From Octopus vulgaris (lineage: Eukaryota): a stretch of DNA of 64,000 nucleotides. The notes beneath the pieces are model-generated. The model was given only the letters and a program-made list of their open reading frames with translations. It searched no databases and was not told where the DNA came from. How positions within the stretch are numbered: position 1 is the stretch's first letter; the number at the start of each line of letters is the position of its first letter. The translations under genes were made by a program, and so were the position numbers. This document shows positions 1 through 64,000 of this stretch, piece by piece. Where the stretch lies: assembly GCA_951406725.2 (NCBI GenBank), contig OX597816.1, positions 74,834,001 to 74,898,000 on the forward strand, given 5' to 3'.

Positions 1-440
1 CTGCAGTTACTCTATCCAGATTACATGTTCAGGTTTATACCTGTAATTATTGGAGCCCTGGGATATATAACACACTGCCTAAATACCAATCTTGAGAAAT
101 TAAGCTCCTCAAAACCAGAAAGGAGAAAGCTAATTCGAAGACTACACATCCAATCCATTACTGGAACTGTAACAATCTGTAAAACTTTCCAGAAGTTTAT
201 CATTTAAATATATATGAGCATGTCTAGATATGCAACTATATGCATGTGAATACATACATAAAACATACAAATCTGCACCCACATACATACATACATACAT
301 ACATACAAACAAAAATACCCTGTTGCTGATGTTGAAATTCCAATGAAGGCCCTTGGATCTAGGTTAGAAACCAGCTCTTTCTCTATTGGCAAGAAGTCTT
401 GAAATGAAACTGAACAATGACGTACATACATACATACATA
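1..440 (+). mobile_element. 3' end of R4/Dong-like (restriction-like endonuclease) non-LTR retrotransposon: C-terminal ORF 1-207 plus 3' UTR ending in (CATA)n
   Basis: Frame open from base 1: LQLLYPDYMFRFIPVIIGALG...LHIQSITGTVTICKTF*. The IPVIIGALG...GT..I motif is typical of REL-clade C-termini. The 3' UTR recurs at 48042-48312. Confidence 0.7.
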
Positions 441-1330
441 GAAGAAATGCTAATTATGTAGTCAAGGTAAGCAGTGATTGCCCAGACTAAAACTGTAACA
501 TTTAAATTATTTAAATGCTAGTTTACTCACTACAGTCCTTTTATGTGCTTACTACAAAATTTTACAACTGCTTACGCCGGCGTCGCACATAATCAGGTCT
601 AATTTCGATATTGATTTCCTGTCATGAAGTAAAAACTCCCAAAGTCATTTCAGGGTTGTCTCTCTTGCAGTACACGTTGCTGATGATAGCCAGTTAACTA
701 GAAATACATTTACCGTTCCACAAGAGAGTGCCATGAAATGACTGTTGGTGTTTTCAACACCCATTGCCAAAAACGAGAATTTTCTCAATGCCAAATAGCA
801 GTGAATACGGCATTTTTTTAGATCAAATACGTCCTATACACATTCTAACTGATCTAAATGTTTATTTAAATGATTAAAGCTATAAATGATTTTCAGATAC
901 CGAATACCAAGCATTTAATGCACGGTATTCGATGTACAACTCAGTAAATTGCCTCTATATTTATATGAGAAAGGCACAACTCCCCCTACCTTTCAAGTTC
1001 AATGTATATAATATGAGAGGAACTATAAAAAACACTGTGATCTCTAGAATTATAGTTGCTATGAAGGCAGGGATTATCTTACCTTCATTTTAAGTCAATG
1101 CAGAAGGAGGAGTGCCTGTGCGTTTGTGTGTTTGCGTGCGTGAGGTAGTGTCATATTGCATGTATTTTACACTGAGCTTAAGCTATGTTACGTTATATTG
1201 CGCCTGTGTTTGCATAAATTAATTGAGCTAATTTTCAGAAACGCTTATTTTATTTCTTAAGTGTATTGATAAAACTAATAATAAATATGCATTTTAGTGT
1301 GTATGTATACACACACAAATACACGCATAC

Positions 1331-1361
<31 letters not shown>

Positions 1362-2285
1362 CATACATATATATATATACATACATACATATATATACAT
1401 ACATACATATACATACATATATATATACATACATACATATACATACATACATATACATACATACATATACATACATACATATATATATATATATATGTAT
1501 ATGTATATATATATATGTATGTATGTATTTATGTATGTATTTATGTATGTATTTATGTATGTATATATGTTTGTATGTATGGAGAGAGTAAGAGAAACAG
1601 GGATAGAGAGAGAGAGGGAGGGAATAACAAAATAAAATGTGTGGGTTGTATGTACGAACTCCTCTAAAAAAATAGCGTAAACAACATTATATATGCTACA
1701 TGGAACTTTGTATATATAACAGTATTTATGTTTGTTTAAATGTATATGAACATACAACCTACTGAACTTTATATGTATAGGCAGTATATAATATGTATGA
1801 GTGTACAAAGGTATGTGTGTATATGTATGTATGTATGTATATATATATGTATATATATATGTGTGTGTATGTATGTGTGTGTGCGAAGGTATCCATACGC
1901 ACACCACATACGCGGTCATACTCCTTTTGCACTGAAATACAAAAATAAAAAAATGTATAACTCAGTACATTTCTTGTTAAAATTTTAACATATTGCCTCA
2001 TAGCGACGAAACCTTTTGTTAGCAATATATTACATTTATGCCTACATTGGTTATCAACTCAATGCATGTCTTTGGTTACACAAACATATACACACGCATC
2101 ATAAATATATATATATAATTTTAAATTCGGGCATACACCCAGTAGTATGCCGTTTAAAGCCCGTTCATAGTTTTCGGCTACCTCTCATCAACAGTATGGA
2201 GGTATAAATCACCAGTGCACGATGGGTCGAAACGATCGTGGTGAATAACAAAGAGTCTCGTAAATTCCATTTTCATTCTCTCATA

Positions 2286-2356
<71 letters not shown>

Positions 2357-2499
2357 ATATATATATATATATATATACATATCCTTGTTATCATGTTAAA
2401 CCGTCGTATGTCCAAATTTGGCCAAATGCGTTTTATGCAATATTTATTTTTGCTTGCTATTGCGGGTTCTTTCGGTCAAACTATCGTATCTCCAGCTCC

Positions 2500-3440
2500 T
2501 TCAAGATGCCAAGATATCAAAAATTGTCAAAGCGTAGTACAACAGTTTTGCTATGGAATGGTGTCTGAAAAGACACCCACATAGATTGCACATTCGATTT
2601 GGACCACCAACAGTTACTGATCTTTGTAGATCTTAAAATGTCTTTTAAGGCCTCCGTTAGATTTTCAAACCTTCTGGCATACACTGCATTCAAAGGTGTG
2701 CACAGACATATAGGCAGAATAGTTGGTGGAGGTTCGTTTCCCGGGGGTTCGCAAATGAGATTTGAGCCTAGTAAAAGAAAAGCATGGTCTATCGCAAACT
2801 GTGCACACAAAAAGGCCATCGTCATTCACCTTCTCGATCGTAACATTCTTCCTTAGATCTCTTTTGGGTCTTACATGCGTTATCCTGGCCTCTTCAAATG
2901 CTTTCACTCCACTCCACAATTTGTTCGCCATCCAACTCGATCCGAAGCAAGAGTTTCTATATCGTCTGGATCCACTCCAAGTGACTTCATAGTAGTCCTT
3001 ATGCCGTCCTTAAACCTTTTCTTTTTTAGGTTTACGCCGATAGCGTTTCTCCTCTGCAAGCTCACCATAAAACAGCTGTTTCGGCGTGTGTTCATCCGCC
3101 ATTCGAACAATATGGCCACACCACCTCATTTGGTTCATCAAAATAATACCTTTAATTGAGATGATGCCTGCAGATGCAAGGACATCTGTGTTTGGAATAA
3201 AAGGACTACATTTAATGTTTAAAATGTGATTAAGGCATTTTTGGGTAGAATTGTTCTAACAGTTTAAAAGTCCAAGTTTCACAAGAATACAACACGTTGA
3301 GTAAGACAAATGATTTGTAAAGAGCCAGCTTTGTATTCTTATTTATATGTCGCTGGCACCAAACGCGTGACTCCAAGCCACCAAATGCTTCTGCTGCTCT
3401 TTGAATTCGCAGATGTATTTCTGTATCAAGATTTCCAAGA
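2500..3440 (-). mobile_element. Decayed 5'-truncated RTE LINE fragment, same family as 49225-52900
   Basis: KRFKDGIRTTMKSLGVDPDDIETLASDRVGWR; FVCTVCDRPCFSFTRLKSHLR; clear nucleotide similarity to 49330-50220. Confidence 0.85.
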
Positions 3441-4029
3441 TGATATATATATATGTTAAATTAGGCAGCAGTTTAACAATGTAACACCAAAAAGGAAAAT
3501 TGTAATTGTCAAAAAAAAAAAAAAAAAGATAAGTATCGGTGGCGATTTGTTTGCCTATATCCTTCAATGACTGGAACAAATAAATGATATCCTTCAATGA
3601 CTGGAACAAATAAATGATAAATGGTAAAAAAAAAAAAACAAGCGACAGCACCCCACCTCCAAGACAAAGCCAAAAGCAAAAGACAACAACAAAACAAAAT
3701 ACAAAACAAAGCAAAACAAAAACAATCTACTTTTAGTGTAAGGACAATCACGTCCGGAAATCTGGTATAATGTTTGTTAGGTATATAGTTTCATGCAAAA
3801 GATGATTTCTTTTTCGGTGCAACGAACAAATTTCTCAAGTTACATGTTCTAATAGCAAATCCACTTGGTTAGGTACAAATGTTCTAAATCTAAACAAAAA
3901 CGCCACATTCTTTTACACTGACTTTATTCACATCAGTAAGTTTTTGTTAAATAGACATTATTAAACAAAACTGTCAAGACGAAGCCTGTCTAACGAGTGC
4001 TTCTAATAGAATTTACTACTAGATTATAT

Positions 4030-4102
4030 ATGCTTACACACCCACATGTATGCTTATGTATGTGTACGTACATATGTATACATGTTTGCATGCATATATA
4101 TG

Positions 4103-4185
<83 letters not shown>

Positions 4186-4318
4186 ATATATATATATATT
4201 TATATATGTATATATGTATGTATATATATATATGTATATACGTATGTATATATATATGTAGGTATATATATGTATATATATATGTGTATATATATATGTG
4301 TGTATATATATATGTAGG

Positions 4319-4387
<69 letters not shown>

Positions 4388-4577
4388 AAATATATATGTA
4401 TATATGTATATATATATGTATGTATATATAAGTATATATGTATATATATATATGTATATATGTATATATATGTATGTATATATGTATATATATGTATATA
4501 TGTATATATATAAGTATATATGTATATATGTGTATATATATATGTGTGTATATATGTGTATATATATATTGTGTGTG

Positions 4578-4622
<45 letters not shown>

Positions 4623-4690
4623 GCATATGTTATATATATATATATATATGTGTATATATATATGCATATATATATATATATGCATATATG

Positions 4691-4725
<35 letters not shown>

Positions 4726-4868
4726 ATATATATGTATAAATATGCATATGTATATATATATATATGCATATATGTATATATATATATGTATAAATATGCA
4801 TATGTATATATATATATGCATATATGTATATATATATATGTATAAATTTGCATATGTATATATATATA

Positions 4869-4959
<91 letters not shown>

Positions 4960-5089
4960 CTGTCTTTCCCTGTTTTGTACATACATAAACATATATACAT
5001 ATAAACATCTGTGTATATAGGGGTATGTTTGTGTGTGTTTGTGCATGTGTATGCGTGAGAGGGAGAGAAAGAGAGAGAGAGATAGCTAG

Positions 5090-5185
<96 letters not shown>

Positions 5186-5190
5186 AGGGA
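4030..5190. repeat. Compound microsatellite (TA/TG/GA); largest of many similar tracts in the window
   Basis: Directly visible dinucleotide runs. Confidence 0.97.
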
Positions 5191-5487
5191 GGGCCTGTGT
5201 TTGTGTGCATAAGTTTCACGAATATCATTGAGTACGAAATTGGTTTCCGATATTTAGGACGCGGTATTTCTAACAAGGTAATGCAGATGCGTAGTAATTG
5301 AAACAGAAGTAAAGACAACGAGAAACAATAGAAAAATTATGGACGATATATATTCTACATATTTATGTATATATACATATATGTGCGTGTGTATGTTGGT
5401 GTATGTAATATGTATACATATGTATGTGTGTGACAACCGCACGATTCTCTGAACCTATATTTTATACTACTCTTTTATGCATATATA

Positions 5488-5712
5488 TTGGGTTGTCCGG
5501 AAAGTTCGTTCCGATCTATAGTAGCTTACCTTTCGACTTACCCTCCCAGGCACCTCAACTCTGGGAAGAGGGTATTTTCAAGTGAAAGAAAAGATGGAGA
5601 CGCATTGTGCAACAAAATGGTTCATATTTGGTTGATTAAAAATGTAATGGCAAGTATTTATTGACATTTTTCTTTGCTTTAAAAACCGGCACGAACTTTC
5701 CGGACAACCCGA
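5488..5712 (+). mobile_element. Mariner internal-deletion derivative (MITE), same family as 36333-36898
   Basis: TIR ttgggttgtccggaaagttcg / cgaactttccggacaaccc, TA flanks; retains the transposase C-terminal tail. Confidence 0.9.
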
Positions 5713-5739
5713 TATATATATATACATATATACATATAC

Positions 5740-5803
<64 letters not shown>

Positions 5804-5805
5804 CA

Positions 5806-5877
<72 letters not shown>

Positions 5878-6769
5878 ATATATGCACATACACGTATATA
5901 TATTGTTAATGTGTTTGGTTACCAACATTCGCCTCACCTGAAGCAGATTTGGAGTAGAGAGGATATATCATTGAGAGAGGGCATACCATTGCTTGACGAA
6001 CAATAAATCAAACTATCAGTTAATTGGTTAAATGGTTAAGAAGTTGACGAATAATAATAAAAGCAATACCGGCTATCCCGTATTCTCTTGAACTAATGAA
6101 TCGAGTGTGGTTATGAACACATCTTCGTCGTAAAAAAGGAGCTGGTTCCTTGTTATGAATCTCAACAGTGATAGAGACTGAATGTTTGAAAAATCTAAAA
6201 AAGAATGATAAAACTTGTACATCGTCGTATATTAAACGAAACGGACATAAAAGAAAATCTACTTCCCATATATACGATATAACAGCTAAAAATGAAAACT
6301 GTATCACGAAATTCTGGGAAGAATTAATTGAATAGCAGAGTGGCAACTGAAGAGATCGGAATATAGAAGCCGAAATTATACACTTAATCAAAGAAATTGA
6401 TTATCAACGCTTGATTACTAATGCATGAAGCTAACGGCAAAAATCTTTTGGTGGGAAAGTCTATGCGAAGTCAGTTGGTATGTAAGAAACGGCAGAGACG
6501 CCAAATATGCAATTTTTGAAAATGAGACTGTGAAGAACTGGAAGTGTCGAATATGAATGTAGGAACTCTACTGTCCGAAACCAGCTGTAGAAAACTATTA
6601 AGGAAATATGAAAAGAGGAATCAGATAAAACTTGAGCATAATAAGTCTGTATCTAATGAAACACACTCACACCGCATACATACACATATACACCAACTAT
6701 GTTCAGTGCTACTTTCGTTTCGTTTGTTCACTCACTACATACATATATATAAACATACACACATGTCAT

Positions 6770-6965
6770 TAAAATGACAGGTGTTAGAAACCCCTACAAT
6801 GCGAAAAATAAGAGCTAAAGTGCTCTGATGCTGCAATCAACGCACACAATTCTATACATACTGACAGCGACCGTAAGCGGCCGAAAGCAGTTCAGCAATG
6901 TAGCATCAAAAAGGAAAATTGTAATTGTCATTAAAAATTAAGAAGGTGTTAGAAACACAATGTTA
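6770..6965. repeat. Short dispersed repeat, possibly a Penelope pLTR type; other copies ~3455-3510 and 41580-41795
   Basis: Shared gtgctctgatgctgc..atactgacagcgaccgtaa..ccgaaag and caatgta..caaaaaggaaaa..ttgtca blocks. Confidence 0.65.
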
Positions 6966-7002
6966 GAAATAATAATAATTTTTTGGTAATTATTTTACAG
7001 GT

Positions 7003-7167
7003 TTCTTTTGTGAAACCGCTGTTACGGGGACGTAAACAAACCCACCACCGGTTGTCAAGTGGTGGTGAAGAACAAACACAACAGACACACACATATATAT
7101 ATATATATATGTCTGTATATACATATATGTGTATATGTGTATATATATATATGTGTGTATGTGTGTA

Positions 7168-7200
<33 letters not shown>

Positions 7201-7213
7201 ATGTGTGTATGTG

Positions 7214-7273
<60 letters not shown>

Positions 7274-7466
7274 TGTATGTATGTATACACACTTACACAC
7301 AACAGGTTACGAGTTTCTTTCAGTTTCCGTCTACCACATTCCATCACAAGGCGTTTGTCGGTCCGAAGCTATAGAAGAAGATACTTGCCCAAAGAGGCCG
7401 TACAGTGGGACTGAACTCACAACCACATGGCTGGGAAGCAAACATCTTAACAACACAGCCTCGCCT
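7003..7466 (-). mobile_element. tRNA-derived SINE family A (internal microsatellite)
   Basis: Matches the family A copies at 8905, 27268, 37275 and 47165. Confidence 0.8.
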
Positions 7467-8004
7467 ATATTTTGTTGGTTTGTTGGGTTTTTTTTTTCTT
7501 ATAATGTATTTTTATTTTAAGCATTCAGTTCTTATCGATGTTGTTATTATTAAGCCCATTTCAGACCTGATCGAACAAGCTTATGCTCAATGACATCCCA
7601 GTTGTGACCTTGCCGTCTTTACAGGGGCAAGTTTAAGTGTATATTATCAAATGTGTCCTCTCCTTAGTTTAGAGACACAGGATGTTATTTTCGATGAAGA
7701 GTTGGTTGCCATTTCTACTATGTTGGGCAACCACATAGAGACTCGCTGATTCCATTATTCAATGAACAAATGGAACTGGATTGGCAGGAGCGGTAGAGGA
7801 ACAAAAGAGCGAAATTTGTTTTGCGTTATCTCTGAAGATGAATCCACTTTTAGAGAAAGAAGGCAGAACATGTAGGAGTGAGTGATAGGATGTGTGTCTG
7901 TGCGCTATGTGTGTGTGAGAGAGAGAAAGAGAGGAAGGGAGAGAGAGTGCATCAATGTGTGTGTGTGTGTTCTCAGTAATATTGGATGCTATACAGATAG
8001 ATAA

Positions 8005-8612
8005 TATTGATCTCAAATTATGGCACAATGCCAGCAATTTCGGGGGAGGGTATAAGCCGATTACATCGACCCCATTGCTCAACTGGTACAAATTTTATCA
8101 ACCCTGAAAGGATGAAAAGCAAATTCGACCTCGAAAGAATTTCAACTCAGAATGTAAAGATGGACGACATGCCGCTAAGTATTTGGCCCAGCGCGCTAAC
8201 GATTATACCAGCTCACCGCGTTAACACAGATAATATTCTTTTCTACTCTTGGCACAGGGTCAGAAATTTTTGAGGAAGGAGCCTGTCGATTAGATCGACC
8301 TCAGTACGCAACTAGTACTTAATTTATCGACCCCGAAAAGACGAAAGGCAAAGTAAACCTCGGCAGAATTTAAACTGAGAAAAACTAACGAAATACCTAT
8401 TTATTTACTACTCACAAGGGGCTAAACACAGAGAGGACAGACAAACGGATTAAGTCAATTACATCGACCCCAGTGCGTGACTGGTATTTATTTAATCGAT
8501 CCCGAAAGGATGAAAGGCAAAGTCGATCTCGGCGGAATTTGAACTCGGAACGAAATACCTCTAAGCATTTCGCCCGGCGTGCTATAACGTTTCTGCACAG
8601 CTCGCCGCCTTG
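8005..8612 (-). mobile_element. Tandem cluster of SINE family B (atcgaccccagt..gaaaggcaaagtcgacctcggcgg)
   Basis: Three consecutive partial units; minus-strand head ggcggcgagctg with gttcaaattcc B-box-like motif. Confidence 0.85.
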
Positions 8613-8904
8613 TGAGTCTGAAAATACTATTATGATTAAAGCAAATGTTAATGATACATAAAACTACACAATACACCAAGTAGAATAAATATTTATATTC
8701 TACACCAAGTAGAATAAATATATTATATTGTAAGTTGACTATATTTGCATTACTTCAGTTTTGTTACAGGATTGACAATCGCCAGATGGTGCATCAATAT
8801 TATAGTATAATATATCCGTTAACACTGGAAATGTTTCTTTCTCAACACACACACACACAGACTTACACAGACATATATATATCATATATACATATATATT
8901 ATTT

Positions 8905-9300
8905 TCTTTTATTTGTTTCAGTCATTTGACTGCGGCCATGCAGGAGTACCGCCTTCAGTCGAACAAATCGACCTCACGGTTTATTCTTTGTAAGCCTAGT
9001 ACTTATTCTGTCGGCATCTTTTGCCGAACAGCTAAGTTACGGTGACGTAAACGCACCAAAATCGGTTGTCAAGCGATGGTGGGGGACAAAGACAGACACG
9101 CAAACATTTACATATATATGTGCGCGTGTGTGTGTGTGTATACGACAGGCTTCTTTCAGTTTCTGTCTACCAAATCCACTCACAACGCTTTGGTCAGCCC
9201 AAGGCTATACTAGAAAACACTTGCCCAAGGTGCCACGCAGTGGGACTGAGGCCGGAACCATGTGGTTGGTAAGCAACTACTTACCACACAGTCACTCCTG
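8905..9300 (-). mobile_element. tRNA-derived SINE family A
   Basis: gtttcagtcatttgactgcggccatg...ttaccacacagtcactcctg; A/B-box-like head on the minus strand. Confidence 0.85.
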
Positions 9301-10282
9301 TATGCATATGTATATATACACACATACATATATGAATATGCATTCAAATATGCATACACACACATTCACATATATATATCATATGTATATGTATGCATTT
9401 ATATATATATATATATATATATATATGCATATGTATATATACAAACAGACATGTAAGTATATGTATTCATGTATGCATACACACGCATACATATGCATGT
9501 ATACATACACGCACACATACATAACTTAACAAAAATGAGCAACACGATCACACCTTAATTCGTTTAGTCTTGGCATTTATTTATTTATTCAATGAGAGTG
9601 CTCCACAAATAATAAGGCTGTTGACGGGGGCTACGCCTAGTGTTTATACGAAGGAATTATAAACGTAAAGAATGGAATCCGCATATATTTTTATTCTTTT
9701 ATGTGTTGCCGCCTGAAGGCTGTGGCCATGTTGGGACACCGCCAGTAATACATACATGAAGAAAAAGTAAATACACATATATTTACCTTACGTATTCAAC
9801 ATTGGTACTTAGCATCTTCACGTTTTAATTCGCCTAAATATGAGGCATATTATCTACAATATGCTCAATTATTAATTAGCTATGTTATCGTTATCTTTTG
9901 CTTGTTACCGTCATTGGAATGCGGCCATAATGCAACACAGCCTTGAAGGGTTTTAGTCGAACAAACCGACTCCAGTATACTTTTTTTTCCAAGTGCGGTA
10001 TTTTGTCTATCAATCGCCGAGCCACTAGTTTACGGGGGTGTAAACAAAGCAAGCAGTTGTCAAAGGGTGTGGATCCAGACACACACATACATACACATGC
10101 ATATATGCGTGTATATATATATATATAAATCAATAAATGGTGGGGTTGTGTTGACCGCACGTGGAGAAATGATAGGCAAGGAAAAATTATAAAAAGGCAG
10201 AATGCTAGATTGAAGGTAAATTTCAATGAAAATGGGTGCATGGAAAATTTTTTAAATTAAAAAAAAATATATATATATTAAT

Positions 10283-10320
10283 TCAAACTGGTTTTCGTCG
10301 CAATGCGACTTTTCAAGAAA
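10283..10320 (-). ncRNA. Hammerhead-like motif, U3-A8 core variant
   Basis: Minus strand: ttc UUGAAAA GUCGC auu GCGAC GAAA accagu UU gaa. Confidence 0.55.
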
Positions 10321-10542
10321 TGTAAGGTGAAAAGAAATTTTTTTATGATTGAGGAGGGGGAAAAAAGAAAATTACATTGTTCTTTGCAAAAAAATAATAA
10401 ACATGGGAGATGTACTGGCATAGCAAGTGACTTGGTCTGAGATCGTGTGCTGGAACGAAAACAATTTCAGCGTGGAAGGTGTTTATAAGCCATTTAAGAA
10501 ACACACAAAAACCGTTAGATTCACTTCAACATTTAAATTTAA

Positions 10543-10594
10543 TTTGTTAAAATATTTTTGTTGCTTTGAGACCGCGACCTGTTCACTGACAAAA
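10543..10594 (-). ncRNA. Decayed hammerhead-like motif, G3-C8 core variant
   Basis: Minus strand: tttgtca GUGAACA g GUCGC ggucucaaa GCAAC AAAA AUAU UU taacaaa. Two CpG-type reversions restore GCGAC GAAA. Confidence 0.45.
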
Positions 10595-10770
10595 TTTGTC
10601 ACCATTTTATATTTTTTATTTCGCACATGCTCATTTCTGTTATTGATTTTTTTTTACTACACAGTAGAGTAGGATCAGCATGCGCAAATGAAGACATACA
10701 ATAGGAATACAAAATACAAAATGGCTGGCCGTTAGTAAGGAGAGAGACACACAAATAAGAAAGAAGTAAA

Positions 10771-10815
10771 GGACCACTGATGAGGTCACAGAAGTGTGAT
10801 GAAAGAACTCTGGCC
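10771..10815 (+). ncRNA. Type I hammerhead ribozyme motif
   Basis: ggacca CUGAUGA g GUCACA gaag UGUGAU GAAA gaac UC uggcc. Confidence 0.65.
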
Positions 10816-11428
10816 GAAATAAGATTAAGATTAAATAAATAACGCTGAAGCAAATTAGCACCAAATATATAGTGCGTGTGTTTTTATTGGCTAAACTGGG
10901 AAAATGACCATTCCTAAATACAACAACATATATATATATATATACACTATAGGGTTCTTTCAGTTTCCCTCTACAAGTACCACTCACAAGGCTATTGTCG
11001 GCCCGGGGCTATAGTAGAAGATACATGCCCAAGGTACCACGCAGTGGAACTGAACATGAAGCAATGTGGTTGGGAAGCAAACGACTTACCCCTCAGCTGT
11101 TCCTGCGCCCAAGCAGTAGGATAATTTACCATAATTATGAGAAAATGTCGAACTTCTTCATTTGTCTTAATATAGAATAAAGTTTAAGAAACCAGAAATT
11201 ATTATACAAAGCAAATATATACATAATACCGGCCATATTGAAATCCGTTTAAGTTCCGTAGTAATTCCAAGTATTTGTTTAGAATTAATACACCTTCCTC
11301 CGAAAGCTTTGTTGTTTTAAGGACGACTGGTGCAGAGATAAATGAGCACACACACACACACACAAACACACACACCTACATACACAAATACACACTACAG
11401 ACAAACACACTACAGACAAACATATATA

Positions 11429-11466
<38 letters not shown>

Positions 11467-11549
11467 TACATACATGCATACATACATACGTAATACATGC
11501 ATACATATAAACGTATATATATACAGATAGTTAGATAGATGGGTACATG

Positions 11550-11613
<64 letters not shown>

Positions 11614-11794
11614 CTCATACTTATCTCATACAGACACAGACACACATATACACATATATATGCACATGTGCGTGTATGCGTGCGCATTTATGTATGTATA
11701 CATAGCTACAGATATATATACATATAAATATACAATATATACATATATATATATATATACACACACCTACATACATGATTATATAATTGTATAC

Positions 11795-11866
<72 letters not shown>

Positions 11867-11868
<2 letters not shown>

Positions 11869-12374
11869 CCTATCTGGCGACGTCGATGTTCGCCTGGGGC
11901 TAAATGCAACAGTAACACCCCCCACCACCCTGCCCTGTCCCTAGCCATATTCCGATGGCTTTAGTCCCTTATGTTATGGAGCAGTTACTGTATATATCTT
12001 ATTTAGAGAATTATTATTGCTGTCGAACAGATTTTCGAAATCAGCAGATGTATTTTGCTTGAAAATCTATATATGAATATCCTGCAGAGTGAGATTTCGT
12101 CGAGGAAGCGGGGGCCTACCACACGTTGATGATAGGCAATACACCTTGAAACCATGGTCCGTGTGTGGTTTCCGCTTCATCGGGGAATTATCTCCCTTTG
12201 CAGGTTACCGTGATGGTGTCAAGCCTATCTGGCGACGTCGATGTTCGCCTGGGGCTAAATGCAACAGTAACACCCCCACCACCCTGCCCTGTCCCTAGCC
12301 ATATTCAGATGGCTTTAGTCCCTTATGTTATGGAGCAGTTACTGTATATATCTCATTTAGAGAATTATTATTGC

Positions 12375-12375
<1 letters not shown>
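11867..12375 (+). mobile_element. Retrozyme-like / pLTR-like tandem unit (355-bp period, ~1.4 copies) flanked by (TA)n
   Basis: Near-identical direct repeats at 11867-12021 and 12222-12375, with a hammerhead between them. Confidence 0.75.
12118..12169 (+). ncRNA. Type I hammerhead with palindromic stem III (U3 variant)
   Basis: accacacg UUGAUGA uAGG caauaca CCUu GAAA CCAUGG UC cgugugugg. Confidence 0.7.
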
Positions 12376-12411
<36 letters not shown>

Positions 12412-12561
12412 GTATTTATGTATGTATATTGCTAGAAATGGTAAGACAACAAAAGAATGAGACCTCGATATTATGTATATAGAGGTATTTATGTTGTCAC
12501 ATATTTACAGATACGTATATATATATAAATGTATGTGTAAATATATATATATATATATATG

Positions 12562-12598
<37 letters not shown>

Positions 12599-12621
12599 AT
12601 GCGTATATATATACACATATA

Positions 12622-12656
<35 letters not shown>

Positions 12657-12693
12657 TTATATACGTACATGTATATATGTATACATATATGTG

Positions 12694-12743
<50 letters not shown>

Positions 12744-13774
12744 TTTATATATACATATGTCTGTGTTCACATATGTATGTATACATACCTACATACACAT
12801 ATATACAGAATATATATATATATACACACACACTTCTCGCCACTGTACCTGATGTCCTGAGAACTGCAAACCCTATTTTGTTAACAACACTCTTCAGATA
12901 TTTTTGGAGGGAGATGTATTAATTGTATACAAATACATGGAATCGCAGAGAAACTAAACGAATTTCAATATGACAGCAACCAGAAAGCTTTGAATGTGTT
13001 TGTTCAGCTGAAATAGGCTGGCAAACAATTTTTAACATTAAACGTTGAACATTGCCTGCATATTTATCCTAATATATAAAAAAGTTGGATGTATTTTTGT
13101 GGGATGAATATCTCTTGGATTTTGCGTGAGTGTGAAAGCGCGAGAGCGTGCACGCACGCGCGCGTGTGTGTGTGTGTCTATGTGTTTGTGTGTATGTGTA
13201 AGTGTGTGTGTTGCGTGAGTGGGAAGGCGAGAGAGCGTGCATGCGTGTATGTGTGTAAGTGTGTGTGTGTGTGTGTTTGTGTGTATGTGTAAGTGTGTGT
13301 GTTGCTCGAGTGTGAAAGCGCGAGAGCGTGCATGCGCGATGGGTGTGTGTAAGTGTGTGCGTGTGTGTGTGTGTGTGTGTATGTGTGTGTGTGTGTGTGT
13401 GTAAGTGTGTGTGCGTGAGTGGCTGCGTGTGTGTGTGAATGCATGTTTGAATGCGTTTGCGTGTGTGTGTGTGTGTGTGTGTGTGAGTGTACAGTGTATG
13501 TGCGTGTGTAGGAGTGACTGAATGTTTGCACATGTAGGTATGTATGTCTGTGTGCGTACGTGTAGGTGCATGTATATGAGTGTCTGTGTGTATGTGAGTG
13601 AGTATATTTGAATGTATGTTTGAATGTATGTGTGAATGTATCTGTGTGTGTGTATGTTTGCGTGATGTGTATGTATGTGTGTGCATATGAAGAGGATTCG
13701 AGTGTGTGAAGGAGAGTATGTTTTTGTATATTTGCGCATGCGTGTATGTGTGTGCGTATTTGTGTGCGTGTGTT

Positions 13775-13807
<33 letters not shown>

Positions 13808-14719
13808 ATGCGTGTGTGTGTGTGTGTGTTCTTAAACCGAAAAAGTGGAGAGATGGTTGTAGGGAAGGAGTAAGCAATGTAGGTAAAAAGAGAACAAGGG
13901 ACATAATGAAATATATGCGCCTATGAAGAAAGGAGAGATATTATATGTGTATAAGAGGGAGAGATGAGCCATAACAGATGAAAGTTCTCATAAAATAAAG
14001 AACAAGGGAGACGGTAAGGTGAAACACAGTACTGTAGCAGCCATATATTTAGTAGACGACACATTGCATCATACATAAAGAACAAACGACGAGAGAAAGA
14101 AGAACAATATTTATTTCAATGTATATTGAGACCAAATGTAATGAGCCGAAGATAGACCGCATCAAATGGCCAAATGTGAAGCCCGGGCGAAACGGTGTTT
14201 GACGCGAACAAATGAAAGTGCAAGCGACATGCAAATAGCAGATGATATACTGTACCTTGCGACGAATGTTTAACGCAGATGATATATTATATGGCTAACA
14301 GACAATAGAAGAGATGTAATGCTATACTTCCATTGTCATTTTAATGTTATATACGTGTATGTGGGTTTACATACATATAAACAAATACATATCTAATATG
14401 CATAAATGGATATAGTGTATTGTGTTCCGTGATGATAAGATCAGCTAAAAAGTACTCCATCTGGTGAGAGATAAATATTTGATAAATACAATATATGCAT
14501 TTATGTGCTACTATTAGTTTCCTGTGGTGAGAGCATGCCAAAGTGTTCTGAAACACGTCTGGCAGCTCAGCATAATCATCAGACACTGCCCACATAAAAA
14601 TGGGACGATAGGATGAGAGAAAGAGAGAGAAAAGGCGTGAAAGAAGTATATAAAGAAATGGAAGGTTGAAAAACTGGAAAATGAAAAAGAAATCAAACAA
14701 GCCAAAGTGAGGAATTAGA

Positions 14720-15330
14720 GTTATTTCTCCTTAGACCGTAAATCATAGGGCTAAAAAGATAGTAGCTTAGAGTCTGTGATACAGTTCTCTATTACAGTAA
14801 AACTATTATTCCAATTGTTGAAGCCTTGTTGTCTCTAATATTAATATGAATGTTTCTTTGCATTGTTTTTTAGCTACTAACCCGATTTCAGACCTCGCTG
14901 AGTTTAACAATCAACAAGTGGGTTTATTACGAAAATTAAGTTTATGGTCTTTTAAAGTAATAAGGGCTCCCCTTTTAGCTAAACATTCTAATCTATCATC
15001 AATTTTACTACGTTTAGCGAGGAATTTAACCTCATCGTTAATGTCGTATCTCTCCGCGTTAGCTTTCTTATATTTAGCGGAAATGGTGTTATTTAGCAAC
15101 TTACCATATAGGTCAATAGTAACTTCATACAGAAAATATGAACTTCTTTTTAGAACTTCCAAAGTGTTTCATTTTAATTTGAAAGGAGTTATGGTACTTC
15201 TGGAATCTGATATTGGTTACTAAGTCAAGGGGGCTTGTCTCAAAAAGGTCTAGGTCTTTAACTGTAGGAGGGTATTTACATGTCTTTAACTTGTAAAGTT
15301 CGTAGTAGTGGGAGATAGTATAGTATCAAA
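14720..15330 (-). mobile_element. Penelope-like element reverse transcriptase fragment (decayed)
   Basis: [41 protein letters not shown] resembles the PLE motif ITLKDHKxNFxxxPxCRLINPxKSEIG. Confidence 0.75.
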
Positions 15331-15604
15331 AAAAATAAAGCTTTCCATCTCATCCCTTTCACGAGGTCTTCAACTTTCTCGATGAGTATCCTGGGATATA
15401 GATTATTCGGTGGTGTAGGTATGTTTTTAGCAGAGTAATCCATGTAGTATTAATGGTATGAAACCATAATAGTATGTAAATTATAAAATCTTTAGAGTCA
15501 CTCAAATTAACGAAGCTATCACGCCAATCATATGAAGGTTATGAATTTGCTGTAGAAAACTACATGTGGAGGTATATAGTGTTCTGTGATTGTAAGAGCA
15601 CTAA

Positions 15605-15637
<33 letters not shown>

Positions 15638-15769
15638 TGTATGTATGTATGTATGTATGTATGTATGTTTGTATGTATGTATGTATGTATGTACGTGTGT
15701 GTGTGTATATGTATGTATGTATGTATGTATATGTATGTATATATATATATATTCATTTATTCTTTTCTT

Positions 15770-15952
15770 CTTTTATTTGTTTCAGTCATGTGACTGCGGT
15801 TATGCTGGAACACCACCTAGTTCTTATTCTATCGGTATCTCTTGCCGAACCGCTAAGTGATGGGAACATAAACACACCAGCATCGGTGATCAAGCGATGG
15901 TGAAGGGGCACAAACACAGACGCAAACACAAATACACACACATACACGTGTC

Positions 15953-15987
<35 letters not shown>

Positions 15988-16150
15988 GGCGGGCTTCTTT
16001 CGGTTTCCGTCTACCAAATCCACTCACAAGGCTTTAGTCGGCCCGAGGTTATAGTAAAAGACACTTGCCCAAAGTATCACGCAGTGGGGCTGAACCCGGA
16101 ACCAAGTGGTTGGGAAGCAAGCTTCTTACCACACAGCCACCCCTGCGCCT
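15770..16150 (-). mobile_element. SINE family A
   Basis: Homology to the other family A copies. Confidence 0.85.
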
Positions 16151-16179
16151 ATACATATATGTATATATAAATACATATA

Positions 16180-16254
<75 letters not shown>

Positions 16255-16328
16255 TGTATGTATGTATGTATATATATATGTATGTGTGTGTGTGCGTGTA
16301 TATATATATATGCCTGTCTGTATGTATG

Positions 16329-16358
<30 letters not shown>

Positions 16359-16361
<3 letters not shown>

Positions 16362-16780
16362 GCAGCGATACCCGGCGTTGCCCGTGTCACATGGAATAAA
16401 GAATTAGATTTTTCTTTTATATTTTCTCTAATGAAATGGAATATCTATGATTCGAATTTCATCAAAATTGGAGATTAATAATTTTAATGAGGGTTCTCTC
16501 CCTCTTTACACACCCTAACAAAAATTCTAATCATGATATATTTATACCACACTACTCATCTTTATGCGCAGATTCCAAAATCCAAATCTTATAGAACATA
16601 TTCAAAGGTTTTGCTCCTGAAAAATTGAACACAAGGAGCTCTAAAATGTGAGAGTTAAGGTCCTATTAGTGGGAGGGTTTAAAGTCAACCAAAGAAGTTG
16701 AATTGTTGGGAGTCTTTTTTAACTAGTGTCATATCTATTGTTCAAATTTCTTTGAAATCGAAATATATGAATGTTCACTG
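16359..16780 (-). mobile_element. Non-autonomous Helitron 3' end (5' limit uncertain)
   Basis: Minus strand ends cgggcaacgccgggtatcgctgCTAG|t (GC-rich subterminal hairpin plus CTAG). Confidence 0.55.
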
Positions 16781-17294
16781 GATTTGAACATGTGAGCAAA
16801 GCTAAAGGAAACCAAAAGATGAATGATCACAATAAGCAGTCAGCTACCCTACCCAAGTCGTTACCACTCCGCAATGTAGGATTCCTCACTATACAGGTAG
16901 CCGGCACAGCCGTAAGATGCATTACTGATCTATAGCAATTGAAGGGCGTGACCCAACTCAAATAAACATTAACAACTGTGTAATGTGAGGGCTAAAGGGA
17001 AATGAAAGTGTCACCTCTGGAGTTTGCCAATGATCACTATGCCGAGAGGTAACTGAACAGAATAAATTTGCAATTTATAAATCTTTCTGAATGACCAATC
17101 TCTAACCCAGTGATAATAAAAAGAATCAGAGGAGGTCTGCAACCAAATAACTTAACTCAACACTTTGCAACTGAATCAGTGGAGGCAAAGTTGCCTCACT
17201 TTAATTGGCAATTTATGCGGCACATTGCAGAAATCACAATCTAAGTGAATCTCAAAGCAAACTTGTATATATATGTATATATATATATATATAT

Positions 17295-17498
17295 AATGCA
17301 AAATGGGACAAGAACGCAAAACATCCGGACAACTGGGTGATACAAAAAAAGGACAACAAAACATGCAGATAGACGATACAAAAAAAACAAGGACGGGTCA
17401 ATCGAAGTTTTCTATCCTCAGTCAAGAAGCAGATTATCCCCGGTCCCTTTTTGTATCACCTAGTTGTCCGGACGTTTTGCGTTCTTAGCCCATTTTGT

Positions 17499-17500
<2 letters not shown>
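17295..17500. repeat. Small inverted-repeat (fold-back) element inside (TA)n
   Basis: aaaatgggacaagaacgcaaaacatccggacaactgggtgatacaaaaa mirrored by tttttgtatcacctagttgtccggacgttttgcgttcttagcccatttt. Confidence 0.85.
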
Positions 17501-17554
<54 letters not shown>

Positions 17555-17794
17555 CATACATACACATACATACATATATATATATACATACATATATATA
17601 TACATACATATACATACATACATATACATACCTATACATACATACAAATATATATATATACATACATACATATATATATACATACATACATATATACATA
17701 CATATACACACATACATATATATATAGCGGCGTACGTACACTTTGTTCTCTTATATGTAAGTACATATATATATATACTCTTACTCTCTTTTAA

Positions 17795-17990
17795 TCTTTT
17801 ACTTGTTTCAGTCATTTGACTGCGGCCATGCTGGAGCACCGCCTTTAGTCGACCCCAGGACTTATTCTTGGTAAGCCTAGTACTTATTCTATCGGTCTCT
17901 TTTGTCGAACCGCTAAGTGACGGGGACGTGAACACACCAGCATCGGTTGTCAAGCGATGTTGGGGGACAAACACACACACACACACATAT
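17795..17990 (-). mobile_element. SINE family A, 3' half only
   Basis: Homology to the other family A copies. Confidence 0.8.
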
Positions 17991-18455
17991 ATATATATAA
18001 AGAGAGAGAGGGGGAGGGAGGGAGGGAGAGAGGGAGGCAGCCTTAACCACGATGTGAGTTCCGCAAGTGATGACTATGTTTTTTTTTTTCGGTGATCAAT
18101 AAAAAACGGTACCAATCAAGTTCAGGGATCGATGTAATTGATTAGTCACCTCCCCACAAATTTCAAGCCAAACGGAACAAATATTGGTATTTTCGTCGTT
18201 CTATTGATGTTTTTGTTTAGTCTTTGTTTTTATTTTACATTTTCATTTTTTTTTTTTTTGGTTTTTAACATTGCTGTTCCACTGAGACTGGCTCCGTTTG
18301 CCTGTTGCATATGCGACGCTTTTGTTTTTTGTTTTTTTTTTACATATATATATTTCATTAATATGCGCTACGTAATATATATATGCGCAGTATTTCGTGT
18401 TGCTATTTTCAGTCTACTGTACGTGTGTGAATATATGTGCATGTTTGTGTGAGTG

Positions 18456-18529
<74 letters not shown>

Positions 18530-19079
18530 CGTGTAAACGTGATGCTTTGGTTACGTATTTATTTGCCTCTCCATGTCTCATTCCCAACGCACTGGTTATA
18601 TGTTTGTTTGCGACTCTGTTTATTATTCCCAATGCACACATCATGGGAATTATTTCTGTTTTGCAATCCCAACATTCTGTTTAAATCTATTTCCATGCTA
18701 TATATTTAGATTGTTTCTCAGTTTCTTATACTAATACATGAAGGCGACATTCCATCTTTACATACTACATAATGTTAGCGTAGTTTCCCGTGTTAAACCT
18801 CTCCTCAGTACAACATACCCATATTCCAACACAGCATTACATACAATCAACTACAACGAGTGGACAGAGACATGGCGCTTCTGGAGTTATGTAACTATGA
18901 ATCTATGTTAACGCGTCTAGATCTTCGGTCCACAACCTCGGACTATACATGTCTTTTTAATTAGAGCTCAACTGGAGCTACACAAATACGTCATCTCTCT
19001 ATCTCTCTTTCTCTGTTTCTCTCTCTTTCGCTATCTCTTTCTCTTTCTCTCTGTCCCCATATATATATACATGTATGTG

Positions 19080-19119
<40 letters not shown>

Positions 19120-19132
19120 CAGAATAAAAGAC

Positions 19133-19215
<83 letters not shown>

Positions 19216-19401
19216 ATATATATATAAAATTCTACGTCTTTTTTCTCAATATATATATATATATATGTGTATGCGTATATATATATATATACTTAACATA
19301 TATGTGTGTGTGTGTGTGTGTGTATGTATATATATATATATATATATATATAATGAGATAAAAAGCCGTCAGCTTGTAAATCAGTTTGTACATTCACAAA
19401 A

Positions 19402-19446
19402 TTTAATTTGACGAGTTCGAGGAAGGGAACGAAAGCACTAATAATA
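19402..19446 (+). ncRNA. Hammerhead-like motif (U3 variant, weak stem I)
   Basis: uuaau UUGACGA GUUC gaggaagg GAAC GAAA gcac UA auaau. Confidence 0.5.
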
Positions 19447-19509
19447 ATGAAGAAATAAAAAGAATCTTTTCCAAAATTCTGACTACTTTTTTCCTCAACG
19501 TGAAATGAA

Positions 19510-19765
19510 GTTTTGCTCAAGAACACAACGCATCACCTGGTCCAGGAATCGAAACCACGACCTTACGACCATGAGTTCAACACCCTAACCACTAAGCCAC
19601 GCGCCTTCACACACACACACACGCACACACGTTGCTCCAGTCCACTCAGCTGGCAAAAATGAATAACGCTGCGATGGACTGGCGTCCAGTCCACCTCGGG
19701 AATACATACGCCATTGAAACCGGGAAATCGGGCCCATGAGCCTGGCTAGGCTTTAAAAGGGCGCA
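19510..19765. mobile_element. SINE family C-like copy: head on minus strand, body on plus strand
   Basis: 19510-19608 is a reverse-complement tRNA-like head; 19630-19765 is body (gttgctccagtccactcagc..gaaaccgggaaatcgggccc). Confidence 0.6.
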
Positions 19766-19779
19766 TTTATTTTATATAT

Positions 19780-19902
<123 letters not shown>

Positions 19903-19925
19903 CGTATGTATGTATACACACACAC

Positions 19926-19983
<58 letters not shown>

Positions 19984-20499
19984 TCAGGCGTTTACTTTGA
20001 TGTGATTATTATTCGCCAGAACTTTTTGACTCGGATGTGATAAAAGATTCTGCTCCTAAATCCTTGTTACATTAACCGTTTTATCGAAGAAAAAGACAGG
20101 CTAGATTATTGTGGAAGAGAGTCATATAAGATGAATTCAAATGCAAATTCAAATGTATATATATTTTGAATACATTTAATACAATACCAATATTCAACAA
20201 GAATACTCAAAGTGTAAGTAGATGAAAAAAAGCACCCAGTACTGGTTGAAAAACTAAGCACTCAAACCTGAGGCTGAAGGGGTATTTGATCATAGCACAA
20301 TGCCAGAACTTCCTTGCTGGAAATATATAACGAAATAAAGTATATAAAGTAACGGTAGAATATGGAGATGATATGAGGTAACACATTGTTTCTGTCTGCC
20401 TAATCTAGGCTAAAATGAAGTGTGTACATGTATGCTTACACACACACACATTTGTGTATATATGTATTTATATACTCTCTCTTTTCTCTTTTTACTCTT

Positions 20500-20698
20500 T
20501 CACTTGTTTCAGTCATTTGACTGCGGCCATGCTGGAGCACCGCCTTTTTAGTCGAGCAAATCGACCCCAGGTCTTATTCTTTGTAAGCCTAGTACTTATT
20601 CTATCGGTCACTTTTGCCGAACCGCTAAGTTACGGGGACGTAAACACACCAGCATTGGTTGTCAAGCGATGCTGGGGGGGACAAACACAGACACACAA

Positions 20699-20743
<45 letters not shown>

Positions 20744-20822
20744 AGGTGCCACGCAGTGGGACTGAACCCAGAACCATGTGGTTAGTAAGCAAGCTACTTA
20801 TCACACAGTCACTCCTGCGCCT
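20500..20822 (-). mobile_element. SINE family A with internal deletion next to the (CA)n tract
   Basis: Homology; the middle segment present in other copies is missing. Confidence 0.85.
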
Positions 20823-21897
20823 ATTGTAATAAAGACAATCCTTTAAATTTTCTTGATAATTTTTTTCATTTAGAAAATTCAAAAAAACAATGCTTCTTAA
20901 AGGTAACACAGTCATTAAATAATGTAAGACACACATATAAGGTGTAGGTCATATTTGCTACGGAAGGAGATATAATGAGATTATGTAACCTCTCCACGTA
21001 ACTCGCGACGTACCGTAAGCAATTTTTCGAAAGTTTTTGCTGACAGACTGATATTTTGACTCGTTTTCTATATTTAGCTTTTAGTAAAACTTATTGCAAG
21101 TAGCGTACTTATGCTTATCTGGATCCTTAGACTACGACATGTGTTCTCCTATCTGTAAAACAGTCGCATTAGACGAAGGGTCATTTTTTTTGTTTTTTTA
21201 TACATTTAAGAATTTAAAAAAGCGCGTCTTCTACGCCAACAAATACGCTAAGTTGTCAGTACTCTTACAGGTGTTGACTTTCTATTCTCACCACAACTTC
21301 CTGTTATGACAGTTCTCTGTAACTACAGAGAATATACCCTGCTAAAGATGCCTAAGGGCCACGATTAAATCTACCATAAAACACTTCCCCATGATCGCGC
21401 ATTGAAAGCAAATCCAATGCAACGTAGTTCGAAGTTTTCTTAAATCAATAAACAATGTCTGTGCAGAGGCTGTAAAAATGTATAAATTTTTTTGTCAATT
21501 ATGGCTCCCGTATTCTCCATTTTGAAATTTAGTCTTTAGGCCACTTGTTTTTTGTTTTGTTTTGTTTTTTTCATTAAAGCAGAATGGAATATGAACAAAA
21601 CTGTAAAACCCGAAAATAAACATAGTAAATATTTCTGGTTTAATACTGTTTAACAGATATCGAAGATGTGAGTTATCATCCATCCAAATTTAAAAATTTT
21701 TTTATCAGCAAATTACTAAATACTAACATAAGATGGGTGTAGAAAGAAAATATATGAAATATAAGCTCAAGATAAAATAGTTTATTATCTAAATATATTT
21801 ACATACATATATATATATACACACATACACACATGTATACATACATACATAAAGACAGTTAATGTGTGTTAGTATAAGTGCATGAGTGTATGCATAT

Positions 21898-21988
<91 letters not shown>

Positions 21989-23225
21989 TATATATGCATA
22001 CATATATTTATATTAAGAGATTTAATGTGTGCATGTGAGTATGTGAGTGTATGCACACATATATATATATGTGTGCGTGTGTGTGTGTGTATTTTATGTT
22101 TGTATGCATGTATATGTGCGTGCATGTATGTATACATACATATGTATGTATAGTCAACAGGTGAGATCCATAGATTTTCAGTATTAAAAACATTTAGTAG
22201 TGCTCAAATATTTCGAACTTAGACCCACCCTCCACATTTAAACATTCCACCTTTAAACTTCACTGCATCATGATCTGAAATATTAGATTTCTTTTCTACC
22301 CTGATGAAGGAGGCCCGGTTTATTTTATGTTTATTTGCTTCCATTACGCACTGCATATTTTGGTGAACTACATCTACCAACATTATGATGGATCTCCAAG
22401 CCCCAGAAACAGCTATTAGACTCACCTCTTGCCCTTCAATCTTCTCTGTCATATTGTACTCAATATCATAAATAGGTACCCCGTGTAAGTTTGATCTATT
22501 AATATATAAATATATAAATATTTATACTAAGATATTCATCGTCTGAAAATCTTCAGTCTTTCTTTCTGTTTGTAATTTGCATTTACGCGTGCGCACACAG
22601 ACACACATATTGTATATCAAACCCAAGCTGTTATATTTAATTTGTTTATCCGCATAATTGCCTACGCATGTATGTATGTATGTATGTATGTATGTATGTA
22701 TGTATGTATGTATGTATGTATGTATGTATGTATGCATTTATAGTTGTTCATATGAATATATTTAGTTATGTATACATGTACTCGCGTGGAAAGAACCGTT
22801 CCGCTCCTATCAACACCAAACAATGGCGTTTGATATAATATCATGAAAATGAAAGCCTTTCGAGTGGTGTGTATTATAAGGTTAACAGAATCTTAACCAT
22901 TCGCCAAATAAATGGGCAGCATTGAGTGATTTATCTAAGACATTGAAACAGTTTACACAACCGGAAGGAATCAAAGTGTCTGCTTCTATCATAATGGCTG
23001 CTTTTGTTCAGTTTTGCCTTTGCCACTTTTTTTCTGGTGGTGATTGTTATTATGTTTTATGTGATTTGTCTATGTGTGTGTGTGTGTGTGTGTAGAAACA
23101 TCTATATGCTTATATATGTATATATATGTATATATATATATATATTCACATATATACATATATTTGCATACATATATATATATATATGTATATATATATT
23201 CATATATATACATATATTTGCATAC

Positions 23226-23256
<31 letters not shown>

Positions 23257-23303
23257 TACATATATATACATAAATGTATATACATATATATATATATAAA
23301 CAT

Positions 23304-23387
<84 letters not shown>

Positions 23388-23843
23388 GGACACACATAGA
23401 AAGAGACCGAGATTAGATGGATGGATGGATGGATGGATAGATAAAACCTAAGATTTAATATTCTTGAGAATATGGTTACATGTCATCTCCAACTCTATCA
23501 CCTCCATCGCTACCTCGCACTCCTCCGTCACCACTACAATAACTATAGACACTTATTACATTTTTCTTATTGGTTTTATCTGGTTTTCTGTCCTTCTGTA
23601 TCTGTCTTTCTTCCCATCTCTTTATATGTCTCTACTTTGTTACAAAGTAGTCTCTGATGTGTCTTTTGATGAAGCAAAGTGTATTTTGTTGGACTCATTA
23701 TTTTTAAATTATATATACATACACCTTATATACTACATATACGCATACGTATGTGTATATAAATATATGTATACATATACATATATAAATATATACATAT
23801 ATATAAATATGTGTGTGTGCATAATTTGGGTTATATACAAATA

Positions 23844-24618
23844 CTAGCAATGCATCCCGGCGTTGCCCGGATGTTATGACCTACAGGTACATTGTATTAT
23901 TTGCTCCTTTCTTATGGGCAGAATCGGCACAGCTGATATATAGTTAATGGCATAATGGAAGTTATTGCTTATTTAAAAGTTAAGGGGGAGGGCACAATTT
24001 ACATGGGTTTGCATGAAAGTGCTTTCTGTTCTTAAGAAAGATTACAAACTATGTATTGTTTCAACGTATAAAAGGGGGTAATACGATTTTGTCCAGAAAT
24101 CCCATTTTCAAAACTCTAATTCCCCACCCCTATCCTCACAGCAATTTCTTAATTTGTAACTTTTCGAATTTTATTTTATTTTATTTTATTTTTTGTTTAT
24201 TTTTTTTTTTTTTTTTGTTATCTACGTAGAAAAATAAAGATTACGAATCTGAGAAATACTCATTTTTTTATAGATTAATTACTTTTTAAAAAAACAGTCA
24301 ATGACCTTTCCCCCACCTCGCCCACCCTTCACCTACTCGCTTTCACTTTTGTCTGATGTTTCCCACATGAGTAGAATTTTACTGAAATAGCAAACTTTAA
24401 AAATACCAGACCACCACTAGAAAAAAATTTCATAAATGTTTGTCCGGGTAGAATTCTACGCATGCGTGAAACATCAGACGAAAGTGAAACTTTAGAAGCA
24501 AATTGAAATATTGTCCGAAAAATGACCTCAAAATTGTGTGACCCGCGTAGTTGCCGAGGTTATTTTAGTTGTAAAAAGTAGTTGTTGAGCGAAAAACATA
24601 GTTTATTAGGTAGATAGA
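23844..24618 (-). mobile_element. Non-autonomous Helitron
   Basis: Minus strand starts a|TCTATCTACCTAATAAAC and ends ccgggcaacgccgggatgcattgCTAG|t. Confidence 0.65.
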
Positions 24619-24669
24619 TAATAAGCAACAGTTATGTTTCATTATAACTCTCAAAGTTGTCGACGAACT

Positions 24670-25034
24670 GTCATTCGGATCAGCTGTTTTGTTCGTTAAT
24701 TTCCGTAAAATTGTTTTATTTATTTACTTTTGTTTTCAACTGAGAGGAGAAAGTGAAAAATGTATGAACATGTATATGAAATGGACGTGTGTGTGTGTGT
24801 GTTTGTATGTGTGCGTGAGAGAGTGAGTGAGTGCCACTTACACATACATGAGAACACACACGTTCACTCACTCTCTCTCTCTCTCACACACACGCACATG
24901 TACATACAAAAAGGATGTATGCATATGTATTGATGTATGTACGTATACATGACAACCACAGTTTCGGTCACTCTCTTCCTCTCTCTCTTTTTCTCCCTTT
25001 CTCCCTTCATCTCTTTCTTTCTCCCTTACACACA

Positions 25035-25067
<33 letters not shown>

Positions 25068-25185
25068 GTCCATTTCATATACACGTACATACACATTTCA
25101 GTTTCTCCTCTCTTTTACTTTAAAACAAAAGTAAATAAATAAAAAAATTTTACAGAAATTAATGAACGCAGATGACAGCTCTGCA
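24670..25185. repeat. Imperfect long inverted repeat (fold-back)
   Basis: tttatttatttacttttgtttt..gagaggagaaa..tatatgaaatggacgtgtgtg mirrored by cacacgtccatttcatata..tttctcctctc..aaaacaaaagtaaataaataaaa. Confidence 0.8.
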
Positions 25186-25202
25186 AGTCCAAAAAAAAGA
25201 TC

Positions 25203-25736
25203 GGATCTTTTCAGTTTGGATGGCAGTTTTTTCTAGCGGTGTCATACGAAATTGTCACCCATAATTATGACCCTAGAATCGATCTATTGCAATTCAATCT
25301 ATTTTAGGGTTAGGGTTAGTTAAGGTTGGTTAGGGTTAGGGTTAGTTAAGGTTGGTTAGGGTTAGGGTTAGTTAAGGTTGGTTAGGGTTAGGGTTAGTTA
25401 AGGTTGGTTAGGGTTAGGGTTAGTTAAGGTTGGTTAGGGTTAGGGTTAGGGTCAGGGATTTTCTTCACAAATGTAAATAAACCCAATCTGTTTCTTAAAC
25501 GAGGGACATATTCATACGGCACAGAATGCTTTTTAACTCAACAGACGTCACTGATTGGTTGAAATTGCAGAAATTGAAGAAAAAAAACAACAAATATCTT
25601 ACAAACTATAGAATTTTCTCAATAAAGCCAAGAGAAAAAGATGTTTTATAAACACATTCTACCAGTATACGAAGTTTAACATTTTTTAGTTACCTAGAAA
25701 TTATGTTAAAAACTGCCGTTCAAACCGAAAAGATCC
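25203..25736. mobile_element. MITE with GGATCTTTTC TIR and 8-bp TSD (Merlin-like), containing an expanded TTAGGG-variant array
   Basis: TIRs ggatcttttcagtttggatggcagtttt / aaaactgccgttcaaaccgaaaagatcc; TSD aaaagatc/gaaagatc; second copy at 57539. Confidence 0.85.
25304..25457 (+). repeat. Interstitial telomere-like minisatellite, 26-bp unit ttagggttagggttagttaaggttgg x~5
   Basis: Directly visible. Confidence 0.95.
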
Positions 25737-26089
25737 GAAAGATCGCCTCAGCAACTTTCTTTATTATAATACAGATGTGACTAATTTGGAGAACCACTAA
25801 TTTCATTATTCACACATCGTCAGTCTTGTAATCAAACACTAATTTTGGTTGATATTGACAGTTTGAAACTATTTTCCCTTTCTAACTTTCAATATCAGCG
25901 CGTTTCACTGTTGGGTGGGTAAGAGTGGGGGAATTCACATACATATACCAACACACACACAGACATACATTAACGCACACCTCAAGCCTGTCTCTGTCCC
26001 TATGTGTGTCTGTGTTTTTAGATGTGTGTGTGTCAGTTGTCACAAAAATGTATGTATACTGACAGACACAAACACCGTCACACACATAT

Positions 26090-26320
26090 AATTCTTTATT
26101 ACCCACAAGGGGCTAAACACAGAGGGGACAAACAAGGACAGACATAGGTATTAAGTCGATCACATCGACCCCAGTGTGTAACTGGTACTTAATTTGTCGA
26201 CCCCGGAAGGATGAAAGGCAAAGTCGACCTCGGCTGAATTTGAACTCACAACGTAACGGCAGACGAAATACCACAAAGCATTTCGCCCGGCGTGCTAACG
26301 TTTCTGCCAGCTCGCCGCCA
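26090..26320 (-). mobile_element. SINE family B, full length
   Basis: Homology; flanked by direct repeats acaccgtcacacacatata (26072 and 26322). Confidence 0.85.
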
Positions 26321-26499
26321 TACACCGTCACACACATATATTTGTCAGTCGTCGGCCTAATGTACATAACAAACGCGCGAACACATACAGAAAATGTGAC
26401 GTCATCGTCGTTACGGTGGTGGTGGCTTTGTGTGAGTGCGTTTATGTATTTGTGTATATTTGCTTCCAGCTGTGTTAGCGAACATGTGTGTGCGTATGA

Positions 26500-26531
<32 letters not shown>

Positions 26532-26864
26532 CTAGGTGTTTCTGCATGTTTATCTGTGTATGTGTATGTATGTGCGCGCGCTCGCTCTTTAGTTCTATCT
26601 TAATGTTTGTGCTGTTTGACATAATCACTGACAGCTATCAATCAGAAAGCAATTTGCTTCACACGGAAGAAATAAATAGACAAAAGAAAAAAGCAAAGTA
26701 ACAGAGAATATTCCATGCCTAGAGAAAGATAAGTCTGTTGAAATATCTAAAATTCAAACTAAGACAAGTGAGAAGTCCCAGATTAAATAAAATATCTTTC
26801 TTTCAGTTTGTTTTCTTAGCTTCTTGGGAGTATATGTTAGATAGATATGTTGAGGGTAAATCTT

Positions 26865-26924
<60 letters not shown>

Positions 26925-27223
26925 ACACATGTATATTGGTATGCTTGTACGTATTTATATGTGTACGTATGTATATGTATATATGTATGTGTGTATGTAT
27001 GTAGACAGACAGACAGACAGACAGACAGAGTGTTATCAATAAGGGATTGGCAATCTTGATAAAATACTTCACAAGTTCTCTGTTAATTCAAAATACACCA
27101 GGCTAAAAATATGTTTTCAGATTAGTAAAGAACTCCAGGTAAGGTCTGGAGTTAAAGTCCATCACCAGTCAATTTTGTAAATCCGTGGTTGCATTCCTCA
27201 TTCAAACTGAGGTCTTCTTCATG

Positions 27224-27267
<44 letters not shown>

Positions 27268-27271
<4 letters not shown>

Positions 27272-27403
27272 TGTGTGGTAAGTAGCTTGCTTACCAACCA
27301 CATGGTTCCGGGTTCAACTTGGGCAAGTGTCTTCTACTATAGCCTCAGGCCGACCAAAGCCTTGTGAGTGGATTTGGTAGACGGAGTCTGAAAGAAGCCC
27401 GTC

Positions 27404-27460
<57 letters not shown>

Positions 27461-27464
27461 TGTG

Positions 27465-27510
<46 letters not shown>

Positions 27511-27722
27511 TGTGTCTGTGTGTGTGTCTGTGTTTGTCCCCTCAACATCGCTTGACAACCGATGCTGGTGTGTTTACGTCCCCGTAACTTAGCGGTTCGG
27601 CAAAAGAGACCGATAGAATAAGTACTAGGCTTACAAAGAATAAGTCCTGGGGTCGATTTGCTCGACTAAAAGGCGGTGCTCCAGCATGGCCACAGTCAAA
27701 TGACTGAAACAAGTAAAAAGAG
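27268..27722 (+). mobile_element. SINE family A
   Basis: tggctgtgtggtaag..ggttccgggttcaa head; tail tgactgaaacaagtaaaa. Confidence 0.88.
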
Positions 27723-27744
27723 TAGAAGAGTATATATATATATA

Positions 27745-28057
27745 TATGCACACCAGAGTAAGCACAAACAATCGAAACAAGGTGTACCCTTAACGTAGTT
27801 CTCGGGGAGATTCAGCGTGACACAATGAGCGACAAGGCTAGCCCCTTTGAAATACAGGTACAACAGAAAACGGGAAGAAAGTGTGAGAGAAAGTTGTGGT
27901 GAAAGAGTACAGCAGGGTTCGCCACCACACCCTGCCGGAGCATCGTGGAGCTTTAGGTGTTTTCGCTCAACAAACACTCACAACGTCCGGTCTGGGAATC
28001 AAAACCGCGATCCTACGACCGGAAGTCCGCTACCCTAACCAGTGGGCCATTGCGCCT

Positions 28058-28060
<3 letters not shown>
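27745..28060 (-). mobile_element. tRNA-derived SINE family C
   Basis: Minus head ggaggcgcaatggcccactggttaggg..ggttttgattccc; homologous to 30808, 53450 and 56987. Confidence 0.8.
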
Positions 28061-28102
<42 letters not shown>

Positions 28103-28249
28103 CACACACATACACACCTATGAGGAATGTGCAAAACACAAGATAAAACACCAGGGAGACAAGTAAATTTTTGTGTATGTGTGTATTGAGTTCATACTTA
28201 CTTTTCAAGTTTAATTTTTTTTAATTTCGTTTTTGGCTTCTTTGTGTCC

Positions 28250-28560
28250 AGTTTGCTTCCCAACCACATTCGTTCTGGGTTCAGTCCCACTGCGTAGCAC
28301 CTTCAACAGGTGTCTTTTAGTATAACCTCGACCGCTGACCAAAGCTTTGTCAGTGGCTTTGGTAAACGGAAACTGAAATAACCCGTCATATATATGTGTA
28401 TGTGTGTGTGTGTCGGCGTTTGCCCCACCGCTTGACAACCGGTGTCGGTGTGTTTACGTCCCCGTAAATTACCAGTTCGGCAAAAGAGACTGATAGAATA
28501 AGTACCAGGCTTAAAAGGAACAAATACTGGGGTAGATTCGTTCGACTAAAATTCTTCAAG
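28250..28560 (+). mobile_element. SINE family A (older copy)
   Basis: Homology. Confidence 0.75.
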
Positions 28561-29469
28561 ACAGAAAATGCTAGTACTGCAGATGCATCAGTGTTCGTTT
28601 AGGTAAATTACATGTTAGTTTCATATTCTGGCACAAGGCCATTAATTTGGGAGGCGGAAATAGGTCGATTACATCGGCCCCCAATACTCAACTGGTACTT
28701 ATTTTATCGACTCCGAAAGAGTGAAAGGCAAGTTGACCTTGGTGGGAAGTTGAACTCAGAACTTAAAAACGGCTTGTTAACGATTCAAGCTCATACTGAC
28801 AAGCTCATACTAAAGGGATCGTCCGTTGGTCTCGACGATAAGCAAATCGATTGTTCGATCGACTGAACTGAATATCATCCTTAAATTGGAGTGGAATTAA
28901 CAGTGTGTTCCACAGACACTAATTCCCTTGACGTACCGTACTTGATGGTATAAAAGACGCATGGATATATTAGGGTCATCCCAATTTCAGCAGGACACAT
29001 TCAGGAAAAGAATGTTTTAGTTCATGGTGCTTATGGTGGTGAGGTAGCAGAATCAGTAGCATGCTAGACGAAAATGTTTAGTGGTATTTCGTCCGTACTG
29101 ACGTTGTGAGTTCAAATTCCGCCGAGGACGACTTTGCTTTTTATCCTTCCAAGGTCGATAAAAAAAAGTACCAGTCGAGCCCCGGGGTCTATGTAATCGA
29201 CTTAACTTCTCCTTGGTATGAGTATAAAAATTGCACCCTTCTTCCAAGCCATGTCGAGCCAGAATGGCAGAGTAGGCTCATCAAACTAGCTCAAGCTCAA
29301 ATTCACGACCTCCATATCAGACCGTGGTTGGTGGAGAGAACAAGCTAAAGCCCTCGTCCTGCAGTGAACTAATTACTGGGCACTTATTGCAGCAGTCCTT
29401 CAGTTTTTCTACGCCCTGTAAAAGAACTCGGAAAGTTGGGCCTCCAACCAAGCCTTTCGCGATACGCTT

Positions 29470-29991
29470 AAAGCCAGGAATTTTTCAGCACCCCTTCGTT
29501 TATGTGTGCATGTAAGTATGATTAACAAAGCAACATTTGCGAATCTCGAAGCAAATAAAACTATAAATAACTGTGTAAATATTGGAGTAAAAACCGTTTG
29601 GATAGAAAAAGCCTAATGACTTCAATGAGGTAAGCAATATTTTTTTTACGTTTTTAAAACAATTTTAACTTTAGCAGTTTTGTTTTAAATTCCCAGACGG
29701 ATTGCTCCACTAAATTTTAATTTTCTGCGTAAAGTGTACGAATGGTTTAAAAAAAAAAATTTTAACTTGCAGTGCAACAAAACGTTTTACGATACCATCA
29801 AAACCAGGAACTTTTCAGCAACCCCTTGTTTACGTATGCGTTTAAGTATGCTTATGCTTAACAAAGCAAGATTAGCAATTCTCCTTAAGGAACAGTGAAA
29901 CTCGAAGCAAATAAAGCTATAAAAAGCAGTGTGTAACAATTGAGTCAAAAACCGTTTCGATCGAAAAAGCCTAATGACGTCATCAAGTAAG

Positions 29992-30039
<48 letters not shown>

Positions 30040-30157
30040 TTAAACAATTTTAACTTTAAAACAGTTTTACTTTAAATTCCCAGACGGATTACCCCACTAA
30101 ATGTTAAGTTTCCTTGTAAAGTGTGTGAGGGTTTTTACTTTTAATCCGCAGTGCACC
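29470..30157. repeat. Diverged tandem duplication, ~330-bp unit x2
   Basis: Blocks ccaggaa..ttcagca, ctcgaagcaaataaa, aaaagcctaatgac and aaattcccagacggatt each occur twice. Confidence 0.85.
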
Positions 30158-30757
30158 ACGAAGTGAAATAGATGGAGAACCACAGATGTAAAGTGTCCTT
30201 TTTAAAACGGTGGGATGTAATTTGAGGAAGAAACGATTTTTATTTCTAGAAGGTCGAAGTACCGCGCAGGGTTTCTCTCGTGAGCTCGTACAACTATGAA
30301 GAGATACTGTCGTTACCAATTATGAGAATTATGAATGTTTAGTGACTAGACAGGCCAGAAACAGGATACGAACCAACCAACAACCTCGGCGACTCGTTAC
30401 TTAGTACCGTTTCGACTCAAGTATCTGAAGCTCTGTAGTTCTAAAATGACAACGCCACATTTGTCTTGACGAATGTCTGTGTATATAACGACAGACGCCA
30501 TAGTCAAATTAACAAAATGCCCGCGTCGAAACAAACGTTGTTACAAAACATTAACTCCATTTTCCCATTTAAGATATACATTCCAAAATTCCTGCTTTGT
30601 TTTCTTCTATTCTATGCCAAGAATACATATATATATGTATGTATTTACAAATATATATATACATACATACATAAATACACGTGTGTATACATATGAATAT
30701 GTATGTATATATATGTGCATACATACATATATGCATATATACATACATACATATACA

Positions 30758-30807
<50 letters not shown>

Positions 30808-30808
<1 letters not shown>

Positions 30809-31063
30809 GTGACTGACCAGGCTATTAGATGCTGCTACACATCGCTGGTCACAATGCGCTTCGCATTGTTCTAGCCTTCAAGCGAGCAGGCCAGCAGAAG
30901 AAAGAGTGAGAGAAAGTTGTGGCGAAGGAGTACAGCAGGGATCGCCACCGTCCCCTGCCTCGTGGAGCTTTAGGTGTTTTCGCTCAATAAACACTCACAA
31001 CGCTTGGTCTGGTAATCGAAACCGCGAGTCCGCTGCCCTAACCACTGGGCCATTGCGCCTCCA
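30808..31063 (-). mobile_element. SINE family C
   Basis: Homology to 27745-28060. Confidence 0.8.
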
Positions 31064-31106
31064 CATGTATATATATATAAATGCATACATATATATATAT
31101 ATATTT

Positions 31107-31145
<39 letters not shown>

Positions 31146-31194
31146 CATATATATATATATATACATATTTATACATATATTTTTACATATATAT

Positions 31195-31392
31195 AAATGT
31201 GACCTCATGTGTACCGTTGGCGATTTTTTCCCTCTGTCTTCCCTTCTCTGGATCTTTCCTTCTCCTATGTTTCCGTCGAAGAGCTCCGCTAGAAACGTTA
31301 AACCCTCCTTCTTTCCTGAGCGTCCAATAATACTATATTGGTTCCACGTCCTCGCGTTGTTGTGTTTTTTTGTGCTTTCTTGTTTGGATTAA
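31195..31392 (+). mobile_element. (TA)n-embedded pLTR-like repeat with a decayed minimal hammerhead (31268-31303)
   Basis: Homologous to 54079-54262; tgttt ccgtcga a GAGC tcc GCTa GAAACGTT aaac. Confidence 0.7.
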
Positions 31393-31393
31393 C

Positions 31394-31439
<46 letters not shown>

Positions 31440-31898
31440 TGTATATCAGGTTTTCTATGTAAGGGAATGAAAAAGATGAAGTTCGTTCGGTTCTGAAAGG
31501 GTATTGGAATCTTTATTTGAAGACAAACTTCGTATCATTAGAGAGAGAGAATGCCTGTATTTGCACTGCACTTCAGTACATGAGAGCCATCATAGTTCGT
31601 GTATTTATAACAACTATTCTGTATTTGTAACATTGGTAATTACCTCTTTTTCAGATAAATACAGTTTTTTTCGCTTTTCTGTTTTCTTTTTTTTTCTTTT
31701 TTTTTTTTTTGCATTTCTATATTCTTTTGAAACTCGCAGAAAATAACTCAAAAGAATTCAGAATGTAATGTTGTTTTGTTTTCTTCCTGTTGTTAACGTG
31801 TAAAATTGCAAGAAGGCGTGACGTATTATACAGCAAGTGATGGAGGGGAGAAGTGTAGGAGAACAGAGGAAACACCAATGAGTAACCGTGAACTCATA

Positions 31899-31972
<74 letters not shown>

Positions 31973-32356
31973 TAATGAAATCGTTGTATGAGAAAATATC
32001 TCAAAATAAAAAATGTCGCAAATCTATGAGATAACAGACATTATATGAAGGATGTCTTCTTGCCTTCAGCTTTTTGGTTATTCTGTTACTGATGCTAGTT
32101 CTAACAGCTGGGAGAACAACGAAGCAACATATTAAAGTACTTGAAATTTCTACAAAACATTTTTCTCTGTCTCTCTACCAAAAATTGCATTATAATGATA
32201 GGCTTTCGGTGTTTCTCTATTTTTGATGTAATATGTATGAAATATCTATATTGATTATAACTTGCATTTCCTTACACTAGAAGAAGGGCCTCGGATTACT
32301 GTGAGGTAAATTGTTTCGTCTAACGTCAGTTTCTCCTTGCTCTTTATCTCCCTCGC

Positions 32357-32440
<84 letters not shown>

Positions 32441-32984
32441 GGTTATAGGAACATAAGCTGCTGTTGTTATTTAGCTCCAGGTCAGACCTGATCCAACAGA
32501 CCTATGATCAAAGAGGTTCCAATCTTGACCATCCAGTACTTCTCTGGAGACTTGTATATCTAGGACTACATTAGGCAATGTCTTCTATCTCTCTTTCCAA
32601 AACGATTGGATATAATTTGCAGAAAATATAACACTTATTTCTAGCAAGTCGATTGGCCGTATAGAGGTTCCTTCGTTTGATCATTACCAACGTAAGTAAA
32701 CTGAACTGATTGCCGTCTGCAATTGAAACTGGATCCCAGAGTTAGTGGCTAAATACGTCTCTATGTTGATAAGCGTACTTTTATCTTGCATTCTAACGCG
32801 ATAAATAAATTGCCTGGCATTTTACGATCAATATGTTATTTACAGCCAAATTAACTGAGGCATTCAGAAGGTACGTCTTCTCCAAAACGAACGAGAGTTC
32901 TACCGCACATTTGAGTACCCGATCTATAAACAGTTAACGAAAAAAAAAGAATCACTTCTATATTTATGAAATGAGGAATGTATA

Positions 32985-33261
32985 TATTATGTATTAGTCT
33001 TCGTCTTGATTATTGCTTTCACTACGTTTCAGCTGTTTACGCTCCAGCGTTCTTTAGGTGTCATGTGAGTCACCTTTGTGCCTTGCTTGGGATTGAACTC
33101 GGAATTTATAGGTGGCTGCGCTGCATTTCAGTGCCTTTATCTAGTAGGCCAATTCACTCTGATACTGACTATGGGCATGGCTACTGGATACACGCGCTGA
33201 AATGAAGAAATCTGGAGTGTACACAGCCGAAACGTGGACAACACGTCGATAATACATAATA
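32985..33261. mobile_element. Inverted pair of decayed minimal-hammerhead (pLTR-like) motifs
   Basis: tacgtttcagctgtttacgctccagcgttcttt (33023) mirrors tgaagaaatctggagtgtacacagccgaaacgt (33203); outer arms tattatgtatt / aatacataata. Confidence 0.6.
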
Positions 33262-34559
33262 GAAAAAATTCCATTTGATTTCATGGCCCGTTATAACCGG
33301 TGCCAAATCTTCTTTAAATGATACCCTACCGTCTTAAAATGGATAAACATAACCGGATTAAGGATATATACTTGTGTTCAAAGTGATTTAGACTGTTTGT
33401 TGAAACTAATGCATGGAAGACTCATATTAGCCGTTCAAAAATGCACAAAAACTATTAACCTCACTTAAATATTTATTTGATGACTAGGCTGCGGTTAATG
33501 CAACGAAAATTTTGACACCAAATAATAAATGTTTGATTACAGTTAACACATTTTATATGTTTTTGAATGGCTAGAGTGTCTTCTATGCTGTAATTGCATA
33601 AGTGGATTAAGTAATCCAGAAAATAATATACCATAAAAACATACCAGTCGGTTACGGTTTGAATTTCACTCGAATGATGTAAATTTGTCGCTCAGAATCA
33701 TTTTGCAATGTGGTAAAAGGAAAGATAGGCTTTTGGGTGGTTGCGCCTCATCACTCGGTTAAACACTACTATGCATAAAAGATTAGGTCAAGCTTATATC
33801 TGGTAAACTTAGAGCATTAAAATATAGCATCTGTGTAAGCAATCCCCGGACAGGGTGGTGCACTGTGTTCTTGGGCAAAACACTTGATCACACATTACTC
33901 TCTGCGATCACTTAGACATATGGTGTGTTGTACACCGGGCAACTGAACAGATAAAGAAGTGAGCTAAAGGATAGCACAAACATTTGTCGCTATCAACAAA
34001 ACATCTATGCAAGTTGTTCAGCAAGATATTGCTGGACAGTCACTTTCGGACTCGAGAGACCACCATTTATTTATTTGTTTGTTTATTAGTATAGCAATTT
34101 AAATGGGTAATTTTCTCCAAACACTACAATGATTCCTCTCCGCGCTCTTAATAGCATTTTGAAGGGGACAACAAAACATGTTTTGCAAAATTGCACAAAA
34201 TGTTTCTTTGAAGAAAAACGAAATTTCGAAAACCTCCAGATTTTCAATTTTTATCTTTATCTTTTAATCTTTAACGGCCAGTATTTCAGGTGACTCTGAA
34301 AATATTAAAATTGTACGGATAAAAACTGGATGGTAGAACTGTTTTGAATTGTTCCTTCAAATAAAAAGTTCGAAAAAAAAAGATATTTAAAACATCAAGC
34401 ATCTTAGTTTTAGATTTTTTAAAAAATTGAAGTGTAATCAAAATTGTGCATAAATAGATTAAATTAAAACTGAGATAACTAGATTAATTCGTTTGATTTG
34501 TTTTGTCTTTGTGTGTGTGAGTGTGTATAAGATGTATTTTCAAAGAACAAGAAATCCCA

Positions 34560-35700
34560 AAAATCTAATTATAATAACGAAGCAAACACAACATATGAAA
34601 TCCACAAGCTGTTGAAGAATTTTCCCTCTTCTTCAGCTTACTACAAACGGAATAGGTCTACACCTCCAGATAAACTGGTTCTAGTACAAGGAAGAACTTA
34701 TCTGGCAGACCTAGAACTACTAGAAGAACAGACGAGAGGGGACTAAACATTTTAGTTCTTCAAAAAAAAAAAAAAAGAATGATAAGCTTGCAGCAGCTAT
34801 CGAGAGTATTTAGACACTACATTTCTGGGCCAAGTATGGTACCTGTGATTCAAAGAGGTTTCAGAGAAAGCCTTCTGGACTGATGAAGCAATATTTGGGC
34901 TTTGTAATGTAGCTCCTGGACGTTATTTTCGCAATGTTGCTGGGGGATTTCACCCGGAGTGTATTTCAACAGCTATGAGATAAAGAGAAGCTATTTTTAT
35001 CTGAAAGGTGTTGGTGATAGAATAAGTGTGCTCAGTCGATTCCTGCTTGGAATACCTAAAACTAAGGCGGTGAGCTGACAGTATTGTTAGCACGTCGGAC
35101 AAAATGCATAGCGGTATTTCTTCTGGATCTTTATGTTCCGAGTTAAAATCATGCTGAGGATCACCTTTCATCTAACCGAGGTCGATAAAATAAAGTACTA
35201 GTCAAGTACTAAGGTCGATATAATCGACTTGTCTCCTCCCTTCAAATTTACTGGCCTTGAACCAAACAACAGATTGGCATCCCGATCGGGGAAATGTGAT
35301 CTTATACGACATGGAAACCAAATAACCAGCCTTATGAGTCCGAAGATTCAATAACAAAAAAAGCACCTGTTCTAGAAAGCATTACTTCCTAGCCTTCAAA
35401 AATTATTTTCTGAAGACAAAAAAAAACTAAGACATTTTGTATATATTGCAAAAGAAACAAAATTATTTGAGATAAACTCCCTGAAAATTATAGTCTGGTC
35501 AAGTCAGAACCCAGATTTAAGCCTCATTGGGAATATTTGGAGATACATATTTAGACATACGAATGATGGAAGAGAAGTTTTTCAAATTCTATTAGACTTT
35601 GGAAAACATCGTTGATATTTCTTGGTGCGAAAAACTGATAGTTTACCCAAAGAGCTGGGTAACTTACAGAAAGCTAAGGAACGTTCTATTCGGTATATTT
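34560..35700 (+). pseudogene. Highly decayed Tc1-family transposase remnant, interrupted by a SINE B copy (35065-35262)
   Basis: FWTDEAIFG (~34872) and WSSQNPDLSLIGNIW (~35496) correspond to Tc1 LWTDE and WPSQSPDLNPIENLW. Confidence 0.6.
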
Positions 35701-36114
35701 TTCTATACGGTATTTTTTGCATGTTTTATGTTTTTGTATATGATAAAAAATGTTTACCTAATAATATAGTGGTTACTAAGGCGGCGAGCTGGTAGAGTGC
35801 TCATTACGAGCGAAATGAGTTCAAATGCCCACGTCGGAATCGAGAAAATAAGTACCAATTGAACACAGGGTCGATTTAATCGACTTACCCACTTCCCCAA
35901 AATTGCTGGCCCTGTGCCAAAAATATGAAACTAATATTATAATTAGTCTGGTAAACAATATGTGGGGAAATCGACCCCAATGCAACATACAAAAATGGCT
36001 TCGGGGACTCAGAACGCAAAGTACCGGAACAAACACCATAATGGATTTTTTGCGACGTTTTGATAATTCTGTCAGCTTTCTGTCTTATTTTTAATATATA
36101 ATTCTTTCTAAAAC

Positions 36115-36330
36115 AACGAAATTGGCCGAATCGTTGGCACGCCGGTCAAAAATGCTTAGCAGCATTTCGTCCCGTCTTTATGCTCTGAGTTCAAATTCCG
36201 CCGAGTTCGACTTCACCTTTCGTCTTTCTGAGGTCGTTAAAATAAGTACCAGTGAACACTGGGATCGATGTAATCGACTTACTCCCTCCGTCTAAAACTG
36301 CTGGCCTTAAGCCAAAGTTTGAAATCAATA
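36115..36330 (+). mobile_element. SINE family B
   Basis: Homology. Confidence 0.8.
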
Positions 36331-36332
36331 TA

Positions 36333-36898
36333 TTGGGTTGTCCGGAAAGTTCGTGCCGATTTTTAAAGGAAAGAAAAAGGTCAATAAATACTTGCCATTA
36401 CATTTTTGATCAACCAAATATGAACCATTTTGTTGCACAATGTGTCTTCATCTTTCCTTTAACTTGAAAATTGCCTCTTCCCAGAATTGAGGTGGTTTCA
36501 TGGCAAAGAATTCATCAAGGTATCTTTTTACGTCATCCAAGGAATTGAAATTTTTACCATTAGGACTATTCTGCAAAGACCTGAATAAGTGGAAATCCGA
36601 AGGAGCAATATCTGGTGAATATGGAGGGTGGGGTAACACATCCCAGCCGAGCTGCAGCAATTTTTGTCTAGTTCTCAAAGCATCAAGTGCCGAAAATGAA
36701 TTTTCTTATCTTCCATTTTAAAGGGTTACAGAATTAACACAGGTTATAGGAACATAAACCTTCTTCCACGAAAAGATAGCTGAAACTGTGCTCTAAATGG
36801 AGGTGTAGTCAAATCCTATTTTATGGACTCAACCATGTTCTAAAATAAGTCGAAAGGTAAGCTACTATAAATCGGCACGAACTTTCCGGACAACCCAA
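36333..36898 (-). mobile_element. Mariner element, internally deleted; retains transposase C-terminus
   Basis: Near-perfect TIRs with TA flanks; GWDVLPHPPYSPDIAPSDFHLFRSL matches the mariner YSPDLAPSD motif. Confidence 0.95.
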
Positions 36899-37274
36899 TA
36901 TAACTCTTTCTAACTTTGGCACAAGACCAGCAATTTTGAAGAGAGAGAGGAAAGGTTAACTGCATCGACTGCAATGCTCAACATGTACTTATTTTATCGA
37001 TCCCGAATGAATGAAAGGCAAATTCGACCTTAGCAGCATTTGAACTCAGAGCGTTAAGAGCCGAAAGAAATGCATCTTGTCCGGCATAGTAACGATTCTG
37101 TCAGGTCGCAGCATTATTTTTAAAATATACTCCTATAGGCACAAGGTCAGAAATTTAATGGGAGAAACTTGTCGATTACATTGACCCCATTGTTTCAACT
37201 GGTACTTATTTATCGAAAAGGATGAAGGGCAAAGTCGACCTCGGCGGGGTTTAAGCATTTTGTCTGGCATCCTC

Positions 37275-37516
37275 TTTTACTCTTTTAATTGTTTCAGATA
37301 TTTGACTGCGGCCATGCTGGAGTACCGCCTCTAGTCGAGCAAATCGCCCCCAGGACTTATTCTTTGTAAGCCTAGTATTTATTCTATCGGTCTCTTTGCC
37401 GAACCGCTAAGTTACGGGGACGTAAAACACACCAACATCGGTTGTCAAGCGATGTTGTGGGGACAAACACAGACACACAAACATACACACACACACATAC
37501 ACACACACACACACAC

Positions 37517-37561
<45 letters not shown>

Positions 37562-37724
37562 TGACGGGTTTCTTTCAGTTTCCGTCTACCAAATCCACTC
37601 GCAAGGCTTTGGTCGGCCCGAGGCTATAGTAGAAGACACTTGCCCAAGGTGCCACACAGTGGGACTGAACCCGGAACCATATGGTTGGTAAGCAAGCTAC
37701 TTACCACACAACCACTCCTACGCC
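37275..37724 (-). mobile_element. SINE family A inserted into a SINE family B cluster (36905-37752)
   Basis: Family B sequence resumes at 37726 (agtaacgattctgtcagctcgccgcc). Confidence 0.85.
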
Positions 37725-38501
37725 TAGTAACGATTCTGTCAGCTCGCCGCCTTATTTTTAATATATAATAAAAGAGTTATGACAAAACTTGTTAAAAAAT
37801 GTATCTGGTTGTTTTATTTGGGTTTTTTTGTTTGTTTGTTTGTTTGTTTGTTTGTTTGTTTTTGCCTAGGAGTATACAACTATAACAATCGATTTAACTT
37901 CTACAGCTACAAACATGTAGAATTTACTCTCTTCGTTCTCATTCTGTTATTATGCTACAAACAAACAAACAAAATACGTGTTTTCGGAGCGTTATTAATT
38001 CTGTTTGTTTTAGCATTACTATAGCGCTATACAATAGTACTAAAGTAGTTTGAATAATCAAAATGACATGTTTATTTTGTAAAGAAGTATTATCCAAAAA
38101 TATACACACCGATACTAACATTTGTTTGGTTGCTTGCTTGCCTTTTTTTTTCTATATCTATTTTGTCTGCTTTTTTTTTTTTCGCTTTCTTTTGTTTTTG
38201 TTTTTATTTTATATATTTTGCTTGAGTCAGAAAACCAGTTATTTCTGTATCAGCCACTAGAAATACTAACAGTAATTGCTGCTCCATAAGCTGCTACGTT
38301 TCTCTTGTTGCTCTCCAGATTATATTCACACTGTCGTCAAGTATCAAGTCTCTGAAACAATGGTAAACGATTAAAATAGAAGCTGTTTTAAAATGACATT
38401 TTGCTCTTTTATTTCTTTTACTTGCGATCATGCTGGAGCACCAACTTGAAGGCATGATTCGAACAAATTAACCTAGTACTTTTTTTAAAGTTTGATACTT
38501 A

Positions 38502-38726
38502 TGTAGAGAATTTAGAAGACTGTCACGGGATCTTATCAGAAGGTTGCTATCGGTTGGATCGCATATTGGCGCGTAATACAGCAAGAGACAAACTGCAATA
38601 CTAACCAATCAGAGTAGTGGACACAATATGGCCCAAGCTGCCGAAAGTTAGCTGTTATCTGCTACGTCCGTATTTATGTTATATATGTCACAGAGAGAGG
38701 ATGAATTTCATTAAGGGTACGCTACA
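38502..38726. mobile_element. Solo LTR (Gypsy-like, 4-bp TSD) inside an old SINE A (38410-38960)
   Basis: ctta|TGTAG...CTACA|ctta; internal ccaatcag and TATA-like motifs. Confidence 0.75.
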
Positions 38727-38805
38727 CTTATTTTGTCAGTCTTGTTTCCGAACCGCTCAGTTACAGAGACGTAAATAAACCAACACCGATTATCTAGCTA
38801 TGGAA

Positions 38806-38839
<34 letters not shown>

Positions 38840-38846
38840 TATAAAG

Positions 38847-38877
<31 letters not shown>

Positions 38878-39196
38878 CATGCATACACGATAGGTTTCCA
38901 CTCAGTTTCCGTCCACTAAATTCACTAACAAGGCTCGGGAGCTATACCACACAGCCATGGCTTGACCTTGGAGAATTATACATTTCCAAATTTTGTTTAT
39001 ATCCTCCGTATGCTGTATGAAATTCAATGAAGCTAACTCTGGATTTACTTATTGAATGAAGTACCTTGAAACTGTTTATCTTAAACAATTCTGTATGTTC
39101 CCTATCAGCCGATGTCGTTAGCTAGATCTGGATTATATTAGAGCGCTAATAAGGTACTTACTCAAATTCCAAATCCCTATCCGTTTATGTTGTGTG

Positions 39197-39254
<58 letters not shown>

Positions 39255-39516
39255 TGTGTCTGTGTCTGTGTGTGTGTGTTAAAACCGATCCAGTGGCCTG
39301 TTGCTCAGGAGTTTCTATGGCACGGAACCGCTTCAACACACAAGTTTAAACTGAGGTTAGTTTGAACTTGCCTGAAGAAGCAACTACACGTCACGAACAC
39401 TCTGAGCTACAAGACTGGCCTTCTAAACTAATGTACTCTACGTATGTACTGAATACTTCTCCGTGTCGTTCCTTAACAACAGTATGTATATATGTGTGTT
39501 TGTGTGTGTGAGTGAG

Positions 39517-39567
<51 letters not shown>

Positions 39568-40569
39568 ACGCACGCGCACTCACACACACATATTAAAACA
39601 AGGAAAGGATAGAGAAGGAGGGCAAAGAAAAGAAGGTGCGTGAATCGGGTATGCTTTGGTAGAGGTAATGGTACACAGCTTGCTTGTAGCAGTAGCAATG
39701 GAAGAAGGGACGAATTAATGATTGTAATGTGTTGAAATGTGAAATATTGCCATGAGGTGTATTGGATTTCATATGATTTTCGATTTGTACATATCAGCCG
39801 TTCTTTCCGTGCCAGAAGAACGGGAATGGGAACACTTTTATTCTTCTTAAATATAGAGTGTAACAATTTGAGAAAAACTAACTAGAACGTTTAAGATAAC
39901 TTGTAAATAGAGAAATATGTGCCAAGATATTTTTAAAACAGAGAAATATGAAGAAAAAAAACACAGGCGTTGCCGTTGTTTGGTAAGTGACTCGATGTAA
40001 GATTGTGTTGAAACTGAAGGAATTAATTCGTAGAACTAATTTAATTATCTAAAAACACAAAAAATTGTTACGGTCACTTCTCATTTTTATTTTATGAGTT
40101 GACAAAATTTGGTTGCACCTCTGCGATCTGTGTAACCAGTAATCAGGTTCGCACCTCTGCAACCTGATCACTGACGAAAAAAAAAAAAGAAAAGCACCAA
40201 GTAATTAAAGCTCAACCAGTGAAATTCTATTATGTGTTAGATGTGGCACAAGGCCAGCAATTTCGGGGAAGGGAGTAAGTTGATTACATTGATCCCAGTG
40301 TTCAGCTGCTACTTATTCTATCCACTTTGAAAGGATGAAAGGCAAAGTTGATCTCAGTGGAATTTGAAATTAGAACGCAAATACAGACGAAAGACTGCTA
40401 AACCGTTAAGGTTCATGTATAATGCGTTACCATATATAAAAGTCATCTTGATTTTAGGGTCTAAATTGTGTTAAAAATATAAAACTTGCAAAGCATGTTG
40501 AATAAGACAACTGCCAAAAAAACTGGTAATTCTGATAAAATCCAATATTTCGTTTTATATAAAATATAT

Positions 40570-40628
<59 letters not shown>

Positions 40629-40849
40629 AATTATTGTATACAGTGCTCAGGAGCACCACAACTTGTCAAAAGTGCGTATAAAGTATATATCAATTATATA
40701 TAAATTATATATCAATTATATTGATATATAATTTTTTTAAGATATTTTAAAAAGTAAAGTTTTATTACATTATTGTGCTTGTGTTTTTTCTGCATAAATA
40801 AGGGTAAGGGGGGGAAATTGCAATCTAATATGAGTGTGTTATACTCACC

Positions 40850-41470
40850 CCTATTTTTGATTTTCATTTTGGTTGGAAAAAAGTAGTATTAAGAGTTTTA
40901 CGGTACGAATTAAGATATTAATGTCTTTTAACGAAGTCCAAGCTCAACTTCCTAAAGAAAGGTGTTGTGCACGAGGCGCTTGAATCGACCTTATGTATTG
41001 TTATTTCATAAACCACTGAAAAATTAAATGAAATGCAAAATAGACCACGGCAGGGTTCGTACTCAGATCGTAAAAAGCACGAAACTGAATACTGTTGGAC
41101 GTTTAGCTTAGCAAGTATTCTATCTACTATTTCTGTTAACTTATCTCTCTTAATTATCTCCATATTCCTCGCAGGAATTTTTCACCATCTTTCGATAAAA
41201 GATCTGTCTACCGACAAGTCGCTGTTTATAATTCTTATTTGTGTTTAGTCTGCGGTAGTTGGTTGCTTCAGCCGGTGTTTTCAAGCAAGTCTTATTTATT
41301 ATATTTTCTTTTAAATGCTTCAACATAGAACCTAATCCACCTCTTTATTATTCTTTGCAAGTTTTATTATACTTAATGCCTCTTAAAAGCCAGATTGTTG
41401 CAAGAATGAGGTCGGTGGAAGACACACTATTAATAGATTTTGTTTGAGTAGATTTTTCTTGAAATATGCT
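40850..41470 (-). mobile_element. Second, more decayed Penelope-like RT fragment
   Basis: EIVDRILAKLNVQQ and LSLDFVKRH..SYRKTL resemble PLE RT segments. Confidence 0.4.
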
Positions 41471-41531
41471 ATATATATATGTGGGAATGTGTGTATTGGA
41501 CTACTGCGTCCATGCTGGGGCACCACTTTCA

Positions 41532-41582
<51 letters not shown>

Positions 41583-41834
41583 CTAGGTAGCTGTTTGGCA
41601 ATGTATCATCAAAAAGGAAAACAAAATTGTCATTAAATATAACAGAGGATGTTAGAACACCTACAATGCTAGACATAAGAGCTGAAGTGCTCTGATGCTG
41701 CTATCAACACACGCACATAATTGTATACATACATACTGACAGCGACCGTAAACGTCCGAAAGTCGCAGTCGTGATATCACTGGACCGCCGACAGTATATA
41801 TATATAACTCTGTTCAACATAAACATAACGTCGT

Positions 41835-41873
41835 AAGAAATTTGAAAAGCTAAACGCGAAACCGGTCTTTCTT
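41835..41873 (+). ncRNA. Minimal hammerhead motif, U3-A8 variant, palindromic stem III
   Basis: aagaaa u UUGAAAA GC uaaac GC GAAA CCGG UC uuucuu. Confidence 0.6.
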
Positions 41874-41984
41874 CTAAACTATGTCATTGTAAGAAACAAA
41901 CTTTTAATATTCTTCAGACATATTGACTCAAATATATATATATTTTTTAACCTTTAAGCCTTCTGTAGTTTTTTCACTTTTTAC

Positions 41985-42070
<86 letters not shown>

Positions 42071-42115
42071 GGTATGTATATGTTTCCCTGTAAGTTTGGA
42101 GTTATACTCAGCTAA

Positions 42116-42148
<33 letters not shown>

Positions 42149-42319
42149 CTCAGATCAAGTCACTCGCTATGCAAGTACAACTCCGTAATATATATATATA
42201 TTCAAAGTGAGATTCCTGCATAGACGCAGTACAGTGACTGAAACAGGTAAAAGACAAATATACGTGTGTGTGTGTGTGTGTGTGTATGCGTGCATTTATT
42301 CGGATATCTAGCTAGATAG

Positions 42320-42420
<101 letters not shown>

Positions 42421-43284
42421 CATACACACACACATACGTACATACATACATACATACATACATACATACATACATACATACATACATACATACATACATA
42501 CATACATACATACATACATACATACATACATACATACTATGATTCATCAAGGTGATGAAAAGCCCAGATACTTTCACAGACGAATCTGTTCTTTATTAAC
42601 CATTAAAGTTGAAACATAGATGGGACAATACAAGGACAGACAAGATAACACAAACAAAAAGGTGGGTGGGGGACAAATGAAAAATGGATCTATGATACAA
42701 GATGAAACAGGGGAAATGATGATTACACGGGCCTCACGACTCACGCAACATCATTGAACCTTGTACAAGCAAATAACAAACATGCACAATTATAAGCTTA
42801 CTTTAATCAACATGGGATGATATAGAGTTCAACTGAATTACTGTGAATAACAAGTAATTTTCAAAGCATATCGATCACAGTTCGAAAAGGAGTAGCAAAA
42901 AGATAAATTAAAGAACCATGCAATGATTTTGAGCACGTTATGTATTCAGTTGTGGAAGGGTTTATGTGTGAATCTTAATATGTGGCCATGGTGGTTTTCT
43001 GGGTGATGTTAGTGGCGTGATATGCTGAGTGAATGGGTTGTAATTAGTTCTGTTACGTGGTGACATGATTCACAACTATTGTTATTATTCCTGTATTAAT
43101 AAACCGCTTGTTTCTTCAGGCCGCCTCAACAGAGATACGTTTTATTACGCCGCCCCAGGAATCTGTCTCCTCATTAGCATTGGTTGGTCATCAATTTCGT
43201 GTTGTGAGTCCTAGTCAATAACTCTAACGTAACTAAATGATCTTCGCTGTAGAAGATTTTTTAGCTCTAAAATAACTACAAATA

Positions 43285-43892
43285 TTGGTTTCAAATTTTA
43301 ACACAAGAACAGCAATTTCGGAGGAGGGTGTAAGTTGATTACATGGATCCCAGCACTCAACTTGTAATTATTCTATCGAACACTGGAAAGAGGAAAGGCA
43401 AAGGTGACTTCAGCAGAATTCGAACTCATAACGTAAAGACGGACGAAATGCCGCTAAACGTTTTGCCCTAGCTACTAACGTTTCTTATTTCTTTATTGCC
43501 CACAAGGGGCTAAACCTAGAGGGGACAAACAACGGGATTAAGTCGATTAGATTGACCCCAGTGCGTAACTGGTACTTAATTTATCGATCCCGAAAGGATG
43601 AAAGGCAAAGTCGACCTCGGCGGAATTTGAACTCAGAACGTAACGGTAGACGAAATACCTATTTCTTTACTACCCACAAGGGGCTAAACACAGAGGGGAC
43701 AAACAAGGTCAGACAAACGGATTAAGTCGATTATATCGACCCCAGTGCGTAACTGGTATTTATTTAATCGACCCCGAAAGGATGAAAGGCCAAGTCGACC
43801 TCGGCGGAATTTGAGCTCAGAACGTAGCGGCAGACGAAATACCGCTGAGCATTTCGCCCGGCGTGCTAACGTTTCTGCCAGCTCACCGCCTT
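43285..43892 (-). mobile_element. SINE family B trimeric array
   Basis: Three consecutive units. Confidence 0.88.
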
Positions 43893-45066
43893 GTACACTA
43901 AAAATATTAACAAATTACAAGTGAGCTTACAAGTGCATACCACTACATCGCTTGTGTGAGTATTTACTGTTATAGGTTAAGTAGTAGTTTATAAGCAAGT
44001 AGTCAGTTAAATTAATAGGTGCCGTTAACTGGTGTCCACCTGTTCGTTCATTTACACTAAATCCCGACCTTAAATGCTTTCAATCAGATAATGGCTACAA
44101 GCATGAACAAAAAGCTCAGTTAATCTTTTTGCCTTCTTTCTTGGCATAAGAATTGTATTTACATTATACTAACTAACCGCGCCGTTAGAGAATACTTTTG
44201 ATTCGTTAACTAACATTCCTGTCATTTGTTTAACTAAATAGGCATAAAAGAAAAAAAATGTACCCTAATAGCACAGAATGTGTGCATGTGTGTGTACATA
44301 CACGTGTATACATACACGTTTATATATGTGTGCGTATGTGTGTATGTATATATAAGAGCACACGCATACATGCACACACATATATACACGCATACACACA
44401 AACACACACATACATAAGAACAAGAGATTAGAAGAAAATGGAAATTTGCTTTTATTTTCGTACAAAACGCTTAAGAGTGCTTGATACACCGTTTTGGAAG
44501 ATATCTAGTTAACATAAAAACGGGTTGTCTATGTATGTGTATGTGCGTATGTGAATGTATGTATGTATGTATGTATGTATGTATGTATGTATGTATGTAT
44601 GCATGCATGCACGCATGTATACGTGCGAAGGTTTAGGAAGTAGGATATCAGTCCGCACCGTCTGTTTCACACATTCCATGTATTTTTTTGTCTTGACAGT
44701 AATCATCAGCGCAATGTAATCCCTTGTGCATATTTACTCCAGCATACTTTACAATAACCAAACTTGTCTGTAATACCTGTCTGTCATTGACTAGTAATAA
44801 CAGAAAAGAAGTGTGGCTCAAACTAACGAGATTTCAACACTTAAATCGTATTGATATTTTCTCTTTGAATATGACATATCCATTTCAGCAATTTTATTGC
44901 TGGAAATTAATACACCGCCACCAACGAACGATGTTATCCAAGGGAAAGGCAAAGGCTTATACAGCTTGGCACCAGTGACGTCGTAACTTATTTCTACAGA
45001 TGAGTAAACTGGAGCAATGTGAAATAAAGTGTCTTGCTCAAGAACACAACACGCAGACTGGTCCGG

Positions 45067-45114
<48 letters not shown>

Positions 45115-45859
45115 ATACATACACAGTTCTAAGAAACATTCTTAGCTTAAGTCTAACCCCCATACAAGGTATTGTTTATAATTTGATACAGACATATAAT
45201 CTTACATTTAAGTTTTTTAAAACCCGAGATAAATATATACAATATGATAAATAAAAATTAAAGCGGCTTATATCAACGGAGTTTCAAACCTTGCTTTTAG
45301 AAAACTACGAAAATGAACATTTTAGCCTGTGGTTGTATCAAATAACTCCTTCGGAGTACCAATTCACAAGTGTACCTGTACACATTAAAATGCATAGCGC
45401 TTCGCTATATGTATTGCGTGATTACTTTACTTCGCTCGGGGTGTTCTTTTTTAAGAATGAAGGGTTTGGTGTGAAGAAATTTGAGTTACTATTCATAACA
45501 GGTCGAGCGGCTAAGTAGAAGTTTCTTTGTTGGCTTGTTATCGTCTTGTATTTCTGTAATGGCGATGAAGAGTAATTTCACTCAGTCATAGACGACCATT
45601 CAAAAGATTGATTAAAATCTTCAGCGGAAGAGTAGAAATTTTAGAGCAGAAGTAATTCTGAAGTACTAATTAGTAGTGATTGCTAGATATGATGAACCTG
45701 GCGTCAGTCTGTATTCAAAACAAAGGAAAGAAGGTTCAAGTTCTATTAGTAGATCGTGGATGAGTATGTATGAGATAGAGAGACGATAAGATAAAGAGCT
45801 CATTAAATATTTGGACATTTGTATGTTTTTGTGTTTGGCATGACTAAATAGTTAAGACG

Positions 45860-46210
45860 TTAGCTTTGCAGCCATATGGTTTTGTGTTCAGTTTCACAGC
45901 TTGGCACCTTCTACTACAGCTCCGGACCAACCAATGACTTGTGACTGAATTCGGTTGCCGGAAACTGTGTGGAAGCCCGACATGTGTGTGTATGTCTTTG
46001 TGTTTGTGTTTTTCCCTCCCTCTCTGCTTCTCTACTTGGTAATCGGTGTTGTTTTGTTTATGTCCCCATAAATTAGCGGTTCGGCAAAAGAGACCCATAG
46101 AATAAGTCCCAGGCTTTAAAAAAACCAAGTACTGAGGTCGATTTTTCCGACTAAATCCTTCAAGGTAATGCCCCTGCATGGCCGAAGTCCACTGACTGAA
46201 ACAAATAAAA
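45860..46210 (+). mobile_element. SINE family A (old copy)
   Basis: Homology. Confidence 0.7.
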
Positions 46211-47164
46211 GCTTCTTCTTCTTTTTTTAAATAAGTAGACGCAGGCATAGCCGAGTAATTAAGAAGTTCGCTTTAAAATCATGAGTTCCCTAATTCGATT
46301 CCATTACATGTTATCATGAGTAAATATCTCTTACCTTAGCCTCGGGTCAAACTAATTCATGTGAAACAGACGGAAACTGACTGGAAGACTGTCGGATGGA
46401 TGGTATCTATAATTAAAAGGCTCAGTCTCATCTCATATTGTGTCATAGGACTGTTGGCAGTTACGTGACTTGGCCATACACTCAGTACAGAAAACTAAAC
46501 AGCACTATGATACCTATTTACGGTTATTCGAACAAACATCAACTTTAAGCTTCGTAAAAAAATTTGTTTAGTATACTAATGAATAGGCTAGTTAAAAGAT
46601 TGGTGATAGTTTGTCAGGTGTCTTAATAACAGTCAAAGCATTATATTTATCGAAGTACAAGGCGATCGATCGTCAGAATATTTACAGCGCGGGACAAAAT
46701 GCACTAATTGTATTGGCTCCTTACGTTGAGTTCAAATTCAGCCGTTATCAACTTCACCTTCATCCTCCTGAGATCTCGATAAATAAAGCACCAGTGAAGC
46801 ACTAGGATGTATTCTTCTCATTCTCTCACAATCGACTTTGCTGCACAATGAGAAAACAGTGGAAGACCACTCACGGTGTGCCCTTCCGCCATAAAACAGA
46901 AGTTGAGTGAGAGTCATAACAAACTTTTCTCATCTAACATTCTATAAAAACTGTTTAAATACGATAGAGAGTATAGAAGGACTAATGTGTTTGTACAGCA
47001 TAGTCATTCATCCAACCATCTTTTCCGCCCACTATTCCTGGGAGAGGGGACATTGTGGGTAGAGTCTTCAGACACCTCTTCTATAGGGTCTTACCAGAAG
47101 TAACCATCATTATACTTCTTGGCTGGATTCCCAAACGTGACCAACTGGGACCCTCTTTACTCTC

Positions 47165-47375
47165 TCTTATACTTGTTTCAGTCATTTGAGTGTGTCCAAG
47201 CTGGAGCACCGCCTTTAGTCGAGCAAATCGACCACATGACTTATTCTTTGTAAGCCTAGTACTTATTCTATCGGTCTCTTTTGTCGAACCGACAGCATCG
47301 GTTGTCAAGCGATGTTGGAGGAACAGACAGACAAACAAACATATACACACACACATACATACATACATACATACA

Positions 47376-47437
<62 letters not shown>

Positions 47438-47603
47438 CGACGGGCTTCTTTCAGTTTCCGTCTACCAAATCCACTCACAAGGCTTTGGTCGGCCCGGGGC
47501 TATAGTAGTAGAAGACACTTGCCCAAGGTACCACGTAGTGGGACTGAACCCGGAACCATGTGGTTCGTAAGCAAGCTACTTACCACACAGCCACTCCTAC
47601 GCC
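47165..47603 (-). mobile_element. SINE family A inserted into a small LINE 3' fragment (~47020-47720)
   Basis: The right flank translates on the minus strand to LVLQAEPTDRRLTGRPRMSWLDNI (GRP..W.D LINE C-terminal motif). Confidence 0.8.
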
Positions 47604-48041
47604 TATGGATATTATCTAACCAGCTCATTCTTGGTCTACCCGTAAGTCTCCTGTCGGTCGGCTCGGCTTGAAGAACCAGACTTGCGACTCTTTCTTGCTA
47701 TATTCTAATAACATTCTTTTACTACAGCCTAGAACGGTAAAAAAATACCGAAATACATTTATTTGTTTAATTTTGCTGAGGAATGAATCGTCATTGTAGA
47801 CACCCATCCTTTACGGCAAACAGTGTATGTATCGGGAAAATTGCTTTCTGGATCATTAGCAGTTTTCAGTTCTTGCTTATCCCTGCCGCCCTATGTAGAT
47901 ATAAGCTGTGATCACTTGGTAAAATGGAAACTTAAGCGGGAAATAACAATATTTAACGAGCAAATAAATCGTCTGAGTGCGTGTATGTTTATTTGTTTGT
48001 GTGTACATACATACACCCACACATACATACATACATACATA

Positions 48042-48312
48042 CATGTCTAGATATGCAAGTATATGCATGAGAAGACATACATAAAACAAAACATACAAAT
48101 CTGCACGTATACATACACACACACACACACACATACAGACATACATACATACATACATACATACATACATACATACATACATACATACATACATACATAC
48201 AAAAATTCTCTTGATGTTTTTGAAATTCCAATGAAGGAGCCTTGGATCGAGGTTAGAAACCGGCTCTTTTTCTATTGGCAGGACATCTTGAAATAAAACT
48301 GAATAATGGCAC
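48042..48312 (+). mobile_element. 5'-truncated 3' UTR copy of the R4/Dong-like element, in (CATA)n
   Basis: Homologous to 218-420 (catgtctagatatgcaa..gaaattccaatgaagg..ggttagaaacc..tcttgaaat.aaactgaa). Confidence 0.85.
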
Positions 48313-48331
48313 ATATATACATACATACATA

Positions 48332-49139
48332 TGTGGTTTGATCATTAAGTATCCAGACTGTTGCCATAGCAACGAGATTAAAGCACGCAGAGTAAAGCTG
48401 CTAGGGAAAGATTGAACTTGAACTCTGTTGCGCATGCGCACTAACTTTTAGCGTTCTAGTTCACTTCCGCTTTTTACAGCAGTGCTTGGAAGGAAGATGT
48501 GTAGCGTGTAATCATCGCATTGACCATGTCAGAGAAAGTTGAGCAGAGAATCGGCATTAGAGTTTGACAAAAGATTGGTGATACCTGCTCAGAGGCCTAC
48601 ACAAAATTTTCAAAAAGTTTTCATCGTTCTTGACACAATCAAGGAGACCTTGCGCAACTGAAACCCGAGTGTCTTTTTGGTCAGCATAAGGACATAGAAA
48701 CCCTTACTTTGGATCGAGCTGGATGGCGAGCAAAAGTGCGGAGTGGAGTGAAAACCTTTGAGAAGGTCAGGATAGCATATGTAAGACTGAAGAGAGATTT
48801 AAAGAAGAATGTTGCGATCGAGAAGGTGAATCTTATTGACCTTTTTGTGTGTACAGTTTGTGATAGATCATGCCTTTTCTTTCCTGGGATCAAATCTCAT
48901 TTGCGAATCCAGGAAGAGCGAACCTCCACCAACTATTCTGCCTAGATATCTGCACACACCTTTCAATGCCGTGTATGTCATAAGGTCTGCAAATCTAACA
49001 GCAGAAGTGAGCTAGAACGTTAAAACTTAGTGCGCATACACAGCAGTGTTCAAGGTCAATCTTTACCAAGCAGCTTTAATCTGCATGCTATAGTTTCGTT
49101 ACTATGGCAACAGTCCGGATACTTAATAATCAGACCTCG
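48332..49139 (+). mobile_element. Mariner-derived non-autonomous element with ~140-bp inverted arms, carrying captured LINE DNA
   Basis: TA flanks; arms 48332-48472 and 49000-49139; internal MSEKVEQRIGIRV*QKIGDTCSEAY resembles a mariner N-terminus. Confidence 0.8.
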
Positions 49140-49224
49140 TACGTACATACATACATACATACATACATACATACATACATACATACATACATACATACAT
49201 ACATACATACATACATACAAACAA

Positions 49225-52200
49225 ACATGGTGGTTGTCTACTCCTTTGCAGATTTGACCATCTCTTATACCTGCACCTTAGATCCATCATGGCGTCTGAT
49301 ATGGCTTTTTAAACCAGACAATGTATTGAAAAGACATCCACTTAGATTGCATATCCGATTTGGACCACCAAGAATTGCAGTTAAGTTTTGAACTTTGTGG
49401 ATCTTAAAATGTATCGTGAGGCCTCCGTTAGATTTGCAGACCTTATGACATACACGGCATTGAAAGGTGTGTGCAGATATCTAGGCAGAATAGTTGGTGG
49501 AGGTTCGCTCTTCCTGGATTCGCAAATGAGATTTGATCCCAGGAAAGGAAAGACATGATCTATCACAAACTGTACACACAAAAAGGTCAATAAGATTCAC
49601 CTTCTCGATCGCAACATTCTTCTTTAAATCTCTCTTCAGTCTTACATGTGTTATCCTGACCTTCTCAAAGGTTTTTCACTCCACTCCGCACTTTTGCTCG
49701 CCATCCAGCTCGATCCAAAGTAAGGGTTTCTATGTCCTCTGAATCCATTCCAAGTGAAATCATGGTAGTCCTTATGCTGTCCTTAAACCTCTTTGGAGGT
49801 TTACACCGACTGCGTTTCCTCTCTGCAAGCTCGCCATAAAACAGTTGTTTGGATGTGTGTTCATCCACCATTCGAACAATATGGCCTGATCATCTCATTT
49901 GGTTTTTCAGAATCATTGATTTAATTGAAGTGATGCCTGCAGACGCAAAAACATTTGCAGACGCAAAAAAAAGCCCCATGCAATGTTTAAAATGCAGCGA
50001 AGGCATTTTGGGCGGAATCGTTCTGACAATTTGAAATGTCTTTCAAAACACGTCCATATTTCAGAAGAATGCAACAAGGGTAGTAAGACAAACGATTTGT
50101 AAAGAACCAATTTTGAGGTGTTATTCATATGTCGTTAGCTTCAAACTCGTGATTTCAAACAACTAAATGCTTGTGCTGCCCTTTGAATTCGCAAATGTAT
50201 TTCTGAATCCAAATTTCCATCATTTTGTACAGAGTTTCCAAAGTAGAAGAAAGCGTCAAAAACCACAAGTAACTTACCCCTAACGACCATATTATAGGGG
50301 TTGCAAACAACACCATATGCAGGTTGATACATTACAATTGCTTTGTTTCTTTATCAAGTTGATGGTCAAGCCAAAATCATCAAAAGCTGAGTCGAATGCA
50401 GATACAAGAGATTGCAGGCCCGTTTCAGGGTGACTAACTAGATCACAATCGTCAGAGTATAAAAGTTCCCTATTGCGTGCAGTGAAAACCTTTGCTTTGA
50501 ATTTCAGTCTGGTCAGATTAAAAACATTCCCTGTTCGATGTTTTATGTAAATACCCTCCCCATAGTTTTGAAAAGCATGTAACAGCACAACAACAAAGTA
50601 TATTGCAAAGAGGGTTGTTGCATCAAGGTATCCTTGCTTTACTCCATTTTTCACAGCAAAAGATTCAGAGAGCCTACCACCAAAATTAACTCTAGCCTTC
50701 ATATCTTGATGCAAAACCCTGATCATGTTTACAAATTTTTCTGGGCAACCTATTTTCCCTAGAATTAGCCAGAGCATTTCGATTAACAGTATTGAATACC
50801 TTGTTTAAATCAACAAAGCAATGGTATAGGGCAAGATTCTGTTCAGTGCACTTTACCTGAAATTGTCTGATACTAAAGATACAATCAACTGTGTCCCTGA
50901 CATTGCGACTTAGACATCATATTTGGAACTATGAAGGTTTTTATCGTTCTAACAGAATGCGGGTAAGTACTTTTCTAACTACAGAAAAAGCGAAATCCCA
51001 CAAAAATTACCACTTCGGCCCCGATTTATACAAGGAGATTAAAATGGCATCAATCCAGTCTTGAGGCACTTCCTCAGTTCTCCAACAGTGACAAATTAAT
51101 ATGAGTTCAAATATTTTGTCATCCCCATATTTCAAGACCTCTGCACAGATTCCATCAAACCCTGGATACTTATTGTTATTCAGCTTATTCACAGCTAAAT
51201 TAATGTCATTTAGAGTTGGTTAAAATGCCATCACCTCAATAACTGGAAAGTGTTCGATTTTTTTTTTCTATCATCCTCATGTCAACGGATGATGGTCTAT
51301 TCAAAAGTGCAGAAAAATGTTCTACCCAGCGCTTATGAATAGAAGCGGTGTCAATCAAAAACAAATGTCCATTTGCTGTTGTCACTGGAGCTATTGAAGA
51401 AGATTTGAGGCTATATACCTCCTTAACATAACAGTATCAAACTCTTGACATCATTTCTATCAGCTACTTCTTGCGCCTCTTTTGCTCTGTCATTCCACCA
51501 TTCCTTTTTAATTTTCCTTCAGCTTTCTGTAAGCTTCGTTTGAGTTGGGATTCAAGGACTGAGAAAGAAGTGTATTGTCCAAGTTTTGTTTTTCTAACAG
51601 TAGATCATAAATTTCTGGTGATTTGTCTGAAAACCAGTCACTGGACTTATGCGATTTAAATCCTATTGAAGAACTTACAGCCTAAAATACTTTTGTTTTG
51701 AAATCTTCCTATAGATTGATTGTTTCCATAGAATCGTGGAATCTTAGCAAGTTGCTTGATAATTTGAACTTTGCAACATTTAACTTTTTGGGCAATCTTA
51801 GGATCAGACTGTCGACTTTTAGGCATTACTGAAAAATTTATTTTTCAACGCACTAGACGATGGACAGTCCAGACCTCTGCTCCTCTCATGGCCCGAACAT
51901 TAGAAACATCTTTCATATCATGCTTTCTGATCAAAATATAATCTAAAACAGGCCATGAAATGTAAACATTTCCAACTCATGCTTTGCAATCTCCCAATAT
52001 GGCCAGCTTCTCAGAAATTGGTACTTTCCTCAATAATTGTGCTCGATCATCATAAAACTGTCCTACACTTTCACCAGAATGACACATTGTTGGTGCATAA
52101 ATACTGACAATGGTAACAAACCTACCTTTTGTCAGCTTTATACGGCATGACATGGTTCGTTCAGATATCCCACATGGAAGTTCTGTAATGGAGGACACTA

Positions 52201-52900
52201 ATGAATTCTTGAGAGCAAACCCAACATCAGATTCGCTTCGCTGAATCGCAGGTAGGCTTCTCCAGAAGATAGTATATCCATAAGTAAGTCCATTTATTTG
52301 ACGTTCGCCTGAGAGACGAGTTTCAGAGAACGCAACTGTATCAAGGGATTACTTTTTAAGCTCACATACAATAAGGGCAGTACGCCTTTCTGGCCTCTTG
52401 TTGCAATTATCATCGAGAAGTGTGCGCACATTCCAGCAGCCAAAATTTAGAGAATGTTAATTTTTTTCTTCTTCTTGGGGATTGTTTGATCAGTGACAGG
52501 ATGACGACCGGGCCCAGCCTGTTACACAGTAGGACACCTGCTGAGCCAGATCTGTTCCCTTGACGTTCCCAAGCCTTTTTTTAAAAATCTGTTTGAGATA
52601 TTTCAGAGTAAGTTGCAAGTTCATTTTTAGGTTTCTGCCTACCAGTTCAATGATTTTACTAAGAAGTACCTGTGCAGTTGTATATATTTTCAGTGATTGT
52701 AGCTTGCACTGCACTACCTTCACCTATTGGCCCAAGAAAACTTTCGCCGGTGTCACATGAGAACTGACAAAACCGGGAACTTCCAGGACCTCGGGTTTTA
52801 TTTTGGAGATTTCCTTCTCCTAGATAGATCAATCAAGGTTAAAGAGCTTCTACCTGCCCATGAGGTAAGCTATCCCGTGTCAGACACCAAGCTGATACCC
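49225..52900 (-). mobile_element. Near full-length decayed RTE (BovB-type) LINE: APE endonuclease, RT and C-terminal C2H2 fingers
   Basis: FGCWNVRTLLDD..RPERRTALI; TIVSIYAPT; VPQDWIDA; KIGCPEKFV; GVKQG; ELLYSDD; many stops and frameshifts. Confidence 0.95.
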
Positions 52901-53112
52901 AATCGCTCCATAGAGTGATTAATTATCATTCCAGTGTCCGACACGGAGCAGCTCATACATAGAGAAAAGGTAAAAGACATGCAATTTTAAAATATTACAA
53001 AAATAAGATTTAAACATAAATAATAGATACACATATAAAAAAGTAAAAAAATATACGTATATATACAAATACGAATATATAAAAAACGATATATAGATAT
53101 TTACACACATTT

Positions 53113-53330
53113 GTTGGATGGCCGTTGACTACTCATGAATTCCTCCGCCCTTTGACAGGTCTTATTTTTCGTCCCGTAGGGTGTCCAACAATCACCCTTC
53201 TCACCCAGCAAGCCTGGTGGGGTTGCCAGTTTAGCCGCCGACGACCCGACCATGCAACAGGTTGTCCTGGATTACATGTTACCAGTAGCACTACATACAT
53301 CTTCTTGGCTTCGCTTTGCGAGCGAAAATT
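53113..53330 (-). mobile_element. Probable 5' UTR fragment of a non-LTR element with an HDV-like fold candidate
   Basis: GC-rich island; manual P1/P2/P4 pairings at 53226-53283. Confidence 0.35.
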
Positions 53331-53341
53331 TAAGGAAATTA

Positions 53342-53401
<60 letters not shown>

Positions 53402-53416
53402 GTGTGTGTGCGCGTG

Positions 53417-53447
<31 letters not shown>

Positions 53448-53449
53448 AG

Positions 53450-53725
53450 TGGAGGCACATGGCCGAGTGGTTAGAGTAGCGGACTCGCAGTCGAGGGATC
53501 GCGGGTTCGAATCTCAGACCGGGCGATGTGTGTGTTTATGAGTGAAACGCCAAAGCTCCACACGGCTCCGGCAAAAGGTAATGGCGAACTTCTGCTGACT
53601 CTTTCGTCACAACTTTCTCTCACTCTTTCCTCCTGCGACGGACCGGCGTCTCGTCCAGCTAGGGTACCTATACGCCAAAGAAACCGGGAAACCGGCCCTT
53701 ATGAGCCAGGCATAGCTGGAGAAGG
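53450..53725 (+). mobile_element. SINE family C
   Basis: tggccgagtggttaga (A box) and gggttcgaatctc (B box). Confidence 0.85.
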
Positions 53726-54078
53726 AAGAAACAAAAAACATATATATATAGAGAGAGAGAGAGAATAAGGAAGGGGTTAGGCCACTGGTGATCAAAACTT
53801 ATAGGCACACTGTGTAAGTGCTCCAATTGATAAGCCACTAGGATCCAAGTTTACAACGGGGACCGGAACTGGGGATCCGTAGCCTACTTCCGAGCAGCGG
53901 GTATAAACAAAACCAAGGCAGAACAAGCTTATCAGATATTCTAAATCATTTTAATTATCATAACGGTGAATCTAAGAAAGCAAAAGTAAATAATAATGTC
54001 TTACAGTTGCTTCAGGCATATTCCAGATAATGGATCAATGTGTTGATCCACATTTCCATATACTGAGTATTCCGTCAG

Positions 54079-54262
54079 CGATTTTTTTTGCTCCGTCTTC
54101 CCTTCTTTGGATCTTTCCTTCCTATGTTTCTGACGAAGAGCTCCGCTCGAAACATTAAACCCTCCTTCTTTCCTCCTTTCCTGGGCGTCCAATAATACTA
54201 TACTTGTTCCACGTCCTCGCGTTGTTGTGTTTTCTCTTTGTGTTTTCATGTTTGGATTAACT
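54079..54262 (+). mobile_element. pLTR-like repeat with minimal hammerhead (54125-54160)
   Basis: tgttt CUGACGA a GAGC ucc GCUC GAAA ca UU aaac; sister copy at 31195. Confidence 0.75.
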
Positions 54263-54277
54263 ACATATATATATATA

Positions 54278-54330
<53 letters not shown>

Positions 54331-54416
54331 GGAAAACAAAACCAGGGTAGGACGAGCATCTCAGGTCATTCAGAATATTTAATTAGAATAAAAAAAAGAG
54401 AGGTAGAAGTAAGTTG

Positions 54417-54494
54417 TGTCTTACAGCTGTTTCTAGGATATCCTAGGTAATGGGTAAACACATCCATACACTAGGTATTCCGTCATCAGAGACA
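54417..54494 (-). ncRNA. Type I hammerhead ribozyme with canonical core and palindromic stem III
   Basis: Minus strand: UGUCU CUGAUGA [cGGAauaCCUAG..augg..ccau..CUAGGauaUCCua] GAAA CAGCUG UA AGACA; truncated sister copy at ~53997-54078. Confidence 0.8.
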
Positions 54495-54604
54495 ATGTGT
54501 ATATGCAGGAAAGTTCCAAACAGAGAATTCACAGTAGATAAAAGAATAAAGATGGAAGAATAAAGTTCACAGTTCATCAGTGAACTAAACCCTTCGTATT
54601 CTTT

Positions 54605-54646
<42 letters not shown>

Positions 54647-54685
54647 TTAGTATGAGGCTTTAAAATGAATCATAAATAGACAGAC

Positions 54686-54785
<100 letters not shown>

Positions 54786-55292
54786 GATTCTTTTTAATGA
54801 CCTCATACTAAATGTTTCAAAAAGAAGGTAAGAAGTATGCTATCAATTTATTCATCACTAATATTTCATTTCATTGGTATATTTAATAATATCGCCTCCA
54901 TATAAATGAATATCAGTCAATTCTGATCAAAATTATTCTGAACTCTGAAAATAACGAACTTCATAGAAAGCGTGTTCTTTGTCCAGCATGTTATAGATCC
55001 TGTCATATCCAGTTCTCTTCCTGTATAAATAACAGGATTTCACACATTTCAATGGAGAACGCAGTCGATATAAACCAGACCAGTATTTTATAGGTGTAAA
55101 TTTTATGGGCTCGAGGGAAATAGAAGGCAAATCAACTCCTGGCAAATCAACGTTCTGTGTATTTGAACACAGAACGTAAAGTGACGAACCTAAAATCCTA
55201 TAAGATATATTTAGTCCGGCATCAGGCATCAGACATCCGGCATACTATCGTTTCTGCCCTTCACCGTTTATAAATCTGTATATATATAAGGC

Positions 55293-55337
<45 letters not shown>

Positions 55338-55769
55338 ACGTGATTGTAGTCTATGCACATCCACAAATTAGCACGCATGTCGCTCAAAGTTTAGGAGTAC
55401 ATTCGTCACGTATTTTCGTCAAATTATTTTCCCCCGAGGCACCCGCGAATAGCGGTAAATTATTTTGAGCCATAACTTCTAATAATTTTCACGGCAGAGA
55501 AATCCACTATATTAACGCCATTATTGTTTATAAAACATGAGTTAAGTCCCCTTCTAGCGACGGTGTAACGAGAGGGAGAGAGAGAGAGAGAGAGATAACA
55601 GATTTTTTAAATTTCTTTTTAGTGAGTGATTGATAGACAAAAACAGACAGGTGTTGTTATGTATAAATGTGTGAATGGCTTCAGTCACACACACACACAC
55701 ACTAGCGTGTATGCGTACAAAACACATGCATGCAATGTGTGTGTTGCCCGTATATATATATACACTATA

Positions 55770-56283
55770 TCTCTATCTATATAAAGCTGAAATTGTCTGT
55801 GTAAGGCAGGTTTGGTAGCCTTCAACTAAAACTATCTCCTCCGAGACCCTGCGGTACAAGTTGACCAAAATTGAGAGTATGATAGAAGAAGGCTTGCTCT
55901 TCCTTCCGTAGAAGATAAAATTCAAATTGGAATAATGTTAACACCAAAAATTATTTACATAAAAAAGGTGCTTTTTTTCTATGAAAATCCCTACTTTTTA
56001 CGATGTTTTGACTGCTGTATCGCCATTTTTCGGTGTATTTCAACCAGAAAAATGTTTACTTAAAGAGAATAACAAGCTACATAATGCAAAATTTTTACTT
56101 TCCGAAAATTCCAATTCTAAAGAGTCGAAACAAACCCGAGTAATCATTATATGGATAATACACAAGGAATGTGCACTCAGACATTCTGGAATAACATATT
56201 TATAAATTTTTATGTTATTGTTTATATACAGAAAGTAACAACCACACTCTTACCCGCGCGTAGAGCGGGTCACCTTCAGCTAG
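55770..56283 (+). mobile_element. Non-autonomous Helitron
   Basis: a|TCTCTATCTATATAAAG start; ACCCGC gcgtaga GCGGGT hairpin followed by CTAG|t. Confidence 0.8.
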
Positions 56284-56396
56284 TTATATATATATATACA
56301 TACATACCTATACCTATATACACACACACATATATACATATATATACACACACATATATATATGCAAATATTTATTATATATATATGTATTATATA

Positions 56397-56448
<52 letters not shown>

Positions 56449-56986
56449 CATCCAACAAAGAATACACTGGAAAACCTTTTCATTTCACCGTCGTCGTTGA
56501 TGTGCTTTTTTTTTCTCATTTTGTTCTTTTTCCAGTTTTCTTAGTCATATTTTATATTTATTGTTCTAAACCATTTCGTTTTCCTGTGTTATTTTATCTC
56601 CTCTGCATCCAATTTCACATAAGCTTCATCTTTTTCTTTAGTCTGATTGTGTGTTCTTTCTTCTTCCTTTCTTCAGTCTCCGTTTGTATTTTTCTTCTTT
56701 CTTTTTTACTCAAACTGTAATATCAGTTTTCGTTGAGTAGATCAAAAGTATTTCTCATTTTGTATACATTTGTTTTGACAACATATCTTTTCATCATTCT
56801 GAGCTAAATAACCCCTATCCCCCTACTTTCTTCCTTGACCAGCTGTCTTTTTCTCTCAATTAATATCGAGATAGCTTTATTCTCCGAGTCAAAAGTCTTA
56901 CTTAGTTAAGTTGATAGTCTATTTAAGTAAGTTATTGTATCTCTTTCTAGGTATACAACCATTTACATCCGACTATTTAAGAACAA

Positions 56987-57280
56987 GCGGCCTAGTGGTT
57001 AGAGCAGTGGACTCGCGGTCGAGGGATCGCGGGTTCGAATCTCAGACTGGGCGATGTGTGTGTTTATGAGCGAAATACCTAATAAGCTCCACGCGGTTCC
57101 GGCAGAAGGTAATGGCGAACTTCTGCTGACTCTTTCGCCAGAAATTTTCTCACTCTTTCCTCTTGCATCTTGCAGCTCACCTGCGACAGACCGGCGTCCC
57201 GTCCAGGTGGGGAACCTATACGCCAAGGAAACAGGGAAACCGGCCCTATGGGCCAGGCGTGGCTCGAGAAGGAACAAACA
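56987..57280 (+). mobile_element. SINE family C
   Basis: Homologous to 53450-53725. Confidence 0.85.
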
Positions 57281-57538
57281 GCAATTTAAGAACAAAGAAA
57301 CATGATTATTCTATGAAAATAATGCAAAATAAAATTTCAAATCCAGTCGGCGATCTGGCGAACCTGATAGTGCGCTGAACAAAATGCCTTGCGGTATTTG
57401 CTCAAGCTCTTAACGCTTTAATTTTTTTTTTAAACAGTGTACTGGGCGTTTTTTTTTCTTTATTTGTTTCAGTCATTTGACTGCGGCCAAGCTGGAGCAC
57501 CGCCTTTAGTCGAGCAAATCGACCCCAGGACTTATTCT

Positions 57539-57964
57539 GGATCTTTTCGGTTTAAACGGCAGTTTTTCTAGCAGTGTCATATGAAATTATCACCCATAAT
57601 TATGACCCTAGTATCGATCTATTGCATTTCAATGTGTTTTAGGGTTAGGGTTAGTTAGGGTTAGGGGTGGGGGGAAGGGTTTTCTTTTTTCTTCACAAAT
57701 GTAAATAATCCCAATCTGTTTCTAAAACGAGGGACATATTCATACGGCACGCCATGTTTTTTACCTCAATGGACGTCACTGATTGGTGAAATTGCAGAAA
57801 TTGAAGAAAAAAAAACAACAAATATCTTACAAACTATAGAATTTTCTCAATAAAGCCAAGAGAAAAAGATGTTTTATAAACACATTCTACCAGTATACGA
57901 AGTTTAACATTTTTTAGTTACCTAGAAATTATGTTAAAAACTGCCGTTCAAACCGAAAAGATCC
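57539..57964. mobile_element. Second copy of the GGATC-TIR MITE, inserted into a SINE A (57462-58250)
   Basis: Perfect 8-bp TSD cttattct on both sides; short TTAGGG/G-run core. Confidence 0.92.
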
Positions 57965-59474
57965 CTTATTCTTTGTAAGCCCAGTACTTATTCTATCGGT
58001 CTATCTTGCCGAACCGCTAAGTGACGGGGACGTAAACACACCAGCATCGGTTGTCAAGCGATTTGGGGGGGGGACAAACACAGACACACAAACATATACA
58101 CACACACACACTCACATATATATATATATACACACACATACATATATATATACATATATACGACGGGCTTCTTTCAGTTTCCGCATACCAAATCCACTCA
58201 CAAAGCTTTGGTCGGCCCGAGGCTATAGAAGTCACTTGCCCAAAGTGCCGCGTTTGTAAAATGTTATTCTGCGAAAGAGGACTCACAAATAGAAAGGTTT
58301 GAGAAACATGGTGCATATTAACGTGGTTGTGATGCTGCTTCAATCGGCGGTTCGCTCTATCTGACATTGGTGACCTATCACCGTTAGCTAGACACCCACA
58401 CTTTTCGTTTTCCATCATGAAAAGTCCGGTGATTGGAGGCCGATTTGAACTCATAGAGCCGAAACAAATACTGTAAAACATCTCGACCGACGCTCTAATA
58501 AATATATCCACCTATTCACTACCTAAAATTTATGCTTTTTTATTGACCTCCGACGGATTAAAGACAAAACTAACCCCCGTGGGATTTGAACTCAGAAGAA
58601 AGAGAACTGGAACAAATACCATAAATTCATTTGATCTGACTCTCTAAACACTTCTACCAGTTCGTGACAAGACTCCATTGTCACAGCTGGGTACTGAATA
58701 TGCTCAATCATAAGTTTGTTCATTCAAGCACGATCTTGGATTAACAATAATCTTAAGAACATCATGAATATTACTTCCCATTTATCCCCCTTCTTAAGAT
58801 ATTTGAATCACTGTACTTTTTTAGTGAAAAAAACAGAAAACGATGCCACGATATTTAGAAATAAATGAGTGATCTTTGATGTTTGGTGCCAAATTAGTCT
58901 GAACCAGCAGATTTATAGTTGATCAAAGACATTCCAATTATGAGCATCGCGGCTTTATTTCGGTCATACTATATCTAAAATGAATATTATCCAGTGCATC
59001 GCTCGTTCTTTTTTTATGTTATTGATTTTTTAACAAAAAAAAACATTAGCATGCGATTTGAAGGAGATTTCGTTACTGTTTCTAGCATGTAAAAGCTCGT
59101 CATTCGCTCATTGTTGTTGATGGTGGTGGAGATGAATACCGTTTCAAGATAGCGAAAATGCAAGCATTTACTCGCGACGCAACCTGCTAATGGCACTATG
59201 TGACGCTGTGTTTTATCTTTATGCATAAAGTTACGTGAGAGATAAACTTTGGAATACAAAAGTTTATATAAACATATCTATGTTTGCTATGTCAGAAGAT
59301 GATTGATTTCTTCCGCAATTTCGTTAATAAAAAGAGGATATATAAAAAAAAATAGATTTACAAATATCAACTATTTATATAACATTGAGACCAAAATATC
59401 TTAAGGTAGGTATTTTTGCTTATTTTCTTTTTCATCGCCCGTACTTTTATTAATATTAGTTCATTTATTTAGCA

Positions 59475-60122
59475 CTTCGGGTAAAATGCTTTGTGTCATT
59501 TCGTCCGTCTTTACGTTCTGTGTTCAAAATACGTCGACTTTGCCTTTCATCCTTTCGGGGTCGACTATATAAGTACCAGTTACGCACTGGGGTCGATGCA
59601 ATCGACTTAATCCCTTGTTTGTACACTCTATGTTTAGCCCCTTGTGTGCAATAAAAAAGGCGGGGTGAAAGACGGGATGATATTATTTCACTTAATCTGA
59701 AATTTAAAAAATTAAATAAAATAAAAACAGAGGTTTGAGTAATTCGAGAAAATCATTCCAGTCCTTGAAATATGCACCTTGTGGTAAAAGTGTGGTATAT
59801 AATGCAGGGTGAGAAGGAGAGAGATAAAGGGGTATAAAGGAAGATAATAGGGAAACAAAGAAATGGAAATGGCTGAAATAGGAACAGGTTGCAGCCAGAA
59901 AATTCTTAAGAAAAATGTTGCTTATAATATTGGTTTCAAATTTTGGCACAAGGCCAGCAAGTTGATCACATCAAATCCAATGCTTGTCTGATACTTATTT
60001 TATCAGTCTCGAAAGGATATAAGTCAAAGTCGACTTTGTCGGAATTTGAACTCACATTGTTAAGACGGGCGAAATGCCGCCCAGCATTTCGCCCACCCGG
60101 CGGTTCTGGCAATTCGCCGCCT
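59475..60122. mobile_element. Two SINE family B copies in opposite orientation (59475-59655 +, 59928-60122 -)
   Basis: Homology. Confidence 0.75.
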
Positions 60123-61699
60123 TTAAGTCATTTATAAGATTGGTGAAATAGTCATAAACGCTCGGCGATACATGGTAGATGTGAATTGTAATGCTTCAAG
60201 CAATAGGTGGCTGTATAGATTGTAAAGTATGACTTATGTAGGAATGATGTTTCCAGGTATTCCAGGTAATTTATGGAAGAGAATTATGTGGGGAATAAAT
60301 GGTGGTGGCGGGTCTTCAACTTTCAGCGGAGAAGCTTCAATTGTTCGTTCACCTGAATAATCTGGTTCAAAATTAATAAGTATTCTGAAGACTCGTGTAA
60401 CCTTAGTGTAATTCTTAGGCAGAATCAGTGCGACAAGTCTGTACCTTTTGAGTTACATGTACTCTTCTCCTGTCGGGCTTCTATGCAGTTTCTGTCAACC
60501 AACTTTCACTTACAGTGCATGGGGTGATCCGAGGACATAGAAAATGACATTTGCCCAAGCGCCACACTGTGGAATCGAGCATGAGACTTCGTGAGGACAT
60601 TTGCCCGAATTCCATGCTGTGGAATCAAGATTGAGACTTTGTGGTTGCGAAGTGAACTTCTTAATGATTCAGTCAGACTGCACCCACGTACTCATAGTTG
60701 TTCAAAGATAAATATTTATTTTGTTCTAGGCAGATTTTTTAGTCTTTCTAAAGCAGTTCTGACAAAGTTGAAAATATGGTAATTCGAAATCATATCACAA
60801 GAGTTGTGAACTTCTAAGATCTACAGAAGGATTGTTTTAAGTTGGGAGGTATTCCTTATATTAAAGATTTAATGCCGTTTTTATGCTCACCATAATAACC
60901 TTCTGAGTTTTCATATACTTAAACATCCTCAGATTTCTGGATCTCCTCTGAAGATGCAGTTTAGACCCTGGTTGATAAATCCTGTTTATGAAACAGAAAC
61001 TGCTAATGTAGATGAAATTAATACAAAAGGAAATCTGTATAGGAGTCAATGAGTTTACTAATTGGACTAATTAACACAATGCTACTGATAATGAAGTGGG
61101 AAGTAGTCTGCAAAAGGGCTGGGCAGGTCACCAACGTTTGGATAGGCAGGGAACAGGTGCAATAAGAAAACTAGCGTTTGATAGACCTGTGTATTTATAA
61201 CAAAGAATAAACCATTGAAGAGGACGGAATTCCTCAGAAAGAGGAGTGGAATGAACTGAAAGGAAATGAGGAAACAAAACTCCATTATATATCGTCTGAC
61301 AATAGTAATAACAAACACAAGCAAATATTTCTTGTAGACTGCAACAAAATACAAGCAAACCAATGTGTACACACTATCAGCGATATTTGTACATCCAGAG
61401 ATATTGTGCGAAACCTGATAACCAGTTCATCTAGCAAGTGGCGCCTCATTTCAGTGAGGGGGCTGGTGCGCCATGATACCGTCGAGAGGTAGCCCCCACC
61501 CCAAACGGCGCGCATTCTCTCCTGATGACCCCATAAACTAGCTAGCATCCGGTATGCGGAGCTTTCAACTGGTAGAGCTTACATCTGCAAGTTGTTTGCA
61601 AAAAATCAAACAGAAGCGCACATAGATGTAGAGAAAGCAGCGCTGGATTAACCATTAAGCAAAATAAGCACGTGATTAGGGTACTGAGGGAAGGGAGCA

Positions 61700-62140
61700 C
61701 CACATAAATGGTAAATAGTTTACGGTACAAAAGAAATTATTTAAAACTTGTTAAAATAAACATTATTGGGTGTGTCTTTCCAAATGTAGACATTGCCTGT
61801 GGTATATTTTTAACATTAATGGTTACAAATTGCTCAGCTGAGAGTTCATTTTCGCCGTTAAAAATTTCATCAGAACAAGGCAAGCTAGATGATTCATCTC
61901 TACTAAGTATAGAGGCAGATTAATTTCGAAGATATGATCAAAGACTTTGCAACTAAAAAAAAAGAAGTAAGAGAAAACTTTTCAGATATAAATAAAGTGG
62001 AAGTCTACAAAAAAATAAACATTATTTTCCATCATTCTGTTAGTTTCGCTTCATTTAAAAAAAATTTTTTTTTAATCATTTTATGATTTATTATTGATTA
62101 TTTTCTGATTTACATATATATGGGTCTTAATCTGGCCCTG
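61700..62140 (+). pseudogene. hAT transposase C-terminal dimerization domain remnant and probable right end
   Basis: VFPNVDIACGIFLTLMVTNCSAESSFSPLK..LLSIEAD; element ends ..ggccctg (CAGGGCC-type TIR). Confidence 0.8.
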
Positions 62141-62369
62141 GGAAAGGGCGAGAGAGAGAGAGAGAGAGATTTGTACAGATACTCTCAGATACCCTCACAC
62201 AAACACAAGAGGTGTACACCAAGACTATAATTAGTTAAATAAGTCGGATCCGATAAGTATTCGCGTTCGATCAACAAAGGTATCCATTCATTGAAATTAT
62301 AATTACAGTTTCAGGGTATTTCGCAGACATTTGTACCTTTACATTTAAAGCACGCACGCACGCACACAC

Positions 62370-62426
<57 letters not shown>

Positions 62427-62504
62427 TACACACATACACACATGAATAAATAACATAACACACACACACACACACACATATATATTTGTTTTTTCTTTAT
62501 TATT

Positions 62505-62764
62505 CTTTTATTTGTTTCAGTCATTTGACTGCGGCCATGCTGGAGCACCACCTTTAGTCGAACAAATCGACTCCAGGACTTACTCTTTATAAGACTAGTA
62601 CTTATTCTACGGAGGTCTTTTGCCGATCCGCTAGGTTACGGGGACGTAAACACATTAGCATCGGTAGTCAAGCGATGCTGGGAGAATAAACACAGACACA
62701 CAAATACATACATACATATACATATATTCATATACATACATACATACATACATACATACATACA

Positions 62765-62796
<32 letters not shown>

Positions 62797-62805
62797 CATA
62801 CATAC

Positions 62806-62871
<66 letters not shown>

Positions 62872-63000
62872 CGGGCTTCTTTCAGTTTCGGTCTTTGGTC
62901 GGCCCGAGGCTACAGTAGAAGACACTTGCCCAGGGTGCTACGCAGTGGGATTGAATCCGGAATCATGTGGTTGGGAACCAAAACACGCAGCTACTCCTGT
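62505..63000 (-). mobile_element. SINE family A
   Basis: Homology. Confidence 0.85.
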
Positions 63001-63003
63001 GTG

Positions 63004-63034
<31 letters not shown>

Positions 63035-63517
63035 GTTTGGCATGACTCGAAAAAGACATTTAACTTAGACAGGGAATATAAACATGGATATATACAGATG
63101 TATGTTTATATTCTCTGTCGAAACTTAATGTCTTTTTCAAGTGATGCCAAACGTTTTGCGTTCTCATTTTTACTCTAATCTGATACACATTTACGTGCGC
63201 GTGCACACATATATGAGTTAAATACTTGAAAAACAACTTCACCTCGTGTTGTGAGGATGTATTTAGGTCCCTTTTATTAATAGCCATAATTAGAGGGCGC
63301 CACATGTTTTTAAAAAACATTTAAGCCTTTCATTGATATAACTAAGAGTGAGAAAGACAGGGAGTGTGTATAAAGTTTGTATCCACATTACTGGTGATAA
63401 TTTCAACTAATTTTTCTTACAAGCGTCGAGTAGAAGATGGGTGTTTGAGAGCGAAAGTCCAGAAGATTTCATTGATGTCCAGTTTATTTCATTGCTCTCC
63501 TTAATAAATTAACTAAT

Positions 63518-63942
63518 GTTGGTTTCAAATTTTGGCACAAAACCAGCACACGGTCGATGTAATCAGTTTAACCCCTCAGGGGAGGGGGTAAATCCATTAT
63601 ATTGACCCCAGTACTTAACTGGTACTTATTTTATCGATCCTGAAAGGATGAAAGGCAAAGTCGACCTCGGCAGAATTTGAACTCAGAACGTAACGGCAGA
63701 CGAAATACCTATTTCTTTACTACCCACAAGGGGCTAAACACAGAGAGGACAAACAAGGACAGACAAACGGATTAAGTCGATTATATCGACCCCAGTGCGT
63801 AACTGGTACTTAATTTATCGACTCCGAAATGATGAAAGGCAAAGTCGACCTCGTCGGAATTTGAACTCAGAACGTAACGGCAGACGGAATACCGCTAAGC
63901 ATGTCGCCCGGCGTGCTAACGTTTCTGCCAGCTCGCCACCCT
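63518..63942 (-). mobile_element. SINE family B dimeric array
   Basis: Same internal junction as at ~8390 and ~43650. Confidence 0.88.
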
Positions 63943-64000
63943 TATCCCGTCTTTCATATCCAAGAACCGAAAGTTCTTCTAGTGAGCTACTACTATCAAA

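Follow-up and report, generated by a model that had tools for sequence, protein, structure and literature searches.

The DNA analysed here is a 64,000-nt stretch of the Octopus vulgaris genome (assembly GCA_951406725.2, contig OX597816.1, forward-strand positions 74,834,001–74,898,000), which we refer to as the window. The window is AT-rich, with 151 tandem-repeat rows, many microsatellites and interspersed repeats; ARAGORN finds no tRNA genes in it. Within it lies a compact series of repeats bounded by simple-sequence runs. From left to right these are a short (TA)n(GA)n run (53740–53764), a minus-strand repeat that we call A′ (53905–54077) with its continuation (53765–53904), a plus-strand element of a second family, B (54078–54262), a (TA)n microsatellite (54263–54326), a minus-strand dispersed repeat, copy A (54327–54607), and an (AC)n run (54608–54644) at the 5′ end of copy A. 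A, A′ and B each carry an intact or damaged hammerhead ribozyme motif. Copy A comprises 113 nt of upstream sequence, the ribozyme and 90 nt of downstream sequence reaching to the TA run. Directly to the left of the cluster is a member of another repeat family (53448–53740), which we take to be a tRNA-like SINE; its relatives at 56989–57280, 27873–28088, 30897–31064 and 19510–19796 are 73–83% identical.

The motif in copy A, a type I hammerhead on the minus strand (54494–54417), can be read straight from the sequence. Helix I consists of five Watson-Crick pairs (UGUCU, 54494–54490, with AGACA, 54421–54417), and the core boxes are CUGAUGA (54489–54483) and GAAA (54433–54430). An extra C follows the first box, then an interrupted helix II, an extra A and the second box. 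The 3′ part runs from GAAA through CAGCUG and UA to the partner strand of helix I, and helix III is formed by the palindrome ACAGCUGU (54430–54423). The preliminary description of this locus had claimed a canonical core with a perfect 5-bp stem I, and both are present in the only match to our descriptor in the window. Its predicted cut between 54422 and 54421 likewise agrees with our reading, since the cleavage triplet GUA places A17 at 54422. The core CUGANGA/GAAA/UH within a three-helix junction is accompanied by all three traits of the minimal hammerheads of Penelope-like elements (PLEs): an extra base after A9, a short helix I and a palindromic helix III. The spacer between the core boxes is 49 nt long and can form an interrupted helix II of ∼15 bp (15 listed pairs, with bulges) closed by a 10-nt loop. 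The base of this helix is imperfect, as had been described: C54482 stands opposite A54434 and is followed by a G·U pair (54481/54435). No G10.1–C11.1 pair is stacked directly on the core, with an extra A before G12 and, in this copy, the G·U. A second CTGATGA lies upstream of the motif in a small hairpin (54564–54584, minus strand) and has no fitting GAAA partner; other subfamilies of the repeat depart from copy A at about this site.

Could such an arrangement arise by chance in AT-rich repeat DNA? The window contains 22 loose CUGANGA..GAAA pairs, the fold energy of the locus is unremarkable (z-score −1.21), and none of the eight Rfam matches at the cluster (E up to 10) is a hammerhead. Across the whole window, no hammerhead is among the Rfam matches listed (150 of 283), which are dominated by microsatellite matches to miRNA models. 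A descriptor that requires the core together with a palindromic helix III and five or more pairs in helix I, which was composed after the motif in copy A had been seen, matches the window exactly once. When the 52,196 bases outside microsatellites were shuffled 300 times with dinucleotide content approximately kept, it matched 0.003 times per shuffle. In addition, variation across family A is compatible with the structure, and the two copies of family B together give the published minimal consensus (see below). A chance origin is therefore hardly credible. The motifs are hammerhead sequences, and both the identity of the motif in copy A and the dimer-type nature of its helix III are supported.

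Copy A is predicted to be inactive in self-cleavage as a monomer. In the modelled monomer, helix III and the base of helix II have pairing probabilities of just 0.016 and 0.035, respectively, and pairing is predicted for the distal part of helix II and for helix I (0.78–1.0). Two copies of the ACAGCUGU palindrome would form an 8-bp duplex with a computed energy of −13.1 kcal/mol. The descriptor search finds no intact same-strand partner in the 64-kb window. A cleavage assay on a transcript of this region, as proposed in the preliminary description, might show no product even for a correct assignment, because the minimal hammerheads published for this class are poor cleavers or depend on a protein. 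One contig from a public sequencing run that is only guessed to be RNA (X1) covers 54349–54530 with two differences at a depth of 2.6 and spans the predicted cut; it is uninformative on the strand, level or cleavage of any transcript of the motif.

A′ belongs to another subfamily of the same repeat. It shares 67% identity with copy A over 175 columns (alignment score 104; the best of 500 shuffles reached 38) and has a longer helix II, with a 61-nt spacer between the core boxes. The 5′ strand of helix I and residues C3–A6 are missing, so that the first core box is reduced to UGA; the second box reads GAAG instead of GAAA, and the helix III palindrome is broken. These features bear out the earlier view of A′ as a diverged sister cut off inside its core. 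A 3-nt slip deletion within the A′ core can be rejected, because the 5′ strand of helix I is absent and the sequence matches the second copy of family B from 54078 onward. We also rejected the possibility that A and A′ form one partial tandem, as they are of different subfamilies. The continuation of A′ (53765–53904, minus strand) extends beyond the point at which copy A meets (TA)n. Judged by eye, the opening ∼20 nt of this continuation resemble the consensus of sequence that continues other A copies past this point. This GC-richer 140-nt segment, which has no further copy in the window and no Pfam match, may represent the rest of a pseudo-LTR or part of the element body.

Element B (54078–54262, plus strand) has another copy in the window, B2, which occupies 31195–31394 on the plus strand between two (TA)n runs; the part corresponding to B is 31214–31394. 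The two are 85% identical and stop at the same base before (TA)n. The hammerhead of B (54126–54160, plus strand) is minimal: GUUU, CUGACGA, an extra A, a 4-bp helix II, GAAA, CA, UU and AAAC. It matches the published minimal consensus CUGANGA-H-G..C-GAAA-N-palindrome-U-H (PMC4209133, Fig. S3) save for one base of helix III, where B has CA in place of the CG of B2, breaking the palindrome. In B2, helix III (ACGU) is intact, and the core is changed to CCGUCGA with C11.1 replaced by A. Taken together, B and B2 reconstitute the published minimal consensus. The claim that the cluster contains two different ribozyme-bearing families, A/A′ and B, is thus supported.

At the junction, the sequence follows family A through 54077 on the minus strand and B2 from 54078 on the plus strand, so A′ and B meet head to head, and B and copy A lie tail to tail across a single TA run (54263–54326) common to both of their 3′ ends. 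The direct opposite-strand join of A′ to B was recognised earlier; the boundary proposed at 54079 shifts by one base, as B takes over at 54078. The junction itself (54072–54077) comprises four bases common to both families (54072–54075) and two ambiguous bases. In all four copies the 3′ end adjoins a simple run: (TA)n for A, B and B2, and (GA)n(TA)n for A′. The distance from the hammerhead to the 3′ end is also similar, 90 nt in A and ∼100 nt in B. Target-site duplications are not readable within the microsatellite. The inverted neighbour of each element within the window is a member of the other family, and head-to-tail tandem hammerhead units are absent at this locus.

Family A is a dispersed, multi-copy repeat. 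We compared contigs of four public runs with copy A alone (54327–54607) at a likeness of at least 80%. Matching contigs numbered 589, 516 and 462 in three DNA runs from three studies, and 14 in the run guessed to be RNA; most were <95% identical to copy A, and contig depth was not taken as copy number. Among the 40 variants listed (of 57), none falls within the 29 positions of the core, helix I and helix III, vs 37 of the 252 positions elsewhere that carry one (Fisher p = 0.013, listed variants only; the 80% likeness filter favours conserved contigs). Core conservation among genomic copies, on which the preliminary description had made its claim depend, holds for the variants listed. Each of the 11 variants listed for helix II fits the fold: five lie in the loop and one in a bulge, two turn a G-C pair into G·U, one produces a G-C pair, and two replace a U-A pair by C-G. 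This last change, at 54473 (74–88%) and 54444 (84–89%), gives a C-G pair that is also present in A′; the two positions were not phased, and the two-sided change is read from separate columns. Neither 54482 nor 54434 carries a listed variant, which suggests that the C/A mismatch at the base of helix II is characteristic of the family; the mismatched position is A in family A and U in the sister A′. Within the cluster, copy A does carry the best-preserved hammerhead, as had been stated, but across the family its G·U at 54435 stands against a G-C pair in 87–92% of the depth.

The contigs also delimit copy A. Loose ends occur at 54328 and 54578, and at 54453, where the longer helix II of the sister subfamily appears in 15 and 13 contigs. 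Upstream of 54578, 11–17 contigs carry different sequence. Past 54328, a continuation common to other A copies is found in 29, 23 and 25 contigs, with a consensus agreement of just 0.57–0.59. Other A copies therefore run beyond both ends of copy A, which is likely a 5′-truncated Penelope-like 3′ end. Strand-switch joints also occur among the family A contigs, each in a single contig.

The intact core, helix I and helix III of copy A might suggest a ribozyme adopted by the host to cut a host transcript at this locus. We consider this very improbable. Copy A departs from the majority of one DNA run (X4) at 20 or more of 281 positions, including the change from G-C to G·U at the base of helix II; its monomer fold is predicted to be inactive; and no host exon was identified in the window.

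What elements, then, do these repeats represent? The preliminary description gave no name to the class. We conclude that the three motifs are hammerheads in two multi-copy families that are likely 5′-truncated 3′ ends of PLEs, i.e. pseudo-LTRs, and that they likely landed serially in one microsatellite. The anatomy of the motifs and the TA-bound 3′ ends match such ends, and the continuation of other A copies past 54328 may correspond to the optional tail of PLEs. No ORF with the telomerase-like RT and GIY-YIG endonuclease of PLEs is found by Pfam in the 142 frames of the window. Only four of the frames match Pfam at all, each weakly; none of the matches is above the curated cut-off and none is to a PLE domain. 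The two frames flanking the motifs have no Pfam match. We also considered a PLE C-terminus in the 113 nt upstream in copy A, and the start of an ORF in the A′ extension; neither gave a Pfam match, and both were discarded. The lack of a PLE ORF in the window counts against the assignment.

Comparison with described PLE hammerheads shows both close likeness and differences. The minimal hammerheads of PLE pseudo-LTRs listed by Cervera and de la Pena (2014, PMC4209133) have an extra base after A9, a 5-bp helix I and a palindromic helix III. Most are single motifs left by truncated copies, and some form opposite-strand pairs 100–700 bp apart; cleavage was absent in monomers and weak in dimers. The motifs at this locus share the short helix I, the extra base and the dimer-requiring palindrome, and B is a textbook case. 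However, the ∼15-bp helix II and 49-nt spacer of A (61 nt in A′) far exceed the 7–8 bp called large in that report, family A has an extra base before G12, and the opposite-strand neighbours here come from different families.

Likewise, the Hydra-clade PLEs described by Craig et al. (2021, PMC8557442) target (TA)n, many have U/U at the base of helix II, and their helix III is often of the form ACAG..CUGU-A; the plant element PLE-X1_cBra is shown there with C opposite A at the base of helix II. The locus resembles Hydra-clade and Chlamys/PLE-X elements in its (TA)n targets and in the position of the ribozyme, which lies ∼100–170 nt from the 3′ end in those elements. For family A, the mismatch at the base of helix II and the ACAG..CUGU-A pattern of helix III are further points of likeness, and PLE-X1_sMoe also has a long helix II and loop. 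Unlike these elements, family A has a helix III without loop bases. Neptune and Naiad share the insertion bias for (TA)n, and Neptune likewise favours microsatellites. We also considered three octopus sequences in the supplement of that study: the Hydra-1_Obim hammerhead, Naiad_Ovul (‘HHR_half_core’) and the 3′ part of Naiad_Obim. By eye these are unlike A and B, and a motif search of the supplement found no match, although line breaks in the FASTA text could hide a short one. Neither family was found described in the accessible parts of the literature; Repbase, Dfam and the O. vulgaris repeat library (PMC13282606) may hold both. Pattern scans of metagenome contigs returned 0 loci for A and 0 for B, and a scan of viral contigs for B also returned 0.

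Because no PLE ORF is linked to A or B, a non-autonomous, retrozyme-like unit is also conceivable. Family A, and perhaps B, would then be a non-LTR retrozyme. Such short non-coding units give rise to tandem arrays and circular RNA and are mobilised in trans by PLE proteins; the copies here would be solo monomers. Family A keeps its ribozyme intact and no ORF is seen in the window frames. Metazoan non-LTR retrozymes are likewise short, non-coding repeats with type I hammerheads, and the axolotl HHR_Amex2 retrozyme has a U·U mismatch at the base of helix II (PMC7229834; bioRxiv 10.64898/2026.07.22.740005). Solo monomers are common among them and retrozymes derive from PLE pLTRs (bioRxiv 10.64898/2026.07.22.740005). 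Nonetheless, we regard the retrozyme assignment as quite unlikely: there is no tandem array or unit at the locus, A and A′ are different subfamilies at 67% identity, the sequence upstream of 54578 differs between subfamilies, and the anatomy is of the minimal PLE type rather than the canonical 6-bp/4-bp type of retrozymes (PMC7229834).

Truncated PLE ends thus remain our preferred identification, and a plausible mechanism can be proposed for them. The ribozyme of the parent element would process multimeric transcripts, and would fold for this either as a dimer joined by the ACAGCUGU palindrome or assisted by the element's protein. The endonuclease of the element would nick (TA)n, and reverse transcription would begin inside the RNA; for copy A, it may have begun at a UA-rich stretch, leaving out the tail. 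The model for these steps is PAc, a Poseidon element of the green anole, in which nicking of AT-rich sequence on both strands and an internal start of reverse transcription are described, the tail is optional and cutting by the ribozyme depends on the protein (Frangieh et al. 2024, PMC11167929). PAc activity was shown in vitro for a complete element; here the comparison is with the sequences of stumps. A′, B and A would each have arrived by an insertion of its own into a single compound microsatellite. B would be a later arrival, entering the TA run on the 5′ side of A′; its 5′ end may have annealed within A′ through microhomology and been fixed there, with loss of the start of A′. Copy A would now be silent.

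The head-to-head joint of A′ and B admits a second history with the same class of element. Both strands of the TA run could have been nicked in one insertion, two RNAs, one from each family, copied, and the cDNAs annealed at their common bases. The product would be an inverted structure as usual for PLEs, with its two halves drawn from different families. The geometry, the TA runs at both 3′ ends and the four common bases would fit this course, as would the finding that the missing 5′ part of A′ does not appear on the far side of B. The purified anole protein, a predicted dimer, cleaves and extends both strands (PMC11167929). We nevertheless consider one insertion unlikely. The joint is a single case, and B begins only ∼20 nt inside the start of B2 and may thus be simply a short copy. 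The same product can also be reached in two steps: a Penelope inserted into another in opposite orientation is described, as are 5′ junctions and deletions at microhomology (Arkhipova et al., PMC3846280). Serial insertion is thus the simpler history. The preliminary description had offered repeated insertion at one (TA)n site or template switching among ribozyme-bearing elements; serial insertion into one microsatellite is the likelier of the two and fits best, and template switching is without specific support.

Overall, this is a real motif in a real family of a known class; mildly new are the length of helix II and the inverted joint between two families. The locus contributes one more repeat family to a class that is well described, with a hammerhead anatomy that is unusual but has precedents. 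It is tempting to speculate that the helix II of family A, which would be several times as long as usual, and its fixed base mismatch are kept by selection and that the A′/B joint arose in a single event, as an inverted insertion copied from RNAs of two families, though we view this combination as unlikely. If it were true, family A would be invisible to Rfam and to published descriptors with 3–7 bp, and long-arm hammerheads would perhaps be under-counted in animal genomes. A one-event joint would also mean that two unrelated templates can be copied at a single site by a pair of PLE enzymes. The two subfamily lengths of helix II provide a natural test of the role of this arm in cleavage or protein binding (PMC4209133, PMC11167929). 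Mixed-family head-to-head joints, if frequent genome-wide, would bear on how PLEs build inverted structures, a matter that is not settled (PMC8557442, PMC3846280).

Several other features of the window deserve mention. A decayed LINE-like element occupies 49327–52348 on the minus strand, with related pieces at 2566–3437 and 48689–48999. A weak RVT_1 match at 50295–50804 (E = 0.00095) is the only plausible one of the four weak Pfam matches. The piece at 48689–48999 is a 98% inverted copy of 49427–49738, a recent inverted duplication. An interstitial telomere-like array at 25304–25457 consists of a 26-bp unit of TTAGGG variants repeated 5.6 times at 100% identity; it interrupts a repeat whose two sides match 57539–57633 and 57687–57964. 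A 153-bp direct repeat (11868–12020 and 12223–12374) has copies that are 98% identical, lie 355 bp apart and each adjoin a TA-rich run. Finally, 5484–5710 and 36335–36902 are related in inverted orientation: two adjacent segments match the distant region at 93–96%, with ∼350 bp missing between them.
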